Of a stretch of 64,000 bases of DNA, positions 1 to 64,000 are shown one piece after another. The DNA lies in assembly GCF_003790525.1 (NCBI RefSeq), contig NZ_CP033635.1; one strand, 5' to 3'. The stretch comes from Escherichia coli (lineage in GTDB: Bacteria > Pseudomonadota > Gammaproteobacteria > Enterobacterales > Enterobacteriaceae). Position numbers and translations under genes: made by a program. Numbering within the stretch: the stretch's first letter is position 1; every line of letters begins with the position of its first letter. The notes beneath the pieces were generated by a model. It ran no database searches. It saw nothing but the letters and a program-made list of their open reading frames with translations, and was not told the origin of the DNA.

Positions 1-51
1 CCTGAAGAAGTGGTGCTGGACGCAGAAGACGCGGATATAACAGACAAATAA
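1..51 (+). CDS. uraA: 3' end of uracil permease gene (partial, C-terminal 16 codons plus stop)
   Basis: In-frame read [16 protein letters not shown] then TAA at 49-51; position immediately upstream of hda matches the upp-uraA-hda order. The C-terminal sequence itself is not recalled with certainty. Confidence 0.55.
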
Positions 52-145
52 TGTACCGACCGGGCAGTGTTGCTGCCCGGTTCAAACATCATGGGATTCT
101 GTGGTAAACTTCTCGCGATTTTGTGAAATCCTGGTTGAGGTATCT

Positions 146-847
146 CTGAACACACCGGCACAGCTCTCTTTGCCACTTTATCTTCCTGACGACGAAACCT
201 TTGCAAGTTTCTGGCCGGGGGATAACTCCTCTTTACTGGCCGCGCTGCAAAACGTGCTGCGTCAGGAACATAGCGGTTACATCTATCTCTGGGCACGCGA
301 AGGCGCGGGGCGCAGCCATCTGCTGCACGCGGCTTGCGCGGAATTGTCACAGCGTGGCGATGCGGTGGGTTATGTCCCGCTGGATAAACGCACCTGGTTT
401 GTTCCGGAAGTGCTCGACGGTATGGAGCATTTGTCGCTGGTCTGTATCGACAACATTGAGTGTATTGCAGGCGATGAGTTGTGGGAGATGGCGATTTTCG
501 ATCTCTACAATCGAATTCTGGAATCGGGTAAAACACGGTTGTTGATCACCGGCGATCGTCCACCGCGGCAGTTGAATCTGGGATTACCGGATCTCGCGTC
601 GCGTCTCGACTGGGGGCAGATCTACAAATTGCAGCCACTTTCTGATGAAGATAAGTTGCAGGCGCTACAGTTACGCGCTCGTTTGCGTGGTTTTGAACTG
701 CCGGAAGATGTGGGGCGTTTCTTGCTGAAGCGGCTCGACAGAGAAATGCGCACGTTATTTATGACGCTGGATCAGTTGGATCGTGCGTCGATTACCGCGC
801 AACGTAAGCTGACCATTCCGTTTGTGAAAGAAATTCTGAAGTTGTAG
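146..847 (+). CDS. hda: DnaA regulatory inactivator Hda (AAA+; N-terminal clamp-binding motif QLSLPL)
   Basis: Track ORF 101-847 (248 aa) matches Hda. The mature protein is recalled to begin at a CUG so that the clamp-binding motif is N-terminal; the CTG at 146 gives 233 aa ([16 protein letters not shown]...). Confidence 0.85.
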
Positions 848-886
848 ACAAGACGTTTATTGTCGGAAATGCACCCATAGTATTCG

Positions 887-923
887 TCGGCCGGATAAGA
901 CGCGGCAAGCGTCGCATCCGGCA
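887..923. repeat. REP (repetitive extragenic palindromic) element between convergent hda and yfgD
   Basis: tcggccggataagacgcggcaagcgtcgcatccggca has the typical GCCGGATAAG...CGCATCCGGC REP signature. Confidence 0.7.
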
Positions 924-952
924 ATGTGCTTCAACTAGCGATGGAGCACTTC

Positions 953-1312
953 TTAACCCACGATTTCCAGTACCTGCTCCGGTGGACGACCAATCCGCGC
1001 TTTGCCATTCGCGACCACAATCGGGCGCTCCATTAGCTTTGGATTATCCACCATTGCCTGAATCAGCGCCCCTTCGCTAAGCGAACTGTCAGCCAGGTTC
1101 AGTTCTTTATAAAGATCCTCTTTCTGGCGCATCAATTCACGAGCGCTATTCATTCCCAGCATTTTCAGCAAATCACGCAGCGTTGCCGCATCGGCGGGTG
1201 TCTGAAGGTAGAGCACCACTTCTGGCTCCACGCCGTTTTCTTTCAGCAGGTTCAGCGTTTCCCGGCTCTTTGAACAGCGTGGGTTATGGTAGATTTTTAC
1301 CTGTTTGGTCAT
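953..1312 (-). CDS. yfgD: ArsC-family putative arsenate reductase
   Basis: 119-aa ORF matching YfgD length; sits 20 bp downstream of bepA on the same strand. Confidence 0.85.
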   Translation of the reverse strand: MTKQVKIYHNPRCSKSRETLNLLKENGVEPEVVLYLQTPADAATLRDLLKMLGMNSARELMRQKEDLYKELNLADSSLSEGALIQAMVDNPKLMERPIVVANGKARIGRPPEQVLEIVG

Positions 1313-1332
1313 TGTTCTTCCTTTAATGCGAA

Positions 1333-2796
1333 TTACATCTTGGTATAAGGCTTAAAGCGTTCCTGCAGCTGGCGCAACTGGTCGATGCGCGCATCGTAAC
1401 GCGCTTGTTGCAGGCTGCCTAATTTCACCTGCGAACTGGCGCTACTCAACAAGGAAATGGCCTGATCGAGTCGCCCGGCGAGCGCATAACCTTCTGCTCG
1501 CGCAGCCAGTTCCTGATCGCGGTTATTTAGCGCGGCTTCCGCCTGTGCCAGTAAATCCCAGCCGTTGCTGTCATCTTTATTATTAAAAGTGTAGCGATTC
1601 AGAATATTGGCCGCTTCTTGTGGTTGACCGCCTTGCAGATAAGCGTTCGCCAGGTTGAGCTGCAACACCGGATTGGTGCGCAAATCACGGGCATTTTTCA
1701 GGCGATTGATTGCCTCATTGGCTTTGTTTTGCCCAAGATCGATATCGGTAGCCAGATCGAGATACCATGCGTTACCAGGTTCTGCCGCCAGTAACGGTTG
1801 CAGCGTTTTACGCGCCTCATCGTATTTATTGGCTTCCATCGCCTGTAGAGCACGACCATATTGCGCCGCTCGTTGCTGACGAACGTTTCCTTTCGCCCAT
1901 TCATCCAGCAAATCACTGGTGAGCTGGTTACGTCCGGAATTATACATCCCCAGTGTGCGCACTTTTGCCAGATAGAAATCTTCTGACGATTGCACCACCA
2001 TCGGGCGCATCTGATTGGCACGGTTACGGGCATCAGCCAGACGGCTTTCCGGTAGTGGGTGAGTGAGCAGAATTTCTGGTGGGCGCGAGGAGTAACGCGC
2101 CTGATCGAGTAATTTTTCGAGGAAGGTCGGCATCGCCTGCGGATCGAATCCCGAGCGTTGCAGCACCTGAATACCAATGCGGTCCGCTTCCTGTTCATTT
2201 TGCTGGGTGAAACTGATCATCCCCTGGCGCGTTCCCGCCAGTGTACCGGTCAGCGCCGCCATCCCCGCCTGCGGACTGGCCATCGCCAGTAAAATAGAAC
2301 CTAACGCGCCGACCCAGGTCAGCGGCGCGCTGCGCTGCTGATCTTCCATCGCTCGCGCCAGGTGACGTTGGGTGACGTGGGAGATTTCGTGCGCCATAAC
2401 TGAAGCCAGTTGACTTTCGTTATCGGAATAACGGAACAGGGCAGAGTGCAGCACCACGTTGCCGCCAAAGAAAGCAAAGGCGTTAATTTCGTCGTTGTTG
2501 ATCAGAAAGAAATGAAACGGTGTCTTAACCGAATTGGCATGCGAAACCAGACGCATCCCCAGCGAATTAATATATTGCGTTAACAGCGGGTCATTAATTA
2601 ACGGCGCGCTGCCGCGTAGCTGGCGGACATAATAGTCGCCCATCTGCATTTCCTGGCCAATGGAAAGCGTGCTTCCTGCGGAGGTTCCCATATCCGGCAA
2701 GGTGTCTGCGCTGTCGGCAAACGCCGGGGCTACCTGACCAATGGTCATAGCAGCAATGAGGGTTGCAACCAGGTTTTTTTTCAACTGCCTGAACAT
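1333..2796 (-). CDS. bepA: Periplasmic M48 zinc metalloprotease/chaperone with TPR repeats (beta-barrel assembly-enhancing protease)
   Basis: 487-aa ORF with signal peptide, HEISH zinc motif ([12 protein letters not shown]) and a C-terminal TPR-like region; synteny with yfgD. Confidence 0.9.
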
Positions 2797-2827
2797 AACC
2801 TCTATCCTGTATTTCTGAAGATAGTCA

Positions 2828-2855
2828 TTTGACCGATACTGTGAAATATCGTTCC
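2828..2855 (-). promoter_or_regulatory. Candidate sigmaE-type promoter for bepA (-35 GGAACGA, 16-nt spacer, -10 TCAAA on minus strand)
   Basis: Minus strand reads GGAACGA-N16-TCAAA about 30 nt upstream of the bepA start; bepA/yfgC is recalled as a sigmaE regulon member. Confidence 0.4.
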
Positions 2856-3008
2856 CACCGCGCCGCCTTTGAGTGTAACGGCGAAGATTAGCCCACTCAA
2901 ATGACTTTTCAGTTTCCTGAATCCGTCATAAAAAGCGAAGTCTTTTTTGTGACATTTCGATACAATTGCGGATCGCAATCCCGCTCTTGAGGTTCAGGGA
3001 AGGTCTTT

Positions 3009-4070
3009 ATGCTCGAAATGTTGATGCAATGGTATCGCCGCCGTTTTAGCGACCCGGAAGCGATTGCCTTGCTGGTTATTTTAGTTGCCGGATTTGGCAT
3101 TATCTTTTTCTTTAGTGGCCTGCTTGCTCCGTTGCTGGTGGCTATTGTGCTGGCCTATTTGCTGGAATGGCCAACCGTGCGCCTGCAATCTATTGGCTGC
3201 TCCCGCCGCTGGGCGACGTCGATTGTATTGGTGGTTTTCGTCGGTATATTGCTACTGATGGCGTTCGTGGTGCTGCCTATCGCCTGGCAACAGGGCATCT
3301 ACTTAATCCGCGATATGCCGGGGATGCTCAATAAGCTTTCTGACTTTGCCGCCACGTTGCCGCGCCGCTATCCGGCGTTAATGGACGCGGGCATTATTGA
3401 TGCAATGGCCGAAAATATGCGCAGTCGGATGCTGACCATGGGCGATTCGGTGGTGAAAATTTCCCTCGCCTCGCTGGTCGGTTTGCTGACCATAGCCGTC
3501 TATCTGGTGCTGGTGCCATTGATGGTCTTCTTCCTGCTGAAAGACAAAGAGCAGATGCTGAACGCCGTTCGTCGGGTGCTGCCGCGTAACCGTGGGCTGG
3601 CAGGACAGGTGTGGAAGGAGATGAATCAACAAATCACCAACTATATCCGCGGCAAAGTGCTGGAGATGATCGTGGTGGGGATCGCCACCTGGCTGGGGTT
3701 CTTACTCTTCGGGCTGAACTATTCGCTGCTGCTGGCGGTGCTGGTCGGCTTCTCGGTACTTATTCCGTACATTGGTGCATTTGTGGTGACCATTCCGGTG
3801 GTTGGCGTGGCGCTATTCCAGTTTGGTGCTGGCACGGAATTCTGGAGCTGCTTCGCGGTGTATCTGATTATTCAGGCGCTGGACGGCAACCTGTTAGTAC
3901 CTGTGTTGTTCTCCGAAGCGGTTAACCTGCATCCGCTGGTCATTATTTTATCAGTAGTGATCTTCGGTGGTTTGTGGGGATTCTGGGGCGTATTCTTCGC
4001 CATTCCATTGGCGACGCTGATCAAAGCCGTGATTCACGCCTGGCCCGATGGGCAAATCGCGCAAGAATAA
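3009..4070 (+). CDS. perM: AI-2E family inner-membrane permease
   Basis: 353-aa highly hydrophobic ORF matching YfgO/PerM; divergent from bepA. Confidence 0.85.
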   Translation: MLEMLMQWYRRRFSDPEAIALLVILVAGFGIIFFFSGLLAPLLVAIVLAYLLEWPTVRLQSIGCSRRWATSIVLVVFVGILLLMAFVVLPIAWQQGIYLIRDMPGMLNKLSDFAATLPRRYPALMDAGIIDAMAENMRSRMLTMGDSVVKISLASLVGLLTIAVYLVLVPLMVFFLLKDKEQMLNAVRRVLPRNRGLAGQVWKEMNQQITNYIRGKVLEMIVVGIATWLGFLLFGLNYSLLLAVLVGFSVLIPYIGAFVVTIPVVGVALFQFGAGTEFWSCFAVYLIIQALDGNLLVPVLFSEAVNLHPLVIILSVVIFGGLWGFWGVFFAIPLATLIKAVIHAWPDGQIAQE

Positions 4071-4074
4071 TCTT

Positions 4075-4109
4075 CAGCCCGACGAACTGTTTCGCCGGGC
4101 TGATTTTTA
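4075..4109. terminator. Hairpin between convergent perM and focB, likely bidirectional terminator
   Basis: cagcccg...cgggctg 7-bp stem followed by ATTTTTA on the plus strand; overlaps the focB stop codon. Confidence 0.5.
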
Positions 4110-4955
4110 GGGTTCCTGACGTAAATAAATAGCCCGATAACAAATACTCACCAGCACTGCACCGCCGATAATATTACCCAGCATCACCGGGAGCAGATTG
4201 GCGGTAATAAAATGGCTGACCGTCAGTGCCGGAAAATGGTCTGCGCTACTGTGCGCCAGTTGCCAGAAGGAGGTAGGGGCGAAATGGCGAATGGCAATGG
4301 CGAACGGAATCACAAACAAATTGGCGATACAGTGCTCAAAACCACTGGCGACAAACAGGGTGATGGGCAAAATCATGGCGACGATTTTGTCGCATAACGA
4401 ACGTCCGCAATAACTCATCCACAGCGCCAGGCAAACCATCACATTGCACATAATGCCGAGGCTGACTGATTCAGTAAATGTATGATGCATTTTGCCCTCG
4501 GCGCAGTGTAAAACCGCGACTCCCCACATCGCGTTTTCACTCATCACCAGCCCGGAAAACCAAATTAACAAACTGAAACAGGCAATACCTGCCAGATTAC
4601 CGCAGGCCACCAGAAGTGCATTAATCAGCCATGTTCGCCAGCTAATAACGCCCCGACTTTTTGCCATCACCGTCATTACCGACGAGGTGAACAGGCTGGT
4701 GCCGCAAACCGCCAGCAAAATAAAGCCGAGCGTAAAGCAAAGGCCTCCCACCAGATGGGTTAATGCCTGTGAAGACGGGGCATCGGCGATAACGGTAAGG
4801 TAAAAAGTAAATCCGATCGCCATAAACACGCCTGCGGACATCGCCATTAAAAAGACCGACACTTTGCTGCGGGCAATTTTATGGGCGGCAATCCGTTCAG
4901 CGATTGCCGCTTTTCTGGCGCTCAACTGCAAGTCGAAAGAGAGTTTGTTTCTCAT
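4107..4955 (-). CDS. focB: Formate channel (FNT family), last gene of the hyf operon
   Basis: 282-aa membrane ORF, 21 bp downstream of hyfR on the same strand. Confidence 0.9.
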   Translation of the reverse strand: MRNKLSFDLQLSARKAAIAERIAAHKIARSKVSVFLMAMSAGVFMAIGFTFYLTVIADAPSSQALTHLVGGLCFTLGFILLAVCGTSLFTSSVMTVMAKSRGVISWRTWLINALLVACGNLAGIACFSLLIWFSGLVMSENAMWGVAVLHCAEGKMHHTFTESVSLGIMCNVMVCLALWMSYCGRSLCDKIVAMILPITLFVASGFEHCIANLFVIPFAIAIRHFAPTSFWQLAHSSADHFPALTVSHFITANLLPVMLGNIIGGAVLVSICYRAIYLRQEP

Positions 4956-4976
4956 GAATACTCCTGCAAAAGCAGA

Positions 4977-6989
4977 TTACAACACCTCGCGAACCGAGAT
5001 CCCCAGACGCTGCATTCGTGACAGCAGCGTGGTGCGCTTCATCCCTAATCGTGTCGCCGCGCCACGGGGCCCGGCAACAATGCCATTGGTTTCTCGCAAT
5101 ACCTGAACAATGCGCTGACGTTCTTCTTCGTCATTCTCTGGCGTCGTCGGGTGCAGCAACTGCGCCATTGAACTGCGAAGCGCTGAATCTTCATTTAGCG
5201 TCGGCAGTAAACGGCTTTGTCGGACATTAAGATGTAAATTCAGACTGTTACCGCGAGTCAGTAGTACCGCTCGCTCAATCACGTTTTCCAGCTCGCGCAC
5301 GTTGCCCGGCCAGTCCCACGACATCAACTGGCGTAGCGCCTCGGTCGGGATGGCGTCAATTGCGCGATTCATATGGCGCGCCATTTTTTGCGTGAAATGC
5401 TTTGCTAAAAGAGGGATATCTTCCGGACGGTCGCGCAGTGGCGGCAGTTCCAGTGGGAAGACATTCAGGCGATAAAAGAGATCGCTGCGAAACTGGCGAT
5501 CTTCAACCATTTGCCACAAATCACGGTTGGTGGCGGCAATGACTCTGACATTTACCGGGATCGTTCTACTCCCGCCGAGACGCTCAATCTCCCGTTCCTG
5601 CAATACGCGCAGCAGTTTAGGCTGAAGTTCTAACGGCAGATCGCCAATTTCATCGAGAAACAACGTGCCGCCATCGGCAATTTCAAAACGACCACGATGG
5701 GTATTAATCGCACCAGTAAATGCCCCTTTGTCATGACCGAATAACTCACTTTCCAGAAGACTGGCGGGGATGGCAGCGCAGTTGATTTTGACCAGTGGCT
5801 TGTCGCGTCGTGGGCTAAGTTGATGGATCGCTCTGGCGATCACCTCTTTGCCGGTTCCGGTTTCACCACAAATCAACACCGTACTGTCGCTCTTCGCCAC
5901 AATATCTACCTGCTGGAGCAGGTCTTCCATTGCCTGGCTTTGATAGATAATGTCACCGACGCCCAGATTCGAAAGGAGCTGCTCGCTAAGCTGGTGGTTT
6001 TCTTGCTGCAAGCTTTCCTGCAAATCGGTCATGCTGCGCCAGGCATCGGCATTGCCAACGGCAATAGCGATGCGATCGGCAATATGTTGTAGTAGCTGGC
6101 AGTTTTCCTCACTAAAGAGAGTGGAAGAGGTATGCGCCAGCAACAATGCACCCGGTGTATGGTTGCCAAAGGTGAGCGGTATAAGGAGCGCAGATTCGCA
6201 GCCGTTAGATGCAAGTAAGTGTAATAACGGGTCGCGTTGCCAGAGAAACAGATCGTCTGCACGGTGCGTCAAGGTCGGTTGTCGGGTTTGTAGCGTTTGT
6301 GTCAGCAATACACTGTCGCCAGCCATATTGCGTGGCAGACACGCACAATGTGAGGCAGAAAGATCGCTGCACCACAGGCTGAACTTCTCGTTCTTTCGAT
6401 GATCGCCCAGTACCATACTGACTGAAGCCAGACCGAAAAAATGATGGATCTCACGAGCGACGTCAGCGATCAGATTGTCGAGATCAAGATGTGACAACAC
6501 TGCATTAGTGATATCCACCAGTACCCGATGATGATCGCGATCTTTCTCCAGCAAACGCAGCGCCACCTGCTGTTCTTCATCATTGAGCCATGATTGCAGA
6601 ACCGGAGTGATTATGTGTGCCAGCCAGTTAAACAGTGTGCAATCCTGGGGAGTAAAACGACTGCCGTGGGTGCGAATAAAGCGTAGCTCCGCCATTCCAC
6701 TACTGCCGAGAAGGACGGCGTGGCGCGAATAATCGACCATCTCACCCTGATACTTTGTTGTTGCCGTCACATCGCTGCCATCATCATGGTAGCGGTAATA
6801 GAAGTTGCTTTTGAGAACATGCAGTTCAATAAGTTGTACCGGGCTGAACGGCGGCGGCAGCGGGATGAAGGCGCGTAATAAAGACGCCTTGCCGTGTTTC
6901 TGCGCTAACCGCTCCGCGAGCATTCCGTTTACCGCTTCAATTGTTATTCCTTGCGGCGGGGCAAACATCGCCTCGTCTGACATAGCCAT
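4977..6989 (-). CDS. hyfR: Sigma54-dependent transcriptional activator of the hyf operon (FhlA-like enhancer-binding protein)
   Basis: AAA+ sigma54-interaction domain (GETGTGKE Walker A; GAFTGA motif as ...[10 protein letters not shown]...) and C-terminal HTH; track ORF begins with TTG at 6992, the ATG at 6989 matches MAMSDE. Confidence 0.9.
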
Positions 6990-7018
6990 CAACAGTCCTT
7001 ATTAATGAGAAATCCTTC

Positions 7019-7432
7019 TCACGCAATTTTTCTGGCCATCAGATAGATGGCCGGTTCCTGCACAATTTCATCCAACAGATGAATGAATTGAATGCTACGC
7101 GCCTGCCACGCCGACGTCGCGTCATCTGCCAGTGGCGCGAATGCCCGGGTCAACAGGGCGGTGTGGCTGGCGTCAATAACAATCTCACCAAAAGTCATCA
7201 CCCCCAGCATCTTACGTCGGGCTTGCTCCTCTTCGACCAGTGCAAGCCAATCTTCGTATTCCGTCAGTGGGCAGCGGAAGGCGACATTCAGACAATCAAT
7301 CACGCCAACGTGATGGCCGATAGCTAGCGAGTAATACATTACCTGAGAGCTGTGTTCCGGCATCTCGTCGCTACTGGCGACAAACTTTTTTCGCAGCGTC
7401 CAGAAAACAATTTCCCCGCACTCTTCAGTCAT
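7019..7432 (-). CDS. hyfJ: Hydrogenase-4 maturation/assembly protein (HycH homolog)
   Basis: Track ORF 7019-7495 (158 aa); the internal ATG at 7432 gives the 137-aa protein [11 protein letters not shown]... immediately after the hyfI stop. Confidence 0.85.
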
Positions 7433-8183
7433 GTAACCCCCGGAGTACGCGAAAGAGTTGCTGAACGATACTATTGAGACGTGGATCGTCGGCATCGCGC
7501 AACCAGGTGTTAACCCGATTTCCTGTAGGATCGTCGCTTAAATGGCGCAGGAGTCGATCGCAAATTTCTCGCCCTTGACGATAGCCCGCCAGCCGCCTCG
7601 CTTCTCGCTCAATGGCGATACGCTGTGATGGCGGGATCTGCGGCCACAGCGGTTGCATGGTCACCCCGGTGGGATCGCGATAATCCACCGCGTGAATCTT
7701 CTGTTGCAGCAAACCGAGCGCCACGGCGAAACCGTGAATGGTGGCGGCCGGTGTTGGCGGGCAGCCGGGGATCCAAACATCAATGGGGACAATGGTGTCG
7801 CTGCCGCCCCAGACGCTGTAAAGATCGTGGAAAATACCGCCGCCGACACCGCACGCGCCGTAGGAAACACAAATTTTATGATCGGGGGCAGACTCATATG
7901 CCCGAAGTGCAGGCATACGCATCGCACGGGTGACTGCGCCAGTAAATAACAAAATATCGGCGTGACGCGGTGATGAAACAACCTTAATGCCAAAACGTTC
8001 TGCGTCGAATACGGGTGTGATGGCGGCAAAAATTTCGATTTCGCAGGCGTTACAGCCGCCGCAATCGACGCGATAAACGTAAGCCGAGCGACGGATATCC
8101 TGTAGCAAATGCTGCTTCATCTTTTGCGTTTGCTCGTCCAGCGTAATGGGCTGGCTGACATGTTGCGTAAGCACTGGACTCAT
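7425..8183 (-). CDS. hyfI: Hydrogenase-4 small subunit (NuoB-like, [4Fe-4S])
   Basis: 252-aa ORF with NuoB-type cysteine motifs ([10 protein letters not shown], ...GCPP); overlaps hyfH and hyfJ. Confidence 0.9.
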
Positions 8184-8725
8184 AGCTGCTCCTTAGCCAC
8201 CAGCGGTTCATTTGTGTCGTCGTTGATCAGCGTCGCGCGTTGTTTGCATTCCGGGCAGACGCTCGCTTGCGCCCGTAACATTTCGCGGTTTTGTGGTGCA
8301 TTTTGTTGCTGTGCCAACAGTTCTGCAGCCAGTGCGACGGTTTTTTGCGGGGCAAACGGGCGTTCGCAACGGCTGCAACGTTGTAGATGGAACGTCGCGC
8401 GGGTATAGAGATCGGCTTTATTGGTGACGGTCAGTTCAAAGTTATTGGTAAGCTGAATGGCTCTGGTCGGGCACACTTCTTCACAACGTCCGCAGTAAAT
8501 ACAACGCCCCAGATAGAGCTGCCAGGTGCGCGTATTTTGCTGGTCGTCGGTCTGGATAGTCAGCGCATTTGCCGGACAAGCACAGGCGCAGGCACCGCAG
8601 GCAATACATTGGCTGGGCATCAGGTCCGGTTTCCCGCGAAAGCCTGGGCTGACCTCCAGTGGCGCGAAGGGATACTTCACCGTCGCGGTTCCGGCGCGCA
8701 TAATAGTTTTCAGTAACTTCAGCAT
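8180..8725 (-). CDS. hyfH: Hydrogenase-4 ferredoxin-like subunit (2x[4Fe-4S])
   Basis: 181-aa ORF with two CxxCxxCxxxCP motifs. Confidence 0.9.
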
Positions 8726-8734
8726 TTTCTGTCC

Positions 8735-10450
8735 TTACTTCAGCGGCGAACGGTTACGATCAATGCCGTAGCGTTCGATCTCTTTATACGGCACGGTTTT
8801 TGACTGGCGCTTGCGCACATCAACCAGCGTCACACGGTCGGTACAGGAGTAACAGGGATCAAGGCTACCGATAATCAGCGGTGCGTCAGAAACGGTATTG
8901 CCGCGCAGCATGTAACGCAGCACTGGCCAGTTGGCGTAGGTGGCGGCACGACAGCGCCAGCGGAACAATTTTTGGTTATCACCGAGCATGCTCCAGTGCA
9001 CGTCTTCACCGCGTGGCGCTTCAACAAAGCCCAGCGCGAATGCGTGAGGTTTATAGCTAAAGCCTTCGGTCAGCAGTGGGGTATCCGGCATGTTGTCGAG
9101 GGCAAATTCCAGCATTGCCAGCGAATCAAACGTCTCTTTGACACGGACCATCACGCGGGAGAAGACATCGCCGCCGGTAAAGGTAAACAGCGTTTTGGGA
9201 ATATTACCGTAGTCGGCGTAGGGGTGATCAAAGCGCAAATCACGGGCAAAACCACTGCCGCGGATCAGCGGCCCGACAGGGCTATAATCACGGGCGATTT
9301 GTCGGTCGAGAATGCCAATGCCCTGAGTGCGTTGTTCCATATTCGGCGTGGCAAGCAGCATCTCTACCAGCTCCGACACGTCGGCGCGCATCTCGCGCAC
9401 CAGTTTCAGCGTTTGCAGACGTTGCTCTTTGAGAATATCGCGGCGAACACCACCAATCAGATTCAGACCGTAGGTTTTACGCGACCCGGTCAGCAATTCC
9501 GCCATCGTCATCGACTTTTCCCGCACGCGGAAAAATTGCATAAAGCCGGTATCAAAACCAACAAAATGGCAGGAGAGGCCAAGGTTGAGCAAATGACTAT
9601 GCAGCCGTTCGACTTCCAGCAGAATCGAGCGAATAGTATGCGCTCGTTGCGGCACCTCAATCCCCAGTGCATTTTCAACCGAGTTGGTATAGGCCACACT
9701 GTGGGCAAAACCGCAAATCCCACACACGCGGTCGGATAAGAAGGTCACTTCGTTGTAGCCCATCCGCGTTTCTGCCAGTTTCTCCATGCCGCGATGGACA
9801 TAAAACAGGCGGTAATCAGCATCGACAATTTGCTCGCCATCCACAAACAAGCGGAAGTGACCTGGTTCATCGGAGGTGATATGCAGCGGGCCGACAGGGA
9901 TCACCCGCGCATCGCTGTTGCCCTCGTTGATAAACGGATACGTTTCGGTATCAGTCGTCGGTTCTGGGCGCAGTCGATAATCCATCGCGTCTTTGCGCAG
10001 CGGATGCATATCTTCCGGCCAGTCATCGGGCAACACCAGCCGACGCTGATCCGGCAGGCCAACCGGAATCAGCCCGTACATATCGCGAATTTCTCGCTCG
10101 CCCCAGACCGCGGCAGGGACGCGCGGTGTGACTGACGGAAACTCCCGACTGTCGGCATCGACCAGTGCCTTCACCACGATCCAGCATTTTTCGGCCCCTT
10201 CCATAGAAAGGGCATAATAAACCGCGTAATGACCGTTAAGTGTCCGCTCGTCGTTGCCAAACAGGACTGGAAGCCAGCCATCATGTTGATAATAAAGATA
10301 ATGCACAACGTCAGGCAGCAGATTGATTTTCACCGTAATGGTGACCTGTTCAGGCGTTTGTCGCTCTTCATCCAGCACCGCGCCGGGGAACTGCGTTTTC
10401 AGGGCGGCGAGAATCGCTTCGCCACGATTTGACGATGAATTAACGTTCAC
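8735..10450 (-). CDS. hyfG: Hydrogenase-4 large catalytic subunit (NiFe, HycE/NuoCD-like)
   Basis: Track ORF 8735-10495; the likely start is the GTG at 10450 ([11 protein letters not shown]) with GGAGA upstream, overlapping the hyfF stop. C-terminal DPCxxC NiFe-binding motif present (DPCYSCTDR). Confidence 0.85.
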
Positions 10451-12020
10451 TGTGTTTCTCCGAAACAGATGCGGTGCCTGAAGGCAAAAAATCATGCCAG
10501 GTGCTACGTTGTGCAGGCAGGTCGTGCGTCCCTGAGAGGACTATAGTGGAAGCGCCCGCCAGGATCCTGATGACAGGTTGTGGAATATGCGTTCCCATCG
10601 CCAGCATCATGACCAGCAGAATCACCATTGGCGAGGTGGTCAACCAGCCAAGTTCACCCCGGTTAACGGCCTGCGGCGGTTTCGCCATTAACACCCGCGC
10701 AGCCATCCGTACCAGGCCCGCCAGCACCAGCGTTAACAGCAATAACAGCAGGACGATAAGCAGCAGATGATTACGCGCCAGCCCTGCGGTAACGGTCATA
10801 AATTCGCTAAGAAAAATGTTGAAGGGCGGCATCCCGGCCAGCGCCAGCGCACCGCCGCCAAACAGCACGGCGGTAAATGGCATGATTTTGAGCATTCCGC
10901 AGACGACGTTGAGATCGCGCGTGCCGTACTTGAGCAGTACATTGCCGGAACCGCAGAACAGCAGCGTTTTTGCCAGACTGTGGTTTAAGGTGTGCAGCAG
11001 CGCGGCAAAAATTCCCAGCGGCCCGCCAATGCCTAACGCCACCGCGACCAGTCCCATGTTCTCCACGCTGGAGTACGCCAGCAGACGCTTAATGTCCCGC
11101 TGTACCAGAATGAAAAATGCCGCCACGGCAACCGACAACATGCCGAAGATGAGCAACAACCGGTTGGGGAAATCGCTGCCGATGGCCTGGCAAATAATGA
11201 TGTAATAGCGAATCAGCACCAACAGCGCGCAGTTCAGCAATACGGCGGAGAGCAGGGCGCTGACCGGACTCGGCGCTTCACTGTGAGCATCTGGCAGCCA
11301 GGCGTGCATGGGGAATAGCCCGGTTTTAGTGCCAAAGCCAATTAGCACAAACACAAAGGCCAACAGCATTAATGTTGGGTCAAGCAAGGACGATTGCTTA
11401 AGAACCTCGCTCCAGAATATCGCCATTTCTGCCTGCGGCATAACGCTGGCGGCGTTGGCGTATACCAGCACGGTACCGAACAGACCAAAAGCGACACCAA
11501 CAGTACAAATAATGATGTACTTCCATGCAGCTTCCAGCGATGAACGCTGACCGTAAATGCCTACCAGAAACGCCGAGCTTAAGGTGGTGGCTTCGATCGC
11601 CGCCCACATCACAATCAGGTTATTGCTGGTAACAACCAGCAGCATGGTGAACAAAAACAGATGGAAGAAACCGTAGTAATCGCACAGCGTAACGGGTGAA
11701 AGCTCGCCGTGCTCCACTTCATGACGCATGTAGCCAATCGAGTAAACACCGGTGAGAAAGCCAATCACACCAAGAATGGCGAGGAACAAACCGCCCAGAC
11801 CATCAATATGAAGCCACAGTCCCGCAGCGAATATTTCTCCCGCATCAGCGGCTGTTTGGACCACCCAGAGTGCCAGAATCAGCAGCAGTGTGATCCCTAA
11901 GCTATGTAATACTGTCACCGCGCGAGTCGGAGAGTGCCCCCGTTTCCGGCAGGCAAAACAGAGCAGCGAAAAAAGCAGCGGCGTGAGCAGGAGTAAAGCG
12001 AACATCACAGAATAACTCAT
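10440..12020 (-). CDS. hyfF: Hydrogenase-4 membrane subunit (NuoL/M/N antiporter-like)
   Basis: 526-aa polytopic membrane ORF in hyf order. Confidence 0.9.
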
Positions 12021-12024
12021 CTCA

Positions 12025-12675
12025 TTATCCCTTCAGCGCGGTCAAGTTGTTCACGTTCAGCGTGCCGTGGGTACGCCATATTTTTCTTGCCAGTAACACC
12101 ATCACAATGACGGCGAAGATGGCGTCGGTAGCGATACCAATTTCCACCAGTTCCGGTGCACGCCAGGCAAGAAGCGCCAGCACCAGATGGGAGCCGTTTT
12201 CCATCAGGCAGTAACCAAAAATTTGCCGCAGGATATTGCGCTGGCTGACAATGCACAGCAGGCCAAGCAGAAAATGACCTAACGCCACCGCCAGCGCCGG
12301 TTTCAGCCCGGTAGCCATCGGTAGCTTCACGGGCTGAACGACAAATGCGCAAAGCAGGACAATTAACGCCGCGAGCAGTGTCATCATTGCCGGACCGAAT
12401 AACGCTTTTTCCGGGAGGTTCTGGGGAATATTTCGTGCAGCGTAAGTCATGATTAACGGTACCAGCAGCACTTTGGTGATAAAGGCGCTGGCGGACCAGA
12501 TCAGCAGTTGCTCTGCGGCGAACAGGCACGAGAGAGTGGCGAAAATAGACACCAGCACCAGCGACTGGCAGGCGTAAAATCCGCATGACAGGCGATAGCT
12601 TTTGACACTAATCACAAACAGCGATGTCAGCATCATCAGTCCCGCCAGATTATTTACGATCATAGAACCGGTCAT
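12025..12675 (-). CDS. hyfE: Hydrogenase-4 membrane subunit
   Basis: 216-aa hydrophobic ORF between hyfD and hyfF. Confidence 0.85.
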
Positions 12676-12686
12676 TCATCATCTCC

Positions 12687-14126
12687 TTACTGCAACCAGG
12701 TCGCGGCGATTACGCTGGAAATCAGCGACATCACAATCAGTACAATCAACACCAGGCGCATTGATCCTGGCAGCGGTGCGGCATCGGCGACGGCCTCGCT
12801 CGGTTTGCCAGGCACGACGCGACCAAACCAGCGAATAAACCAGGCGAAACTGGCGACCGATTCAATCATCAGCAGAATCATGGCGGGCAGCAGGATCCAG
12901 TACTCCACTGACAACGAAAAACCGGCAGCAAACAGCGGGAATTTACTGAAGAAGCCGTTGAACGGCGGTACGCCAGTAATCGCCAGCGCGGCTACGCAGA
13001 AACCCACGCCTGGCAACGGCAGGGTGTGCAATACGCCACGCAGACGCGGCAACAAGCGCGTGCCGCAGCTGTAACTCAGCGCACCTGCTACAAGGAAAAA
13101 CAGGCTTTTAGCGAACGCGTGGTTGACGATGTAGGCGATGCTGCCCTCCAGCGACAGCCGCGAGCCGAAGATGGAGAGCGACAAGCCGAAAAACATCCAG
13201 CCAAGTTGAGTGATGGTCGACCAGGCCAGCAACCGCTTCATATCCTGCTGTGGCAAATACATCAGGAAGCCGTAAAGAATGGTGACCAGTGCCATAACCA
13301 TGCCAACGCCGCCAATCACATGCGGGATATTGCCGCCGTCGATAATGGCACGGGCAAAAATGTAAACGCCCACTTTCACCATCGATGCGGCGTGGAGATA
13401 GGCGCTGATCGGTGTTGGCGCTTCCATTGCATCCGGTAGCCACGCTTGCATCGGTAGCTGGGCCGATTTCCCCCACGCGGCAAACAGAATGCCGCCATAA
13501 ACCAGATAACGTGCGTCGCCGTGTAACTCGCTCATCGCGCTAAGCGCAAACGTTCCGGTCTGCAAAAACAGCGTGGCGGCGGCAAGATACAACCCCAGCG
13601 AACCGATATGAGTGATAAGTAACGCTTTTAGTGCTGAACGCTGCGCTTTATCGCTCTGGTAATAACTGATCAACGCCCAGGAGCAGCCGCCCGTAATTTC
13701 AAAAAACAACAACTGACCGAGCAGCGTTGAGGAGAGTACCAGTCCCGCCATCGCGCCGATAAACACCAGCAAAAATGCGTAATAACGATTCGTGCCGTTA
13801 TGCGGGTGTTCGCGATTTTTATCCGTCAGATAACCCGTGGAGTAGATCGTGACCAGCAAACCGAGGAACACCACCACAAACAGAATCAGCGTACTCACGC
13901 GATCAATGACCAGGCCAAACAACGCCACATCCCCCACGTTGACCAACGTCAACGTGACGGCAACTTTATCGGCCTGATAAAACGCGGAGATCAGCGACAA
14001 CATGCACAGCGTGGTCAGCGCGGCGAACAAAATCCCCCATTCGGCGGCCCGACGTTGTGGCGAAAACGAAACGACCAGTGCGCCGATAAAAGGCAGCAAT
14101 AACGTCGTCAGAGCAAGATTTTCCAT
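12687..14126 (-). CDS. hyfD: Hydrogenase-4 membrane subunit (NuoL/M-like)
   Basis: 479-aa polytopic membrane ORF. Confidence 0.9.
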   Translation of the reverse strand: MENLALTTLLLPFIGALVVSFSPQRRAAEWGILFAALTTLCMLSLISAFYQADKVAVTLTLVNVGDVALFGLVIDRVSTLILFVVVFLGLLVTIYSTGYLTDKNREHPHNGTNRYYAFLLVFIGAMAGLVLSSTLLGQLLFFEITGGCSWALISYYQSDKAQRSALKALLITHIGSLGLYLAAATLFLQTGTFALSAMSELHGDARYLVYGGILFAAWGKSAQLPMQAWLPDAMEAPTPISAYLHAASMVKVGVYIFARAIIDGGNIPHVIGGVGMVMALVTILYGFLMYLPQQDMKRLLAWSTITQLGWMFFGLSLSIFGSRLSLEGSIAYIVNHAFAKSLFFLVAGALSYSCGTRLLPRLRGVLHTLPLPGVGFCVAALAITGVPPFNGFFSKFPLFAAGFSLSVEYWILLPAMILLMIESVASFAWFIRWFGRVVPGKPSEAVADAAPLPGSMRLVLIVLIVMSLISSVIAATWLQ

Positions 14127-14142
14127 ATTCCGTCAGTGCTCC

Positions 14143-15090
14143 TTACAGACCGGTTAACCAGAAGACCCAGGCAAGCGCAGCAAGGCTGAAGCCAAGCCAG
14201 GTCACATGGTGAATGAGTAAAAAACGCCCGCGTGCCAGCGTGTTTTCTGCGATAGAGGCCAGAACAAAAATCAGCAAAACCTTGAGCAGCGTAACGACAA
14301 GTGAAGTCAGCAGGCAGGTGAGAGAAAGCTCTTGCGCGCGCCCAAAGGGCAGAAACAGGGCCACAAACAGTGATGCCATCACGACCTGTTTCAGCCCCAG
14401 CCCCAACTTCGCCAGCGCCAGCCCGGCACCGGAATATTCGGTCAGCGGGCCTTCCTGTAATTCCTGTTCTGCTTCAGCAACATCAAAGGGAATTTTTCCC
14501 ATCTCAATGAAGCAGGCAAAACCACAGGCCAGTAACGCCAGTACGGTGGTTAGCGGCGAGTTCCAGCCCGTCGCCAGCGTCTTGCTGATCATCTCGATAT
14601 GCGTGGAATCCGCTATCAGCGCCAATACCAGCAGTGAGAGAATGAGCATGGGTTCGACCAGAATGCCGAGCGTTAACTCGCGACTGGCACCGATTCCCGC
14701 AAAGGGGCTTCCGGTATCCAGCCCGGAAAGAGCAAAGAAAAAACGAAATAGGGCAAGAAGATAGATAAGGGTGATCAGATCGCCGCCGCCCGCAAAAGGG
14801 GAAACAGTAATAAATAGTGGTAGGGCCATCGCCAGCACCAGCATGCTGCTGATTAATACCCACGGCATCAGGCGGAACATCAGACCTGAAGATGTCGGCG
14901 CAACTTCCTGGCGTTTAAACAGTTTGTGGATATCGCGATAATCCTGCCAGATCCCCGGTCCGCGACGGGAGTGCATACGCGCGCGTATCTGCCGGGAAAT
15001 CCCCGTAAAAAGCGGGGTTAGCGCCAGCAGAATCACGGCCTGTGCTAACGCAAAAATGATCAGATATCCGTCGCAAAGAGTTTGTCTCAT
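14143..15090 (-). CDS. hyfC: Hydrogenase-4 membrane subunit (NuoH/HycD-like)
   Basis: Track ORF starts with TTG at 15111 and overlaps hyfB; the ATG at 15090 (MRQTLCDGY) lies downstream of the hyfB stop with AAGGAAA upstream and gives 315 aa. Confidence 0.85.
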   Translation of the reverse strand: MRQTLCDGYLIIFALAQAVILLALTPLFTGISRQIRARMHSRRGPGIWQDYRDIHKLFKRQEVAPTSSGLMFRLMPWVLISSMLVLAMALPLFITVSPFAGGGDLITLIYLLALFRFFFALSGLDTGSPFAGIGASRELTLGILVEPMLILSLLVLALIADSTHIEMISKTLATGWNSPLTTVLALLACGFACFIEMGKIPFDVAEAEQELQEGPLTEYSGAGLALAKLGLGLKQVVMASLFVALFLPFGRAQELSLTCLLTSLVVTLLKVLLIFVLASIAENTLARGRFLLIHHVTWLGFSLAALAWVFWLTGL

Positions 15091-15100
15091 GGTGATTTCC

Positions 15101-17119
15101 TTAGACGGCAATAGCGATTAGCAGCACAACCAGTGCGGCGACCACATACAGGCAATAGAGACGAAAGTCGCCGCTTTGCAGATGCTGTATTTCTTTGGCC
15201 AGCCGTTGGGTGGCGCTCACGATGGGGCGGATCACCCGCTCATCCCAGAAGGGTTCTGTGCTCTGAGCCCTGGCGGTGACGTGCGCAAGACCTTTGTTCA
15301 GCCTCAGCGTAGGGTCGAGCTGTTGTCGTAGACGAAATAGCGCACAAAAGACCACACGCAGCGGCTGCATCACGCCATTGCCTGACGGGGCCATCGCATT
15401 ATCCCAGCCGTAGCCGCATGCCCAGGCATCTCCTGTGCGACGAAACGCTGCGCGGCGCGAACGACACCACAGCCAGTAAAGGCCAGGCAGCAAAGGCATC
15501 GCCAGTAGTAACAGCAACAGTAATGAGGGAGTGACCCGTGTATGAAACGTGCCGGGTACAAGTGCTATTCCGCTGGCGACAGTGACGGGAGGGGTATTGG
15601 TAAACGCATGGGCAATGTGCATTATCTTCGGTGCCAGCCAACTGGCACTAAGCGCAATGAATACGCAGAGTGCCGCGAGCAGTAGCATGGCGACGATCAT
15701 CGTATTTGGCACGTCCTGTGCCTCTTCAGCGTGTGTACTGCGCGGCGCACCACAGAAAGTAATGCCGTACATTTTGACGAAGCACATTACTGCCAGCCCA
15801 CCAGTGACTGCCAGCATCACCATAGCAATAGGACCCGCAAGTTGTAGCGCTACGGCTTCCACACGACTTAGTGAGAACAGCGACTGCCAGGTGTACCATT
15901 CGCTGATAAAACCATTCAGCGGAGGAATGGCTGATATCGCGAGGCAACCAATCAGGCATGCTGCGGCTGTCCACGGCATCCGTTTTGCCAGTGCCCCCAT
16001 TTTTTCCATGTCGTGGGTATGCAAACGCGAAATAATCGCACCCGCGCCGAGAAATAGCAGCCCTTTGAACAGCGCATGGTTGAGCAGATGAAACAGTGCG
16101 CCGAGCAGTCCAACCATGGTGAGCAGCGGGTCGTGCAGTGACAGACCGACCATGGACACACCGACCGCCAGCAAAATAATGCCGACGTTTTCGACGGTAC
16201 TCCAGGCCAGCAGCCGTTTGATATCCTGTTCCGCCAGCGCATACAGCACGCCCAGGAGCGCGGAGATTGCGCCGATCGCCATCACCAGAATGCCCCACCA
16301 CAGCGGCAAACCCGTTTGCGCCAGCAGATCCATCGCCACTTTCAGGATGCCGAAAATACCGATTTTGACCATTACGCCAGACATCAACGCCGAAGCGTGC
16401 GATGGTGCGGCAGGGTGAGCGCGCGGCAACCAGCTGTGCAACGGCATCATCCCGGCTTTCGCGCCAAAACCGAAGAAGGCCAGCAGGAACACCGCCGACG
16501 CCAGCCCCGGAGAAAGTGAAAGCGTGCGGAAACTGGCAAAATCGAGGCTGCCGCTTTCGCGCCCCATCAGCAAGAAGGCGATCATAATCAGCACCGATCC
16601 GGCGTGGGCGATAAAAACGTAGAGCATGCCAGCGTTGATTGACGTTTTATCCTGCCTGGCAATGACCAGAAACCAGGAAGACAGCGACATCATTTCAAAC
16701 AGCACGATGAACCAAAAAGCGTTATCCATCACCAGCAGGGCAACCATCGAGGCGATGAAAAGATTCATAAAGAAGCCCATCGCCGCCGCGCCTTTGCCCT
16801 CGTATTCGCGCATATAAGTCAATGAATAGAGCGAACAAACCACCACCAGCAAGGAGATAACCAGCACCATAAATGCCGAGAGGCTATCCATTCGCAGGGT
16901 TAAATCGGCAAAGTCAAAAGGCGTGGCAAAACGGGCGACTAAAGTTACGCCTGCATGTAATTGCGTAATTCCGCTGATGATGCCAATCACGCCGCCCACC
17001 AGCGATGTGATGCCGGAAAGCTTAATAGCCAGTCTGTCCAGACCGAGTAAAAACAGCGAAGCCAGACTGGCAAACAGATAGAGGATCAGCGACCAGGTTA
17101 ATAATTGCAGGGCATCCAT
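15101..17119 (-). CDS. hyfB: Hydrogenase-4 membrane subunit (NuoL-like proton-pumping subunit)
   Basis: 672-aa polytopic membrane ORF; start overlaps the hyfA stop. Confidence 0.9.
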   Translation of the reverse strand: MDALQLLTWSLILYLFASLASLFLLGLDRLAIKLSGITSLVGGVIGIISGITQLHAGVTLVARFATPFDFADLTLRMDSLSAFMVLVISLLVVVCSLYSLTYMREYEGKGAAAMGFFMNLFIASMVALLVMDNAFWFIVLFEMMSLSSWFLVIARQDKTSINAGMLYVFIAHAGSVLIMIAFLLMGRESGSLDFASFRTLSLSPGLASAVFLLAFFGFGAKAGMMPLHSWLPRAHPAAPSHASALMSGVMVKIGIFGILKVAMDLLAQTGLPLWWGILVMAIGAISALLGVLYALAEQDIKRLLAWSTVENVGIILLAVGVSMVGLSLHDPLLTMVGLLGALFHLLNHALFKGLLFLGAGAIISRLHTHDMEKMGALAKRMPWTAAACLIGCLAISAIPPLNGFISEWYTWQSLFSLSRVEAVALQLAGPIAMVMLAVTGGLAVMCFVKMYGITFCGAPRSTHAEEAQDVPNTMIVAMLLLAALCVFIALSASWLAPKIMHIAHAFTNTPPVTVASGIALVPGTFHTRVTPSLLLLLLLAMPLLPGLYWLWCRSRRAAFRRTGDAWACGYGWDNAMAPSGNGVMQPLRVVFCALFRLRQQLDPTLRLNKGLAHVTARAQSTEPFWDERVIRPIVSATQRLAKEIQHLQSGDFRLYCLYVVAALVVLLIAIAV

Positions 17120-17736
17120 TAGCGTTGCTCCTGAGTGAGGGAAAGGGGATCCTCCCCGCCATTGGCAAACCAGCTTGCGGCAAGGCGCTGTTTTTCTTTC
17201 ATCTGACGTTGCAGTCTATCGTCGGTGATCAGCCGTAACGCCTGATTCGGACAAGCGCGAACGCAGGCCGGACCTTCTGGCAAGAAATCACACAGGTCGC
17301 ATTTCACCGCGACGGTCTGGACACCCGGTTCCCAGCGCAGCAAAGCATGTTGGGTCGACACGTTTTCTTCGCCGTCTTTGAGTGAGCCCTCAGCCTGAAA
17401 AACATATTGCGCAGGGGCATTCACCGGACGGCTTCCTGAAGCGCTGATTGCGCCAAATGGGCAGACCACGGCGCAAAGCTTGCAACCAATACAAAGGCTT
17501 TCGTTGAGTTGGATCGCATCATCCCTCTGGGAGATGGCATTGACCGGGCAGACCTGCAGGCAAGGGGCTTCCTCACAGTGATGACACACGACAGGGGCAG
17601 TGAGTGTTGACGTCTTCGCCAGGGCCAGGCGCGGGTGTTGCTGTAAACCTTGCGTTTTATGCACGTCCGAACAGGCAGCGAGACAGGTATTACATCCTGT
17701 ACACCACAGTGGTTCGGCCACCACAAAGCGGTTCAT
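17119..17736 (-). CDS. hyfA: Hydrogenase-4 electron-transfer subunit (4x[4Fe-4S] ferredoxin, HycB-like)
   Basis: Track ORF 17119-17775; the ATG at 17736 (MNRFVVAEPLWCTGCNTC) is preceded by AGGAG; multiple CxxCxxCxxxCP motifs. Confidence 0.9.
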   Translation of the reverse strand: MNRFVVAEPLWCTGCNTCLAACSDVHKTQGLQQHPRLALAKTSTLTAPVVCHHCEEAPCLQVCPVNAISQRDDAIQLNESLCIGCKLCAVVCPFGAISASGSRPVNAPAQYVFQAEGSLKDGEENVSTQHALLRWEPGVQTVAVKCDLCDFLPEGPACVRACPNQALRLITDDRLQRQMKEKQRLAASWFANGGEDPLSLTQEQR

Positions 17737-17777
17737 GTCGGCTCCTTGAAAATGATATGAAACATTGCATTTCATAT

Positions 17778-17793
17778 TGCATAAAGAATGCCA
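17778..17793 (-). promoter_or_regulatory. Sigma54 (-24/-12) promoter of the hyf operon
   Basis: Minus strand reads TGGCATTCTTTATGCA (GG-N10-GC spacing, consensus TGGCAC-N5-TTGCA) about 40 nt upstream of the hyfA ATG; hyfR encodes the matching sigma54 activator. Confidence 0.6.
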
Positions 17794-17888
17794 GTCTGAT
17801 TAATTTAATATATTCAATAAGTTATGAATTAACTGTATTCTGAACGGTACAAAAATGATGGTCATTAACGTTCAGCAATAAATGGATT

Positions 17889-17933
17889 CGACACCCGTGT
17901 CGCAGGGGAAAGCGAGAATGTGATCTTGATCAC
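17889..17933. promoter_or_regulatory. Candidate upstream activator sequences for the hyf sigma54 promoter (two inverted repeats)
   Basis: CGACAC-CC-GTGTCG (17889-17902) and GTGATC-TT-GATCAC (17920-17933) lie about 100-150 bp upstream of the -24/-12 element, the usual position for enhancer-binding-protein sites. Confidence 0.35.
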
Positions 17934-17988
17934 GAGAAGTGAGGTGTGCTGGCCGCAAGCACAGCCAGCACGGAATGGAGCAAAGTAA

Positions 17989-18459
17989 TCAGGCGTGTTC
18001 TTTCAGCCAGTTCAGCACAACGTCGTGGTGATTGCTGGTTTTGAAATCGTCAAAGACATGTTCGATTTTGCCATCAGCGTCAATCAGGAAGCTGATGCGA
18101 TGAATACCATCGTAGGTTTTGCCCATGAAGGACTTTTCACCCCAGACGCCGAATTGTTCGCACACCTGGTGGTCCTCATCAGACAGGAGCGTAAAGTTAA
18201 GCAGCTCTTTTTCCGCAAAACGGGAGAGTTTTTCGGGTTTATCGGTGCTGATACCCAGCACATCGACGCCCGCTTTTTTCAACTCATCCATGTTATCGCG
18301 TAAGCCGCAGGCCTGTACGGTACAGCCGGGGGTCATGGCTTTCGGGTAGAAATAAACCAGAACACGCTGTCCCTGGAAGTCGGTCAAATTAACTTGTTCT
18401 CCGTCTTGATCCGGCAAGCTAAATTTCGGTGCGATATCACCGGCTTTCAGTGGATTCAT
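17989..18459 (-). CDS. bcp: Thiol peroxidase (peroxiredoxin, bacterioferritin comigratory protein)
   Basis: 156-aa ORF with peroxiredoxin active-site context (FYPKAMTPGCT). Confidence 0.9.
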   Translation of the reverse strand: MNPLKAGDIAPKFSLPDQDGEQVNLTDFQGQRVLVYFYPKAMTPGCTVQACGLRDNMDELKKAGVDVLGISTDKPEKLSRFAEKELLNFTLLSDEDHQVCEQFGVWGEKSFMGKTYDGIHRISFLIDADGKIEHVFDDFKTSNHHDVVLNWLKEHA

Positions 18460-19031
18460 TACTTAACTCCATCCTGTTCATCATGTTGGGAATAATTGAC
18501 GACGTTAATACTGCCTTGTGCATTGAGTTCTGTACATAGGGCTTTGAACGCTTGCTCAATATTTGCTGCGTCCGCAGATGCGGGGCTGTGGGCAGTTATC
18601 TGAATATGCAACTGCGCAGCCCGTTCATTTTCAGCAGGTTGCGTGCGCGACACCAGCTCCGCAATGTTCATATGATGCGCGTCGAAAAGTGCTGTGAAGC
18701 GTTCAATTAAATGCGGGGAGTCTGCCACATCGACCTGAACCCAGACAGATGCTGGCATTGGCGGACGCGGACGCGCCGTCGTGCGCTTCATCACGATTAA
18801 AAGATCCAGTTCGGCACCTTTCAACGGTAACGTTGATTCAATCAGAGTAATGGCATTCCATGAACCGGAAAGCAGCATGATAAACGTGAACTCTTCTCCC
18901 AGCATCGCCAGGCGACTGTCTTCAATATTACAGCCGCAACTACTGACATGACGGGTGATGGTGTTCACTATTCCAGGGCGATCGGCACCCAACGCAGTGA
19001 TCACCAGATAATGTTGCGATGACAGTGTCAA
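18459..19031 (-). CDS. gcvR: Glycine cleavage system transcriptional repressor (ACT domains)
   Basis: Track ORF 18459-19097; the recalled GcvR N-terminus MTLSSQHYLVITALGADRPG corresponds to a TTG start at 19031 with AGGAA upstream (190 aa). Confidence 0.8.
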   Translation of the reverse strand: MTLSSQHYLVITALGADRPGIVNTITRHVSSCGCNIEDSRLAMLGEEFTFIMLLSGSWNAITLIESTLPLKGAELDLLIVMKRTTARPRPPMPASVWVQVDVADSPHLIERFTALFDAHHMNIAELVSRTQPAENERAAQLHIQITAHSPASADAANIEQAFKALCTELNAQGSINVVNYSQHDEQDGVK

Positions 19032-19176
19032 ACTGGTTATTCCTTCAAGGGGTGAGTTGTTCTTAAGGAAAGCATAAAAAAAACATGCATACAACAATCA
19101 GAACGGTTCTGTCTGCTTGCTTTTAATGCCATACCAAACGTACCATTGAGACACTTGTTTGCACAGAGGATGGCCC

Positions 19177-20055
19177 ATGTTCACGGGAAGTATTGTCGCG
19201 ATTGTTACTCCGATGGATGAAAAAGGTAATGTCTGTCGGGCTAGCTTGAAAAAACTGATTGATTATCATGTCGCCAGCGGTACTTCGGCGATCGTTTCTG
19301 TTGGCACCACTGGCGAGTCCGCTACCTTAAATCATGACGAACATGCTGATGTGGTGATGATGACGCTGGAGCTGGCTGACGGGCGCATTCCGGTGATTGC
19401 CGGGACCGGTGCTAACGCTACTGCGGAAGCCATTAGCCTGACGCAGCGCTTCAATGACAGCGGTATCGTCGGCTGCCTGACGGTAACCCCTTACTACAAT
19501 CGTCCGTCGCAAGAAGGTTTGTATCAGCATTTCAAAGCCATCGCTGAACATACTGACCTGCCGCAAATTCTGTATAATGTGCCGTCCCGTACTGGCTGCG
19601 ATCTGCTCCCGGAAACGGTGGGCCGTCTGGCGAAAGTAAAAAATATTATCGGAATCAAAGAGGCAACAGGGAACTTAACGCGTGTAAACCAGATCAAAGA
19701 GCTGGTTTCAGATGATTTTGTTCTGCTGAGCGGCGATGATGCGAGCGCGCTGGACTTCATGCAATTAGGCGGTCATGGGGTTATTTCCGTTACGGCTAAC
19801 GTCGCAGCGCGTGATATGGCCCAGATGTGCAAACTGGCAGCAGAAGGGCATTTTGCCGAGGCACGCGTTATTAATCAGCGTCTGATGCCATTACACAACA
19901 AACTATTTGTCGAACCCAATCCAATCCCTGTGAAATGGGCATGTAAGGAACTGGGTCTTGTGGCGACCGATACGCTGCGCCTGCCAATGACACCTATCAC
20001 CGACAGTGGTCGTGAGACGGTCAGAGCGGCGCTTAAGCATGCCGGTTTGCTGTAA
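19177..20055 (+). CDS. dapA: 4-hydroxy-tetrahydrodipicolinate synthase
   Basis: ATG at 19177 ([18 protein letters not shown]) with AGAGGA RBS; 292 aa. Confidence 0.95.
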
Positions 20056-20071
20056 AGTTTAGGGAGATTTG

Positions 20072-21106
20072 ATGGCTTACTCTGTTCAAAAGTCGCGCCT
20101 GGCAAAGGTTGCGGGTGTTTCGCTTGTTTTATTACTCGCTGCCTGTAGTTCTGACTCACGCTATAAGCGTCAGGTCAGTGGTGATGAAGCCTACCTGGAA
20201 GCGGCACCGCTTGCGGAGCTTCATGCCCCGGCTGGAATGATTTTGCCGGTGACCTCCGGTGATTATGCAATCCCGGTGACCAACGGTAGTGGTGCTGTCG
20301 GTAAGGCGCTGGACATTCGTCCACCAGCCCAGCCGCTGGCACTGGTTTCTGGCGCGCGTACCCAGTTCACGGGCGATACCGCTTCATTGCTGGTGGAAAA
20401 TGGTCGTGGCAATACTCTGTGGCCGCAGGTGGTTAGCGTGCTGCAGGCGAAAAACTACACCATCACCCAACGTGATGATGCTGGTCAGACACTGACCACC
20501 GATTGGGTACAATGGAACCGTCTGGACGAAGACGAGCAGTATCGTGGTCGTTATCAAATCTCTGTTAAGCCGCAGGGTTATCAGCAGGCGGTTACGGTTA
20601 AACTGCTGAACCTGGAACAGGCGGGCAAACCGGTTGCAGACGCGGCTTCCATGCAGCGTTACAGCACGGAGATGATGAACGTTATTTCCGCCGGTCTGGA
20701 TAAATCTGCCACTGACGCCGCGAACGCTGCGCAAAATCGTGCCTCCACCACTATGGACGTACAAAGTGCAGCTGATGACACCGGTTTACCGATGCTGGTC
20801 GTACGCGGGCCGTTCAATGTGGTTTGGCAACGTCTGCCAGCGGCGCTGGAAAAAGTGGGCATGAAAGTGACCGACAGCACCCGTTCGCAGGGTAACATGG
20901 CCGTAACTTACAAGCCGCTGTCTGACAGCGACTGGCAGGAACTGGGCGCGAGCGATCCAGGCCTGGCATCCGGTGACTATAAACTGCAGGTTGGCGATTT
21001 AGATAACCGCAGCAGCCTACAGTTCATCGATCCGAAAGGTCATACTCTGACTCAGAGTCAGAATGACGCGCTGGTAGCTGTCTTCCAGGCTGCGTTTAGC
21101 AAGTAA
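20072..21106 (+). CDS. bamC: Outer-membrane lipoprotein, BAM complex subunit
   Basis: ATG at 20072 ([27 protein letters not shown], lipobox LAAC); 344 aa; 16 bp after dapA. Confidence 0.9.
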
Positions 21107-21112
21107 AAATAC

Positions 21113-21139
21113 AGGGCTGGAGTCATCCGGCCCTTTTTT
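21113..21139 (+). terminator. Rho-independent terminator after bamC
   Basis: agggctgg-agtcat-ccggccct hairpin followed by TTTTTT. Confidence 0.6.
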
Positions 21140-21149
21140 CTGATATGAT

Positions 21150-21165
21150 ACGCAAACGTGTGCGT
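21150..21165. promoter_or_regulatory. PurR operator-like box upstream of purC
   Basis: ACGCAAACGTGTGCGT resembles the PurR box (ACGCAAACGTTTTCNT-type). Confidence 0.5.
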
Positions 21166-21211
21166 CGGCAGAAAAACGCGATTTTAGCGGTAATTCGCAC
21201 GAAATTTGTTT

Positions 21212-21255
<44 letters not shown>

Positions 21256-21318
21256 ACATCTGGCACACCAGACAGCAATAGATTTTAAAACGTTAATTCA
21301 CACCCAGGAGTGATAAAG

Positions 21319-22032
21319 ATGCAAAAGCAAGCTGAGTTGTATCGTGGTAAAGCGAAAACCGTATACAGCACGGAAAACCCGGACCTGTTGGTGCTCGAAT
21401 TCCGCAATGATACGTCAGCAGGGGATGGCGCGCGCATTGAGCAGTTTGATCGCAAAGGTATGGTGAACAACAAGTTCAACTACTTCATTATGAGCAAACT
21501 GGCTGAAGCGGGTATCCCGACTCAAATGGAGCGTCTGCTCTCCGATACCGAATGTCTGGTGAAAAAGCTGGATATGGTGCCGGTTGAGTGTGTCGTGCGT
21601 AACCGTGCTGCTGGCTCTCTGGTGAAACGTCTTGGAATCGAAGAAGGTATTGAGCTGAACCCGCCACTGTTCGATCTGTTCCTGAAAAACGACGCCATGC
21701 ACGATCCGATGGTCAACGAATCTTACTGCGAAACCTTTGGCTGGGTGAGCAAAGAGAACCTGGCGCGTATGAAAGAGCTGACCTACAAAGCGAACGACGT
21801 GCTGAAAAAACTGTTCGATGATGCTGGTCTCATTCTGGTCGACTTCAAGCTGGAGTTTGGTCTGTACAAAGGCGAAGTGGTTCTGGGCGATGAGTTCTCC
21901 CCGGACGGCAGCCGCCTGTGGGACAAAGAAACGCTGGAGAAAATGGACAAAGACCGTTTCCGCCAGAGCCTCGGTGGCCTGATCGAAGCCTATGAAGCCG
22001 TTGCCCGCCGCCTGGGTGTACAGCTGGACTGA
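21319..22032 (+). CDS. purC: Phosphoribosylaminoimidazole-succinocarboxamide synthase
   Basis: ATG at 21319 ([31 protein letters not shown]) with CAGGAG RBS; 237 aa. Confidence 0.95.
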
Positions 22033-22199
22033 TTTTTCTATTCATCATCTTGCCGTGCTGCTGGCACGGCAAGACAACCGCTCTCATAAGATGTGCATTG
22101 AACGCTCATTCCTCCGCCATTTCATCCCGCTTTCCTGTGGTAATCTTCCTCTGAACCACCTACGATCATTTCTATAATGAATATATTGTTGAGGTATCT

Positions 22200-23063
22200 A
22201 TGCGTTGGCAAGGGCGACGTGAAAGTGACAATGTTGAAGACAGGCGCAATAGCTCCGGCGGTCCGTCAATGGGCGGTCCCGGTTTTCGCCTGCCAAGCGG
22301 TAAAGGCGGGCTGATTTTACTGATAGTCGTGCTGGTTGCAGGCTACTATGGCGTTGATTTAACCGGGTTGATGACCGGACAGCCGGTTTCCCAACAGCAA
22401 TCAACGCGGTCAATTAGCCCTAATGAAGACGAAGCCGCAAAATTCACCTCGGTGATTCTGGCAACCACGGAAGACACCTGGGGACAGCAATTCGAGAAGA
22501 TGGGTAAAACCTATCAGCAACCGAAGCTGGTCATGTACCGTGGAATGACGCGTACCGGCTGCGGGGCGGGACAGTCCATAATGGGGCCATTCTATTGCCC
22601 GGCGGATGGCACAGTTTATATCGATCTCTCCTTCTATGATGACATGAAAGACAAACTTGGCGCGGATGGCGATTTTGCCCAGGGGTACGTTATCGCTCAT
22701 GAAGTCGGTCATCATGTGCAGAAACTGCTAGGCATCGAGCCGAAAGTTCGTCAACTGCAACAAAACGCGACGCAGGCGGAAGTAAACCGCTTATCTGTGC
22801 GTATGGAACTCCAGGCCGACTGTTTTGCCGGTGTCTGGGGGCATAGTATGCAGCAGCAAGGTGTTCTGGAAACCGGCGATCTGGAAGAGGCGCTGAACGC
22901 GGCGCAGGCCATCGGCGATGACCGTTTACAACAGCAAAGTCAGGGGCGAGTAGTACCAGACAGTTTCACTCATGGCACTTCTCAGCAACGCTACAGCTGG
23001 TTTAAACGTGGTTTCGACAGCGGCGATCCGGCACAATGCAATACTTTTGGTAAAAGCATTTAA
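22200..23063 (+). CDS. ypfJ: Predicted zinc metallopeptidase (HExxH) with one N-terminal TM segment
   Basis: 287-aa ORF with AHEVGHH motif; synteny. Confidence 0.85.
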
Positions 23064-23077
23064 CTTCCGGGGCAGGG

Positions 23078-25093
23078 ATGGCTGAACTGACTGCGCTTCA
23101 CACATTAACAGCGCAAATGAAACGTGAAGGGATCCGCCGCTTGCTGGTGTTGAGCGGGGAAGAGGGTTGGTGTTTTGATCATGCGCTTAAGTTGCGTGAT
23201 GCCTTACCTGGCGACTGGCTGTGGATTTCGCCGCAGCCAGATGCTGAAAACCACTGTTCTCCCTCGGCACTACAAACTTTACTTGGGCGCGAGTTCCGGC
23301 ATGCGGTATTCGACGCCCGCCACGGCTTTGATGCCGCTGCCTTTGCGGCACTTAGCGGAACGTTGAAAGCGGGAAGCTGGCTAGTGTTGTTACTCCCTGT
23401 ATGGGATGAGTGGGAAAACCAACCTGATGCCGACTCGCTGCGCTGGAGTGATTGCCCTGACCCTATTGCGACGCCGCATTTTGTCCAGCATTTCAAACGC
23501 GTACTTACGGCGAATAACGACGCTATCCTCTGGCGGCAAAACCAGCCGTTCTCGTTGGCGCATTTTACTCCCCGTACTGACTGGCACCCCGCGACCGGCG
23601 CACCACAGCCAGAACAACAGCAACTCTTACAGCAGCTACTGACCATGCCATTGGGCGTGGCGGTGGTAACGGCTGCGCGTGGGCGCGGTAAATCGGCGCT
23701 GGCAGGGCAACTCATTTCTCGTATTGCGGGTAGTGCGATTGTCACCGCGCCCGCAAAAGCGGCAACGTATGTACTGGCACAATTTGCGGGCGAGAAGTTT
23801 CGCTTTATTGCACCGGATGCCTTGTTAGCCAGCGATGAGCAAGCCGACTGGCTGGTGGTCGATGAAGCCGCAGCCATACCTGCGCCGTTGTTGCATCAAC
23901 TGGTATCGCGTTTTCCTCGAACGTTGTTAACCACTACGGTGCAGGGCTACGAAGGCACCGGACGTGGTTTTTTGCTGAAATTTTGCGCTCGCTTTCCGCA
24001 TTTACACCGTTTTGAACTGCAACAACCGATCCGCTGGGCGCAGGGATGCCCGCTGGAGAAAATGGTCAGCGAGGCACTGGTGTTTGACGATGAAAACTTC
24101 ACTCACGAACCACAAGGTGACATCGTCATTTCTGCTTTTGAACAGACGTTATGGCGAAGCGAACCAGAAACGCCGTTAAAGGTATATCAGCTATTGTCTG
24201 GCGCGCACTACCGGACCTCGCCGCTGGATTTACGCCGGATGATGGATGCACCAGGGCAACATTTTTTACAGGCGGCTGGCGAAAACGAGATTGCCGGAGC
24301 GCTGTGGCTGGTGGATGAGGGGGGATTATCTCAACAACTCAGTCAGGCGGTATGGGCAGGTTTTCGTCGCCCTCGGGGTAATCTGGTGGCCCAGTCGCTG
24401 GCGGCGCACGGCAGCAATCCACTGGCAGCGACATTGCGTGGACGGCGGGTAAGCCGGATAGCAGTTCATCCGGCGCGTCAGCGGGAAGGCACAGGGCGGC
24501 AACTTATTGCTGGTGCTTTGCAATATACGCATGACCTCGACTATCTTTCGGTGAGTTTTGGTTACACCGGGGAGTTATGGCGTTTCTGGCAACGCTGCGG
24601 TTTTGTGCTGGTGCGAATGGGTAATCATCGTGAAGCCAGCAGCGGTTGCTATACGGCGATGGCACTGTTACCGATGAGTGATGCGGGTAAACAGCTGGCT
24701 GAACGTGAGCATTACCGTTTACGTCGCGATGCGCAAGCTCTCGCGCAGTGGAATGGCGAAATGCTTCCCGTTGATCCACTAAACGATGCCGTCCTTTCTG
24801 ACGACGACTGGCTTGAACTGGCCGGTTTTGCTTTCGCTCATCGTCCGCTATTAACGTCGTTAGGTTGCTTAATGCGTCTGTTACAAACCAGCGAAATGGC
24901 ATTACCGGCGCTGCGTGGGCGTTTACAGAAAAACGCCAGTGACGCGCAGTTATGTACCACACTTAAACTTTCAGGCCGTAAGCTGTTACTGGTCCGTCAG
25001 CGGGAAGAGGCCGCGCAGGCGCTATACGCACTTGATGATGTTCGCACTGAGCGTTTGCGCGATCGCATAACGCAATGGCAATTTTTTCACTGA
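23078..25093 (+). CDS. tmcA: tRNA(Met) cytidine acetyltransferase (helicase-like ATPase plus GNAT domain)
   Basis: 671-aa ORF with Walker A (GRGKSA); synteny with ypfJ/ypfH. Confidence 0.85.
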   Translation: MAELTALHTLTAQMKREGIRRLLVLSGEEGWCFDHALKLRDALPGDWLWISPQPDAENHCSPSALQTLLGREFRHAVFDARHGFDAAAFAALSGTLKAGSWLVLLLPVWDEWENQPDADSLRWSDCPDPIATPHFVQHFKRVLTANNDAILWRQNQPFSLAHFTPRTDWHPATGAPQPEQQQLLQQLLTMPLGVAVVTAARGRGKSALAGQLISRIAGSAIVTAPAKAATYVLAQFAGEKFRFIAPDALLASDEQADWLVVDEAAAIPAPLLHQLVSRFPRTLLTTTVQGYEGTGRGFLLKFCARFPHLHRFELQQPIRWAQGCPLEKMVSEALVFDDENFTHEPQGDIVISAFEQTLWRSEPETPLKVYQLLSGAHYRTSPLDLRRMMDAPGQHFLQAAGENEIAGALWLVDEGGLSQQLSQAVWAGFRRPRGNLVAQSLAAHGSNPLAATLRGRRVSRIAVHPARQREGTGRQLIAGALQYTHDLDYLSVSFGYTGELWRFWQRCGFVLVRMGNHREASSGCYTAMALLPMSDAGKQLAEREHYRLRRDAQALAQWNGEMLPVDPLNDAVLSDDDWLELAGFAFAHRPLLTSLGCLMRLLQTSEMALPALRGRLQKNASDAQLCTTLKLSGRKLLLVRQREEAAQALYALDDVRTERLRDRITQWQFFH

Positions 25094-25166
25094 CTCCTTC
25101 AATTTTCTCCCATGGTCATTGTGAGTCAGCGGCGTAAAATTAATGACATCAGTTAAGGAGTTCGCC

Positions 25167-25865
25167 ATGAAACATGACCATTTTGTTGTTCAAAGCCCGG
25201 ATAAACCTGCGCAACAATTGTTACTGCTTTTCCACGGTGTCGGGGATAACCCGGTGGCAATGGGGGAAATAGGCAGCTGGTTTGCGCCGCTATTTCCTGA
25301 TGCGCTGGTGGTGAGTGTCGGAGGCGCGGAGCCGAGCGGTAATCCGGCGGGGCGTCAGTGGTTTTCGGTGCAGGGTATTACGGAAGATAATCGCCAGGCG
25401 CGTGTGGATGCCATCATGCCGACGTTTATTGAAACGGTGCGCTACTGGCAGAAACAGAGCGGAGTAGGGGCTAACGCCACGGCGCTAATCGGTTTCTCTC
25501 AAGGCGCGATTATGGCGCTGGAGAGCATTAAAGCCGAACCGGGCCTTGCCTCACGCGTCATTGCCTTTAACGGACGGTATGCGAGCCTGCCGGAAACTGC
25601 GTCTACAGCCACGACAATTCACCTGATTCATGGCGGTGAAGATCCGGTTATCGATCTGGCGCATGCGGTTGCGGCGCAGGAAGCGTTAATCAGTGCCGGT
25701 GGTGACGTGACGCTGGATATCGTGGAGGATTTAGGCCATGCGATCGACAATCGCAGTATGCAATTTGCTCTGGATCACTTGCGTTATACCATTCCGAAAC
25801 ATTATTTCGACGAAGCGCTAAGCGGCGGTAAGCCTGGCGATGATGATGTGATTGAAATGATGTAA
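25167..25865 (+). CDS. ypfH: Alpha/beta-hydrolase esterase
   Basis: Track ORF 25143-25865; the ATG at 25167 (MKHDHFVV) has an AAGGAG RBS 6 nt upstream; GFSQG nucleophile-elbow motif. Confidence 0.85.
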   Translation: MKHDHFVVQSPDKPAQQLLLLFHGVGDNPVAMGEIGSWFAPLFPDALVVSVGGAEPSGNPAGRQWFSVQGITEDNRQARVDAIMPTFIETVRYWQKQSGVGANATALIGFSQGAIMALESIKAEPGLASRVIAFNGRYASLPETASTATTIHLIHGGEDPVIDLAHAVAAQEALISAGGDVTLDIVEDLGHAIDNRSMQFALDHLRYTIPKHYFDEALSGGKPGDDDVIEMM

Positions 25866-25870
25866 TAATA

Positions 25871-25940
25871 GCCGGGTAGGTCTGATAAGACTGTATCAGG
25901 CATCATGGCCGGATGCGGCGTTAACGCCTTATCCGGCCAC
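25871..25940. repeat. Paired REP elements (BIME-like) between ypfH and ypfN
   Basis: gccgggtaggtctgataag...ggccggatgcggcgttaacgccttatccggccac: two REP-type units in inverted orientation. Confidence 0.7.
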
Positions 25941-25945
25941 TTAGC

Positions 25946-26146
25946 TTACTTCTTCGGTTGATCCTTTTTCGGCCAGTCGTCGTCATCGTCCCACTTATCG
26001 TTGAAATCACGATGCGGGGGAAGCTCCGGCTTGTTGGCGAGAAATTTCTTATGGTCGACGCGCTTGAGATCTTTAATCACGTTCAGCAGGACGCCTACCA
26101 AAAAGACAATCACCAGAATCCACCAATATTTAGCCAGCCAGTCCAT
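25946..26146 (-). CDS. ypfN: Small membrane protein (UPF0370), 66 aa
   Basis: Track ORF 25946-26170; the ATG at 26146 ([18 protein letters not shown]) has an AGAGGA RBS; single TM helix and acidic/lysine-rich tail. Confidence 0.8.
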
Positions 26147-26173
26147 GCTTATTTCCTCTTGCGGAACCACTCA

Positions 26174-27301
26174 TCACGCGACGAGCTGTTCCATGATACG
26201 TTGATACATACGGGCAAGTAGCTGCAGGTCGGCAGCGTTCACACATTCATTAATTTTATGAATAGTGGCATTGACCGGCCCGAGTTCCACCACCTGCGCC
26301 CCCATGCGGGCAATAAAGCGCCCGTCGGACGTTCCGCCTGTGGTCAGTAGCTGCGGTTTAATTTCATTATAGTGCTCAACCGCGTTAACGACCGCATCCA
26401 CCAGTTTACCGCGTGCGGTCAAAAATGGCTGCCCGGAAAGCCACCAATCCACCGTATAGCGCAGTTGATGTTTTTCAAGCAGGGCAAGTACCTGCGCTTT
26501 GATCATCTCATCCGTCAGTTCGGTGCTGAAGCGGAAGTTAAACTGCACAAACAGTTCACCCGGAATAACGTTGTTACTGCCCGTTCCCGCCTGAATATTG
26601 GCAATCTGCATACTGGTCGCCGGGAAAAATTCATTGCCCTGATCCCACTCAATAGCCACTAATTCATTAAGGAAAGGTGCTGCGCGATGTACCGGATTGT
26701 CAGCCAGATGCGGGTAGGCAACATGCCCCTGAACGCCATGAATGGTAAGGTTGCAGGTTAATGATCCGCGACGACCATTTTTCACCACATCACCTACCAC
26801 TTCGATACTCGACGGTTCGCCGACCAGGCAGTAATCGAGACGCTCATTACGTGCCATTAACGCCTCGACGACTTTTACCGTACCGTTGTGGGCACTGGCT
26901 TCTTCATCAGAGGTGATCAGAAATGCCAGTCGCCCCGTATGGTTGGGATGTTGTGCGACAAAACGTTCTGCCGCTACCACCATCGCCGCCAGCGAGCCTT
27001 TCATATCTGCCGCACCGCGCCCGAATAACATGCCGTCACGAATGGTGGGTTCAAACGGCGGATTGATCCAACGGTCGGCGTCGCCAGGCGGCACCACGTC
27101 GGTATGCCCGGCAAAGGCTAACGTTTCACCTTGCCCACGCCATGCCCAAAAATTCTGCGTATCGGCAAAGTCCATGCGTTCAACGGTAAAACCGATCGCC
27201 TGCAAACGTTCAATCAACAAAGCCTGGCATCCTGCGTCATCAGGACTCAGGGAAGGGCGGCGAATAAGCTGTTGTGTCAGCTCAATAACCGGGCACGACA
27301 T
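26174..27301 (-). CDS. dapE: Succinyl-diaminopimelate desuccinylase (M20 peptidase family)
   Basis: 375-aa ORF; synteny yffB-dapE-ypfN. Confidence 0.95.
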
Positions 27302-27304
27302 AGA

Positions 27305-27679
<375 letters not shown>

Positions 27680-28041
27680 TTATGAGAATAAATACTCATT
27701 TAAGGGTGAAAACATTTTGCCTGCAAATGATCATCAGGAAATATAACATTATCGAAGTATTCAAATTAACAACTATTAAATAACATTAAACATTTTTAAC
27801 GTAAACATTAAGAATATTCATCTTGTTATCTGTCTGTATTTTAACCAGAATTAAATCAGTATTAGATGCCGTATGAATATCTCGAAATGTTGCTGTGTAT
27901 CACATACAAATTATCACCGCAGGACCATAGTATTTACATAAGGTTTGTCCCCCGGAGGTAGTCATCGCAGCAATCGAGTAAATTAGCTTCACCACGGTAT
28001 ATTGTTTCCGTAGAATACCCATAATTATAAGAGAGGTTGTT

Positions 28042-28101
28042 ATGATTGAACGTGAACTGGGGAACTGGAAAGACTTTATCGAAGTTATGCTTCGTAAGTA
28101 A
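28042..28101 (+). CDS. ypfM: Small protein YpfM (19 aa), below the ORF-track size cutoff
   Basis: ATG at 28042 reads MIERELGNWKDFIEVMLRK then TAA; AGAGAGG RBS 6-12 nt upstream; followed by an intrinsic terminator. Matches the recalled K-12 small protein between yffB and acrD. Confidence 0.75.
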   Translation: MIERELGNWKDFIEVMLRK

Positions 28102-28166
28102 TTCCTGAGACAAAGTACAAACAGCAAGAACCCGCTGAGCAGGTTCTTAATCGGAAAGTTGAAAAA

Positions 28167-28194
28167 GGCGACACATTAGCATGTCGCCTTTTTT
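28167..28194 (+). terminator. Rho-independent terminator after ypfM, probably also serving convergent acrD
   Basis: ggcgaca-cattagca-tgtcgcc hairpin followed by TTTTTT; an A-run precedes it, so the complement also carries a U-tract. Confidence 0.65.
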
Positions 28195-28199
28195 ATTGC

Positions 28200-31100
28200 T
28201 TATTCCGGGCGCGGCTTCAGCGGGAAGCGGCGGCGCACCAGCACAAAGAACAGCGGCACGAAGTAAATAGCCAGAATAGTGGCCGAAATCATCCCGCCCA
28301 TTACGCCAGTACCCACCGCATGCTGACCACCGGAACCGGCACCCGTGCTGGTTGCCATTGGCAATACGCCGAAGATAAATGCCAGCGAAGTCATCAGAAT
28401 CGGGCGTAAACGCTGACGGCAGGCGTGGAGCGTCGCTTCAAACAGGTCGTGGCCTTTTTGGTTCATCTCGTTAGCAAACTCGACGATCAGGATGGCATTT
28501 TTCGCCGATAAACCAATGACCGTTAACAGGCCCACCTGGAAGTAAACGTCGTTTTCCAGCCCGCGCATCCAGGTTGCCAGCAGCGCGCCGATAACCCCCA
28601 GCGGCACGACCAGCATTACCGAGAACGGCACCGACCAGCTTTCATACAACGCCGCAAGACACAGGAATACCACCAGCAAGGAAATGGCGTACAGCGCCGG
28701 AGCCTGCGCGCCGGAAAGCCGCTCCTGATACGACATCGCCGTCCACTCCAGACCAAAGCCGTTTGGCAACTGCTTCACTAACGATTCCATAATATCCATC
28801 GCCGTACCGGTACTGACCCCCGGTGCGGCTTCCCCTACAATCTCTACCGCAGAATAACCGTTATAGCGTTCCAGACGCGGCGAGCCTGTCTCCCAGCGTG
28901 AGGTCGCGAAAGCAGAGAAGGGCACCATGCCGCCATCTTTATTTCGGACATACCAGAGATTGATGTCATCTGGCAGCATGCGATACGGCGCAGCTGCCTG
29001 CACATAGACTTTCTTCACGCGACCGCGATCCATAAAGTCATTCACATAGCTCGAACCCCAGGCGGTTTGCAGTGTGTCGTTAATATCGTCGATAGCAACG
29101 CCCAGCGCCTGAGCTTTACGCTGGTCGATATCAATCTGCAACTGCGGACTGTCGTCGAGGCCGTTATGGCGCACACGGGTTAGCTCCGGGTTTTCCGCCG
29201 CCAGCGCCAGCAACTGGTTACGTGCTGCCATCAGCGCATCGTGACCCGCTCCAGCGTGGTCCTGCAACTCCATATCAAAACCCGCAGAACTACCAAGACC
29301 GCTAATTGCTGGCGGGCTGCTGGCGATAACGCGAGCTTCTTTAATCTTGTTAAACGCCTTCGTTGCACGCTCGATAATGGCAAACGAGGTGCCGGTCTTA
29401 CTGTCGCGTTCGCTCCAGTCTTTCAGGCGGATAAACATTCTCGCCACGTTTTGCCCGTTACCCCCAGGGCCAGAACCAACAGTGGCAAACACCGACATGA
29501 TGTTGTCTTTTTCATGGGTGAAGTAGTATTTCTCGATTTGCTCAACGACTTTCAGGGTCTGTTGTTGGGTTGAACCGCTGGGCAACTGTACCGAGGTAGT
29601 AAACATGCCACGGTCTTCCAGTGGCAAGAACGACGTCGGCAAACGCAGGAACAGGAACACCATGCCGCCAAGCAGCAGGACATAAATCACAATCCAGCGC
29701 AGGCTACGGTGGAGAATTTTCGCCACCCCTTTTTCGTAGCGTTCGGCGTTGCGGTTAAACATCTGGTTAAACCAGGCAAAAAAGCCTTTTTGCCCGTGAT
29801 GCTCACCTTTTTTCAGTGGCTTAAGTAGCGTGGCACACAGAGCCGGAGTGAGGATCATCGCTACCAGTACTGACAGCACCATCGCTGCAACAATGGTAAT
29901 AGAGAACTGGCGATAGATGGCACCGGTGGTGCCGCCGAAGAAGGCCATTGGTACAAATACCGCCGAAAGCACCATCGCAATCCCGACCAGTGCCCCCTGG
30001 ATCTGCCCCATCGATTTACGTGTGGCTTCGCGAGGAGTGAGTCCTTCCTCACTCATAATACGTTCGACGTTTTCCACCACCACGATGGCGTCATCCACCA
30101 GCAGACCGATCGCCAGCACCATCGCGAACATGGTTAAGGTGTTGACGCTGTAACCGAAGGCATAAAGTACGGAGAAGGTTCCCATCAACACCACCGGCAC
30201 GGCGATAGTGGGTATCAGCGTGGCGCGGAAGTTTTGCAGGAACAGATACATAACGAGGAAAACCAGAGCGATAGCTTCCAGCAGCGTTTTCACCACGTCT
30301 TCAATGGAGGCTTTAACAAACGAGGTGGTTTCATACGCCACCTTGTATTCCAGTCCGTGCGGGAAATACTGCGCCAGCTCGTCGAGACGATTGAGCACCA
30401 GCTCCGCTGTCGCCATTTCGTTCGCGCCGGAGGCCAGTTTTACCCCCAGCCCGGAGGCTGGCATACCATTGAAGCGGCTAAGATAATCGTATTTTTCCGC
30501 CCCCATTTCGATGGTGGCGACATCGCCCAGCCTTACCTCTGAGCCGTCCTGATTCACCCGCAAGGTGATATCGCGGAACTGTTCTGGTGTTTGTAGCAGT
30601 GACTGGGCGTTAATGGTGGCGTTGAGCGCCTGCTTATCGACGGAAGGCGTACCACCAAGTTGCCCAACCGCAATCTGCGCGTTCTGTGACTCAATGGCAT
30701 CAGTGACATCTTTAGCCGTCATCTGGAAACTGTTGAGTTTCGCCGGGTCCAGCCAGATACGCATGGAATATTGCGAACCATAGGCATCGATATCCCCGAC
30801 GCCATTCACGCGGCTTAACGGATCCTGAATATTACTGGCAACGTAATCGGCAATATCCTGTTTATCCATCGAACCATCGGTAGAGACGAAGGCAATGGTC
30901 AGAATATTGGTATCGCCGGTTTTACGCACCGTCACGCCCTGATTTTGCACCGCCTGCGGTAACTTTCGCATGGCTGATTGCAGCTGGTTTTGTACTTGCT
31001 GCACGGCTTCGTCCGGATCGGTGCCTGCTTTAAAACTTAAAGTGACAGATGCCTGGCCGGTGCCACTGCTCTGAGACGACATATACATGAGATTATCGAG

Positions 31101-31313
31101 GCCGGTCATATTTTGCTCGATAACCTGGGTCACGGTGTTTTCCAGCGTCTGGGCCGATGCGCCGGGATAGTTAGCGGTCACTCGCACATTCGGTGGCGCG
31201 AGATCGGGGTATTGTTCAACGGGCAATGAAAAAATCGCCAGGGTACCTGTCAGACACAACAGGATTGCCAGCACCCAGGCAAAAATGGGGCGATCAATAA
31301 AGAAATTCGCCAT
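28200..31313 (-). CDS. acrD: RND multidrug/aminoglycoside efflux pump, inner-membrane transporter
   Basis: 1037-aa ORF with AcrB-type N-terminus ([18 protein letters not shown]). Confidence 0.95.
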
Positions 31314-31383
31314 TAAAAGAGGACCTCGTGTTTCTGCGTATCGTTGTAGGCTTGACTTGCTTCACTGTAGCGGCAAGGTACGA

Positions 31384-31401
31384 GCCAATCGTGGAGAAAA
31401 A
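31384..31401 (-). promoter_or_regulatory. BaeR-binding box upstream of acrD
   Basis: Minus strand reads TTTTTCTCCACGATTGGC, 17/18 match to the recalled BaeR consensus TTTTTCTCCATDATTGGC, about 70-90 bp upstream of the acrD start. Confidence 0.6.
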
Positions 31402-31476
31402 AAGGAGTTAATGTAAATTATCATGCCCTTTTATACTGAACCTTAAGTGCCACTATTCTTTGGTCAATAAGAGGCA

Positions 31477-33177
31477 TTACATCAGCTGACTTTCCTCACC
31501 CTCCGCAGAGCGAAAGCTAATACTCACTAACGTGCCGCCGCCGGAAGGTTGCGAAAAAGTCAGCGTCCCACCCAATCTTTCCGCGCGTTCGCGCATGATA
31601 TTCAGACCATAATGGCCTTCGGGTTCTTTCGGTTCACCGATGCCAATCCCGTTGTCGCGAATATAGACTGTGTGATTGCCATCCGGCGCGGTGACGCAGC
31701 TAACGGCGATTTCGCTGGCGTTGGCGTGCTTCATCGCATTCAGCACCGCTTCGCGAATAATTTGCAACAAATGCACCTGCATTTGCGCATCCAGCGCCAG
31801 GGTTGGCAGACGGCAGTCGAGGGTCAGTTTGGCGCTGGTTTGATTTTGTAACGTATCCAGCATTTCCCTCAACGCGGAGGGGAGATCCGCCTGCTGCAGC
31901 GTCAGGCGGAAAGTAGTTAACAGCTCGCGTAACTGCCGATAAGCATCATTCAACGCCTGGGAAAAATCGGCCATGATACTTTGTGCGGTGGCATTATCTT
32001 CCGGTATCGAACGCTTCAGTAACGTCAACTGGATACGTAAGTAAGAAAGTACCTGAGCCAGCGAGTCGTGCAATTCGCGGGCGATGGTCGCACGTTCTTC
32101 CATCAACAATAACTGCTGAAAATGCTTCTGCGCCTGATTAAAGTACAAACCGCGTCCCAGCATCGACGAAACGCTGTTAAGCAGCGGTTCTGATGATGAA
32201 ACGTGACTATTTTGCCAGTGCAGTTCGCCGTAAACCGTCTCTTGCATTGTCACCGGTAAAATCTGCATCGGCAATTCCGGGTTTGGCTGCCCTTCGCTAA
32301 TCCGCCAGTTGTCACCGACATTTAACTCCAGATATTCAGCCGCTTCATTGTCGCGAACAATCTGCAAAATATGGCGGAAACAATGCACATCAATCTGGCT
32401 GGTGTTTAGCGCCTGCGAACACTGATACAACACCTCCAGACGACGCTTGGCCTCGTGGAGATCGCGGGTCTTTTCTTCTACTGACGCCTCCAGCGAACGG
32501 TACAATTTATGCAGCTCGCTCGACATCTGGTTAAAGGTTTTTGCAAGCAGGCCAAGCTCATTCGGCAGGCTGGTATCCAGCGGCGGCGAGTCGAACTGCC
32601 CGTGTTCAATACGCTGACTGGCGGTAACCAGCTGATTCAGCGGGGCAACCACCTGATGGCGTATGCGGCGCAAAGTAAAAAAGACCAGCGTGAAAATACC
32701 GATGCCGCCAGCCAGGGAAATCGCCACCACCAGCAGCATTTTGCGTTCAGCGTAGTGCTGTAAAGCCAGCACGAACAGGTCTATCTGATTAACATAATTA
32801 TTAATATTGGCCTGATACCACGGCAAGTCGCCCTTGCTGAGCCGATTATTCATCTCCAGCCAGTTGGCATTCAGATGCGCATAGCGGGTTTTTACTGCCT
32901 CTGGCACATACCAGACGTTGAGATTGGTTAATACCGGTGAATGCAGTGCCTGCTGAAATAACTGGCGATGTGCATTGAGTTGTGGACTGCCACTTTGCAA
33001 ATCGTAGCCCAGGCGGTAACTCTGCATACGCAGCGATCCGGCAATATTGATAGCCTCAGCGTCGCGCAAACTGCTCGCCAGAGTTAGCAGAGCGATACCC
33101 GTGGAAAGAATCGACAGCAGCACAATGTAAAAAAAGGCCCGGGCCAGACTGGCCGAGACGGGTCGTTTAACAATCAC
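31477..33177 (-). CDS. narQ: Nitrate/nitrite sensor histidine kinase
   Basis: Track ORF 31477-33192; the recalled N-terminus MIVKRPVSASLARAFFYIVLL corresponds to the GTG at 33177 with GGAGAA RBS (566 aa); HAMP and HisKA_3 (ELHDSLAQ) regions present. Confidence 0.9.
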   Translation of the reverse strand: MIVKRPVSASLARAFFYIVLLSILSTGIALLTLASSLRDAEAINIAGSLRMQSYRLGYDLQSGSPQLNAHRQLFQQALHSPVLTNLNVWYVPEAVKTRYAHLNANWLEMNNRLSKGDLPWYQANINNYVNQIDLFVLALQHYAERKMLLVVAISLAGGIGIFTLVFFTLRRIRHQVVAPLNQLVTASQRIEHGQFDSPPLDTSLPNELGLLAKTFNQMSSELHKLYRSLEASVEEKTRDLHEAKRRLEVLYQCSQALNTSQIDVHCFRHILQIVRDNEAAEYLELNVGDNWRISEGQPNPELPMQILPVTMQETVYGELHWQNSHVSSSEPLLNSVSSMLGRGLYFNQAQKHFQQLLLMEERATIARELHDSLAQVLSYLRIQLTLLKRSIPEDNATAQSIMADFSQALNDAYRQLRELLTTFRLTLQQADLPSALREMLDTLQNQTSAKLTLDCRLPTLALDAQMQVHLLQIIREAVLNAMKHANASEIAVSCVTAPDGNHTVYIRDNGIGIGEPKEPEGHYGLNIMRERAERLGGTLTFSQPSGGGTLVSISFRSAEGEESQLM

Positions 33178-33382
33178 ACGCGTCTTCTCCACAAAAAATC
33201 ATTAATGTTCCAGTTCGCTGAAACGCAATTTAGTCAGTGATGGGATTATTTGATCTGCCACAGTTTATAGCGAAATAGTTACTTATTCTGGGCACATGAA
33301 CATTGCCGATTCCCCTGTAAGTCGGGTAATAACAACACTCATATAAAGAATAAGGTTTTTACAACCAAAAAAGAAGGTCGTT

Positions 33383-35362
33383 ATGAATCGTTTTATTATG
33401 GCCAACAGTCAGCAATGTCTGGGTTGTCATGCTTGTGAAATCGCCTGTGTCATGGCTCACAATGACGAGCAACATGTCCTGAGCCAACGCCATTTTCATC
33501 CCCGAATTACGGTTATCAAACATCAGCAGCAACGTAGTGCAGTGACCTGTCACCATTGTGAAGATGCGCCCTGCGCCCGTAGCTGCCCTAATGGCGCAAT
33601 CAGCCACGTTGATGACAGCATTCAGGTCAATCAGCAAAAGTGTATTGGCTGTAAATCCTGCGTGGTGGCCTGTCCATTTGGTACGATGCAAATCGTCCTG
33701 ACACCCGTTGCGGCTGGCAAAGTTAAAGCCACGGCGCATAAATGCGACCTTTGTGCAGGGCGCGAAAACGGTCCTGCCTGTGTCGAAAATTGCCCGGCGG
33801 ACGCGCTGCAACTGGTCACTGACGCCGCACTCTCCGGCATGGCGAAATCCCGCCGCTTACGCACCGCACGTCAGGAACATCAACCGTGGCATGCCAGTAC
33901 CGCGGCACAAGAAATGCCGGTAATGAGTAAAGTCGAGCAAATGCAGGCAACGCCCGCGCGTGGCGAGCCGGACAAACTGGCGATTGAAGCGCGCAAAACC
34001 GGTTTTGATGAAATTTATCTGCCATTCCGTGCCGATCAGGCACAACGGGAAGCCTCGCGTTGCCTTAAGTGTGGCGAGCACAGCGTTTGTGAATGGACCT
34101 GCCCGCTGCATAACCATATACCGCAGTGGATTGAACTGGTGAAAGCAGGAAACATCGACGCCGCCGTCGAGCTTTCTCACCAGACCAACACCCTGCCGGA
34201 AATTACCGGACGCGTTTGCCCGCAAGACCGTTTGTGTGAAGGTGCCTGTACTATTCGCGATGAGCACGGCGCAGTAACTATCGGCAACATTGAACGCTAC
34301 ATTTCAGATCAGGCGTTGGCGAAAGGTTGGCGTCCTGACTTAAGTCATGTCACCAAAGTGGACAAGCGAGTGGCGATTATCGGTGCGGGTCCGGCAGGGC
34401 TGGCCTGTGCGGATGTTCTGACCCGCAATGGCGTAGAGGTGACGGTGTACGATCGCCATCCAGAAATCGGTGGCTTGCTCACTTTCGGCATTCCTTCTTT
34501 CAAACTGGATAAATCCCTGCTGGCACGCCGTCGGGAAATCTTCAGCGCGATGGGGATTCACTTCGAACTCAATTGTGAAGTGGGTAAAGATGTCTCTTTG
34601 GATTCGCTTTTGGAACAATACGACGCGGTCTTCGTTGGCGTAGGCACTTACCGTTCCATGAAAGCGGGTTTACCCAATGAAGATGCGCCGGGCGTTTATG
34701 ACGCCCTGCCGTTCCTCATCGCCAACACTAAACAGGTGATGGGACTCGAAGAGCTACCGGAAGAGCCGTTTATCAATACCGCCGGACTCAACGTCGTGGT
34801 ACTGGGCGGCGGCGACACCGCGATGGACTGTGTGCGTACCGCGCTGCGCCACGGCGCGAGTAACGTCACCTGCGCTTATCGTCGTGATGAAGCTAACATG
34901 CCAGGCTCGAAGAAAGAGGTGAAGAACGCCCGCGAAGAGGGGGCCAACTTTGAATTTAACGTCCAGCCGGTGGCGCTTGAGCTGAATGAGCAAGGTCACG
35001 TTTGCGGAATTCGTTTCCTGCGCACGCGTCTTGGCGAGCCGGATGCCCAGGGGCGTCGGCGTCCAGTGCCGGTGGAAGGCAGTGAATTTGTCATGCCAGC
35101 CGACGCGGTGATTATGGCGTTTGGCTTCAATCCGCACGGGATGCCGTGGCTGGAGTCGCACGGTGTAACGGTAGACAAATGGGGTCGCATCATCGCGGAT
35201 GTGGAAAGCCAGTACCGTTACCAGACCACCAATCCGAAAATCTTCGCTGGTGGTGACGCCGTGCGTGGTGCGGATCTGGTGGTTACCGCAATGGCAGAAG
35301 GACGTCATGCGGCACAGGGGATTATTGACTGGCTGGGGGTAAAATCAGTCAAATCTCACTGA
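33383..35362 (+). CDS. aegA: Putative oxidoreductase: N-terminal 4Fe-4S ferredoxin domain fused to a glutamate-synthase-small-subunit-like FAD/NAD(P) domain
   Basis: 659-aa ORF with multiple Cys clusters and a Rossmann motif (IIGAGPAGLA). Confidence 0.85.
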   Translation: MNRFIMANSQQCLGCHACEIACVMAHNDEQHVLSQRHFHPRITVIKHQQQRSAVTCHHCEDAPCARSCPNGAISHVDDSIQVNQQKCIGCKSCVVACPFGTMQIVLTPVAAGKVKATAHKCDLCAGRENGPACVENCPADALQLVTDAALSGMAKSRRLRTARQEHQPWHASTAAQEMPVMSKVEQMQATPARGEPDKLAIEARKTGFDEIYLPFRADQAQREASRCLKCGEHSVCEWTCPLHNHIPQWIELVKAGNIDAAVELSHQTNTLPEITGRVCPQDRLCEGACTIRDEHGAVTIGNIERYISDQALAKGWRPDLSHVTKVDKRVAIIGAGPAGLACADVLTRNGVEVTVYDRHPEIGGLLTFGIPSFKLDKSLLARRREIFSAMGIHFELNCEVGKDVSLDSLLEQYDAVFVGVGTYRSMKAGLPNEDAPGVYDALPFLIANTKQVMGLEELPEEPFINTAGLNVVVLGGGDTAMDCVRTALRHGASNVTCAYRRDEANMPGSKKEVKNAREEGANFEFNVQPVALELNEQGHVCGIRFLRTRLGEPDAQGRRRPVPVEGSEFVMPADAVIMAFGFNPHGMPWLESHGVTVDKWGRIIADVESQYRYQTTNPKIFAGGDAVRGADLVVTAMAEGRHAAQGIIDWLGVKSVKSH

Positions 35363-35429
35363 TAGCCTGCGCAGACAAACCCGACTTCACAGCGTAAGAT
35401 AATTGTTCATTTCGCGCTGTGGAGTCGGT

Positions 35430-36005
35430 ATGACGCAACAAATCACCCTCATTAAAGACAAAATTCTCTCCGATAACTATTTCACCCTGCACAACATTAC
35501 TTACGATCTCACGCGCAAAGATGGCGAAGTTATCCGTCATAAACGTGAAGTTTACGATCGCGGTAATGGTGCGACGATCCTCCTGTACAACGCGAAGAAA
35601 AAGACCGTGGTTCTGATTCGTCAGTTCCGTGTCGCTACCTGGGTTAATGGCAATGAAAGCGGGCAGCTGATTGAAACCTGCGCCGGGCTGCTGGATAACG
35701 ACGAACCGGAAGTGTGCATTCGCAAAGAAGCAATTGAAGAGACGGGCTATGAAGTGGGCGAAGTGCGCAAATTATTTGAACTGTATATGTCGCCTGGCGG
35801 TGTGACTGAGCTAATCCACTTTTTTATCGCCGAATACAGTGACAGCCAGCGCGCTAACGCCGGTGGTGGTGTCGAAGATGAAGATATTGAAGTGCTTGAG
35901 CTGCCGTTCAGCCAGGCGCTGGAGATGATTAAAACCGGCGAGATACGTGACGGTAAGACGGTGTTATTGCTTAACTATTTGCAAACGTCACATTTAATGG
36001 ACTGA
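35430..36005 (+). CDS. nudK: GDP-mannose pyrophosphatase (Nudix hydrolase)
   Basis: Track ORF 35403-36005; the ATG at 35430 ([13 protein letters not shown]) has a GGAG RBS; Nudix box ([21 protein letters not shown]). Confidence 0.85.
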
Positions 36006-36130
36006 AAAATAACAATAATATTTCGTTGTTTATTATTGGCTCAATCCGACAAATCCGATTGAGCCGCGCTACCTGCGCAACGAAGATACGACTTGTGCTG
36101 TTTGTTTGAACTTCTGGGGTCGTACCGTCC

Positions 36131-37174
36131 ATGCGCTATCGCATTTTCCTTCTCTTTTTTTTCGCTTTGTTGCCGACGTCTTTGGTGTGGGCGGCACCAG
36201 CGCAACGGGCGTTTTCCGACTGGCAGGTCACCTGTAATAACCAAAACTTCTGCGTGGCGCGTAATACGGGCGATCATAACGGACTGGTGATGACCCTGAG
36301 CCGCAGCGCCGGGGCGCATACCGATGCCGTTTTACGTATTGAGCGCGGCGGGTTGAAGTCGCCGGATGCGTCTGAAGGGGAGATAGCGCCACGGCTGCTG
36401 TTAGATGGTGAGCCGTTGGCGTTAAGTGGTGACAAGTGGCGGATTTCACCATGGTTACTAGTAACCGATGATACGGCAACCATCACCGCGTTTTTGCAGC
36501 TGATTCAGGAAGGGAAGGCAATCACCTTACGCGATGGCAATCAGACCATTTCTCTGAATGGCTTAAAAGCGGCGTTGTTGTTTATTGATGCTCAGCAAAA
36601 GCGCGTTGGCAGTGAAACCGCGTGGATAAAGAAAGGGGACGAACCGCCGCTCAGCGTACCGCCCGCGCCTGCGCTGAAAGAGGTCGCGGTGGTTAACCCA
36701 ACGCCGACGCCACTCTCACTCGAAGAACGCAACGATTTGCTGGATTATGGAAACTGGCGGATGAATGGTCTGCGCTGCTCGCTTGATCCGTTACGTCGTG
36801 AGGTGAATGTCACTGCGCTGACCGATGATAAAGCACTGATGATGATTAGCTGTGAGGCAGGGGCCTATAACACCATTGATTTGGCATGGATTGTGTCGCG
36901 TAAAAAGCCGCTAGCCTCGCGCCCGGTTCGGTTGCGTTTGCCGTTCAACAACGGTCAGGAGACGAATGAACTGGAACTGATGAACGCAACATTTGATGAG
37001 AAATCGCGTGAACTGGTGACCTTAGCGAAAGGGCGCGGATTAAGCGATTGTGGCATTCAGGCGCGCTGGCGCTTTGACGGTCAGCGTTTTCGCCTGGTGC
37101 GTTACGCCGCAGAACCCACCTGCGATAACTGGCATGGGCCAGACGCCTGGCCCACGTTGTGGATCACCCGTTAA
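36131..37174 (+). CDS. ypfG: Periplasmic DUF1176-family protein
   Basis: 347-aa ORF with signal peptide (MRYRIFLLFFFALLPTSLVWA); synteny. Confidence 0.8.
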   Translation: MRYRIFLLFFFALLPTSLVWAAPAQRAFSDWQVTCNNQNFCVARNTGDHNGLVMTLSRSAGAHTDAVLRIERGGLKSPDASEGEIAPRLLLDGEPLALSGDKWRISPWLLVTDDTATITAFLQLIQEGKAITLRDGNQTISLNGLKAALLFIDAQQKRVGSETAWIKKGDEPPLSVPPAPALKEVAVVNPTPTPLSLEERNDLLDYGNWRMNGLRCSLDPLRREVNVTALTDDKALMMISCEAGAYNTIDLAWIVSRKKPLASRPVRLRLPFNNGQETNELELMNATFDEKSRELVTLAKGRGLSDCGIQARWRFDGQRFRLVRYAAEPTCDNWHGPDAWPTLWITR

Positions 37175-37217
37175 ACAAAATCCCAGATGCGCCCCTAAAA
37201 AGCGCACAGACTGTCTC

Positions 37218-37255
37218 CTCGCCCCTCTGGGGAGAGGGTTAGGGTTAGGGGAACA
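37218..37255. repeat. G-rich 38-bp intergenic repeat, copy 1 (CTCGCCCCTCTGGGGAGAGGGTTAGGGTTAGGGGAACA)
   Basis: Near-identical (36/38) to a second copy at 50611-50648; contains the CCCTCT-GGGG-AGAGGG hairpin; sits between ypfG and the tktB 3' end. Confidence 0.6.
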
Positions 37256-37276
37256 TACAGCATCCGGCGATCACCA

Positions 37277-39280
37277 TCAGGCACCTTTCACTCCCAGCAC
37301 CTTATGCGCTTTTGCCACAATATTCTCGGCGGTAAAGCCAAAGAACGGGAACAGCTTATCCGCCGGAGCAGATTCCCCGTAACCCGTCATCCCGACAATT
37401 GCCCCTTTCAGACCAACATACTTGTACCAGTAATCGGCGATGCCTGCTTCCACCGCTACGCGAGCCGCAACGTTAGAAGGCAACACCGACTCCCGATATT
37501 CCTCATCCTGGGCGTCGAAAATATCGGTCGAGGGCAGGGAAACTACGCGTACATTGCGACCTTCTCCCGCTAATTTCTCTGCCGCTTGCAGGGTGATTTC
37601 CATCTCTGAACCGGTGGCAATCAAAATAATATCTGGCTTACCGCCGCTGTCTTTCAACACATAACCACCACGAGCAATCTCTTTAACCTGATCCGGCGTA
37701 CGTTCCACCTGGGCCAGATTCTGCCTGGAGAGGATCAGTGCCGTCGGTCCGTTGTGGCGCTCAACCGCCAGCTTCCAGCCCACCGCTGCTTCCACCTGAT
37801 CGCACGGTCGCCAGGTGCTGAAATTTGGCGTTAAGCGCAGACTGGCCAGTTGCTCAACAGCCTGGTGCGTAGGACCATCTTCGCCCAGGCCAATTGAGTC
37901 GTGGGTATAAACCATAATCTGCCGCGCTTTCATCAGTGCCGCCATCCGCGCGGCGTTACGGGCGTATTCAACAAACATCAGGAACGTCGCGGTATACGGC
38001 ACAAAGCCGCCGTGGTGCGCAATGCCGTTGGCGATAGCGGTCATGCCAAATTCACGCACCCCGTAGTGAATGTAGTTGCCCGCCGGATCTTCCTTCAGCG
38101 AAACAGAACCTTTCCAGATGGTCAGGTTGCTGGGAGCCAGATCCGCCGAACCGCCGAGCAGCTCCGGTAGCATAGGCCCGTAAGCGTTAAGCGTATTTTG
38201 CGAAGCCTTACGGGTAGCGATTTTCGCCGGATTCGCCTGCAACTCATTGATATATTTCTGAGTCGTTTTCTCCCAGTCCTTCGGTAAACCACCGCTCATC
38301 CGACGGGTAAACTCTTCTGCCAGTTGCGGATGAGCCTTTTTATAGGCGGCAAACTTCTCATTCCAGCTCTGCTGCGCTTTTTCGCCTTTTTCGCGGGCAT
38401 CCCAGGCGTGATAAATCTCTTTAGGGATCTCAAATGGCGGATGGTGCCAGCCCAGTTTTTGCCGTGCCAGCGCCACTTCTTCTTCCCCCAGTGGTGCGCC
38501 GTGCGCCTCTTCCTTACCTGCTTTATTCGGCGAACCAAAGCCAATCACCGTACGGCAGATAATCAGCGACGGCTTATCTTTCACGCTTTGCGCTTCAAGG
38601 ATCGCTTCCTTCACCGCCTGCGGATCGTGGCCGTCGATCTCGTGGATCACATGCCAGTGATAGGCTTCAAAACGTTTTGCTGTATCGTCGGTAAACCAGC
38701 CTTCGGTTTCACCGTCGATGGAAATACCGTTGTGATCGTAAAAACCAATCAGCTTGCCCAGTCCCAGCGTGCCCGCCAGCGAACAGACTTCGTGGGAAAT
38801 ACCTTCCATCAGGCAGCCGTCGCCCATAAACACATAGGTGAAGTGATCGACAATTTCATGATCTGGCTGGTTAAACTGCGCCGCCAGCGTACGCTCTGCT
38901 ATCGCCAGCCCGACGGCGTTCGCCAAACCTTGTCCAAGTGGACCGGTGGTGGTTTCAACACCAGGCGTATAGCCGATTTCCGGGTGACCAGGGGTTTTCG
39001 AATGCAACTGACGAAAGTTCTTCAGTTCTTCCAGCGGCAGGTCGTAACCGGTCAGATGCAGCAAACTGTAGAGCAGCATCGACGCGTGACCGTTGGAAAG
39101 AATAAAGCGGTCGCGATCATACCAGGTTGGGTCGGTAGGATTATGTTTAAGAAAATCGTTCCACAGCACTTCGGCAATATCAGCCATGCCCATCGGCGCG
39201 CCGGGATGACCAGAATTGGCTTTTTGTACCGCATCCATACTGAGTGCGCGAATCGCATTGGCAAGGTCTTTTCGGGACAT
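37277..39280 (-). CDS. tktB: Transketolase 2
   Basis: Track ORF 37277-39343; the ATG at 39280 ([31 protein letters not shown]) has a GGAGTG RBS; 667 aa. Confidence 0.95.
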
Positions 39281-39299
39281 ATAACACTCCGTGGCTGGT

Positions 39300-40250
39300 T
39301 TATAGTTTGGCGGCAAGAAGATCTTCCAGTTTGCGTTGATCAACGGCGAACAGACGAATGCCTTCAGACAGTTTTTCTACCGCCATCGCATCCTGATTGT
39401 GCTCCCAACGGAACTCCGCTTCGCTCATGGGAGCTGGGCGTGGGAACGTCTGAGAAGGTGGGATTAATTTACGTACCACTGGCGAAACTTTTTCCTGCAG
39501 CTCCTTTAGCAAATTCGGTGCGATAGTCAGTCGATCGCAGCCGGTTAAGGCGAGGATTTGTTCGGTGCGACGGAAACTCGCGCCCATCACAATGGTTTCA
39601 TAGTGGTGTTGCTTATAGTAGTCGTAGATATTGCGTACTGATTTAACGCCTGGATCTTCTTCCACCACATACGGGTCCATCGGCTTGCGTGCCTGATACC
39701 AGTCATAAATACGCCCGACAAACGGCGAAATCAGAAATACGCCTGCTTCTGCACAGGCCCGCGCCTGTGCAAAAGAAAACAGCAGCGTCAGGTTGCAGTT
39801 AATACCTTCTTTTTCCAGCTCTTCTGCCGCGCGAATTCCTTCCCAGGTTGAAGCCAGCTTGATCAAAATGCGTGATTTCTCAACGCCTTGTTGCTGATAC
39901 AAGTCCACCAGATGGCGGGCCTTTTCAATACTCTTTTCTTTATCAAAAGAGAGGCGTGCATCAACTTCTGTTGACACGCGACCGGGTACGATTTTGAGAA
40001 TTTCAGCACCGAAATTGACCGCCAGTTTGTCACACGCTGCGACCACCTGTTGTTCCTGGGTTTTGCCATTTTTTTTACCCCAGGCGATAGCATCGTCTAT
40101 TAAATGCTCATATTGTGATAATCCGGCAGCCTTGAGTAACAGCGAAGGATTGGTGGTGGCATCCTGGGGATGATAATGGCGAATGGACTCAATATCGCCG
40201 CTGTCTGCCACGACAGTGGTGAACTGTTTGATGCCGTCTAACTCGTTCAT
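39300..40250 (-). CDS. talA: Transaldolase A
   Basis: 316-aa ORF; talA-tktB operon arrangement. Confidence 0.95.
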
Positions 40251-40538
40251 AGGAAATACTCCTTGAAAAGTAAAGTGTTAGATGAGTGCGTTAATTCACA
40301 CTTCTGAGAAATTTCGCTAAACGCATCAAAAAAGCATAGCAGACAGGCATGGTATTGCTGGATTAAGCAGGTAACATCAGTGTTATAGGATTATTACCAA
40401 AACATTATATTAATGGTGAGAGTTTGGACTTGCTCAAAGTCTGTAGACTCCGGCAAGGTAATAATGTGCGCCACGTTGTGGGCAGGGGCTGTTGCCCACA
40501 CACTTTATTTGTGAACGTTACGTGAAAGGAACAACCAA

Positions 40539-42818
40539 ATGGATGACCAGTTAAAACAAAGTGCACTTGATTTCCATGAATTTCCAGTTCCAGGGAAAAT
40601 CCAGGTTTCTCCAACCAAGCCTCTGGCAACGCAGCGCGATCTGGCGCTGGCCTACTCACCAGGCGTTGCCGCACCTTGTCTTGAAATCGAAAAAGACCCG
40701 TTAAAAGCCTACAAATATACCGCGCGTGGTAACCTGGTGGCGGTGATCTCTAACGGTACGGCGGTGCTGGGGTTAGGCAACATTGGCGCGCTGGCAGGCA
40801 AACCGGTGATGGAAGGCAAGGGCGTTCTGTTTAAGAAATTCGCCGGGATTGATGTATTTGACATTGAAGTTGATGAACTCGACCCGGACAAATTTATTGA
40901 AGTCGTCGCCGCGCTTGAACCGACCTTCGGCGGCATCAACCTCGAAGACATTAAAGCGCCAGAATGTTTCTATATTGAACAGAAACTGCGCGAGCGGATG
41001 AATATTCCAGTATTCCACGACGATCAGCACGGCACGGCAATTATCAGCACTGCCGCCATCCTCAACGGATTGCGCGTGGTGGAGAAAAACATCTCCGACG
41101 TGCGGATGGTGGTTTCCGGCGCGGGTGCAGCAGCAATTGCCTGTATGAACCTGCTGGTGGCGCTGGGGCTGCAAAAACATAACATCGTGGTTTGTGATTC
41201 AAAAGGCGTTATCTATCAGGGCCGTGAGCCAAATATGGCGGAAACCAAAGCCGCATATGCGGTGGTGGATGACGGCAAACGTACCCTCGATGATGTGATT
41301 GAAGGTGCGGATATTTTCCTCGGCTGTTCCGGCCCGAAAGTGCTGACCCAGGAAATGGTGAAGAAAATGGCTCGGGCACCAATGATCCTGGCGCTGGCGA
41401 ATCCGGAACCGGAAATTCTGCCGCCGCTGGCGAAAGAAGTGCGTCCGGATGCCATCATCTGTACCGGCCGTTCCGACTACCCGAACCAGGTGAACAACGT
41501 CCTTTGCTTCCCGTTTATCTTCCGTGGCGCGCTGGACGTTGGCGCAACCGCCATCAACGAAGAGATGAAACTGGCGGCAGTACGCGCGATTGCAGAACTG
41601 GCCCATGCGGAACAGAGTGAAGTGGTGGCTTCAGCGTATGGCGATCAGGATCTGAGCTTTGGTCCGGAATACATCATTCCAAAACCGTTTGATCCGCGCT
41701 TGATCGTTAAGATCGCTCCTGCGGTGGCGAAAGCGGCGATGGAGTCGGGCGTGGCGACGCGTCCGATTGCTGATTTCGACGTCTACATCGACAAGCTGAC
41801 GGAGTTCGTTTACAAAACCAACCTGTTTATGAAGCCGATTTTCTCCCAGGCTCGCAAAGCGCCGAAGCGCGTAGTTCTGCCGGAAGGGGAAGAGGCGCGC
41901 GTTCTGCATGCCACTCAGGAATTGGTAACGCTGGGACTGGCGAAACCGATTCTTATTGGTCGTCCGAACGTGATCGAAATGCGCATTCAGAAACTGGGCT
42001 TGCAGATCAAGGCGGGCGTTGATTTTGAGATCGTCAATAACGAATCCGATCCGCGCTTTAAAGAGTACTGGACCGAATACTTCCAGATCATGAAGCGTCG
42101 CGGTGTCACTCAGGAGCAGGCGCAGCGTGCGCTGATCAGTAACCCGACAGTGATCGGCGCGATCATGGTTCAGCGTGGCGAAGCCGATGCAATGATTTGC
42201 GGTACGGTGGGCGATTATCATGAACACTTTAGCGTGGTGAAAAATGTCTTTGGTTATCGCGATGGCGTTCACACCGCAGGTGCCATGAACGCGCTGCTGT
42301 TGCCGAGTGGTAACACCTTTATTGCCGATACCTACGTCAATGATGAGCCTGATGCAGAAGAGCTGGCGGAGATCACCTTGATGGCGGCAGAAACTGTTCG
42401 TCGTTTTGGTATTGAACCGCGTGTGGCTCTGTTGTCGCACTCCAACTTTGGTTCTTCTGACTGCCCGTCGTCGAGCAAAATGCGTCAGGCGCTGGAACTG
42501 GTCAGGGAACGTGCGCCAGAACTGATGATTGATGGTGAAATGCACGGCGATGCAGCGCTGGTGGAAGCGATTCGCAACGACCGTATGCCGGACAGCCCTT
42601 TGAAAGGTTCCGCTAATATTCTGGTGATGCCGAACATGGAAGCTGCCCGCATTAGTTACAACTTACTGCGCGTTTCCAGCTCGGAAGGTGTGACTGTCGG
42701 TCCGGTGCTGATGGGCGTGGCGAAGCCGGTTCACGTGTTAACGCCGATCGCATCGGTACGTCGTATCGTCAACATGGTGGCGCTGGCCGTGGTTGAAGCG
42801 CAAACCCAACCGCTGTAA
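40539..42818 (+). CDS. maeB: NADP-dependent malic enzyme (malic enzyme domain plus PTA-like C-terminal domain)
   Basis: 759-aa ORF; divergent from talA. Confidence 0.95.
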
Positions 42819-42835
42819 TTCTTTTTTAACTCTCA

Positions 42836-42863
42836 CGCTTACCCTGAATATTCAGGGTAAGCG
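42836..42863 (+). terminator. Perfect palindrome after maeB, putative terminator
   Basis: cgcttaccctgaatattcagggtaagcg (stem of about 12 bp) followed by a weak U-tract (GTTTAG). Confidence 0.45.
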
Positions 42864-43110
42864 GTTTAGCTGCAATATATTAGTAAAGTTTATTACTGAG
42901 TTTGCGAATAATAAAAAAAACAGTATATAAAATATCTCGATATTATTTTATTTATATTCATGCGTTGCATATGAAAGTTTATGCACCACAGCAAATATCT
43001 CTCCATTCTTAGTGATCTACCTCACCTTTTAAACGCGCTTGCCGAATTTTGTTATTTACTCTGACGAAATATTGTCACGATACACGAAAGTTTTTCACAG
43101 GCGGCGACTC

Positions 43111-43446
43111 ATGGATAAAGAACGCATCATTCAGGAATTTGTGCCCGGTAAACAGGTCACACTGGCGCATCTCATCGCGCATCCCGGCGAGGAACTGGCG
43201 AAGAAAATCGGCGTTCCGGATGCGGGCGCAATTGGCATTATGACGCTAACTCCCGGAGAAACGGCGATGATCGCCGGTGATTTAGCGCTGAAAGCTGCCG
43301 ATGTGCATATCGGTTTTCTCGACCGTTTTAGCGGCGCGCTGGTGATTTATGGCTCGGTGGGTGCAGTAGAAGAAGCGTTATCACAAACCGTCAGTGGTTT
43401 AGGTCGCTTATTAAATTATACGCTTTGTGAAATGACCAAAAGTTAA
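43111..43446 (+). CDS. eutS: Ethanolamine-utilisation microcompartment shell protein (BMC domain)
   Basis: Track ORF 43039-43446; the ATG at 43111 ([32 protein letters not shown]) gives 111 aa. Confidence 0.85.
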
Positions 43447-43458
43447 TACGAGGCATTC

Positions 43459-43938
43459 ATGAAACGAATTGCGTTTGTGGGTACCGTCGGGGCAGGAAAA
43501 ACAACGTTATTTAATGCGTTGCAGGGGAATTATACCCTCGCCAGAAAAACACAGGCCGTGGAATTTAATGATAAGGGCGATATTGATACGCCGGGTGAAT
43601 ATTTTAGCCATCCCCGCTGGTATCACGCCTTAATTACCACGCTACAGGATGTGGACATGCTGATCTATGTCCACGGCGCGAATGACCCGGAAAGTCGGTT
43701 GCCTGCCGGGTTGCTGGATATTGGCGTCAGCAAACGGCAAATCGCCGTCATCAGTAAAACGGACATGCCAGATGCTGACGTCGCCGCAACGCGAAAGTTA
43801 TTGCTTGAGACGGGCTTCGAAGAGCCGATTTTCGAGCTAAACAGCCACGACCCGCAAAGCGTGCAGCAACTGGTGGATTATCTGGCATCTCTCACCAAAC
43901 AGGAGGAAGCAGGTGAAAAAACTCATCACAGCGAATGA
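43459..43938 (+). CDS. eutP: Ethanolamine-utilisation P-loop protein (acetate kinase-like)
   Basis: 159-aa ORF with Walker A GTVGAGKTT. Confidence 0.9.
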   Translation: MKRIAFVGTVGAGKTTLFNALQGNYTLARKTQAVEFNDKGDIDTPGEYFSHPRWYHALITTLQDVDMLIYVHGANDPESRLPAGLLDIGVSKRQIAVISKTDMPDADVAATRKLLLETGFEEPIFELNSHDPQSVQQLVDYLASLTKQEEAGEKTHHSE

Positions 43939-44614
43939 TATTCGTGAAGCACACGCGCGCGGCGAACTGGCAATGTCCGTGGTTCTGCGCGCCAGCATTA
44001 TTACCCCGGAAGCTCGTGAAGTGGCTGATCTGTTGGGTTTTACCATCACCGAATGTGATGAATCGACTGCGGTAACGACGTCCGTTCCCGCCAGCGTGCC
44101 AGCCGATAAAACCGAAAGCCAGCGCATCCGCGAAACCATCATCGCCCAGCTACCGGAAGGCCAGTTTACCGAAAGCCTGGTCGCGCAGCTGATGGAAAAA
44201 GTGATGAAGGAAAAACAGTCACTGGAGCAGGGTGCAATGCAGCCGAGTTTCAAATCGGTGACCGGCAAAGGCGGCATCAAAGTGATTGATGGCAGCAGCG
44301 TCAAGTTTGGTCGTTTCGATGGCGCGGAACCGCACTGCGTAGGCTTGACTGATCTCGTGACCGGAGACGACGGCAGCAGTATGGCCGCTGGTTTCATGCA
44401 GTGGGAGAACGCCTTCTTTCCGTGGACCCTGAACTACGACGAAATCGACATGGTGCTGGAAGGGGAACTGCATGTTCGCCACGAAGGCGAAACTATGATC
44501 GCCAAAGCGGGCGATGTGATGTTTATCCCGAAAGGCTCCAGTATCGAATTTGGTACGACATCCAGCGTGAAATTCCTGTATGTCGCCTGGCCGGCTAACT
44601 GGCAATCCCTATGA
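43913..44614 (+). CDS. eutQ: Ethanolamine-utilisation cupin-domain protein
   Basis: 233-aa ORF; overlaps the eutP 3' end by 26 nt. Confidence 0.9.
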   Translation: MKKLITANDIREAHARGELAMSVVLRASIITPEAREVADLLGFTITECDESTAVTTSVPASVPADKTESQRIRETIIAQLPEGQFTESLVAQLMEKVMKEKQSLEQGAMQPSFKSVTGKGGIKVIDGSSVKFGRFDGAEPHCVGLTDLVTGDDGSSMAAGFMQWENAFFPWTLNYDEIDMVLEGELHVRHEGETMIAKAGDVMFIPKGSSIEFGTTSSVKFLYVAWPANWQSL

Positions 44615-45414
44615 AAGATTTCATCACCGAAGCATGGCTAAGAGCGAACCATACGCTCAGCGAAGGCGCAGAGATCCATCTCCCTGCGGACAGTCGCCTG
44701 ACGCCCTCTGCCCGGGAGTTACTGGAAAGCCGCCATCTGCGCATCAAGTTTATTGACGAGCAGGGCCGCCTGTTTGTTGACGATGAACAGCAGCAGCCGC
44801 AGCCCGTTCATGGGCTGACCAGTAGCGATGAACATCCGCAGGCGTGCTGCGAACTGTGCCGCCAGCCGGTGGCAAAAAAGCCGGATACGCTGACTCACCT
44901 GTCGGCGGAAAAAATGGTTGCCAAAAGCGATCCGCGCCTGGCTTTTCGCGCTGTTCTCGACAGCACCATTGCGCTGGCAGTGTGGCTGCAAATTGAACTG
45001 GCGGAACCGTGGCAGCCGTGGCTGGCGGATATCCGTTCGCGTCTTGGCAACATTATGCGTGCCGATGCGCTGGGGGAACCGCTGGCCTGCCAGGCGATTG
45101 TCGGGCTTTCTGACGAAGATCTGCATCGGCTTTCTCACCAGCCGCTGCGTTATCTCGACCACGATCATCTGGTGCCGGAAGCCAGCCACGGGCGCGATGC
45201 GGCGTTGCTAAATCTGCTACGCACCAAAGTGCGGGAAACCGAAACCGTAGCGGCGCAGGTCTTTATCACCCGCAGCTTTGAAGTATTACGCCCGGACATC
45301 TTGCAGGCGCTGAACCGCCTTTCCAGCACGGTCTACGTGATGATGATCCTGAGCGTAACGAAGCAGCCGCTAACGGTGAAGCAGATCCAACAACGACTGG
45401 GGGAAACGCAATGA
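44611..45414 (+). CDS. eutT: Ethanolamine-utilisation cob(I)alamin adenosyltransferase
   Basis: 267-aa ORF; ATGA overlap with eutQ. Confidence 0.9.
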
Positions 45415-46427
45415 TTATTGAACGTTGTCGTGAACTGGCGTTGCGAGCGCCCGCCAGAGTGGTTTTTCCGGATGCGTTAGATCAGCGTGTGCTGAAAGCT
45501 GCGCAATATTTACATCAACAAGGTCTGGCAACGCCCATTCTGGTCGCTAATCCGTTTGAACTTCGTCAGTTTGCGCTCAGTCATGGCGTAGCGATGGACG
45601 GGCTACAGGTGATTGATCCGCATGGCAACCTCGCAATGCGGGAAGAATTTGCTCATCGCTGGCTGGCCCGCGCGGGCGAAAAAACGCCGCCGGATGCGCT
45701 GGAAAAACTCACCGAACCGCTGATGTTCGCCGCCGCAATGGTCAGCGCCGGTAAAGCGGATGTCTGTATCGCGGGCAATCTCTCTTCCACGGCGAATGTG
45801 CTGCGTGCCGGATTACGCATTATTGGCTTGCAGCCAGGCTGTAAAACGCTCTCATCCATTTTCCTGATGCTGCCACAGTACAGCGGTCCGGCGTTGGGTT
45901 TTGCCGATTGCAGCGTGGTGCCACAGCCGACGGCGGCGCAGTTGGCGGATATCGCGCTTGCCAGCGCCGAAACCTGGCGCGCCATCACCGGAGAAGAACC
46001 GCGCGTGGCGATGCTGTCGTTTTCCAGCAACGGTAGTGCCCGTCACCCCTGCGTTGCCAACGTGCAGCAGGCGACAGAAATCGTCCGTGAGCGCGCACCA
46101 AAGCTGGTTGTCGATGGCGAGTTGCAGTTTGACGCCGCCTTCGTGCCGGAAGTGGCGGCGCAAAAAGCGCCTGCCAGCCCGCTACAAGGCAAGGCCAATG
46201 TGATGGTTTTTCCGTCGCTGGAAGCCGGAAATATTGGCTACAAAATCGCACAACGACTTGGCGGATATCGTGCCGTCGGGCCATTGATACAAGGACTTGC
46301 CGCGCCGATGCACGATCTCTCTCGTGGTTGTAGCGTGCAGGAAATTATCGAACTGGCGCTGGTGGCAGCTGTGCCGCGTCAGACAGAAGTGAACCGCGAA
46401 AGCAGTTTACAAACACTGGTTGAATGA
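45411..46427 (+). CDS. eutD: Ethanolamine-utilisation phosphotransacetylase
   Basis: 338-aa ORF, PTA-like; ATGA overlap with eutT. Confidence 0.9.
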
Positions 46428-46465
46428 ACGGTCCCGTTCTGGACCCTGATAAAGAGGAAAGCACA

Positions 46466-46759
46466 ATGGAAGCATTAGGAATGATCGAAACCCGGGGCCT
46501 GGTTGCACTGATTGAGGCTTCTGACGCGATGGTTAAAGCTGCGCGCGTCAAGCTGGTTGGTGTTAAGCAGATTGGCGGCGGCCTGTGTACTGCCATGGTT
46601 CGTGGTGATGTTGCAGCCTGTAAAGCCGCGACCGATGCAGGTGCCGCAGCGGCACAGCGTATCGGCGAGCTGGTATCTGTACACGTTATCCCGCGTCCGC
46701 ACGGCGACCTGGAAGAAGTGTTCCCGATCGGCCTGAAAGGCGATAGCAGCAACCTGTAA
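46466..46759 (+). CDS. eutM: Major BMC shell protein (hexamer)
   Basis: Track ORF 46424-46759; the ATG at 46466 ([28 protein letters not shown]) has an AAGAGGAAA RBS; 97 aa. Confidence 0.9.
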
Positions 46760-46865
46760 TCACCCTGTGTGACGTCGATTCGGGCGTCACGCTCTCTCCT
46801 TTTTCATTTTACCTTCTGCGGAGGGTAGGGGGAGCTTTTACCTGAAATACGCCACGGAGGCGGGT

Positions 46866-47153
46866 ATGAAACTGGCAGTCGTCACTGGACAAATTGTTTG
46901 TACCGTACGCCATCACGGACTGGCGCATGACAAATTGCTGATGGTGGAAATGATTGATCCACAAGGTAATCCTGACGGGCAATGCGCTGTCGCCATCGAC
47001 AATATTGGCGCGGGAACCGGGGAGTGGGTGTTGCTGGTGAGTGGCAGTTCCGCCCGCCAGGCGCATAAAAGCGAAACGTCACCGGTCGATCTGTGCGTGA
47101 TTGGCATCGTCGATGAGGTGGTGTCTGGCGGTCAGGTCATTTTCCACAAATAA
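46866..47153 (+). CDS. eutN: BMC vertex (pentamer) protein
   Basis: 95-aa ORF (MKLAVVTGQIVCTVRH). Confidence 0.9.
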   Translation: MKLAVVTGQIVCTVRHHGLAHDKLLMVEMIDPQGNPDGQCAVAIDNIGAGTGEWVLLVSGSSARQAHKSETSPVDLCVIGIVDEVVSGGQVIFHK

Positions 47154-47164
47154 GGCAGAACATC

Positions 47165-48568
47165 ATGAATCAACAGGATATTGAACAGGTGGTGAAAGCG
47201 GTACTGCTGAAAATGCAAAGCAGTGACACGCCGCCCGCCGCCGTTCATGAGATGGGCGTTTTCGCGTCCCTGGATGACGCCGTTGCGGCAGCCAAAGTCG
47301 CCCAGCAAGGGTTAAAAAGCGTGGCAATGCGCCAGTTAGCCATTGCTGCCATTCGTGAGGCAGGCGAAAAACACGCCAGAGATTTAGCGGAACTTGCCGT
47401 CAGTGAAACCGGCATGGGGCGCGTTGAAGATAAATTTGCCAAAAACGTCGCTCAGGCGCGCGGCACACCAGGCGTTGAGTGCCTCTCACCACAGGTGCTG
47501 ACCGGTGACAACGGCCTGACCCTGATTGAAAACGCGCCCTGGGGCGTGGTGGCTTCGGTGACGCCTTCCACTAACCCGGCGGCAACCGTAATTAACAACG
47601 CCATCAGCCTGATTGCCGCGGGCAACAGCGTCATTTTTGCCCCGCATCCGGCGGCGAAAAAAGTCTCCCAGCGGGCGATTACGCTGCTCAACCAGGCGAT
47701 TGTTGCCGCAGGCGGGCCGGAAAACTTACTGGTTACTGTGGCCAATCCGGATATCGAAACCGCGCAACGTTTGTTCAAGTTCCCGGGTATCGGCCTGCTG
47801 GTGGTGACCGGCGGCGAAGCGGTAGTGGAAGCGGCGCGTAAACACACCAATAAACGTCTGATTGCCGCAGGCGCTGGCAACCCGCCGGTAGTGGTGGATG
47901 AAACCGCCGACCTCGCCCGTGCTGCTCAGTCCATCGTCAAAGGCGCGTCTTTCGATAACAACATCATTTGTGCCGACGAAAAGGTACTGATTGTTGTTGA
48001 TAGCGTAGCCGATGAACTGATGCGTCTGATGGAAGGCCAGCATGCGGTGAAACTGACCGCAGAGCAGGCGCAGCAACTGCAATCGGTGTTGCTGAAAAAT
48101 ATCGACGAGTGCGGAAAAGGCACCGTCAGCCGTGACTGGGTTGGTCGCGATGCGGCGAAAATCGCGGCGGCAATCGGCCTTAAAGTTCCGGAACAAACGC
48201 GACTGCTGTTTGTAGAAACCACCGCAGAACATCCGTTTGCCGTGACCGAACTGATGATGCCGGTGCTGCCCGTCGTGCGCGTCGCCAACGTGGCGGATGC
48301 CATTGCGCTGGCGGTGAAACTGGAAGGCGGTTGCCACCACACGGCGGCAATGCACTCGCGCAATATCGAGAACATGAACCAGATGGCGAATGCCATTGAT
48401 ACCAGCATTTTCGTTAAGAACGGACCGTGCATTGCCGGGCTGGGGCTGGGCGGGGAAGGCTGGACCACCATGACCATCACCACGCCAACCGGTGAAGGGG
48501 TAACCAGCGCGCGGACGTTTGTCCGTCTGCGTCGCTGTGTATTAGTCGATGCGTTTCGCATTGTTTAA
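47165..48568 (+). CDS. eutE: CoA-acylating acetaldehyde dehydrogenase
   Basis: 467-aa aldehyde-dehydrogenase-family ORF with N-terminal BMC-targeting-like segment. Confidence 0.9.
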   Translation: MNQQDIEQVVKAVLLKMQSSDTPPAAVHEMGVFASLDDAVAAAKVAQQGLKSVAMRQLAIAAIREAGEKHARDLAELAVSETGMGRVEDKFAKNVAQARGTPGVECLSPQVLTGDNGLTLIENAPWGVVASVTPSTNPAATVINNAISLIAAGNSVIFAPHPAAKKVSQRAITLLNQAIVAAGGPENLLVTVANPDIETAQRLFKFPGIGLLVVTGGEAVVEAARKHTNKRLIAAGAGNPPVVVDETADLARAAQSIVKGASFDNNIICADEKVLIVVDSVADELMRLMEGQHAVKLTAEQAQQLQSVLLKNIDECGKGTVSRDWVGRDAAKIAAAIGLKVPEQTRLLFVETTAEHPFAVTELMMPVLPVVRVANVADAIALAVKLEGGCHHTAAMHSRNIENMNQMANAIDTSIFVKNGPCIAGLGLGGEGWTTMTITTPTGEGVTSARTFVRLRRCVLVDAFRIV

Positions 48569-48578
48569 GGAGTAACCG

Positions 48579-49415
48579 ATGGCGCACGATGAACAATGGC
48601 TCACCCCACGTCTGCAAACGGCGGCAACGCTGTGTAACCAGACGCCCGCCGCGACGGAATCTCCGCTGTGGCTGGGGGTGGATCTGGGCACCTGCGATGT
48701 GGTGTCGATGGTTGTCGACCGCGACGGTCTGCCGGTGGCGGTATGCCTCGACTGGGCCGATGTGGTCCGCGACGGCATCGTCTGGGATTTCTTCGGTGCG
48801 GTCACCATTGTTCGTCGCCATCTCGACACCCTCGAGCAGCAATTCGGTCGCCGTTTTAGCCATGCGGCGACCTCTTTTCCTCCAGGTACGGACCCGCGTA
48901 TTTCCATCAACGTGCTGGAGTCTGCCGGACTGGAAGTGAGCCATGTACTGGATGAGCCAACCGCAGTCGCGGATCTGCTGCAACTGGACAACGCCGGTGT
49001 AGTGGATATCGGCGGTGGCACTACTGGTATTGCCATCGTGAAAAAGGGCAAGGTGACGTACTCGGCGGATGAAGCGACCGGCGGACATCACATCTCTCTG
49101 ACTCTCGCCGGAAATCGTCGTATTTCGCTGGAAGAGGCAGAGCAGTACAAGCGCGGTCACGGTGAAGAGATTTGGCCCGCGGTGAAACCGGTGTACGAAA
49201 AAATGGCGGACATTGTCGCCCGGCATATTGAAGGGCAGGGCATTACGGATTTATGGCTGGCGGGCGGCTCTTGTATGCAACCGGGCGTGGCGGAACTGTT
49301 TCGCAAACAATTTCCGGCGTTACAGGTGCATTTACCGCAGCACAGTTTGTTTATGACCCCGCTGGCGATCGCCAGTAGCGGGCGAGAGAAAGCGGAGGGG
49401 CTATATGCAAAATGA
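48579..49415 (+). CDS. eutJ: Ethanolamine-utilisation chaperonin-like protein (actin/Hsp70 fold)
   Basis: 278-aa ORF. Confidence 0.9.
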   Translation: MAHDEQWLTPRLQTAATLCNQTPAATESPLWLGVDLGTCDVVSMVVDRDGLPVAVCLDWADVVRDGIVWDFFGAVTIVRRHLDTLEQQFGRRFSHAATSFPPGTDPRISINVLESAGLEVSHVLDEPTAVADLLQLDNAGVVDIGGGTTGIAIVKKGKVTYSADEATGGHHISLTLAGNRRISLEEAEQYKRGHGEEIWPAVKPVYEKMADIVARHIEGQGITDLWLAGGSCMQPGVAELFRKQFPALQVHLPQHSLFMTPLAIASSGREKAEGLYAK

Positions 49416-50592
49416 ATTGCAGACCGCGCTCTTTCAGGCGTTCGATACCCTGAATCTGCAACGGGTAAAAACATTTAGCGTTCCACCGGTGACGCTTTGC
49501 GGTCCGGGCGCGGTGAGCAGTTGTGGGCAGCAAGCGCAAACGCGTGGGCTGAAACATCTGTTCGTGATGGCAGACAGCTTTTTGCATCAGGCAGGGATGA
49601 CCGCCGGGCTGACACGTAGCCTGGCCGTTAAAGGTATCGCCATGACGCTCTGGCCATGTCCGGTGGGCGAACCATGCATCACCGACGTGTGTGCAGCCGT
49701 GGCGCAGTTGCGTGAATCAGGCTGTGACGGGGTGATTGCGTTTGGCGGCGGCTCGGTGCTGGATGCAGCAAAAGCCGTGGCGTTGCTGGTGACGAACCCG
49801 GATAGCACGCTGGCAGAGATGTCAGAAACCAGCGTTCTGCAACCGCGCCTGCCGTTGATTGCCATTCCGACTACCGCCGGAACCGGCTCTGAAACCACCA
49901 ACGTAACGGTGATTATCGATGCGGTGAGCGGGCGTAAGCAGGTGTTAGCCCATGCCTCGCTGATGCCGGATGTGGCGATTCTCGACGCCGCATTGACCGA
50001 AGGTGTGCCGTCGCATGTCACGGCGATGACTGGCATTGATGCGTTAACCCATGCCATTGAAGCGTACAGCGCGCTGAACGCCACACCATTTACCGACAGC
50101 CTGGCGATTGGCGCCATTGCGATGATTGGTCAATCGCTGCCGAAAGCGGTGGGCTACGGTCACGACCTTGCCGCGCGCGAGAGCATGTTGCTGGCTTCAT
50201 GTATGGCGGGAATGGCGTTTTCCAGTGCGGGGCTTGGGTTGTGCCACGCGATGGCGCATCAGCCAGGGGCGGCGCTGCATATTCCGCACGGTCTGGCGAA
50301 CGCTATGTTGCTGCCAACGGTAATGGAATTTAACCGGATGGTTTGTCGTGATCGGTTTAGTCAGATTGGCCGGGCGCTGAGAACTAAAAAATCCGACGAT
50401 CGTGACGCTATTAACGCGGTAAGTGAGCTGATTGCGGAAGTCGGGATTGGTAAACGACTGGGCGATATTGGTGCGACATCTGCGCATTACGGCGCATGGG
50501 CGCAGGCCGCGCTGGAAGATATTTGTCTGCGCAGCAACCCGCGTACCGCCAGCCTGGAGCAGATTATTGGTCTGTATGCTGCGGCGCAATAA
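49405..50592 (+). CDS. eutG: Iron-containing alcohol dehydrogenase
   Basis: 395-aa Fe-ADH-family ORF; 11-nt overlap with eutJ. Confidence 0.9.
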   Translation: MQNELQTALFQAFDTLNLQRVKTFSVPPVTLCGPGAVSSCGQQAQTRGLKHLFVMADSFLHQAGMTAGLTRSLAVKGIAMTLWPCPVGEPCITDVCAAVAQLRESGCDGVIAFGGGSVLDAAKAVALLVTNPDSTLAEMSETSVLQPRLPLIAIPTTAGTGSETTNVTVIIDAVSGRKQVLAHASLMPDVAILDAALTEGVPSHVTAMTGIDALTHAIEAYSALNATPFTDSLAIGAIAMIGQSLPKAVGYGHDLAARESMLLASCMAGMAFSSAGLGLCHAMAHQPGAALHIPHGLANAMLLPTVMEFNRMVCRDRFSQIGRALRTKKSDDRDAINAVSELIAEVGIGKRLGDIGATSAHYGAWAQAALEDICLRSNPRTASLEQIIGLYAAAQ

Positions 50593-50610
50593 AAGTGTAC
50601 GGACAGTCCC

Positions 50611-50648
50611 CTCGCCCCTTTGGGGAGAGGGTTAGGGTGAGGGGAACA
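50611..50648. repeat. G-rich 38-bp intergenic repeat, copy 2 (CTCGCCCCTTTGGGGAGAGGGTTAGGGTGAGGGGAACA)
   Basis: 36/38 identical to 37218-37255; followed by partial inverted copies (ccctcacccc at 50674-50683, gtgaggg at 50701-50707) in the 169-bp eutG-eutH spacer. Confidence 0.6.
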
Positions 50649-50761
50649 GAGTCGCTCCGGTGCAAACAATTACCCTCACCCCGGTCCCTCGGCTTCCAGA
50701 GTGAGGGAAAAACCCACTTTCAGCATTGGCAATAAATAACAACTAACAGGGAGTAAAGGCG

Positions 50762-51988
50762 ATGGGAATTAACGAAATCATCATGTACATCATGATGTTC
50801 TTTATGCTGATAGCTGCCGTAGACAGGATCCTGTCGCAGTTCGGCGGTTCTGCTCGTTTCCTCGGTAAGTTCGGTAAAAGTATCGAAGGATCCGGCAGTC
50901 AGTTCGAAGAAGGCTTTATGGCAATGGGCGCTTTGGGCCTGGCGATGGTTGGTATGACCGCGCTGGCACCTGTTCTGGCCCACGTACTCGGACCGGTGAT
51001 TATCCCGGTTTACGAAATGCTCGGCGCAAACCCGTCAATGTTCGCCGGAACACTGCTGGCGTGCGATATGGGCGGCTTCTTCCTCGCCAAAGAGTTGGCG
51101 GGCGGCGACGTAGCAGCGTGGCTATACTCTGGATTAATTCTCGGGTCGATGATGGGGCCAACGATTGTGTTTTCCATTCCGGTGGCGCTCGGCATTATCG
51201 AACCTTCTGACCGTCGTTATCTGGCGCTCGGCGTGCTGGCGGGCATTGTGACCATTCCGATTGGCTGTATTGCCGGTGGTCTGGTGGCTATGTACTCCGG
51301 TGTGCAGATCAACGGTCAGCCAGTGGAATTCACCTTTGCGCTGATCCTGATGAACATGATCCCGGTACTTATCGTTGCGGTGCTGGTGGCGCTGGGGCTG
51401 AAATTCATCCCGGAAAAAATGATCAACGGCTTCCAGATCTTCGCCAAATTCCTCGTTGCATTGATCACCCTCGGTCTTGCCGCTGCGGTAGTGAAATTCC
51501 TCCTTGGCTGGGAACTGATCCCGGGCCTTGATCCTATCTTTATGGCCCCTGGCGATAAACCCGGTGAAGTGATGCGCGCCATTGAAGTTATCGGCTCGAT
51601 CTCCTGCGTTCTGTTAGGGGCGTATCCGATGGTGCTGCTGCTGACTCGCTGGTTTGAAAAACCGCTGATGAGTGTCGGTAAGGTGCTGAATATGAACAAT
51701 ATAGCGGCAGCCGGCATGGTGGCAACGCTTGCCAACAACATCCCGATGTTTGGCATGATGAAGCAGATGGATACCCGCGGCAAAGTCATCAACTGTGCCT
51801 TCGCCGTTTCCGCTGCTTTCGCCCTGGGCGACCATTTAGGCTTCGCGGCTGCCAACATGAACGCCATGATCTTCCCGATGATTGTCGGCAAGCTGATCGG
51901 CGGCGTCACGGCGATTGGCGTGGCGATGATGCTGGTACCTAAAGAAGACGCGAGCGCGGCTAAAACCGAAGCGGAGGCGCAATCGTGA
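50762..51988 (+). CDS. eutH: Ethanolamine permease/facilitator
   Basis: 408-aa polytopic membrane ORF. Confidence 0.9.
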   Translation: MGINEIIMYIMMFFMLIAAVDRILSQFGGSARFLGKFGKSIEGSGSQFEEGFMAMGALGLAMVGMTALAPVLAHVLGPVIIPVYEMLGANPSMFAGTLLACDMGGFFLAKELAGGDVAAWLYSGLILGSMMGPTIVFSIPVALGIIEPSDRRYLALGVLAGIVTIPIGCIAGGLVAMYSGVQINGQPVEFTFALILMNMIPVLIVAVLVALGLKFIPEKMINGFQIFAKFLVALITLGLAAAVVKFLLGWELIPGLDPIFMAPGDKPGEVMRAIEVIGSISCVLLGAYPMVLLLTRWFEKPLMSVGKVLNMNNIAAAGMVATLANNIPMFGMMKQMDTRGKVINCAFAVSAAFALGDHLGFAAANMNAMIFPMIVGKLIGGVTAIGVAMMLVPKEDASAAKTEAEAQS

Positions 51989-53388
51989 ACACTCGCCAGC
52001 TACTGAGCGTCGGTATCGATATCGGCACCACCACCACCCAGGTGATTTTCTCCCACCTGGAGCTGGTTAACCGTGCGGCGGTGTCGCAGGTGCCGCGCTA
52101 CGAATTCATCAAACGCGAAATTAGCTGGCAAAGCCCGGTGTTCTTTACCCCTGTCGATAAACAGGGTGGTTTAAAAGAAGCGGAACTGAAAACCTTAATC
52201 CTGGATCAATATCAGGCTGCGGGCATTGCGCCGGAAAGTGTTGATTCTGGTGCCATCATCATCACCGGTGAAAGCGCGAAAACCCGCAACGCTCGCCCGG
52301 CGGTGATGACGCTCTCCCAGTCGCTGGGCGATTTTGTCGTCGCCAGCGCCGGGCCGCATCTCGAATCCGTGATCGCCGGTCACGGTGCCGGGGCGCAAAC
52401 TCTTTCTGAACAACGGCTGTGTCGGGTACTGAATATCGATATCGGCGGTGGCACTGCGAACTACGCCCTGTTCGATGCCGGAAAAATCAGCGGCACCGCC
52501 TGCCTCAACGTCGGCGGTCGCCTGCTGGAAACCGACAGCCAGGGGCGCGTGGTTTACGCTCATAAACCGGGGCAGATGATTGTGGATGAGTGCTTCGGCG
52601 CAGGCACTGACGCCCGTTCGCTGACCGGCGCGCAGCTGGTGCAGGTTACCCGCCGGATGGCAGAGCTGATTGTCGAAGTGATTGACGGAACGCTTTCGCC
52701 GCTCGCGCAGGCATTGATGCAAACCGGTTTGCTGCCCGTAGGTGTTACGCCCGAAATCATTACGCTTTCTGGCGGCGTTGGCGAATGTTATCGCCACCAG
52801 CCCGCCGACCCGTTCTGTTTTGCCGATATTGGCCCGCTTCTGGCAACGGCGCTGCATGACCATCCGCGCCTGCGTGAGATGAACGTGCAGTTTCCGGCGC
52901 AAACCGTGCGCGCCACGGTGATTGGCGCGGGTGCACATACCCTTTCGCTCTCTGGCAGCACAATCTGGCTGGAGGGCGTACAACTGCCGCTGCGCAACTT
53001 GCCGGTGGCGATCCCAATTGATGAAAAGGATCTGGTGAGTGCCTGGCAACAGGCGCTGATTCAGCTGGATCTTGATCCTAAAACTGACGCGTACGTGCTG
53101 GCGCTTCCCGCCTCGCTGCCTGTGCGTTACGCCGCGGTACTGACGGTCATCAACGCGTTGGTCGATTTCGTCGCGCGTTTTCCGAATCCGCATCCCCTGC
53201 TGGTGGTGGCCGGGCAGGACTTTGGTAAAGCTCTGGGCATGTTGTTGCGCCCACAGCTACAACAACTCCCGTTGGCAGTCATTGACGAAGTGATTGTCCG
53301 CGCGGGGGACTATATCGACATTGGTACGCCTCTTTTTGGCGGATCGGTTGTGCCGGTGACGGTGAAATCACTCGCATTTCCTTCCTGA
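51985..53388 (+). CDS. eutA: Ethanolamine ammonia-lyase reactivating factor
   Basis: 467-aa ORF; ATGA overlap with eutH. Confidence 0.9.
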   Translation: MNTRQLLSVGIDIGTTTTQVIFSHLELVNRAAVSQVPRYEFIKREISWQSPVFFTPVDKQGGLKEAELKTLILDQYQAAGIAPESVDSGAIIITGESAKTRNARPAVMTLSQSLGDFVVASAGPHLESVIAGHGAGAQTLSEQRLCRVLNIDIGGGTANYALFDAGKISGTACLNVGGRLLETDSQGRVVYAHKPGQMIVDECFGAGTDARSLTGAQLVQVTRRMAELIVEVIDGTLSPLAQALMQTGLLPVGVTPEIITLSGGVGECYRHQPADPFCFADIGPLLATALHDHPRLREMNVQFPAQTVRATVIGAGAHTLSLSGSTIWLEGVQLPLRNLPVAIPIDEKDLVSAWQQALIQLDLDPKTDAYVLALPASLPVRYAAVLTVINALVDFVARFPNPHPLLVVAGQDFGKALGMLLRPQLQQLPLAVIDEVIVRAGDYIDIGTPLFGGSVVPVTVKSLAFPS

Positions 53389-53399
53389 GGGAACGACTT

Positions 53400-54761
53400 A
53401 TGAAACTAAAGACCACATTGTTCGGCAATGTATATCAGTTTAAGGATGTAAAAGAGGTGCTGGCTAAAGCCAACGAACTGCGTTCGGGGGATGTGCTGGC
53501 GGGCGTTGCTGCGGCAAGCTCACAGGAGCGCGTGGCGGCAAAGCAGGTGTTGTCGGAAATGACCGTAGCGGACATCCGCAATAATCCGGTGATTGCCTAT
53601 GAAGATGACTGCGTGACGCGGCTGATTCAGGACGATGTTAACGAAACGGCCTACAACCAGATTAAAAACTGGAGCATCAGCGAACTGCGTGAGTATGTGC
53701 TGAGCGATGAAACCAGCGTGGACGACATTGCCTTTACCCGCAAAGGGCTGACCTCGGAAGTGGTAGCGGCGGTAGCGAAGATTTGCTCCAACGCGGACCT
53801 GATCTACGGCGCGAAGAAAATGCCGGTGATCAAAAAGGCCAATACCACCATCGGTATTCCGGGCACCTTTAGCGCCCGCTTGCAGCCAAACGATACCCGT
53901 GACGATGTGCAAAGTATCGCCGCGCAAATCTACGAAGGGCTTTCCTTCGGGGTGGGCGATGCGGTGATCGGCGTTAACCCGGTGACTGACGACGTGGAAA
54001 ACTTAAGCCGCGTGTTGGATACCATCTATGGCGTGATCGACAAATTCAACATCCCAACTCAGGGCTGCGTACTGGCGCACGTCACCACCCAGATCGAAGC
54101 GATTCGTCGCGGCGCACCGGGCGGGCTGATTTTCCAGAGTATTTGCGGCAGCGAAAAAGGGCTGAAAGAGTTTGGCGTGGAGCTGGCGATGCTCGACGAA
54201 GCGCGCGCAGTGGGTGCAGAGTTTAACCGTATCGCCGGGGAAAACTGCCTCTACTTCGAAACCGGACAAGGTTCGGCGCTGTCCGCTGGCGCTAACTTCG
54301 GCGCTGACCAGGTGACGATGGAAGCGCGTAACTATGGGCTGGCGCGTCATTACGATCCGTTTATCGTCAACACCGTGGTCGGTTTTATTGGGCCGGAGTA
54401 TCTCTACAACGACCGCCAGATTATCCGCGCGGGCTTAGAAGATCACTTTATGGGCAAGCTGAGCGGCATCTCTATGGGCTGTGACTGCTGCTACACCAAC
54501 CACGCTGACGCTGACCAGAACCTCAACGAAAACCTGATGATCCTGCTCGCCACCGCAGGCTGTAACTACATCATGGGGATGCCGCTGGGTGATGACATCA
54601 TGCTCAACTACCAGACTACGGCCTTCCACGACACCGCCACTGTGCGTCAGTTACTCAACCTGCGCCCGTCACCGGAGTTTGAACGCTGGCTGGAAAGCAT
54701 GGGCATTATGGCAAACGGTCGCCTGACCAAACGGGCGGGCGATCCGTCACTGTTCTTCTGA
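53400..54761 (+). CDS. eutB: Ethanolamine ammonia-lyase large subunit
   Basis: 453-aa ORF starting 11 bp after the eutA stop. Confidence 0.95.
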   Translation: MKLKTTLFGNVYQFKDVKEVLAKANELRSGDVLAGVAAASSQERVAAKQVLSEMTVADIRNNPVIAYEDDCVTRLIQDDVNETAYNQIKNWSISELREYVLSDETSVDDIAFTRKGLTSEVVAAVAKICSNADLIYGAKKMPVIKKANTTIGIPGTFSARLQPNDTRDDVQSIAAQIYEGLSFGVGDAVIGVNPVTDDVENLSRVLDTIYGVIDKFNIPTQGCVLAHVTTQIEAIRRGAPGGLIFQSICGSEKGLKEFGVELAMLDEARAVGAEFNRIAGENCLYFETGQGSALSAGANFGADQVTMEARNYGLARHYDPFIVNTVVGFIGPEYLYNDRQIIRAGLEDHFMGKLSGISMGCDCCYTNHADADQNLNENLMILLATAGCNYIMGMPLGDDIMLNYQTTAFHDTATVRQLLNLRPSPEFERWLESMGIMANGRLTKRAGDPSLFF

Positions 54762-54781
54762 TGACGCGGAGATAACACATC

Positions 54782-55669
54782 ATGGATCAAAAACAGATTG
54801 AAGAAATTGTACGCAGCGTGATGGCGTCAATGGGACAAGCGGCCCCCGCGCCGTCAGAAGCAAAGTGCGCCACCACCACCTGTACGACACCAGTGACCTC
54901 GGAAAGCTGCGCGCTGGATTTAGGTTCTGCGGAAGCAAAAGCGTGGATTGGTGTGGAAAACCCGCATCGCGCAGACGTATTAACAGAACTGCGTCGCAGC
55001 ACCGTGGCCCGCGTTTGTACCGGTCGTGCCGGTCCGCGTCCGCGTACCCAGGCGTTGCTGCGTTTCCTGGCCGATCACTCTCGTTCGAAAGATACCGTAC
55101 TGAAAGAAGTGCCGGAAGAGTGGGTGAAAGCGCAGGGCTTGCTGGAAGTCCGCTCTGAAATTAGCGACAAAAATCTCTACCTGACTCGTCCGGATATGGG
55201 CCGCCGCCTGTGTGCAGAAGCTGTTGAAGCGCTGAAAGCGCAGTGTGTTGCCAATCCGGACGTGCAGGTCGTTATTTCTGATGGCCTGTCAACTGATGCG
55301 ATCACCGTGAACTACGAAGAGATCCTGCCACCGCTGATGGCGGGCCTGAAACAGGCCGGGCTGAAAGTCGGTACGCCATTCTTTGTTCGTTATGGTCGCG
55401 TGAAGATTGAAGATCAGATCGGTGAGATCCTCGGCGCGAAAGTGGTGATCCTGCTGGTGGGGGAACGCCCGGGATTAGGGCAGTCAGAAAGCCTCTCCTG
55501 CTACGCCGTTTACTCGCCGCGTATTGCAACCACCGTTGAGGCCGATCGTACCTGTATCTCTAACATTCACCAGGGCGGCACGCCGCCGGTTGAAGCCGCA
55601 GCCGTCATTGTGGATTTGGCGAAACGTATGCTGGAGCAGAAAGCATCCGGCATCAACATGACCCGATAA
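54782..55669 (+). CDS. eutC: Ethanolamine ammonia-lyase small subunit
   Basis: 295-aa ORF. Confidence 0.95.
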
Positions 55670-55678
55670 GGAGGCATC

Positions 55679-56338
55679 ATGCCAGCTTTAGATTTGATTC
55701 GACCGTCGGTAACCGCCATGCGGGTGATTGCCTCCGTTAACGCCGAATTTGCACGTGAACTGAAATTGCCGCCGCATATTCGTAGCCTCGGGCTGATTTC
55801 TGCTGATTCAGATGACGTCACCTACATTGCGGCTGACGAAGCGACCAAGCAGGCGATGGTCGAAGTGGTATATGGTCGCTCGCTGTATGCGGGCGCTGCA
55901 CACGGCCCGTCACCGACTGCCGGTGAGGTGCTGATTATGCTGGGTGGGCCAAACCCGGCGGAAGTGCGTGCTGGTCTGGATGCGATGGTTGCGCATATTG
56001 AAAATGGCGCTGCTTTCCAGTGGGCTAATGACGCAGAAAATACAGCCTTCCTGGCACATGTCGTTTCGCGTACCGGTTCTTATCTCTCATCAACCGCCGG
56101 GATCACGCCTGGCGATCCGATGGCGTATCTGGTGGCACCGCCGCTGGAAGCGACCTACGGCATTGATGCAGCGTTGAAATCTGCCGACGTGCAGCTGGTG
56201 ACCTATGTCCCGCCACCGTCTGAAACCAACTACTCGGCAGCATTTTTAACCGGTAGCCAGGCCGCGTGTAAAGCAGCCTGTAACGCCTTTACCGATGCAG
56301 TGCTGGAAATCGCGCGTAATCCAATCCAGCGTGCGTAA
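55679..56338 (+). CDS. eutL: BMC shell protein (tandem-BMC trimer)
   Basis: 219-aa ORF. Confidence 0.9.
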
Positions 56339-56350
56339 CGGAGGTTGCCG

Positions 56351-56851
56351 ATGATCAATGCACTGGGATTGCTGGAAGTGGACGGCATGGTCGCCGCGAT
56401 AGATGCAGCTGATGCCATACTCAAAGCAGCTAACGTTCGTCTGCTCAGTCATGAAGTGCTTGACCCTGGTCGCCTAACGCTGGTGGTGGAAGGCGATCTG
56501 GCGGCGTGTCGTGCGGCGCTGGACGCAGGTTGTGCTGCCGCGATGCGTACCGGGCGTGTCATCAGCCGTAAGGAGATCGGTCGGCCAGACGATGACACCC
56601 AGTGGCTGGTTACTGGCTTTAACCGCCAGCCGAAGCAACCCGTAAAGGAACCCGACGCGCCAGTTATCGTCGCGGAATCTGCTGACGAGTTGTTGGCGCT
56701 GTTAACATCAGTACGTCAGGGAATGACGGCAGGAGAAGTGGCTGCCCACTTTGGCTGGCCGCTGGAAAAAGCCAGAAATGCGCTCGAACAGCTCTTTTCT
56801 GCCGGGACGTTACGTAAACGCAGTAGTCGTTACCGTCTCAAGCCCCATTAA
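56351..56851 (+). CDS. eutK: BMC shell protein with C-terminal nucleic-acid-binding-like domain
   Basis: Track ORF starts at TTG 56345; the ATG at 56351 (MINALGLLEVDGMVAAIDAADA) has a GGAGG RBS; 166 aa. Confidence 0.85.
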   Translation: MINALGLLEVDGMVAAIDAADAILKAANVRLLSHEVLDPGRLTLVVEGDLAACRAALDAGCAAAMRTGRVISRKEIGRPDDDTQWLVTGFNRQPKQPVKEPDAPVIVAESADELLALLTSVRQGMTAGEVAAHFGWPLEKARNALEQLFSAGTLRKRSSRYRLKPH

Positions 56852-56896
56852 CCTGTCGGAGGTGCCGGGTGTCCTACAACACCCGGCATTAACATC

Positions 56897-57949
56897 ATGA
56901 AAAAGACCCGTACAGCCAATTTGCACCATCTTTATCATGAACCCTTACCCGAAAACCTGAAGCTCACGCCGAAGGTCGAAGTGGATAATGTTCATCAACG
57001 ACAGACAACGGATGTCTATGAACATGCTTTGACAATTACCGCCTGGCAGCAGATTTACGATCAGCTGCATCCGGGCAAGTTTCATGGTGAATTTACGGAA
57101 ATTCTACTCGATGATATTCAGGTTTTTCGTGAATACACTGGTCTGGCGCTGCGTCAGTCGTGCCTGGTCTGGCCGAACTCGTTCTGGTTTGGCATTCCGG
57201 CGACGCGCGGTGAGCAGGGATTTATCGGTTCGCAATGTCTGGGAAGCGCAGAAATTGCGACGCGCCCGGGTGGAACCGAGTTTGAATTAAGTACGCCGGA
57301 CGATTACACGATCCTGGGCGTAGTGCTTTCTGAAGATGTCATCACTCGTCAGGCTAACTTTTTGCATAATCCGGATCGGGTATTACATATGCTGCGTAGC
57401 CAGTCGGCGTTGGAAGTGAAAGAGCAGCATAAAGCCGCGCTGTGGGGCTTTGTCCAACAGGCGCTGGCGACATTTTGCGAGAACCCGGAAAATCTTCATC
57501 AGCCTGCTGTGCGTAAAGTGCTGGGGGATAATTTGCTCATGGCGATGGGGGCGATGCTGGAAGAAGCGCAGCCAATGGTGACGGCGGAAAGCATCAGTCA
57601 TCAGAGTTACCGTCGATTGCTTTCCCGCGCCCGTGAATATGTGCTGGAAAACATGTCTGAACCGGTAACGGTGTTGGAGTTGTGCAATCAATTGCATGTC
57701 AGCCGCCGCACGCTACAAAACGCGTTTCACGCTATTTTAGGCATTGGCCCAAACGCGTGGCTGAAACGCATTCGCCTGAACGCCGTACGCCGCGAACTGA
57801 TAAGCCCGTGGTCGCAAAGCACAACGGTAAAAGACGCCGCCATGCAGTGGGGATTCTGGCATCTGGGGCAATTTGCCACGGATTACCAGCAGCTGTTTGC
57901 CGAGAAGCCGTCACTGACGCTGCATCAGCGGATGCGGGAGTGGGGGTGA
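56897..57949 (+). CDS. eutR: AraC-family transcriptional activator of the eut operon
   Basis: 350-aa ORF with C-terminal AraC-type HTH. Confidence 0.9.
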
Positions 57950-57954
57950 GGGAG

Positions 57955-58857
<903 letters not shown>

Positions 58858-59727
58858 TTACCGCTTTCTCGAGTGTGCTTTCTGGTTGTCAAACCAGTGG
58901 AAATAACTGATCACGCCTTCGGCAATCGCTGTGGCGATTTTCTGGCGAAACGCTGCAGTGCCTAACAGCCGCTCTTCTTCCGGGTTGGTGATAAACGAGG
59001 TTTCCACCAGCACCGACGGAACCGACGGCGATTTCAACACCACAAACGCGGCTTGTTCGGTGTTGCGGCTGTGCAGTTTATGCACCGGCTTAATCTTTTT
59101 CAGAATATGCGAGCCGAGCGTCAGGCTGTTTTTAATAGTATCGGTTTGCACCAGATCAAACAGCACTTGCTGCAATAGGTGATCCTTGTCAGTCGCCTTT
59201 TTACCGGCAACTTCATCGGCGCGGTTTTCGCGTTCAGACAGGTATTTCGCCATTGCGCTACTTGCGCCGCGGTTAGAGAGAGCAAATACCGAAGCACCGG
59301 CAGCTTTCGGGTTAGTAAAGCCGTCGGCATGAATTGACATAAACAGGTCTGCGCCGTGTTTATGGGCGATTTCAACGCGATCGTACAGCGGGATAAACGT
59401 ATCGCCAGAACGCGTTAAACGCGCATCAATGCCATGATTACGCAAAATGGAACGGACGTTTTTAGCAATCGCCAGCACCACATGTTTTTCTTTCGAACCG
59501 TTGCGTCCGATCGCTCCGGTATCAATCCCGCCGTGGCCTGGATCGAGAACAACGACACGTTTGCCGCCGTTTTTTTTTGCTTTCGGCTTGCTGTGTCCGT
59601 TGCTGGTTTTTAAAGGTTCTTCTTTGGCGATGGCTTGCGACATTCCTGACAACGTCAGGGCAGCCAATCCGGCTTTCAGCACCTGGCGGCGCGAAGTGAG
59701 TGTTTTTAGTGGTTTAAAAGTGCTCAT
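58858..59727 (-). CDS. amiA: N-acetylmuramoyl-L-alanine amidase, Tat-exported
   Basis: 289-aa ORF with Tat-type signal (SRRQVLKAGLAALTLSG); 3 bp upstream of hemF. Confidence 0.95.
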   Translation of the reverse strand: MSTFKPLKTLTSRRQVLKAGLAALTLSGMSQAIAKEEPLKTSNGHSKPKAKKNGGKRVVVLDPGHGGIDTGAIGRNGSKEKHVVLAIAKNVRSILRNHGIDARLTRSGDTFIPLYDRVEIAHKHGADLFMSIHADGFTNPKAAGASVFALSNRGASSAMAKYLSERENRADEVAGKKATDKDHLLQQVLFDLVQTDTIKNSLTLGSHILKKIKPVHKLHSRNTEQAAFVVLKSPSVPSVLVETSFITNPEEERLLGTAAFRQKIATAIAEGVISYFHWFDNQKAHSRKR

Positions 59728-59940
59728 ACGGCCTGAGTTGTAATAATAAAGTTCCAGATGTTATATCGTATCGCGTAATCCGTTACGACGGTTTGCTGTT
59801 GAGAATTGTTTTACTTTTCATTTCAATAGTTGACAACTCCCCATTATGCCACTTTTTCAACCGATTTTCGTCAGATATTGGCTAATTCGACCGTTCACGC
59901 CATAATCAGCCTTTTAACCCGCAAAAAGGTAACGAATACC

Positions 59941-60366
59941 ATGGAGATACGCGTATTTCGCCAGGAAGATTTCGAAGAGGTCATCACCCTTTGGGAGCGT
60001 TGCGACTTGCTGCGTCCGTGGAACGATCCGGAAATGGACATCGAGCGTAAGATGAACCATGACGTCAGTTTGTTTCTGGTCGCTGAGGTAAACGGTGAAG
60101 TGGTCGGAACGGTGATGGGCGGTTATGACGGGCATCGCGGGTCTGCTTATTATCTTGGCGTGCATCCAGAGTTTCGTGGGCGTGGGATTGCTAATGCGTT
60201 GCTTAATCGGTTGGAGAAAAAGCTGATTGCTCGCGGCTGTCCGAAAATTCAGATCAACGTGCCGGAAGATAACGACATGGTGCTCGGAATGTATGAACGC
60301 CTGGGATATGAACACGCCGACGTGCTGAGTCTGGGTAAGCGTTTGATTGAAGATGAAGAGTACTGA
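59941..60366 (+). CDS. ypeA: GNAT-family N-acetyltransferase
   Basis: Track ORF 59830-60366; the ATG at 59941 ([27 protein letters not shown]) gives 141 aa. Confidence 0.85.
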
Positions 60367-60802
60367 GTTTCATCCTGTCCATTATGATGCGCACGGTCGC
60401 CTGCGTTTACCCTTGCTCTTCTGGCTTGTGCTATTGCTTCAGGCGCGAACCTGGGTGCTGTTTGTCATTGCCGGTGCGTCGCGCGAGCAGGGTACTGCGC
60501 TGCTAAATCTGTTTTATCCCGATCACGATAATTTCTGGCTGGGGTTGATTCCCGGTATTCCGGCGGTGCTGGCATTTTTGCTGAGTGGTCGGCGGGCTTC
60601 ATTTCCCCGTATCTGGCATGTGCTCTATTTTCTGTTGCTGTTGGCGCAGGTGGTTTTACTTTGTTGGCAACCGTGGCTGTGGCTGAACGGTGAATCCGTT
60701 AGCGGTATCGGTCTGGCGCTGGTAGTGGCGGATATCGTGGCGTTAATCTGGCTGCTGACCAATCGACGTTTACGCGCTTGTTTTAATGAAGAAAAAGAAT
60801 AA
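60353..60802 (+). CDS. yfeZ: Inner-membrane protein of unknown function
   Basis: Track ORF starts at TTG 60347; the ATG at 60353 (MKSTEFHPV) gives 149 aa and overlaps the ypeA 3' end by 14 nt. Confidence 0.8.
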
Positions 60803-60862
60803 CGGCACTTTTTGGTGAATTTGCACTCCAAGCAACGTTATTGAATAACCAAAGGAAGTGAC

Positions 60863-61438
60863 ATGAAATCGCTGCGTTTAATGTTATGCGCTATGCCGTT
60901 GATGCTGACCGGCTGTTCCACGATGTCGTCAGTTAACTGGTCGGCCGCTAACCCGTGGAACTGGTTTGGATCATCCACCAAAGTGAGCGAGCAGGGCGTG
61001 GGTGAATTAACGGCGTCCACACCACTGCAAGAACAAGCCATTGCTGATGCGCTTGATGGCGATTATCGCCTGCGCAGCGGAATGAAAACCGCGAACGGCA
61101 ACGTGGTGCGCTTTTTTGAAGTGATGAAAGGCGACAACGTGGCGATGGTGATTAACGGTGATCAAGGCACGATCAGCCGCATTGATGTGCTGGATAGCGA
61201 TATTCCTGCTGACACCGGTGTTAAAATCGGTACACCGTTTAGTGACCTTTACAGCAAAGCATTTGGCAATTGCCAAAAGGCCGACAGTGATGATAATCGT
61301 GCCGTCGAATGTAAAGCCGAAGGCAGTCAACATATTAGCTACCAGTTCAGCGGGGAATGGAGTGGCCCTGAAGGGTTAATGCCTTCGGACGATACCCTGA
61401 AAAACTGGAAAGTCAGTAAAATTATCTGGCGGCGTTAA
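60863..61438 (+). CDS. yfeY: Lipoprotein (DUF1131)
   Basis: 191-aa ORF with lipobox LMLTGCS. Confidence 0.85.
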   Translation: MKSLRLMLCAMPLMLTGCSTMSSVNWSAANPWNWFGSSTKVSEQGVGELTASTPLQEQAIADALDGDYRLRSGMKTANGNVVRFFEVMKGDNVAMVINGDQGTISRIDVLDSDIPADTGVKIGTPFSDLYSKAFGNCQKADSDDNRAVECKAEGSQHISYQFSGEWSGPEGLMPSDDTLKNWKVSKIIWRR

Positions 61439-61449
61439 TTTGCGTCTGA

Positions 61450-62433
<984 letters not shown>

Positions 62434-62456
62434 GCGTTTCTGATTCATTGATTAAA

Positions 62457-62489
62457 GGCCAGCCAGTAACACAACTGACTGGCCTTTTT
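62457..62489. terminator. Hairpin plus U-tract between convergent yfeX and yfeW
   Basis: ggccagccagt...actgactggcc imperfect stem followed by TTTTTATT on the plus strand. Confidence 0.55.
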
Positions 62490-62490
62490 A

Positions 62491-63792
62491 TTACTGCTTT
62501 AACGCCGCATACACCTGATCAACTACCCAACCATAAGTTGCAATCGGTAGCTGACCGCTTTCGAACATATTGGGATTTTTTTGTGGATCGGCAACTGGCG
62601 AATGTGGCTTGTTGCTTAACATCACAATCGCCATATGATTCACCGGATCGATAACGGTCACCGTCCCGGTCCAACCTGTGTGACCGTAGGTTTGCGGGCT
62701 TGCCAGCGTGCCAAACGTCGGCGTCATGGTGGCATTACCATTCACGCGCCAGCCAAGGCCAAAAGTGGCATCTTCCTTAGAGCTGGTGGTGAACATCTTC
62801 ACCGTTTCTGCATTGAACAGCTGCACATCACCATAGCCACCGCCGTTCAGCATCGTTTGCATTAACACCGCAATATCGCCGGTATTGGAAAACAAACCTG
62901 CGTGCCCGGAAACACCGCCCATCGAATAAAAGGCTTTTTCATCGTGCACCTGACCCCAGAGAGTGGAGGTGCGGATATTCGGGAAGTGAATCACGCCATC
63001 GCGGGTATTGCCGTTCAGTTCCGTGGCGGCAATTTGCTGTGGTTTAAAGCCTTTCAACAGCGGATTAAACACCGTATGCGTCAGGCCGAGCGGGCGATAA
63101 ATCGACTCTTCAACATAGTGGTCAAGCGGCTGACCGGTGACCGACTCGACGATAAATCCAAGCAGCATATAATCGACATCGCTGTAGATATGCTTGCTGC
63201 CGGGCTGATACTCCAGCGGCGTGCGCTTGATCATCTCCAGCGTCTGGCCTTTATCCTGGGAATATAACGCGCCCGCGACCGCTTTATTCGGGTATTGCGG
63301 ATCTGCCGGGAAACCGCCGCTGTGATGCAGCAGATCAGAAATCCGCAGCGTGTTTTTGCCTTTGATCGCATCGTTCGGGCTGTCGGCAAACCCTGGAATA
63401 TATTTCGCAATCCGATCGTCAGGATGCAGTTTGCCTTCGCTCATCAGCTTTTGCAGCGCGAAGTTAGTGGCGTACATCTTGGTGTTTGAGGCCAGATCAT
63501 ACAGCGTCCCGGTGGTGGCTTTTACAGGCTGCGCCATTAACGCGCTGCCATCGTACTTTTTCGCCGCGCCCCAGGCTTTGCGATAAACAATCTGATTATC
63601 TTTTATAATCAGCAGGTTTACGCCGGGATAACCGGCATCAACTTGCTGGCTTATCCAGCGATCCATCTGATTAAGCCGTTCGACGTTAAACCCTGCCTTC
63701 TCTGGCGAACTTTCTGTCAGAACAGGGTATTTTGCGGCGCTGACGCTACAGCTGACAGCCAGCAGAGAAAGATAGAGCATTGTCCGTTTCAT
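62491..63792 (-). CDS. yfeW: Penicillin-binding protein 4B (class C beta-lactamase-like DD-peptidase)
   Basis: Track ORF 62491-63879; the ATG at 63792 (MKRTMLYLSLLAVSCSVSA signal peptide) gives about 433 aa; SxxK-type motif (LASNTK). Confidence 0.85.
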   Translation of the reverse strand: MKRTMLYLSLLAVSCSVSAAKYPVLTESSPEKAGFNVERLNQMDRWISQQVDAGYPGVNLLIIKDNQIVYRKAWGAAKKYDGSALMAQPVKATTGTLYDLASNTKMYATNFALQKLMSEGKLHPDDRIAKYIPGFADSPNDAIKGKNTLRISDLLHHSGGFPADPQYPNKAVAGALYSQDKGQTLEMIKRTPLEYQPGSKHIYSDVDYMLLGFIVESVTGQPLDHYVEESIYRPLGLTHTVFNPLLKGFKPQQIAATELNGNTRDGVIHFPNIRTSTLWGQVHDEKAFYSMGGVSGHAGLFSNTGDIAVLMQTMLNGGGYGDVQLFNAETVKMFTTSSKEDATFGLGWRVNGNATMTPTFGTLASPQTYGHTGWTGTVTVIDPVNHMAIVMLSNKPHSPVADPQKNPNMFESGQLPIATYGWVVDQVYAALKQ

Positions 63793-63796
63793 ATTA

Positions 63797-64000
63797 TCAG
63801 TCCAGATTGACGTTACGGCAGCCAAAGAGCGTGGTGAAAATAAACCCGCAAACCCATGCCACCAGAATCCCGCCTGCATAAACCGCCATTGCAGGAAGGA
63901 TACCTTGTGCTGAGGTCATCAGCGGCAGCGCCACCAGACCAGACGGCCCAAAGGCGCTGTTTAAGCCCATCGGCAGACCCCACCAGGCTATCAGTCCGAT
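63797..64000 (-). CDS. murP: 3' end of a PTS EIIBC-type membrane protein, probably the N-acetylmuramic-acid transporter (partial)
   Basis: Minus-strand frame reads ...[67 protein letters not shown] then stop at 63797-63799, 4 bp before the yfeW start; identity inferred from the recalled murQ-murP-yfeW order. Confidence 0.55.

Follow-up and report, generated by a model that had tools for sequence, protein, structure and literature searches.

An uninterrupted 17-gene eut operon with an unoccupied IntZ-island attachment core at the eutA–eutB junction in Escherichia coli

The window analysed here, a stretch of 64 kb of Escherichia coli DNA, contains all 17 eut genes on the + strand between positions 43111 and 57949. 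On the basis of the ORF listing, the translations and the NCBIfam matches, the series eutSPQTDMNEJGHABCLKR is uninterrupted and each gene is full length. It is flanked by maeB upstream and hemF/amiA downstream. The genes are as follows.

43111..43446, + strand: eutS, shell protein (NF012012, 247 bits, positions 1-111 of 111)
43459..43938, + strand: eutP (NF012011, 352 bits)
43913..44614, + strand: eutQ (NF012001, 498 bits)
44611..45414, + strand: eutT, corrinoid adenosyltransferase (NF011595, 570 bits)
45411..46427, + strand: eutD, phosphotransacetylase (NF007233, 410 bits; named pta in SC516)
46466..46759, + strand: eutM, major shell protein (NF012018, 212 bits, residues 15-111 of a longer ORF; start per SC516 annotation)
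46866..47153, + strand: eutN, shell vertex protein (NF011992, 210 bits)
47165..48568, + strand: eutE, acetaldehyde dehydrogenase (NF011927, 739 bits)
48579..49415, + strand: eutJ (NF011660, 400 bits)
49405..50592, + strand: eutG, alcohol dehydrogenase (NF011998, 888 bits)
50762..51988, + strand: eutH, ethanolamine permease (NF011665, 872 bits)
51985..53388, + strand: eutA, ethanolamine ammonia-lyase reactivase, 467 aa, GTG start, TGA stop (NF007991, 1070 bits, positions 1-467 of 467)
53400..54761, + strand: eutB, ethanolamine ammonia-lyase large subunit, 453 aa, ATG start (NF011649, 665 bits)
54782..55669, + strand: eutC, lyase small subunit (NF003971, 339 bits)
55679..56338, + strand: eutL, shell protein (NF011934, 401 bits)
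56351..56851, + strand: eutK, shell protein (NF012010, 360 bits; start per SC516 annotation)
56897..57949, + strand: eutR, AraC-type activator, final operon gene (NF007522, 788 bits, positions 1-350 of 350)

The NCBIfam matches identify the 17 ORFs as EutS, P, Q, T, D, M, N, E, J, G, H, A, B, C, L, K and R, with scores far over the curated cut-offs, and the models are covered essentially end to end; EutC alone has an N-terminal extension past its model. Translation gives one terminal stop per ORF, and the intergenic gaps, from -26 to 169 nt, leave no room for a hidden insertion. The signature lyase, EutB + EutC, and the reactivase EutA directly upstream all score above the cut-offs (NF011649, NF003971 and NF007991) and are encoded in the order eutA-eutB-eutC. 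The five shell proteins EutS, EutM, EutN, EutL and EutK are likewise above the cut-offs of their family-specific models. The one-strand order S-P-Q-T-D-M-N-E-J-G-H-A-B-C-L-K-R, with the AraC-type activator EutR in last place, is that of the 17-gene operon and agrees with the PGAP annotation of E. coli SC516. The initial annotation had described 17 contiguous eut genes on one strand from 43111 to 57949, and the ORF listing and NCBIfam bear this out.

The operon is identical to the PGAP-annotated eut operons of E. coli SC516 and SMS-3-5, and the window fits the SC516 / SMS-3-5 lineage. The 17-gene (EUT1-type) eut operon of Salmonella enterica and E. coli has the same gene set and order (for Salmonella, taken from its DNA sequence), with eutR last and the same 11-nt spacer between eutA and eutB. 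The flanking genes maeB and hemF are likewise shared with other E. coli eut loci. Nothing substantive differs between the window and this known operon. The spacer between eutG and eutH carries a boxC-like repeat in the window and REP elements in K-12.

The eutA stop is at 53388 and eutB starts at 53400, the 11-bp separation already read from the ORFs. The spacer (53389-53399, 11 nt, + strand) is GGGAACGACTT, and a Shine-Dalgarno-like GAGGGA of eutB (53387-53392) straddles the eutA stop codon. The last 45 bp of the junction, spacer included, are identical in 33 of 35 species representatives. One further feature overlaps this point.

53381..53388, + strand: 8-bp crossover core CTTCCTGA, a single unoccupied copy overlapping the eutA stop codon; duplicated around islands elsewhere

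The same junction is occupied in E. coli K-12, as had been stated in the initial annotation. In K-12 J53, yffS through yffL and intZ (6,801 bp) lie between eutA and eutB, and MG1655 carries the same element, CPZ-55. The insertion lies exactly after the eutA TGA (equivalent to 53388/53389) and has CTTCCTGA at both ends; the same 8-bp duplication at CPZ-55 has been reported as TCAGGAAG on the other strand (PMC6379469). The K-12 flanks are the same as the window up to the eutA TGA and from GGGAACGACTT-ATG on, and EutB is the identical protein (WP_000769961.1), whereas only K-12 has the 6,801-bp insert, oriented against the operon, and a second copy of CTTCCTGA. The proposed comparison with the K-12 flanks and the CPZ-55 site thus shows K-12 arms that match the window and a K-12 eutA that does not abut eutB.

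A second island occupies the same nucleotide in strain Z1323CEC0004, with the same CTTCCTGA repeat at both ends. Its cargo includes IS1, ISVsa5, murI, gadC, an AlpA regulator and an intZ homologue, and its similarity to CPZ-55 is confined to the integrase end (86% over 1.4 kb) and to 63 bp at the opposite end. The eutA/eutB junction has been called a 'prophage insertion hot spot' (U71 prophage, Dadswell et al. 2019; PMC6652756), and the position and core of the IntZ-type islands found there, including that of Z1323CEC0004, are those of the empty site in the window. What these islands have in common is limited to an intZ homologue and short ends, with cargo that varies; the window has no island. 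We propose that a family of IntZ (P4-like tyrosine integrase) islands uses CTTCCTGA at the eutA stop to attach to the chromosome. In K-12 one member, the 6.8-kb cryptic CPZ-55, has integrated there, pointing against the operon; in the strain of the window none has.

The window does not show two CTTCCTGA copies bracketing foreign DNA; a single copy stands at 53381-53388, and the extended site TTCCTTCCTGAGGGAACG occurs just once in the 64 kb. Neither CPZ-55 nor the Z1323CEC0004 island has a BLAST match anywhere in the 64-kb window, no intZ (P4-like tyrosine integrase gene) is present next to eutB, and there is no ORF between 53388 and 53400. With these searches and the gaps of the operon, a prophage elsewhere inside the eut genes of the window, which would have spoken against the earlier reading, is absent. 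Over 81 bp, the junction is identical to that of the K-12-lineage isolate O16:H48 PG20180054, which lacks CPZ-55, and to the K-12 arms (the site rebuilt from attL-left and attR-right), as an unoccupied attB should be.

The distribution of the junction was compared among complete E. coli genomes, and most of them share it. It is contiguous in 4,964 of the 5,423 genomes having a match to a 2-kb query and in 4,962 of the 5,421 having a match to a 111-bp query, that is, in about 4,962 (~91.5%) of 5,426 complete genomes. The eutA-eutB adjacency is not a matter of chance, given the adjacency of the genes and an identity of at least 99% over the 111-bp junction in most E. coli genomes. Full-length CPZ-55 is present in 213 complete E. 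coli genomes, which among the matches listed are K-12 laboratory derivatives; ~204 further genomes match it partly, among the matches listed mostly through an intZ homologue at ~80-90% identity. Outside this set, eutA, the 11-nt spacer and eutB are found in all 35 species representatives, from several enterobacterial genera, and in six further loci including S. enterica. In total, 41 loci from other species were examined, most of them from Citrobacter, Klebsiella, Salmonella and Escherichia, and none is interrupted. An uninterrupted junction is both the commoner and the ancestral state, the latter as had been suggested with reference to Salmonella and many E. coli isolates, and CPZ-55 is a minority insertion.

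The window almost certainly carries the standard enterobacterial 17-gene EUT1-type microcompartment operon in its ancestral, unoccupied state, with an empty IntZ-island attachment core, a continuous operon and predicted use of ethanolamine. Nothing found contradicts its reading as an intact, unoccupied eut operon. Two alternatives bear on this reading. The operon might look intact and yet be functionally dead through a regulatory lesion or a missense change, so that the missing prophage would have no phenotypic meaning. Other eut lesions do occur in E. coli: eutR is frameshifted in Z1323CEC0004, and in strain 102651 IS903B rearrangements have left both eutA and eutB truncated. In the window, however, none of the 17 ORFs is shortened and their family models are covered by the matches, the SC516 locus, which is identical, has no gene marked as a pseudogene by PGAP, and EutB is the K-12 protein; we consider a dead operon very unlikely. 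Still slighter is the chance that the window is a revertant, its site having once held an IntZ-type island that was then lost by precise excision. Such loss leaves no scar and makes restored and never-occupied sites look alike; PG20180054 combines K-12 Eut protein alleles with the very junction of the window, and one W3110 laboratory stock is eut+ (PMC11334477). Against this, the 15-kb operon is matched in one piece by all 25 of the genomes listed at 100% identity (SC516 and SMS-3-5 among them), the junction is contiguous in ~91.5% of E. coli genomes and in all of the other species examined, and parsimony favours a site that was never occupied.

Published work indicates what continuity of the operon may mean for expression. 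A promoter upstream of eutS, P1, drives all of the eut genes, and the last gene, eutR, has only a weak promoter of its own, P2 (PMC5821096, PMC10433801). In BW25113, eutS and eutR are induced but eutB is not, and microcompartments are not formed (PMC7617246); scarless removal of the prophage from this strain restores growth on ethanolamine as nitrogen source (PMC11334477). In the window, no terminator-like site was found on the + strand between eutA and eutB. Given an unbroken operon, transcripts started at the EutR-dependent promoter in front of eutS could run through eutA into eutBCLK and eutR, and with such read-through the strain is predicted to use ethanolamine when B12 is available. The read-through transcript, the ethanolamine/B12-inducible expression from P1 and the Eut+ phenotype are suggested for this strain by analogy with Salmonella and E. 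coli (PMC5821096, PMC11334477, PMC10433801). A strain of the SC516 / SMS-3-5 lineage should accordingly be ethanolamine-positive, unlike most K-12 laboratory stocks.

The uninterrupted eutA-eutB junction is correctly identified but already known. The CPZ-55 site, its target duplication, the 'hot spot' status and the recovery of ethanolamine use on prophage removal are all in the literature (PMC6379469, PMC6652756, PMC11334477, PMC7617246), and the earlier judgement that this is a strain-level point and no new system holds. For this gut-relevant pathway K-12 is the exception, a point of use in annotation and metabolic modelling but of textbook level.

A block of ~200 nt at the junction, 53303..53500, is nearly invariant at synonymous sites across enterobacterial genera and is tightest at 53350-53431. 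It takes in ~28 codons at the end of eutA, the spacer and ~33 codons at the start of eutB, with the island attachment core inside. Only this block, with the attachment site at its centre, could matter scientifically.

Identity to the window in the block is 0.983 across 30 non-Escherichia loci and extends ~100 nt on each side of the junction; no other stretch of the operon as sampled, from eutD to eutR, is as conserved, and the block persists in loci picked through EutA alone. The other 11 sampled eut gene starts have values of 0.80-0.91, the next-best window has 0.926 and the operon median is 0.834. Common synonymous variants affect 6 of 59 degenerate codons in the block versus 573 of 836 elsewhere in eutA + eutB (p = 2.6e-19).

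Several known types of element were looked for. Rfam gave no match at gathering score over the 64 kb and none up to E = 10 for 53150-53650. As P4-type integrases usually target tRNA genes, a tRNA-like target was sought, and ARAGORN found no tRNA or tmRNA at the junction. Two overlapping ORFs, one antisense at 53279-53428 (TTG start) and one from an internal ATG at 53377 after AGGAAGG, are mechanical and do not span the block. At the junction, neither a sigma-70 promoter inside the operon nor a terminator on the + strand was found, the counts being no better than in shuffles, and a sigma-54-like TGGC..TTGT, picked out by eye, has no GC at -12 and was discarded. The published eut CsrA site is in the eutS leader, not at the junction (PMC10433801). 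Gene conversion through long attP homology was also rejected, the island arms and the end of eutA sharing only ~20 degenerate bp. Distant EutA homologues (47-55% identity) could not serve for covariation: their junctions are not homologous, two of the three having no eutB downstream and the third a spacer of 19 nt.

As a single sequence the block folds no better than shuffles (z = -0.37 for the + strand and -1.5 for the - strand). RNAalifold on 15 diverse sequences gives a covariation term of only -0.5, and the two 'compensatory' pairs it shows trace to a single lineage and are disrupted elsewhere. Pairing is only slightly more frequent at invariant than at variable wobble sites (p about 0.02-0.03). 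One local structure is predicted.

53372..53396, + strand: weak predicted mRNA hairpin in which UUUCCUU (53377-53383) pairs with GAGGGAA (53387-53393), with the eutA stop at the loop

Its minimum free energy is -6.2 kcal/mol for the -30..+10 segment (ViennaRNA), and the stem is invariant, so that it offers no covariation.

The block may be the ordinary drop in synonymous change near gene starts or at translationally coupled junctions, with no discrete element, a serious possibility that stops somewhat short of probable. Eyre-Walker and Bulmer reportedly established in 1993 that synonymous rates are lowered at enterobacterial gene starts, which counts for this explanation, as do the absence of significant RNA structure in both folds and the values of other eut junctions, which are also somewhat above gene interiors (eutH start 0.91, eutA start 0.88, eutC start 0.88). 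Against it, the block is an extreme outlier in identity, ~100 nt to each side, and in its depletion of synonymous variants. More tentatively, the block may be a cis-acting nucleic-acid element, so far undescribed, kept across Escherichia, Salmonella, Citrobacter, Klebsiella and related genera; we regard this as possible but rather doubtful.

The most plausible role for such an element would be that of a translational operator or coupling region setting EutB output through the UUUCCUU/GAGGGAA hairpin around the eutA stop, which, as folded, would sequester the eutB Shine-Dalgarno; the block could also be the target of a trans-acting RNA or protein. Were the block a real regulatory element, the signature enzyme of the Eut microcompartment would have a new point of control, and the choice of insertion hot spot a reason. 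The extreme conservation of the block would explain why IntZ-type islands chose exactly this spot, much as other integrases adopt tRNA genes as attachment sites.

The ORF listing and translation of the window revealed 17 co-directional ORFs on the plus strand between 43111 and 57949, identified with NCBIfam as EutS, EutP, EutQ, EutT, EutD, EutM, EutN, EutE, EutJ, EutG, EutH, EutA, EutB, EutC, EutL, EutK and EutR, in this order. Their scores are well over the curated cut-offs and the family models are covered essentially end to end; EutC is the only one with an N-terminal extension past its model. Each of the 17 ORFs has one terminal stop, and the intergenic gaps range from -26 to 169 nt, leaving no space for a concealed insertion. 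The coordinates in the initial annotation, with the eutA stop at 53388 and the eutB start at 53400, are all right. The main features are as follows.

40539-42818, maeB, upstream of the eut operon
51985-53388, plus strand, eutA, GTG start and TGA stop
eutA-eutB spacer, 11 nt, GGGAACGACTT
53400-54761, plus strand, eutB
downstream of the eut operon, minus strand, hemF and amiA

The initial annotation stated that the cryptic prophage CPZ-55 splits eutA and eutB in K-12. This is the case in K-12 J53 (L001 5230-12030), where the insert measures 6,801 bp and the order is eutA, a small hypothetical ORF, yffS, yffR, yffQ, yffP, yffO, yffN, yffM, yffL, intZ and eutB, the yff genes and intZ lying on the strand opposite to the eut genes. 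Anchored alignments of the window with the K-12 flanks, a comparison that the annotation had suggested, place the insertion point directly 3' of the eutA TGA. The left junction (...CATTTCCTTCCTGA/ATGCGG...) and the right junction (...GATTCTTCCTGA/GGGAACGACTTATG...) show that the 8-bp crossover core CTTCCTGA is duplicated in K-12, in agreement with Ramisetty and Sudhakari 2019 (PMC6379469). There is one copy of the core in the window, at 53381-53388, and the extended site TTCCTTCCTGAGGGAACG is also unique within it. BLAST of CPZ-55 and of a second island from the same site against the 64-kb window gave no match.

A 2-kb query across the junction was matched in 5,423 of the 5,426 complete E. coli genomes, with one contiguous place in 4,964; for a 111-bp query, the corresponding numbers are 5,421 and 4,962. 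The eutA/eutB junction is uninterrupted in about 91.5% of the complete genomes, and the window thus represents the common state, as had been proposed for many E. coli isolates. A full-length CPZ-55, with coverage of at least 80%, is present in 213 genomes, and its identity is at least 99% in 212 of these; its carriers among the matches listed are K-12 laboratory derivatives, for example MG1655, DHB4, MC1061, J53 and BW25113-type strains. About 204 more genomes have a partial match, among those listed mostly an intZ homologue with about 80-90% identity.

Strain Z1323CEC0004 (L003 8381-20032), in which eutR is frameshifted, carries an island of 11.6 kb inserted at the very nucleotide used by CPZ-55 and with the same core repeat. 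IS1, ISVsa5, murI and gadC are found on it, as are an intZ homologue and a regulator of the AlpA family, and its similarity to CPZ-55 is confined to the integrase end plus 63 bp at the opposite end. In strain 102651 (L005 15844-27830), a related island is scrambled by IS903B, copies of which inverted part of it, and eutA and eutB are truncated. The genes found in these two non-K-12 islands include murI, gadC, a decarboxylase pseudogene, the AlpA regulator and several IS elements. The genes of CPZ-55 itself include one for a P4-type integrase and yffO, for a 'terminase small subunit-like' protein; together with the AlpA regulator of the related island, this gene set presumably resembles phage-inducible chromosomal islands or satellites more than a decayed full prophage. 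The eutA/eutB position has been termed a "prophage insertion hot spot", with a different prophage there in UPEC U71 (Dadswell et al. 2019, PMC6652756).

GTDB species representatives were scanned with a degenerate pattern covering EutB codons 1-17. The 35 loci that it matched belong to several Escherichia species and to the genera Citrobacter, Klebsiella, Salmonella, Yokenella, Pluralibacter, Intestinirhabdus and Pseudocitrobacter. Each has the 3' end of eutA up to the stop codon, then an 11-nt spacer and directly the eutB ATG; apparent frameshifts interrupt the tblastn EutA match in two assemblies. The arrangement is identical in six further loci picked by EutA protein similarity alone (77-90% identity), including S. 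enterica. On these comparisons, the uninterrupted state is ancestral and the K-12 interruption derived, and the reading of the initial annotation, like its observation, was right: a strain-level point that describes the majority state.

The same junction would also result if the site had once been occupied and the element precisely excised. Strain PG20180054 (O16:H48, mouse gut; L006 3987-3999) is of the K-12 lineage; its Eut protein alleles are those of K-12, CPZ-55 is missing entirely, and its scar-free junction equals that of the window along 81 bp. Precise excision would fit this, and a W3110 stock has likewise been reported to be eut+ (PMC11334477). Over 64 kb, no more than five positions separate the window from strain SC516 (chicken liver, China), and among the matches listed its 15-kb eut operon has 100.0% identity to SMS-3-5, which we take to belong to phylogroup F, and to 24 other complete genomes; in the eutA-eutB region, the identity is 97-98% for most other E. 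coli. Because all close relatives are uninterrupted, parsimony speaks against excision and favours a site never occupied in the window's own lineage.

Transcription of the entire Salmonella eut gene set starts at P1, a promoter upstream of eutS that is activated by EutR with ethanolamine and adenosylcobalamin; eutR, the last gene, has its own weak constitutive promoter, P2 (PMC5821096, PMC10433801). Full induction therefore needs read-through of the whole operon, which the opposed 6.8-kb insert would interrupt. This is supported by strain BW25113, where eutS and eutR are induced, eutB is not and no microcompartments form (PMC7617246), and by scarless removal of the prophage, after which growth with ethanolamine as nitrogen source was regained (PMC11334477). 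In the window, read-through from eutA to eutB should be unobstructed. Since nothing lies between the two genes and no plus-strand terminator-like site was found there, the transcript and an Eut+ phenotype are predicted from the observed gene content and empty site.

The biology of an intact eut operon with an empty site is ordinary and already published in detail, and the only lead worth further work is a conserved block around the junction. The profile of eutA and eutB has a sharp nucleotide-diversity trough at about 53303-53500 (-97 to +100 from the eutB ATG), tightest at about -50 to +31 (53350-53431), the single most conserved stretch in what was sampled of the operon, from about eutD to eutR. 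In 30 non-Escherichia loci, its identity to the window is 0.983, compared with 0.80-0.91 for the other 11 sampled gene starts, 0.926 for the next-best 198-nt window and a median of 0.834. It is near-invariant at synonymous sites in Escherichia, Salmonella, Citrobacter, Klebsiella, Yokenella and others: 6 of 59 degenerate codons have a common synonymous variant versus 573 of 836 in the remainder of eutA and eutB (Fisher p = 2.6e-19). The last 45 bp up to the eutB ATG are identical in 33 of 35 species, with EutA proteins only 82-93% identical. The search pattern restricted nothing beyond the amino-acid sequence of EutB residues 1-17 and cannot account for wobble-site or upstream conservation; the sample is still biased, and loci picked via EutA alone were therefore checked. 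The block is again better conserved than its flanks. In loci with EutA 47-55% identical, beyond this group, the junction is not conserved.

Identity of the block and its flanks in loci picked via EutA alone.
S. enterica, L042 (EutA 90%): block 0.985; flanks 0.83 (eutA side), 0.89 (eutB side)
Phytobacter, L047 (EutA 87%): block 0.964; flanks 0.79 (eutA side), 0.82 (eutB side)
L044, L046, L045, L043 (EutA 77-87%): block 0.86-0.92; flanks 0.73-0.85

Synonymous change is reduced near enterobacterial gene starts, a general effect reported by Eyre-Walker and Bulmer (1993). The signal may in part be explained by this, but within the eut operon the block is an outlier in its extent. Gene conversion from the islands was rejected, as the similarity between their arms and the eutA end is limited to about 20 degenerate bp. 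The block has no Rfam match, tRNA-like gene, coextensive alternative ORF or unusual folding; covariation support for a structure is absent, and its invariant wobble sites have a weak excess of pairing.

As a working reading, of less than even probability, the block may be an undescribed cis-acting element controlling eutB expression. In a weak predicted hairpin (-6.2 kcal/mol), the loop is at the eutA stop and UUUCCUU pairs with GAGGGAA, the Shine-Dalgarno-like sequence of eutB. Sequestration of the Shine-Dalgarno sequence around an upstream stop is the classic layout of translational coupling; this hairpin covers only about 25 nt of the block. The island attachment core lies within the tightest part, about 15 nt upstream of the block midpoint, and it is plausible that IntZ-type elements came to use this site for its invariance, in the way that tRNA genes serve other integrases as attachment sites.

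Two adjacent terminator-like hairpins, GTTGGC-TTTA-GCCAGC and CGAAC-GCA-GTTCG, are found on the minus strand at 53459-53486, inside the block. The stem of the former never varies; both variable sites are in its loop, one of them the most variable position of the block.

The strongest terminator-like hairpin of the operon (46767-46792, plus strand; 10 pairs followed by TCTCTCCTTT) lies between eutM and eutN, in the least conserved 60-nt window (identity 0.587). It is directly 3' of eutM, which encodes the major shell protein, and from its position could be an internal attenuator raising EutM relative to the downstream genes. The eutG-eutH spacer (50593-50761) contains what we read as a boxC-like G-rich repeat, GGGGAGAGGGTTAGGGTGAGGGG, present twice in the window (second copy at 37229-37251). 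The K-12 spacer has two REP/BIME-type repeats instead and is 216 nt long, compared with 169 nt here. The boxC-like repeat probably accounts for the median of seven match places per genome obtained with the 15-kb eut query.

What the first reader, a model, noticed from the sequence alone, without database searches (positions are those of the whole stretch)
57947..57957. Convergent eutR and hemF stop codons separated by only 5 bp
eutR (plus strand) ends at 57949 and hemF (minus strand) ends at 57955, with no room for separate terminators. The 3' UTRs of the two transcripts must therefore overlap, which allows antisense interference between the eut regulator and the amiA-hemF transcript.
Basis: seen in the sequence. 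Interest (0 to 1): 0.2.

Follow-up and report, generated by a model that had tools for sequence, protein, structure and literature searches.

The report
Tight convergent eutR–hemF gene junction
The ethanolamine regulator gene eutR and the haem gene hemF do end head-to-head only 5 bases apart, but this is the standard annotated E. coli layout, a very common kind of junction, and published data already show hemF read-through being stopped by the Rho factor inside eutR, so it is ordinary.

Summary
The eutR stop (TGA, 57947-57949, + strand) and the hemF stop (TAA, 57957-57955, - strand) are separated by 5 bp (GGGAG). RefSeq annotates the same stops and the same gap in K-12 MG1655 and in strain SC516, which is 100% identical to the window here. 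A 76-bp probe across the junction matches contiguously in 5318 of 5426 complete E. coli genomes.

The junction is not unusual. In 200 kb of K-12 annotation, 9 of 29 convergent gene pairs are 5 bp or less apart or overlap.

The junction holds no intrinsic terminator, no significant hairpin and no Rfam RNA. Citrobacter, Klebsiella and Salmonella carry 54-150 bp of REP palindromes at the same spot; Escherichia has none.

The reading is partly supported. Adams et al. 2021 list a bicyclomycin-sensitive Rho termination region on the hemF strand, antisense to eutR, 516 nt past the hemF stop (about window 57439). A C-rich, G-poor stretch lies just upstream of it. So hemF-strand transcription most likely runs about 0.5 kb antisense into eutR before Rho stops it.

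Read-through from eutR into hemF is only inferred, and antisense interference is untested. Verdict: already known, low interest.

The parts
56897..57949 (+). eutR coding sequence (350 aa, AraC-type activator, last gene of the eut operon); stop TGA at 57947-57949
   Evidence: ORF list; NCBIfam NF007522 full length at 788 bits; RefSeq annotation of the identical strain SC516 and of K-12
57950..57954 (.). 5-bp spacer GGGAG between the two stop codons
   Evidence: Sequence. The length is 5 in E. coli and in three other Escherichia lineages, but the sequence varies (GGGAG, ATAAA, GGTAA). One strain has a 9-bp duplication that gives a 14-bp gap
57955..58854 (-). hemF coding sequence (299 aa, oxygen-dependent coproporphyrinogen oxidase); stop TAA at 57957-57955
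   Evidence: ORF list; NCBIfam NF003727 at 473 bits; RefSeq annotation
58858..59727 (-). amiA coding sequence. Its stop lies 3 bp upstream of the hemF ATG, so the two genes are presumably co-transcribed
   Evidence: ORF list; NCBIfam NF007652; annotation. Co-transcription is inferred from the 3-bp spacing
57943..57975 (.). Imperfect inverted repeat across the junction, formed by the two gene ends (TGGGGGTGA versus TTACACCCA plus AGGGA/TCCCT). It is not a terminator
   Evidence: Fold -15.1 kcal/mol (z -1.2) on + and -10.4 kcal/mol (z +0.3) on -; no U tract; the inner stem is lost in lineage L005
57475..57614 (-). C-rich, G-poor stretch in the RNA made by reading past the hemF stop (341-480 nt downstream). 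It is a candidate Rho loading (rut) region
   Evidence: C:G ratio 1.6-2.46 in 80-nt windows. It lies just upstream of the published Rho termination coordinate. Assigning it as rut is inference
57414..57439 (-). Window equivalent of the published Rho termination region coordinate (K-12 2554640 = window 57439). A weak 5-bp hairpin plus T-rich tail sits immediately downstream of it
   Evidence: Adams et al. 2021 Supplementary file 2; coordinate mapping through the gap-free alignment A2; hairpin from the consensus scan. The published coordinate has coarse resolution because it rests on 800-nt windows
58650..58809 (+). Strongest C-rich, G-poor stretch in RNA that would be made by reading past the eutR stop (701-860 nt downstream, antisense to the 5' part of hemF). 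It is a candidate Rho loading region for eut read-through
   Evidence: C:G ratio 1.7-2.3. This is prediction only; no experimental data were found for this strand

Best explanation
This is an ordinary tight tail-to-tail junction between two unrelated transcription units: the 17-gene eut operon ending in eutR, and amiA-hemF. Escherichia has no hairpin element here, neither an intrinsic terminator nor a REP. Polymerases leaving either gene therefore continue into the other gene on its antisense strand. The RNA there is untranslated, so Rho loads on C-rich, G-poor stretches and terminates a few hundred nucleotides in. For the hemF strand this is documented in K-12: a bicyclomycin-sensitive termination region lies about 516 nt past the hemF stop, antisense to the C-terminal half of eutR. 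For the eutR strand the same mechanism is inferred. The 3' parts of the two transcripts therefore overlap, but the overlap is most likely a tolerated by-product kept small by Rho and by low expression, not a dedicated regulatory device.
For: Shown here:
- The stops are 5 bp apart.
- No terminator-like site lies near the junction, there is no significant structure, and there is no Rfam family.
- A C:G ratio of up to 2.46 occurs 361-440 nt after the hemF stop on the hemF strand.
- Tight or overlapping convergent pairs are common in K-12, 9 of 29 in the sample.

Published:
- Adams et al. 2021 Supplementary file 2 lists position 2554640, + strand, antisense to eutR. Read counts are 78 upstream and 18 downstream without BCM, and 102 and 106 with BCM. 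The Rho score is 4.50 and p = 8.9e-8.
- The same table lists similar regions for other convergent pairs in my sample: ampE into aroP, lpd into yacH, guaC into hofC, and yfeH into ypeB-ligA.
- 'Antisense' is the largest class of Rho termination regions, 51.5% of 1078.
- Neither hemF nor eutR appears in that paper's Term-seq 3'-end tables. This fits Rho-terminated, exonuclease-trimmed ends rather than hairpin-protected ones.

Inferred: the eutR-strand read-through and its Rho termination.
Against: The published Rho coordinate comes from 800-nt windows with low read counts in K-12 grown in LB, not from this strain. It cannot distinguish hemF read-through from an independent antisense start inside eutR. 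No data were found for the eutR strand. In K-12 the eut operon is split by the CPZ-55 prophage and is not induced in LB, so the strongly induced state has not been observed. The absence of a regulatory effect has not been shown either.
Confidence: 0.72

Rival explanations
1. Functional antisense coupling (excludon-like). Induced eut transcription reading into hemF/amiA lowers their expression. Alternatively, constitutive amiA-hemF read-through lowers basal EutR and so sets the threshold of the EutR positive-feedback loop. The mechanism would be polymerase collision or cleavage of double-stranded RNA.
For: Transcript overlap on the hemF strand is supported by published data and covers about half of eutR. 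The window strain has an intact 17-gene eut operon that ends exactly at this junction. The 5-bp length is kept across Escherichia lineages. Relatives insulate the same junction with REP palindromes.
Against: No expression data link the two units (searches found none). The spacer sequence and both stop codons drift, and strains with a 14-bp gap or multi-kb insertions at the site exist, so the junction itself is not under visible constraint. About 30% of convergent pairs share this layout. Read counts at the locus are low (78 per 800 nt). Rho already truncates the antisense RNA.
Confidence: 0.12
2. Collision-driven bidirectional termination. Converging polymerases meet at the junction and release each other, giving defined overlapping 3' ends as described for 'overlapping bidirectional terminators'.
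For: The pair is convergent, and a weak imperfect inverted repeat spans the junction. The mechanism has been described for hundreds of E. coli convergent pairs (bioRxiv 10.1101/2022.10.23.513370).
Against: That model requires a stem-loop to position the collisions and works best for highly expressed pairs. Here the structure is no better than in shuffled sequence, expression is low, no Term-seq 3' end is listed for either gene, and hemF-strand read-through is bicyclomycin-sensitive.
Confidence: 0.06
3. The bicyclomycin-sensitive RNA antisense to eutR starts at an independent antisense promoter inside or next to eutR, not from hemF read-through, so hemF mRNA could end near its stop.
For: Pervasive Rho-suppressed antisense transcription initiating inside genes is well documented (cited). 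The 800-nt window method cannot tell the origin of the reads.
Against: No sigma-70-like promoter match was found on that strand between the hemF stop and the Rho coordinate. Nothing in the sequence could end hemF transcripts earlier.
Confidence: 0.1

Closest known systems
Rho-dependent termination of read-through and antisense transcription in E. coli (Peters et al. 2012; Adams et al. 2021, PMC7815308)
   Same: Untranslated RNA beyond a stop codon, a C-rich and G-poor stretch upstream, bicyclomycin-sensitive read-through, and no stable mapped 3' end. This very locus is an entry in the Adams et al. table (2554640 +, antisense to eutR).
   Different: Nothing distinguishes it. It is one of 1078 listed regions, more than half of them antisense to a gene.
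Overlapping bidirectional terminators between convergent genes (Ju et al. 2019; Wang et al., bioRxiv 10.1101/2022.10.23.513370)
   Same: A convergent gene pair whose transcripts overlap at their 3' ends.
   Different: Those elements encode a hairpin in the overlap, give sharp 3' ends and are Rho-independent. Here there is no significant hairpin, no mapped 3' end, and Rho-sensitive read-through on the hemF strand.
REP/BIME palindromes between convergent genes (207 of 704 convergent pairs in MG1655; bioRxiv 10.64898/2026.03.23.713779)
   Same: Citrobacter, Klebsiella and Salmonella arizonae carry 54-150 bp of REP-type palindromes at the orthologous eutR-hemF junction. These are strongly structured on both strands (z -4.2 and -5.0).
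   Different: Escherichia has no REP here, only 5 bp.
Excludon and overlapping-3'-UTR antisense regulation (Listeria, Staphylococcus aureus; recalled from memory, not checked here)
   Same: Neighbouring genes on opposite strands with overlapping transcripts that could affect each other.
   Different: Those cases rest on demonstrated reciprocal expression effects and often RNase III processing. None is known or tested here.

Membership tests
Rho-dependent termination region | Read-through increases when Rho is inhibited (bicyclomycin) | not testable with these tools
   Published for K-12: Rho score 4.50, p = 8.9e-8 at 2554640 +. This strain was not measured; the sequence around the site is near-identical.
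Rho-dependent termination region | C-rich, G-poor (rut-like) RNA upstream of the termination region | tested here: met
   C:G ratio of 2.46 at 361-440 nt after the hemF stop, 75-155 nt upstream of the mapped coordinate.
Rho-dependent termination region | The RNA is untranslated when Rho loads | tested here: inconclusive
   The region lies beyond the hemF stop and antisense to eutR. Only unannotated mechanical ORFs occur on that strand. Translation was not measured.
Intrinsic (hairpin plus U-tract) terminator | G+C-rich stem-loop followed by a U run shortly after the stop codon | tested here: not met
   No terminator-like site within about 500 bp of the junction on either strand. The nearest is a weak 5-bp stem at 57438..57424 on the - strand. 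Folds are no better than shuffles.
Overlapping bidirectional terminator (Ju et al. 2019) | Hairpin-forming overlap between the convergent gene ends | tested here: not met
   Junction fold z -1.2 (+) and +0.3 (-). The inner stem is lost in Escherichia lineage L005.
Overlapping bidirectional terminator (Ju et al. 2019) | Sharp, Rho-independent 3' ends on both strands | not testable with these tools
   There is no hemF or eutR entry in the Term-seq tables of Adams et al., and hemF-strand read-through is bicyclomycin-sensitive. Both argue against membership. The SEnd-seq tables of Ju et al. were not available.
REP/BIME-occupied convergent spacer | Palindromic units of the GCCGGATG...CTTATCCGGCCTAC or GCCTGATG...TTATCAGGCCTAC type in the spacer | tested here: not met
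   The Escherichia spacer is 5 bp. The motifs are present in the Citrobacter, Klebsiella and Salmonella spacers and in the long convergent spacers of K-12.
Excludon / regulatory antisense overlap | Demonstrated reciprocal effect of one transcript on expression of the opposite gene | not testable with these tools
   No paper linking eut and hemF expression was found.

The most novel reading that the evidence does not exclude
In Escherichia, which lacks the REP insulator its relatives carry at this junction, amiA-hemF read-through runs antisense over the HTH-coding half of eutR. This could damp basal EutR and so help set the induction threshold of the autoregulated eut operon. Conversely, full eut induction could lower HemF. 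That would be an Escherichia-specific coupling of ethanolamine use and aerobic haem synthesis.
Probability: 0.1. Interest if true: 0.45.

Novelty: already known. Interest (0 to 1): 0.1.

Why it matters
It matters little as it stands. The gene layout is in every E. coli annotation, and the Rho-terminated antisense read-through over eutR is already a line in a published table. The locus is a clean example of how E. coli handles convergent genes that have no terminator between them. The one mildly useful point is comparative: Escherichia has 5 bp where Citrobacter, Klebsiella and Salmonella have REP palindromes. That gives a natural with/without-insulator pair for testing whether REPs protect convergent neighbours from each other's read-through.

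Tried and rejected
- **Terminator and promoter scan, 56500-60000.** Nothing near the junction, and fewer terminator-like sites than in shuffles.
- **Folding.** 200-nt stretches downstream of each stop and the 43-nt junction in four Escherichia lineages are no better than shuffled sequence.
- **Rfam at E <= 1.** No match.
- **Other 3'-end, Rho or TSS data sets.** Dar & Sorek 2018 has no supplements held. Ju et al. 2019, Peters et al. 2012 and Thomason et al. 2015 are not held. The Yan et al. 2018 supplements mention none of the genes. PMC9023263, PMC11092163 and PMC12259150 have no supplements held.
- **Literature linking hemF and eut expression.** None found. The only relevant hit uses the junction as a neutral insertion site for a reporter.
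- **Is the short gap a derived loss of an ancestral REP?** Unresolved. The REP arrangements differ between Citrobacter, Klebsiella and Salmonella. Pluralibacter (8 bp) and Intestinirhabdus (19 bp) also lack REPs, so either a loss in Escherichia or independent REP gains elsewhere is possible.
- **Is the weak hairpin at 57438..57424 an independent terminator?** Its conservation is explained by eutR coding, so this cannot be judged.

Full report
**Observation**

The window reads ...GAG TGG GGG TGA GGGAG TTA CAC CCA... around 57940-57962. The + strand ORF 56897..57949 (350 aa) ends with TGA at 57947-57949. The - strand ORF ends with TAA at 57957-57955. Five bases (GGGAG, 57950-57954) separate them.

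NCBIfam equivalog models identify the two proteins as full-length EutR (NF007522, 788 bits, 1-350 of 350) and HemF (NF003727, 473 bits, to the last profile position). AmiA lies directly upstream of hemF, 3 bp from its ATG.

The window is 100% identical here to E. coli SC516. RefSeq annotates the same stops in SC516 and in K-12 MG1655, where hemF ends at 2554124 and eutR's low end is 2554130. A 76-bp probe across the junction matches contiguously in 5318 of 5426 complete E. coli genomes, with both genes annotated under it.

**Is it unusual?**

No. I read four 50-kb blocks of the K-12 annotation and listed all 29 CDS-CDS convergent pairs. Their gaps, block by block, are:
- 215, 34, 42, 70, 37, 201, 40, 3, 73
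- -4, -4, 72, 34, 0
- 52, 40, 3, 257, -41, 8, -35, 116
- 38, -4, 42, 188, 239, 5, 148

Nine of the 29 (8 of 28 without the focal pair) are 5 bp or less apart or overlap. In this sample the long gaps (116-257 bp) are the ones that hold REP palindromes.

**What is at the junction**

- The consensus scan finds no terminator-like site near the junction on either strand. The nearest is a weak 5-bp stem with a T-rich tail at 57438..57424 on the - strand.
- Folding 200 nt downstream of each stop gives z-scores of -0.9 and -0.7.
- The two gene ends (…W-G-stop and …W-V-stop) form an imperfect inverted repeat. Its fold is no better than shuffled sequence (-15.1 kcal/mol, z -1.2 on +; -10.4, z +0.3 on -). 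It has no U tract, and it is lost in one Escherichia lineage.
- Rfam has no match at E <= 1.

**Comparison across genera**

A scan of one genome per species with EutR returned 63 loci. hemF lies convergent to eutR in Escherichia, Citrobacter, the Klebsiella oxytoca group, Salmonella arizonae, Pluralibacter, Pseudocitrobacter and Intestinirhabdus. It is not within 3 kb of eutR in Yokenella, Buttiauxella, Hafnia, Morganella, Dickeya, Pectobacterium, Brenneria or Lonsdalea.

Both proteins keep their lengths in nearly all of these loci, so in those loci the stops themselves do not move. What varies is the spacer:

| Group | Spacer between the stops |
|---|---|
| Escherichia lineages (sequence varies: GGGAG, ATAAA, GGTAA; stops drift TGA/TAA) | 5 bp |
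| Pluralibacter MAG | 8 bp |
| Intestinirhabdus | 19 bp |
| Citrobacter, Klebsiella, Salmonella | 54-150 bp |

The long spacers are made of the canonical enterobacterial REP units (GCCGGATG…CTTATCCGGCCTAC and GCCTGATAAGCG…CATCAGGC). The same motifs sit in the long convergent spacers of K-12. They are strongly structured on both strands (Citrobacter L018: z -4.2 and -5.0).

Whether Escherichia lost a REP or the others gained them cannot be settled. The REP arrangements differ between genera, and two other genera, Pluralibacter and Intestinirhabdus, also have short gaps.

**Where the transcripts end**

Adams et al. 2021 (PMC7815308) mapped Rho termination regions in K-12 by DirectRNA-seq with and without bicyclomycin. 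Their Supplementary file 2 lists position 2554640 on the + strand, which is the hemF strand in K-12, classed as antisense to eutR. Reads upstream and downstream are 78 and 18 without the drug, and 102 and 106 with it. The Rho score is 4.50 and p = 8.9e-8 (method).

That position is 516 nt past the hemF stop. Through a gap-free alignment it corresponds to window 57439. On that strand the RNA 341-480 nt past the stop is C-rich and G-poor, with C:G up to 2.46, as expected of a Rho loading region just upstream.

Neither hemF nor eutR appears in that paper's Term-seq 3'-end tables. This fits Rho-terminated ends that are trimmed rather than hairpin-protected.

The same table lists equivalent regions for other convergent pairs in my sample: ampE into aroP, lpd into yacH, guaC into hofC, and yfeH into ypeB-ligA. 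'Antisense' is its largest class, 51.5% of 1078. The hemF case is one of many.

For the eutR strand I found no data. A lacZ transcriptional fusion placed directly after the eutR stop in E. coli 536 was built as a eut-operon transcriptional reporter. If it reports induction as intended, polymerases from the induced operon reach the stop (PMC10710832). What happens beyond it in the native context is inferred. The strongest C-rich stretch on that strand lies 701-860 nt downstream.

**Explanation**

The best-supported reading is an ordinary terminator-less convergent junction. Read-through into the antisense strand of the neighbour is cut short by Rho. This is documented for hemF into eutR and inferred for eutR into hemF.

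The functional suggestion of antisense interference is neither supported nor excluded. Against a dedicated role:
- the layout is common;
- the spacer sequence and stop codons drift;
- read counts are low;
- natural variants exist with a 14-bp gap (9-bp duplication) or with kilobase insertions at the site.

Collision-driven bidirectional termination is unlikely. It needs a positioning hairpin and high expression, and the read-through is bicyclomycin-sensitive. An independent antisense promoter inside eutR cannot be excluded from the coarse published data, although no promoter-like match is present.

**Novelty and score**

The arrangement is annotated in every E. coli genome, and the Rho region antisense to eutR is already published. 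The mechanism class is textbook. Interest is low (0.1).

The only reading with some novelty is this: the absence of a REP insulator in Escherichia might let amiA-hemF read-through tune basal EutR, or let eut induction depress HemF. I put that at about 10%.

Noticed in passing
L066 5551-9410 (E. coli 2017-02-2CC); L006 4060-5843 (E. whittamii); L025, L028, L029: The eutR-hemF junction is occasionally occupied by accessory DNA. One E. coli strain carries a 3.86-kb islet (TPR, SEL1, Tli3-family T6SS immunity, DUF1963 proteins). E. whittamii carries 1.78 kb holding a TacA-type antitoxin (PF08681, E 2.7e-25), a weak GNAT (TacT-like) partner and an unassigned 223-aa ORF. Some Citrobacter and Pseudocitrobacter loci have 425-973 bp here.
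   Followed up: partly
L072 96-109 (E. coli 23CRST009; equivalent to window 57950-57954): A 9-bp tandem duplication (AGTTACACC) at the junction widens the gap to 14 bp without changing either stop. Eight records fall in the 80-90% identity band of the junction probe.
   Followed up: partly
window 57414-57439, - strand: A weak hairpin plus T-rich tail (GCGGCTTTATGCTGC TCTTTCACTT) starts one base after the window equivalent of the published Rho termination coordinate (K-12 2554640). This could be chance (roughly 3% by my estimate) or a hairpin-assisted Rho site. Its conservation is confounded by eutR coding.
   Followed up: partly
window about 43000-57949 (eutS to eutR): The window strain has an intact, uninterrupted 17-gene eut operon. 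K-12 has the CPZ-55 cryptic prophage between eutB and eutA.
   Followed up: partly
window 57941-57963: Both genes end in Trp-X-stop (TGG GGG TGA and TGG GTG TAA), so the two gene ends are themselves an inverted repeat. In Citrobacter the same ends pair around the REP spacer in the predicted fold.
   Followed up: partly
L003 and L035 (MAG 'Citrobacter sp. HRGM_Genome_0066'): One bin holds both an E. coli-type eutR-hemF contig (99% EutR identity, 5-bp gap) and a Citrobacter-type one (54-bp REP spacer). The MAG looks mixed.
   Followed up: no
L059, L060, L061: Contigs of about 410-460 bp in assemblies labelled Bacillus hominis and Prolixibacteraceae encode EutR fragments 95-97% identical to E. 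coli. This is probably contamination.
   Followed up: no
L037 3001-3905 (Escherichia sp. MOD1-EC7003): The eutR match is about 145 bp shorter than elsewhere and splits in tblastn (best segment residues 1-215, early stop). This is probably an internal deletion or pseudogene, while the 5-bp junction is retained.
   Followed up: no
window 57400-58500: Only 26 of 5425 E. coli records are 99% or more identical to this stretch; most are 95-99%. The window therefore comes from a less commonly sequenced lineage (best match SC516, chicken liver, China).
   Followed up: no

Follow-up and report, generated by a model that had tools for sequence, protein, structure and literature searches.

In Escherichia coli, pbp4B (yfeW) belongs to the three-gene murQ operon which, according to the text and Fig. 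1 of PMC5061867 (after Jaeger and Mayer 2008), is served by a single promoter ahead of murQ and a single terminator behind yfeW. Deletion of murR raises the murQ, murP and pbp4B mRNAs together (PMC9177960), and yfeW, murR, murP and murQ were grouped by a common RNA-seq pattern (PMC8813938). The product, PBP4B, is described as a penicillin-binding DD-carboxypeptidase in Vega and Ayala 2006, as cited in PMC5061867 and PMC4916385. Its contribution to DD-carboxypeptidase activity and pentapeptide trimming has been called “smaller or null”, and its synthesis amounts to ~20-30 molecules per generation (PMC4916385), a low level that fits a repressed catabolic operon.

In Bacillus subtilis, the recycling operon comprises murQ-murR-murP-amiE-nagZ-namZ(ybbC) (Litzinger 2010, as cited; PMC5061867; PMC8054146). 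AmiE is an exo-MurNAc-L-Ala amidase that frees MurNAc-peptides of their peptide in extracellular muropeptide rescue (PMC5061867, PMC8054146). This PF00144 protein, also known as YbbE, does not hydrolyze intact peptidoglycan (PMC10653849). The identities reported between E. coli and B. subtilis are 48% for MurQ, 38% for MurP and 27% for MurR (PMC5061867).

The locus analyzed here lies at the end of the window, that is, the whole stretch of 64,000 nucleotides of E. coli DNA, and has the same three genes as the K-12 operon, in the same order and on the same strand, with a divergent murR and a convergent yfeX downstream. In a K-12-like strain (L003), with ~95% DNA identity, murP and pbp4b are likewise 4 nt apart; the strain differs in the spacer sequence (TATC instead of TAAT), the length of PBP4B (434 aa instead of 433) and the distance between pbp4b and yfeX (~240 nt, L003 3014-3252, compared with 57 nt at window 62434-62490). 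These are strain-level differences only. In B. subtilis, the PBP4B-family gene likewise comes directly after murP, and AmiE shares with PBP4B the NCBIfam equivalog, the SNTK, YSD and HTG motifs and a signal peptide. The two loci differ in that the murP-amiE gap is 55 nt as opposed to 4 nt in E. coli, murR is located inside the B. subtilis operon, and the E. coli locus contains no counterpart of nagZ and namZ, which follow amiE. Amidase activity has been shown for B. subtilis AmiE only (PMC5061867, PMC8054146). The class C low-molecular-weight PBPs and S12 DD-peptidases (AmpH, AmpC, Streptomyces R61) share the PF00144 fold and the SxxK serine nucleophile with PBP4B, but are distant and carry YxN and KTG where PBP4B has YSD and HTG.

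Because the three-gene operon has been published and the effect of murR on all three mRNAs has been measured, the murP-yfeW gap is a gene boundary of the E. coli murQ-murP-yfeW operon that is in the literature already. The operon finding is not new, and its worth is that of a correctly read case of operon inference from gene spacing. The sole lead worth keeping is the PBP4B-AmiE orthology, along with the absence of pbp4b or murR from some strains.

The murP-pbp4b junction

The last 1.6 kb of the window matches several E. coli chromosomes, SMS-3-5 among them, at 100% identity, and only 2 mismatches in 64,000 nt, at window positions 472 and 28497, separate the window from SMS-3-5 (2639217-2703216, reverse complement). 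The window encompasses core genes from hda to murP, with uninterrupted eut and hyf operons; a scan of the whole 64 kb at Rfam gathering scores gave 0 matches.

The upstream open reading frame on the minus strand runs to the window edge at 64000 and, in translation, is closed by TGA at 63799-63797. It contains the last 67 codons and the stop of murP (63797-64000, minus strand), with the rest of the gene located beyond the edge. This hydrophobic fragment, which the first-pass annotation took for the C-terminus of a PTS EIIC-type protein, indeed belongs to such a protein, MurP: the only NCBIfam model it matched is the MurP equivalog NF007152, at the last 67 positions of the model (411-477 of 477, E 1.7e-35). 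Pfam gave no match to the fragment because the piece is too short. In genomes that are 100% identical in this region, RefSeq annotates the gene as murP, which encodes the MurNAc-specific PTS EIIBC protein, the EIIC part being the one within the window. When the locus was extended upstream in a near-identical genome, as had been suggested, the full murP was found, with murQ and the divergent murR upstream of it. The full-length murP of a near-identical genome (L001) scores 942.7 bits against the NF007152 cut-off of 516, so that a frame unrelated to murP, one of the cases that the first-pass annotation had named as refuting its reading, is not what the extension revealed. In the part of the extended locus outside the window, MurQ scores 506.5 bits (cut-off 302) and MurR 636.7 bits (cut-off 408). 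The gene order in SMS-3-5 is ucpA, murR (on the opposite strand), murQ, murP, pbp4b and convergent yfeX, with 3 nt between murQ and murP and 4 nt between murP and pbp4b; thus, both members of the murQ-murP operon, which the first-pass annotation had named, are present upstream of pbp4b.

The downstream gene, pbp4b (yfeW; 62491-63792, minus strand), starts with ATG at 63792-63790 and ends with TAA at 62493-62491, and its 433 codons encode a serine hydrolase of the beta-lactamase/S12 fold with an N-terminal signal peptide. RefSeq names this frame pbp4b in identical genomes; it matches NCBIfam NF002968 over the full length with 890.2 bits (cut-off 385) and PF00144 with 238 bits. The GC content of the gene (0.521) and its GC3 (0.599) are similar to those of its neighbors, and the base composition shows no sign of recent foreign origin. 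Three observations back the start at 63792: the RefSeq annotation in identical genomes, the signal peptide, and the alignment of the start and cleavage region with homologues. An alternative start at 63879, which would yield a 462-aa frame, was rejected: this frame overlaps murP out of frame and finds no support among the homologues.

The spacer between the two genes consists of 4 nt (63793-63796, minus strand) that read TAAT from 63796 to 63793, precisely the gap and the positions reported at first sight. Together with the murP stop, it forms an in-frame tandem stop, TGA-TAA (63793-63799). A tandem in-frame stop, TAA-TAA (62488-62493), also ends pbp4b. The spacer is TATC, also 4 nt, in the K-12-like strain and shrinks to 2 nt in B2 and cryptic-clade strains. 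Across 14 enterobacterial loci from 5 genera (E. coli strains, cryptic Escherichia clades, Salmonella enterica subsp. arizonae, Citrobacter, Pluralibacter and Enterobacter), the distance from the murP stop to the pbp4B start is 2-14 nt, and because the junction recurs with such a gap in all 14 loci, it is more than chance. Same-strand gene pairs spaced this tightly are overwhelmingly operonic in E. coli. The loci with longer gaps have a good Shine-Dalgarno sequence, GAGGGAA or AAGGGAA. In the window, the Shine-Dalgarno duplex of pbp4b reaches only -3.0 kcal/mol, compared with -5.6 for murP and -10.3 for yfeX. This weak site, combined with the start 4 nt after the murP stop, suggests termination-reinitiation coupling, in which translation of pbp4b probably depends on ribosomes that finish murP.

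Transcription signals along the operon

In a simple consensus scan, which recovers near-consensus sites only, no sigma-70-like site was detected on the sense strand between 62300 and 64000 (1.7 kb), and the sole sense-strand promoter-like site of the extended 4.1-kb locus is located upstream of murQ. A simple scan found no terminator-like signal at the murP-pbp4b junction, and the 121 nt around the junction fold worse than shuffled sequences (z +1.71). Inside murQ and murP, the terminator-like matches have 5-bp stems, and there are 6 of them, compared with 5.6 expected from shuffles. These scans are crude: they overlooked the hairpin that follows pbp4b, and the number of matches is that expected from shuffles. 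Given that a real hairpin was missed and that the counts equal the shuffle expectation, the scans are weak negative evidence only. The first-pass annotation had considered an independent promoter and terminator between the two genes; neither was found by the scans or in the fold of the junction. Along with the published operon (PMC5061867, PMC9177960, PMC8813938), the lack of a promoter or terminator signal at the junction in these scans supports the co-transcription of yfeW with murQ and murP that had been proposed from the spacing.

The only strong hairpin found is a perfect 14-bp hairpin after the pbp4b stop (62454-62487, with no strand assigned), at -24.5 kcal/mol and z -4.86, with 0 of 200 shuffles as stable. 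It is located inside the 57-nt convergent spacer between pbp4b and yfeX, and on the yfeX side its T-run is strong, whereas on the pbp4b side it is weak (UUUAAU). This hairpin probably terminates transcription in both directions and would thereby mark the end of the murQ operon. The longer pbp4b-yfeX spacer of K-12-like strains contains an extra block of ~185 bp, and no inverted repeat was found in this spacer in L003. In some strains, IS200C is inserted near the spacer (hits H14 and H40/L071). On the plus strand, antisense to pbp4b, there is a sigma-70-like match at 63146-63173 (TCGACG, 16 nt, TATAAT; 10 of 12 positions), within chance expectation (1 found, 1.5 expected).

The tight spacing could also result from compact packing, with pbp4b transcribed mainly from its own promoter in the 3' part of murP. 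Members of this family can be expressed on their own: in Salmonella enterica subsp. diarizonae (L018 4216-6445), a 74%-identical PBP4B homologue stands by itself between nudK/ypfG and aegA, in divergent orientation to its upstream neighbors, and in Kluyvera georgiana (L014) and one Citrobacter (L015), homologues with 73-74% identity lack murP upstream, none of murP, murQ and murR lying within 5 kb. Because of these loci away from murQP, pbp4b can also be a separate unit, and the limited reach of the promoter scan, namely, near-consensus sigma-70 sites, leaves this explanation some room. However, no sense-strand promoter-like match was found in murP, neither in the 204 nt within the window nor in the whole gene of L001, and in the murR deletion mutant, pbp4B mRNA rises alongside those of murQ and murP (PMC9177960). 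The map in the text and figure of PMC5061867 has one promoter and one terminator, and the gap between murP and pbp4b stays within 2-14 nt. We therefore regard a dedicated promoter in murP as the main source of pbp4b transcripts as very unlikely.

PBP4B and its relationship to AmiE

The N-terminus of PBP4B, MKRTMLYLSLLAVSCSVSA/AKYPVL (the slash marks the cleavage site), read by eye, is a predicted Sec-type signal peptide (residues 1-19; 63736-63792, minus strand), with cleavage at about SVSA/AK, and implies periplasmic export. The A-x-A cleavage site aligns with AFA/V and AFA/T of the Salmonella and Enterobacter homologues. Residues 11-15 (LAVSC) form a loose lipobox; however, Cys15 is absent from the Salmonella, Enterobacter and Bacillus homologues. 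Since this cysteine is not conserved and A-x-A is kept, a lipoprotein is unlikely and the signal-peptidase-I site is preferred.

Three active-site motifs are invariant in an alignment of 7 sequences that includes AmiE: the catalytic S102-N-T-K105 (SxxK; 63478-63489, minus strand), Y203-S-D205, at the YxN position of class C enzymes (63178-63186, minus strand), and H371-T-G373, at the KTG position (62674-62682, minus strand). Of the SxxK, YxN/SxN and KTG triad of penicillin-binding DD-carboxypeptidases, PBP4B thus has the first motif, as SNTK, with YSD and HTG in place of the second and third; the motifs are compatible with an acyl-serine hydrolase and do not specify the substrate. Among solved structures, the best relatives of PBP4B are Flp, esterases, ClbP and R61-type DD-peptidases, the best PDB match having E 4.5e-23 over half of the protein.

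PBP4B and B. subtilis AmiE share 55% identity and 75% positives, with 0 gaps over 402 aa (E 6e-178), an identity that exceeds the figures reported for MurQ, MurP and MurR (PMC5061867), and the PBP4B equivalog NF002968 matches AmiE with 770.2 bits. In the B. subtilis locus compared here (L069), the order is murQ-murR-murP-amiE-nagZ-namZ, with amiE directly after murP. A search for PBP4B relatives in one genome per species yielded 63 loci, many of them from Bacillaceae, with 55-61% identity. In ~25 of the 63, genes of the MurNAc pathway (murQ, murR, murP, nagZ, namZ or mupG, called by similarity to the pathway proteins of E. coli and B. subtilis) adjoin the PBP4B-family gene. Several Bacillaceae loci have the arrangement murQ-murR-murP-(mupG)-pbp4B-like-nagZ-namZ (linkage in L024, L027, L032 and L034), an Anaerococcus locus (L043) has murR-pbp4B...murQ-murP, and an Erysipelotrichaceae locus (L045) has murP-murQ-pbp4B. 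In some Bacillaceae, mupG, encoding a 6-phospho-N-acetylmuramidase (MupG_N, MupG_C), lies between murP and the AmiE-family gene; an example is Metabacillus kandeliae (L024 3569-4594), where murQ-murR-murP-mupG-amiE-like-nagZ-namZ is a seven-gene variant of the B. subtilis operon.

PBP4B is counted among the E. coli DD-carboxypeptidases, yet is 55% identical to a MurNAc-peptide amidase, and its position next to murP is kept across phyla. The gene is pbp4B/yfeW, as the first-pass annotation had it, but the accompanying description as a low-molecular-weight penicillin-binding protein requires qualification, given that the label comes from one older report and the closest characterized homologue is an amidase. 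In the open-access papers found, we encountered no statement of the PBP4B-AmiE orthology, which Litzinger 2010 may already note. The searchable literature yielded no data on MurNAc-L-Ala amidase activity of E. coli PBP4B.

The gene could be co-transcribed with murQ and murP and still encode a true DD-carboxypeptidase of low affinity with a role in sacculus trimming, its operon position being a historical accident with no link to the pathway. PMC4916385 and PMC5061867 list the protein with the class C PBPs and DD-carboxypeptidases of E. coli, citing Vega and Ayala 2006 for this assignment, and it has the S12/beta-lactamase fold with the SxxK motif. Moreover, the loss of pbp4b in ~24% of E. coli genomes, with murQP kept, indicates that murQP works without PBP4B. 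The similarity to AmpH and other DD-peptidases is, however, weak (62.8 bits on the AmpH model, against a cut-off of 266), whereas the closest characterized homologue, with which PBP4B shares 55% identity, acts as an amidase and spares intact peptidoglycan (PMC10653849; PMC8054146). A “smaller or null” part in pentapeptide trimming (PMC4916385) and the linkage of the family to MurNAc-pathway genes, which recurs across phyla, also argue against this reading. We consider the sacculus-trimming role possible but rather unlikely. Orthology and synteny tilt the balance moderately toward PBP4B acting in an AmiE-like manner in the periplasm, supplying MurP with free MurNAc.

Such an AmiE-like PBP4B feeding MurP would account for the presence of all three genes on a single transcript. 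The best explanation of the 4-nt gap is, with high probability, that it represents an internal boundary of the murQ-murP-pbp4B operon, as judged from the sequence and the published statements. Under control by MurR and cAMP-CAP, a single mRNA would run from the promoter upstream of murQ, beyond the window, through murP and pbp4b and most likely end at the 62454-62487 hairpin, with translation of pbp4b presumably coupled to murP termination. PBP4B would be exported via its signal peptide and, in the moderately favored AmiE-like role, would strip the peptide from MurNAc-peptides outside the cytoplasm; MurP would import and phosphorylate the MurNAc so released, and MurQ would convert it by removing the lactyl ether. 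To our knowledge, E. coli has no periplasmic NagZ or NamZ to generate MurNAc-peptides, so the substrates of PBP4B would have to be exogenous MurNAc-peptides.

Strain- and species-level variation

At least 80% of the 1.6-kb stretch is present in 4,149 of the 5,426 complete E. coli genomes, and full-length pbp4b is absent from this locus in ~24% of them (1,276 of 5,426). The five short-coverage variants examined have in common one internal pbp4b deletion of ~1.18 kb, with murQ and murP intact. The deletion spans window positions ~62527-63708, or codons ~29-422 on the minus strand, and leaves a stub of 28 codons. Among the matches listed, six genomes show 26% query coverage, which corresponds to the pbp4b-deleted form. 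The carriers include a B2 O6:K2:H1 strain, E. coli B and an O139:H1 strain (L002, L070 and L071).

The murR region is missing in ~1,049 of the 5,426 complete genomes (~19%), where only 150 of 1,149 nt are matched; the query was the ucpA-murQ interval of L001 (1731-2879), which lies outside the window, compared with L002 600-880. In the O6:K2:H1 strain, which has neither murR nor pbp4b, a bare murQP lies ~280 nt from ucpA, and murR is kept in E. coli B and the O139:H1 strain. Loss of murR may mean that murQP is de-repressed in those lineages.

We lean, by a narrow margin, toward the broader reading that the protein named PBP4B is not primarily a DD-carboxypeptidase but a periplasmic AmiE orthologue, that murQ-murP-pbp4B is a three-step module, and that the pbp4b and murR losses define lineages that scavenge cell-wall sugar differently. 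Should the function of PBP4B be re-assigned, the E. coli PBP inventory and models of how muropeptides are scavenged would need revision, and the absence of pbp4b or murR from some strains would acquire a testable phenotype.

Beyond E. coli, there is no intact pbp4b between murP and yfeX in Escherichia albertii (L067). The genes that flank the solitary homologue of S. enterica subsp. diarizonae, nudK and aegA, are adjacent in the window (spacer 35363-35429), ~27 kb from the E. coli pbp4b site, and the PBP4B family has thus settled at two separate sites within this part of the chromosome.
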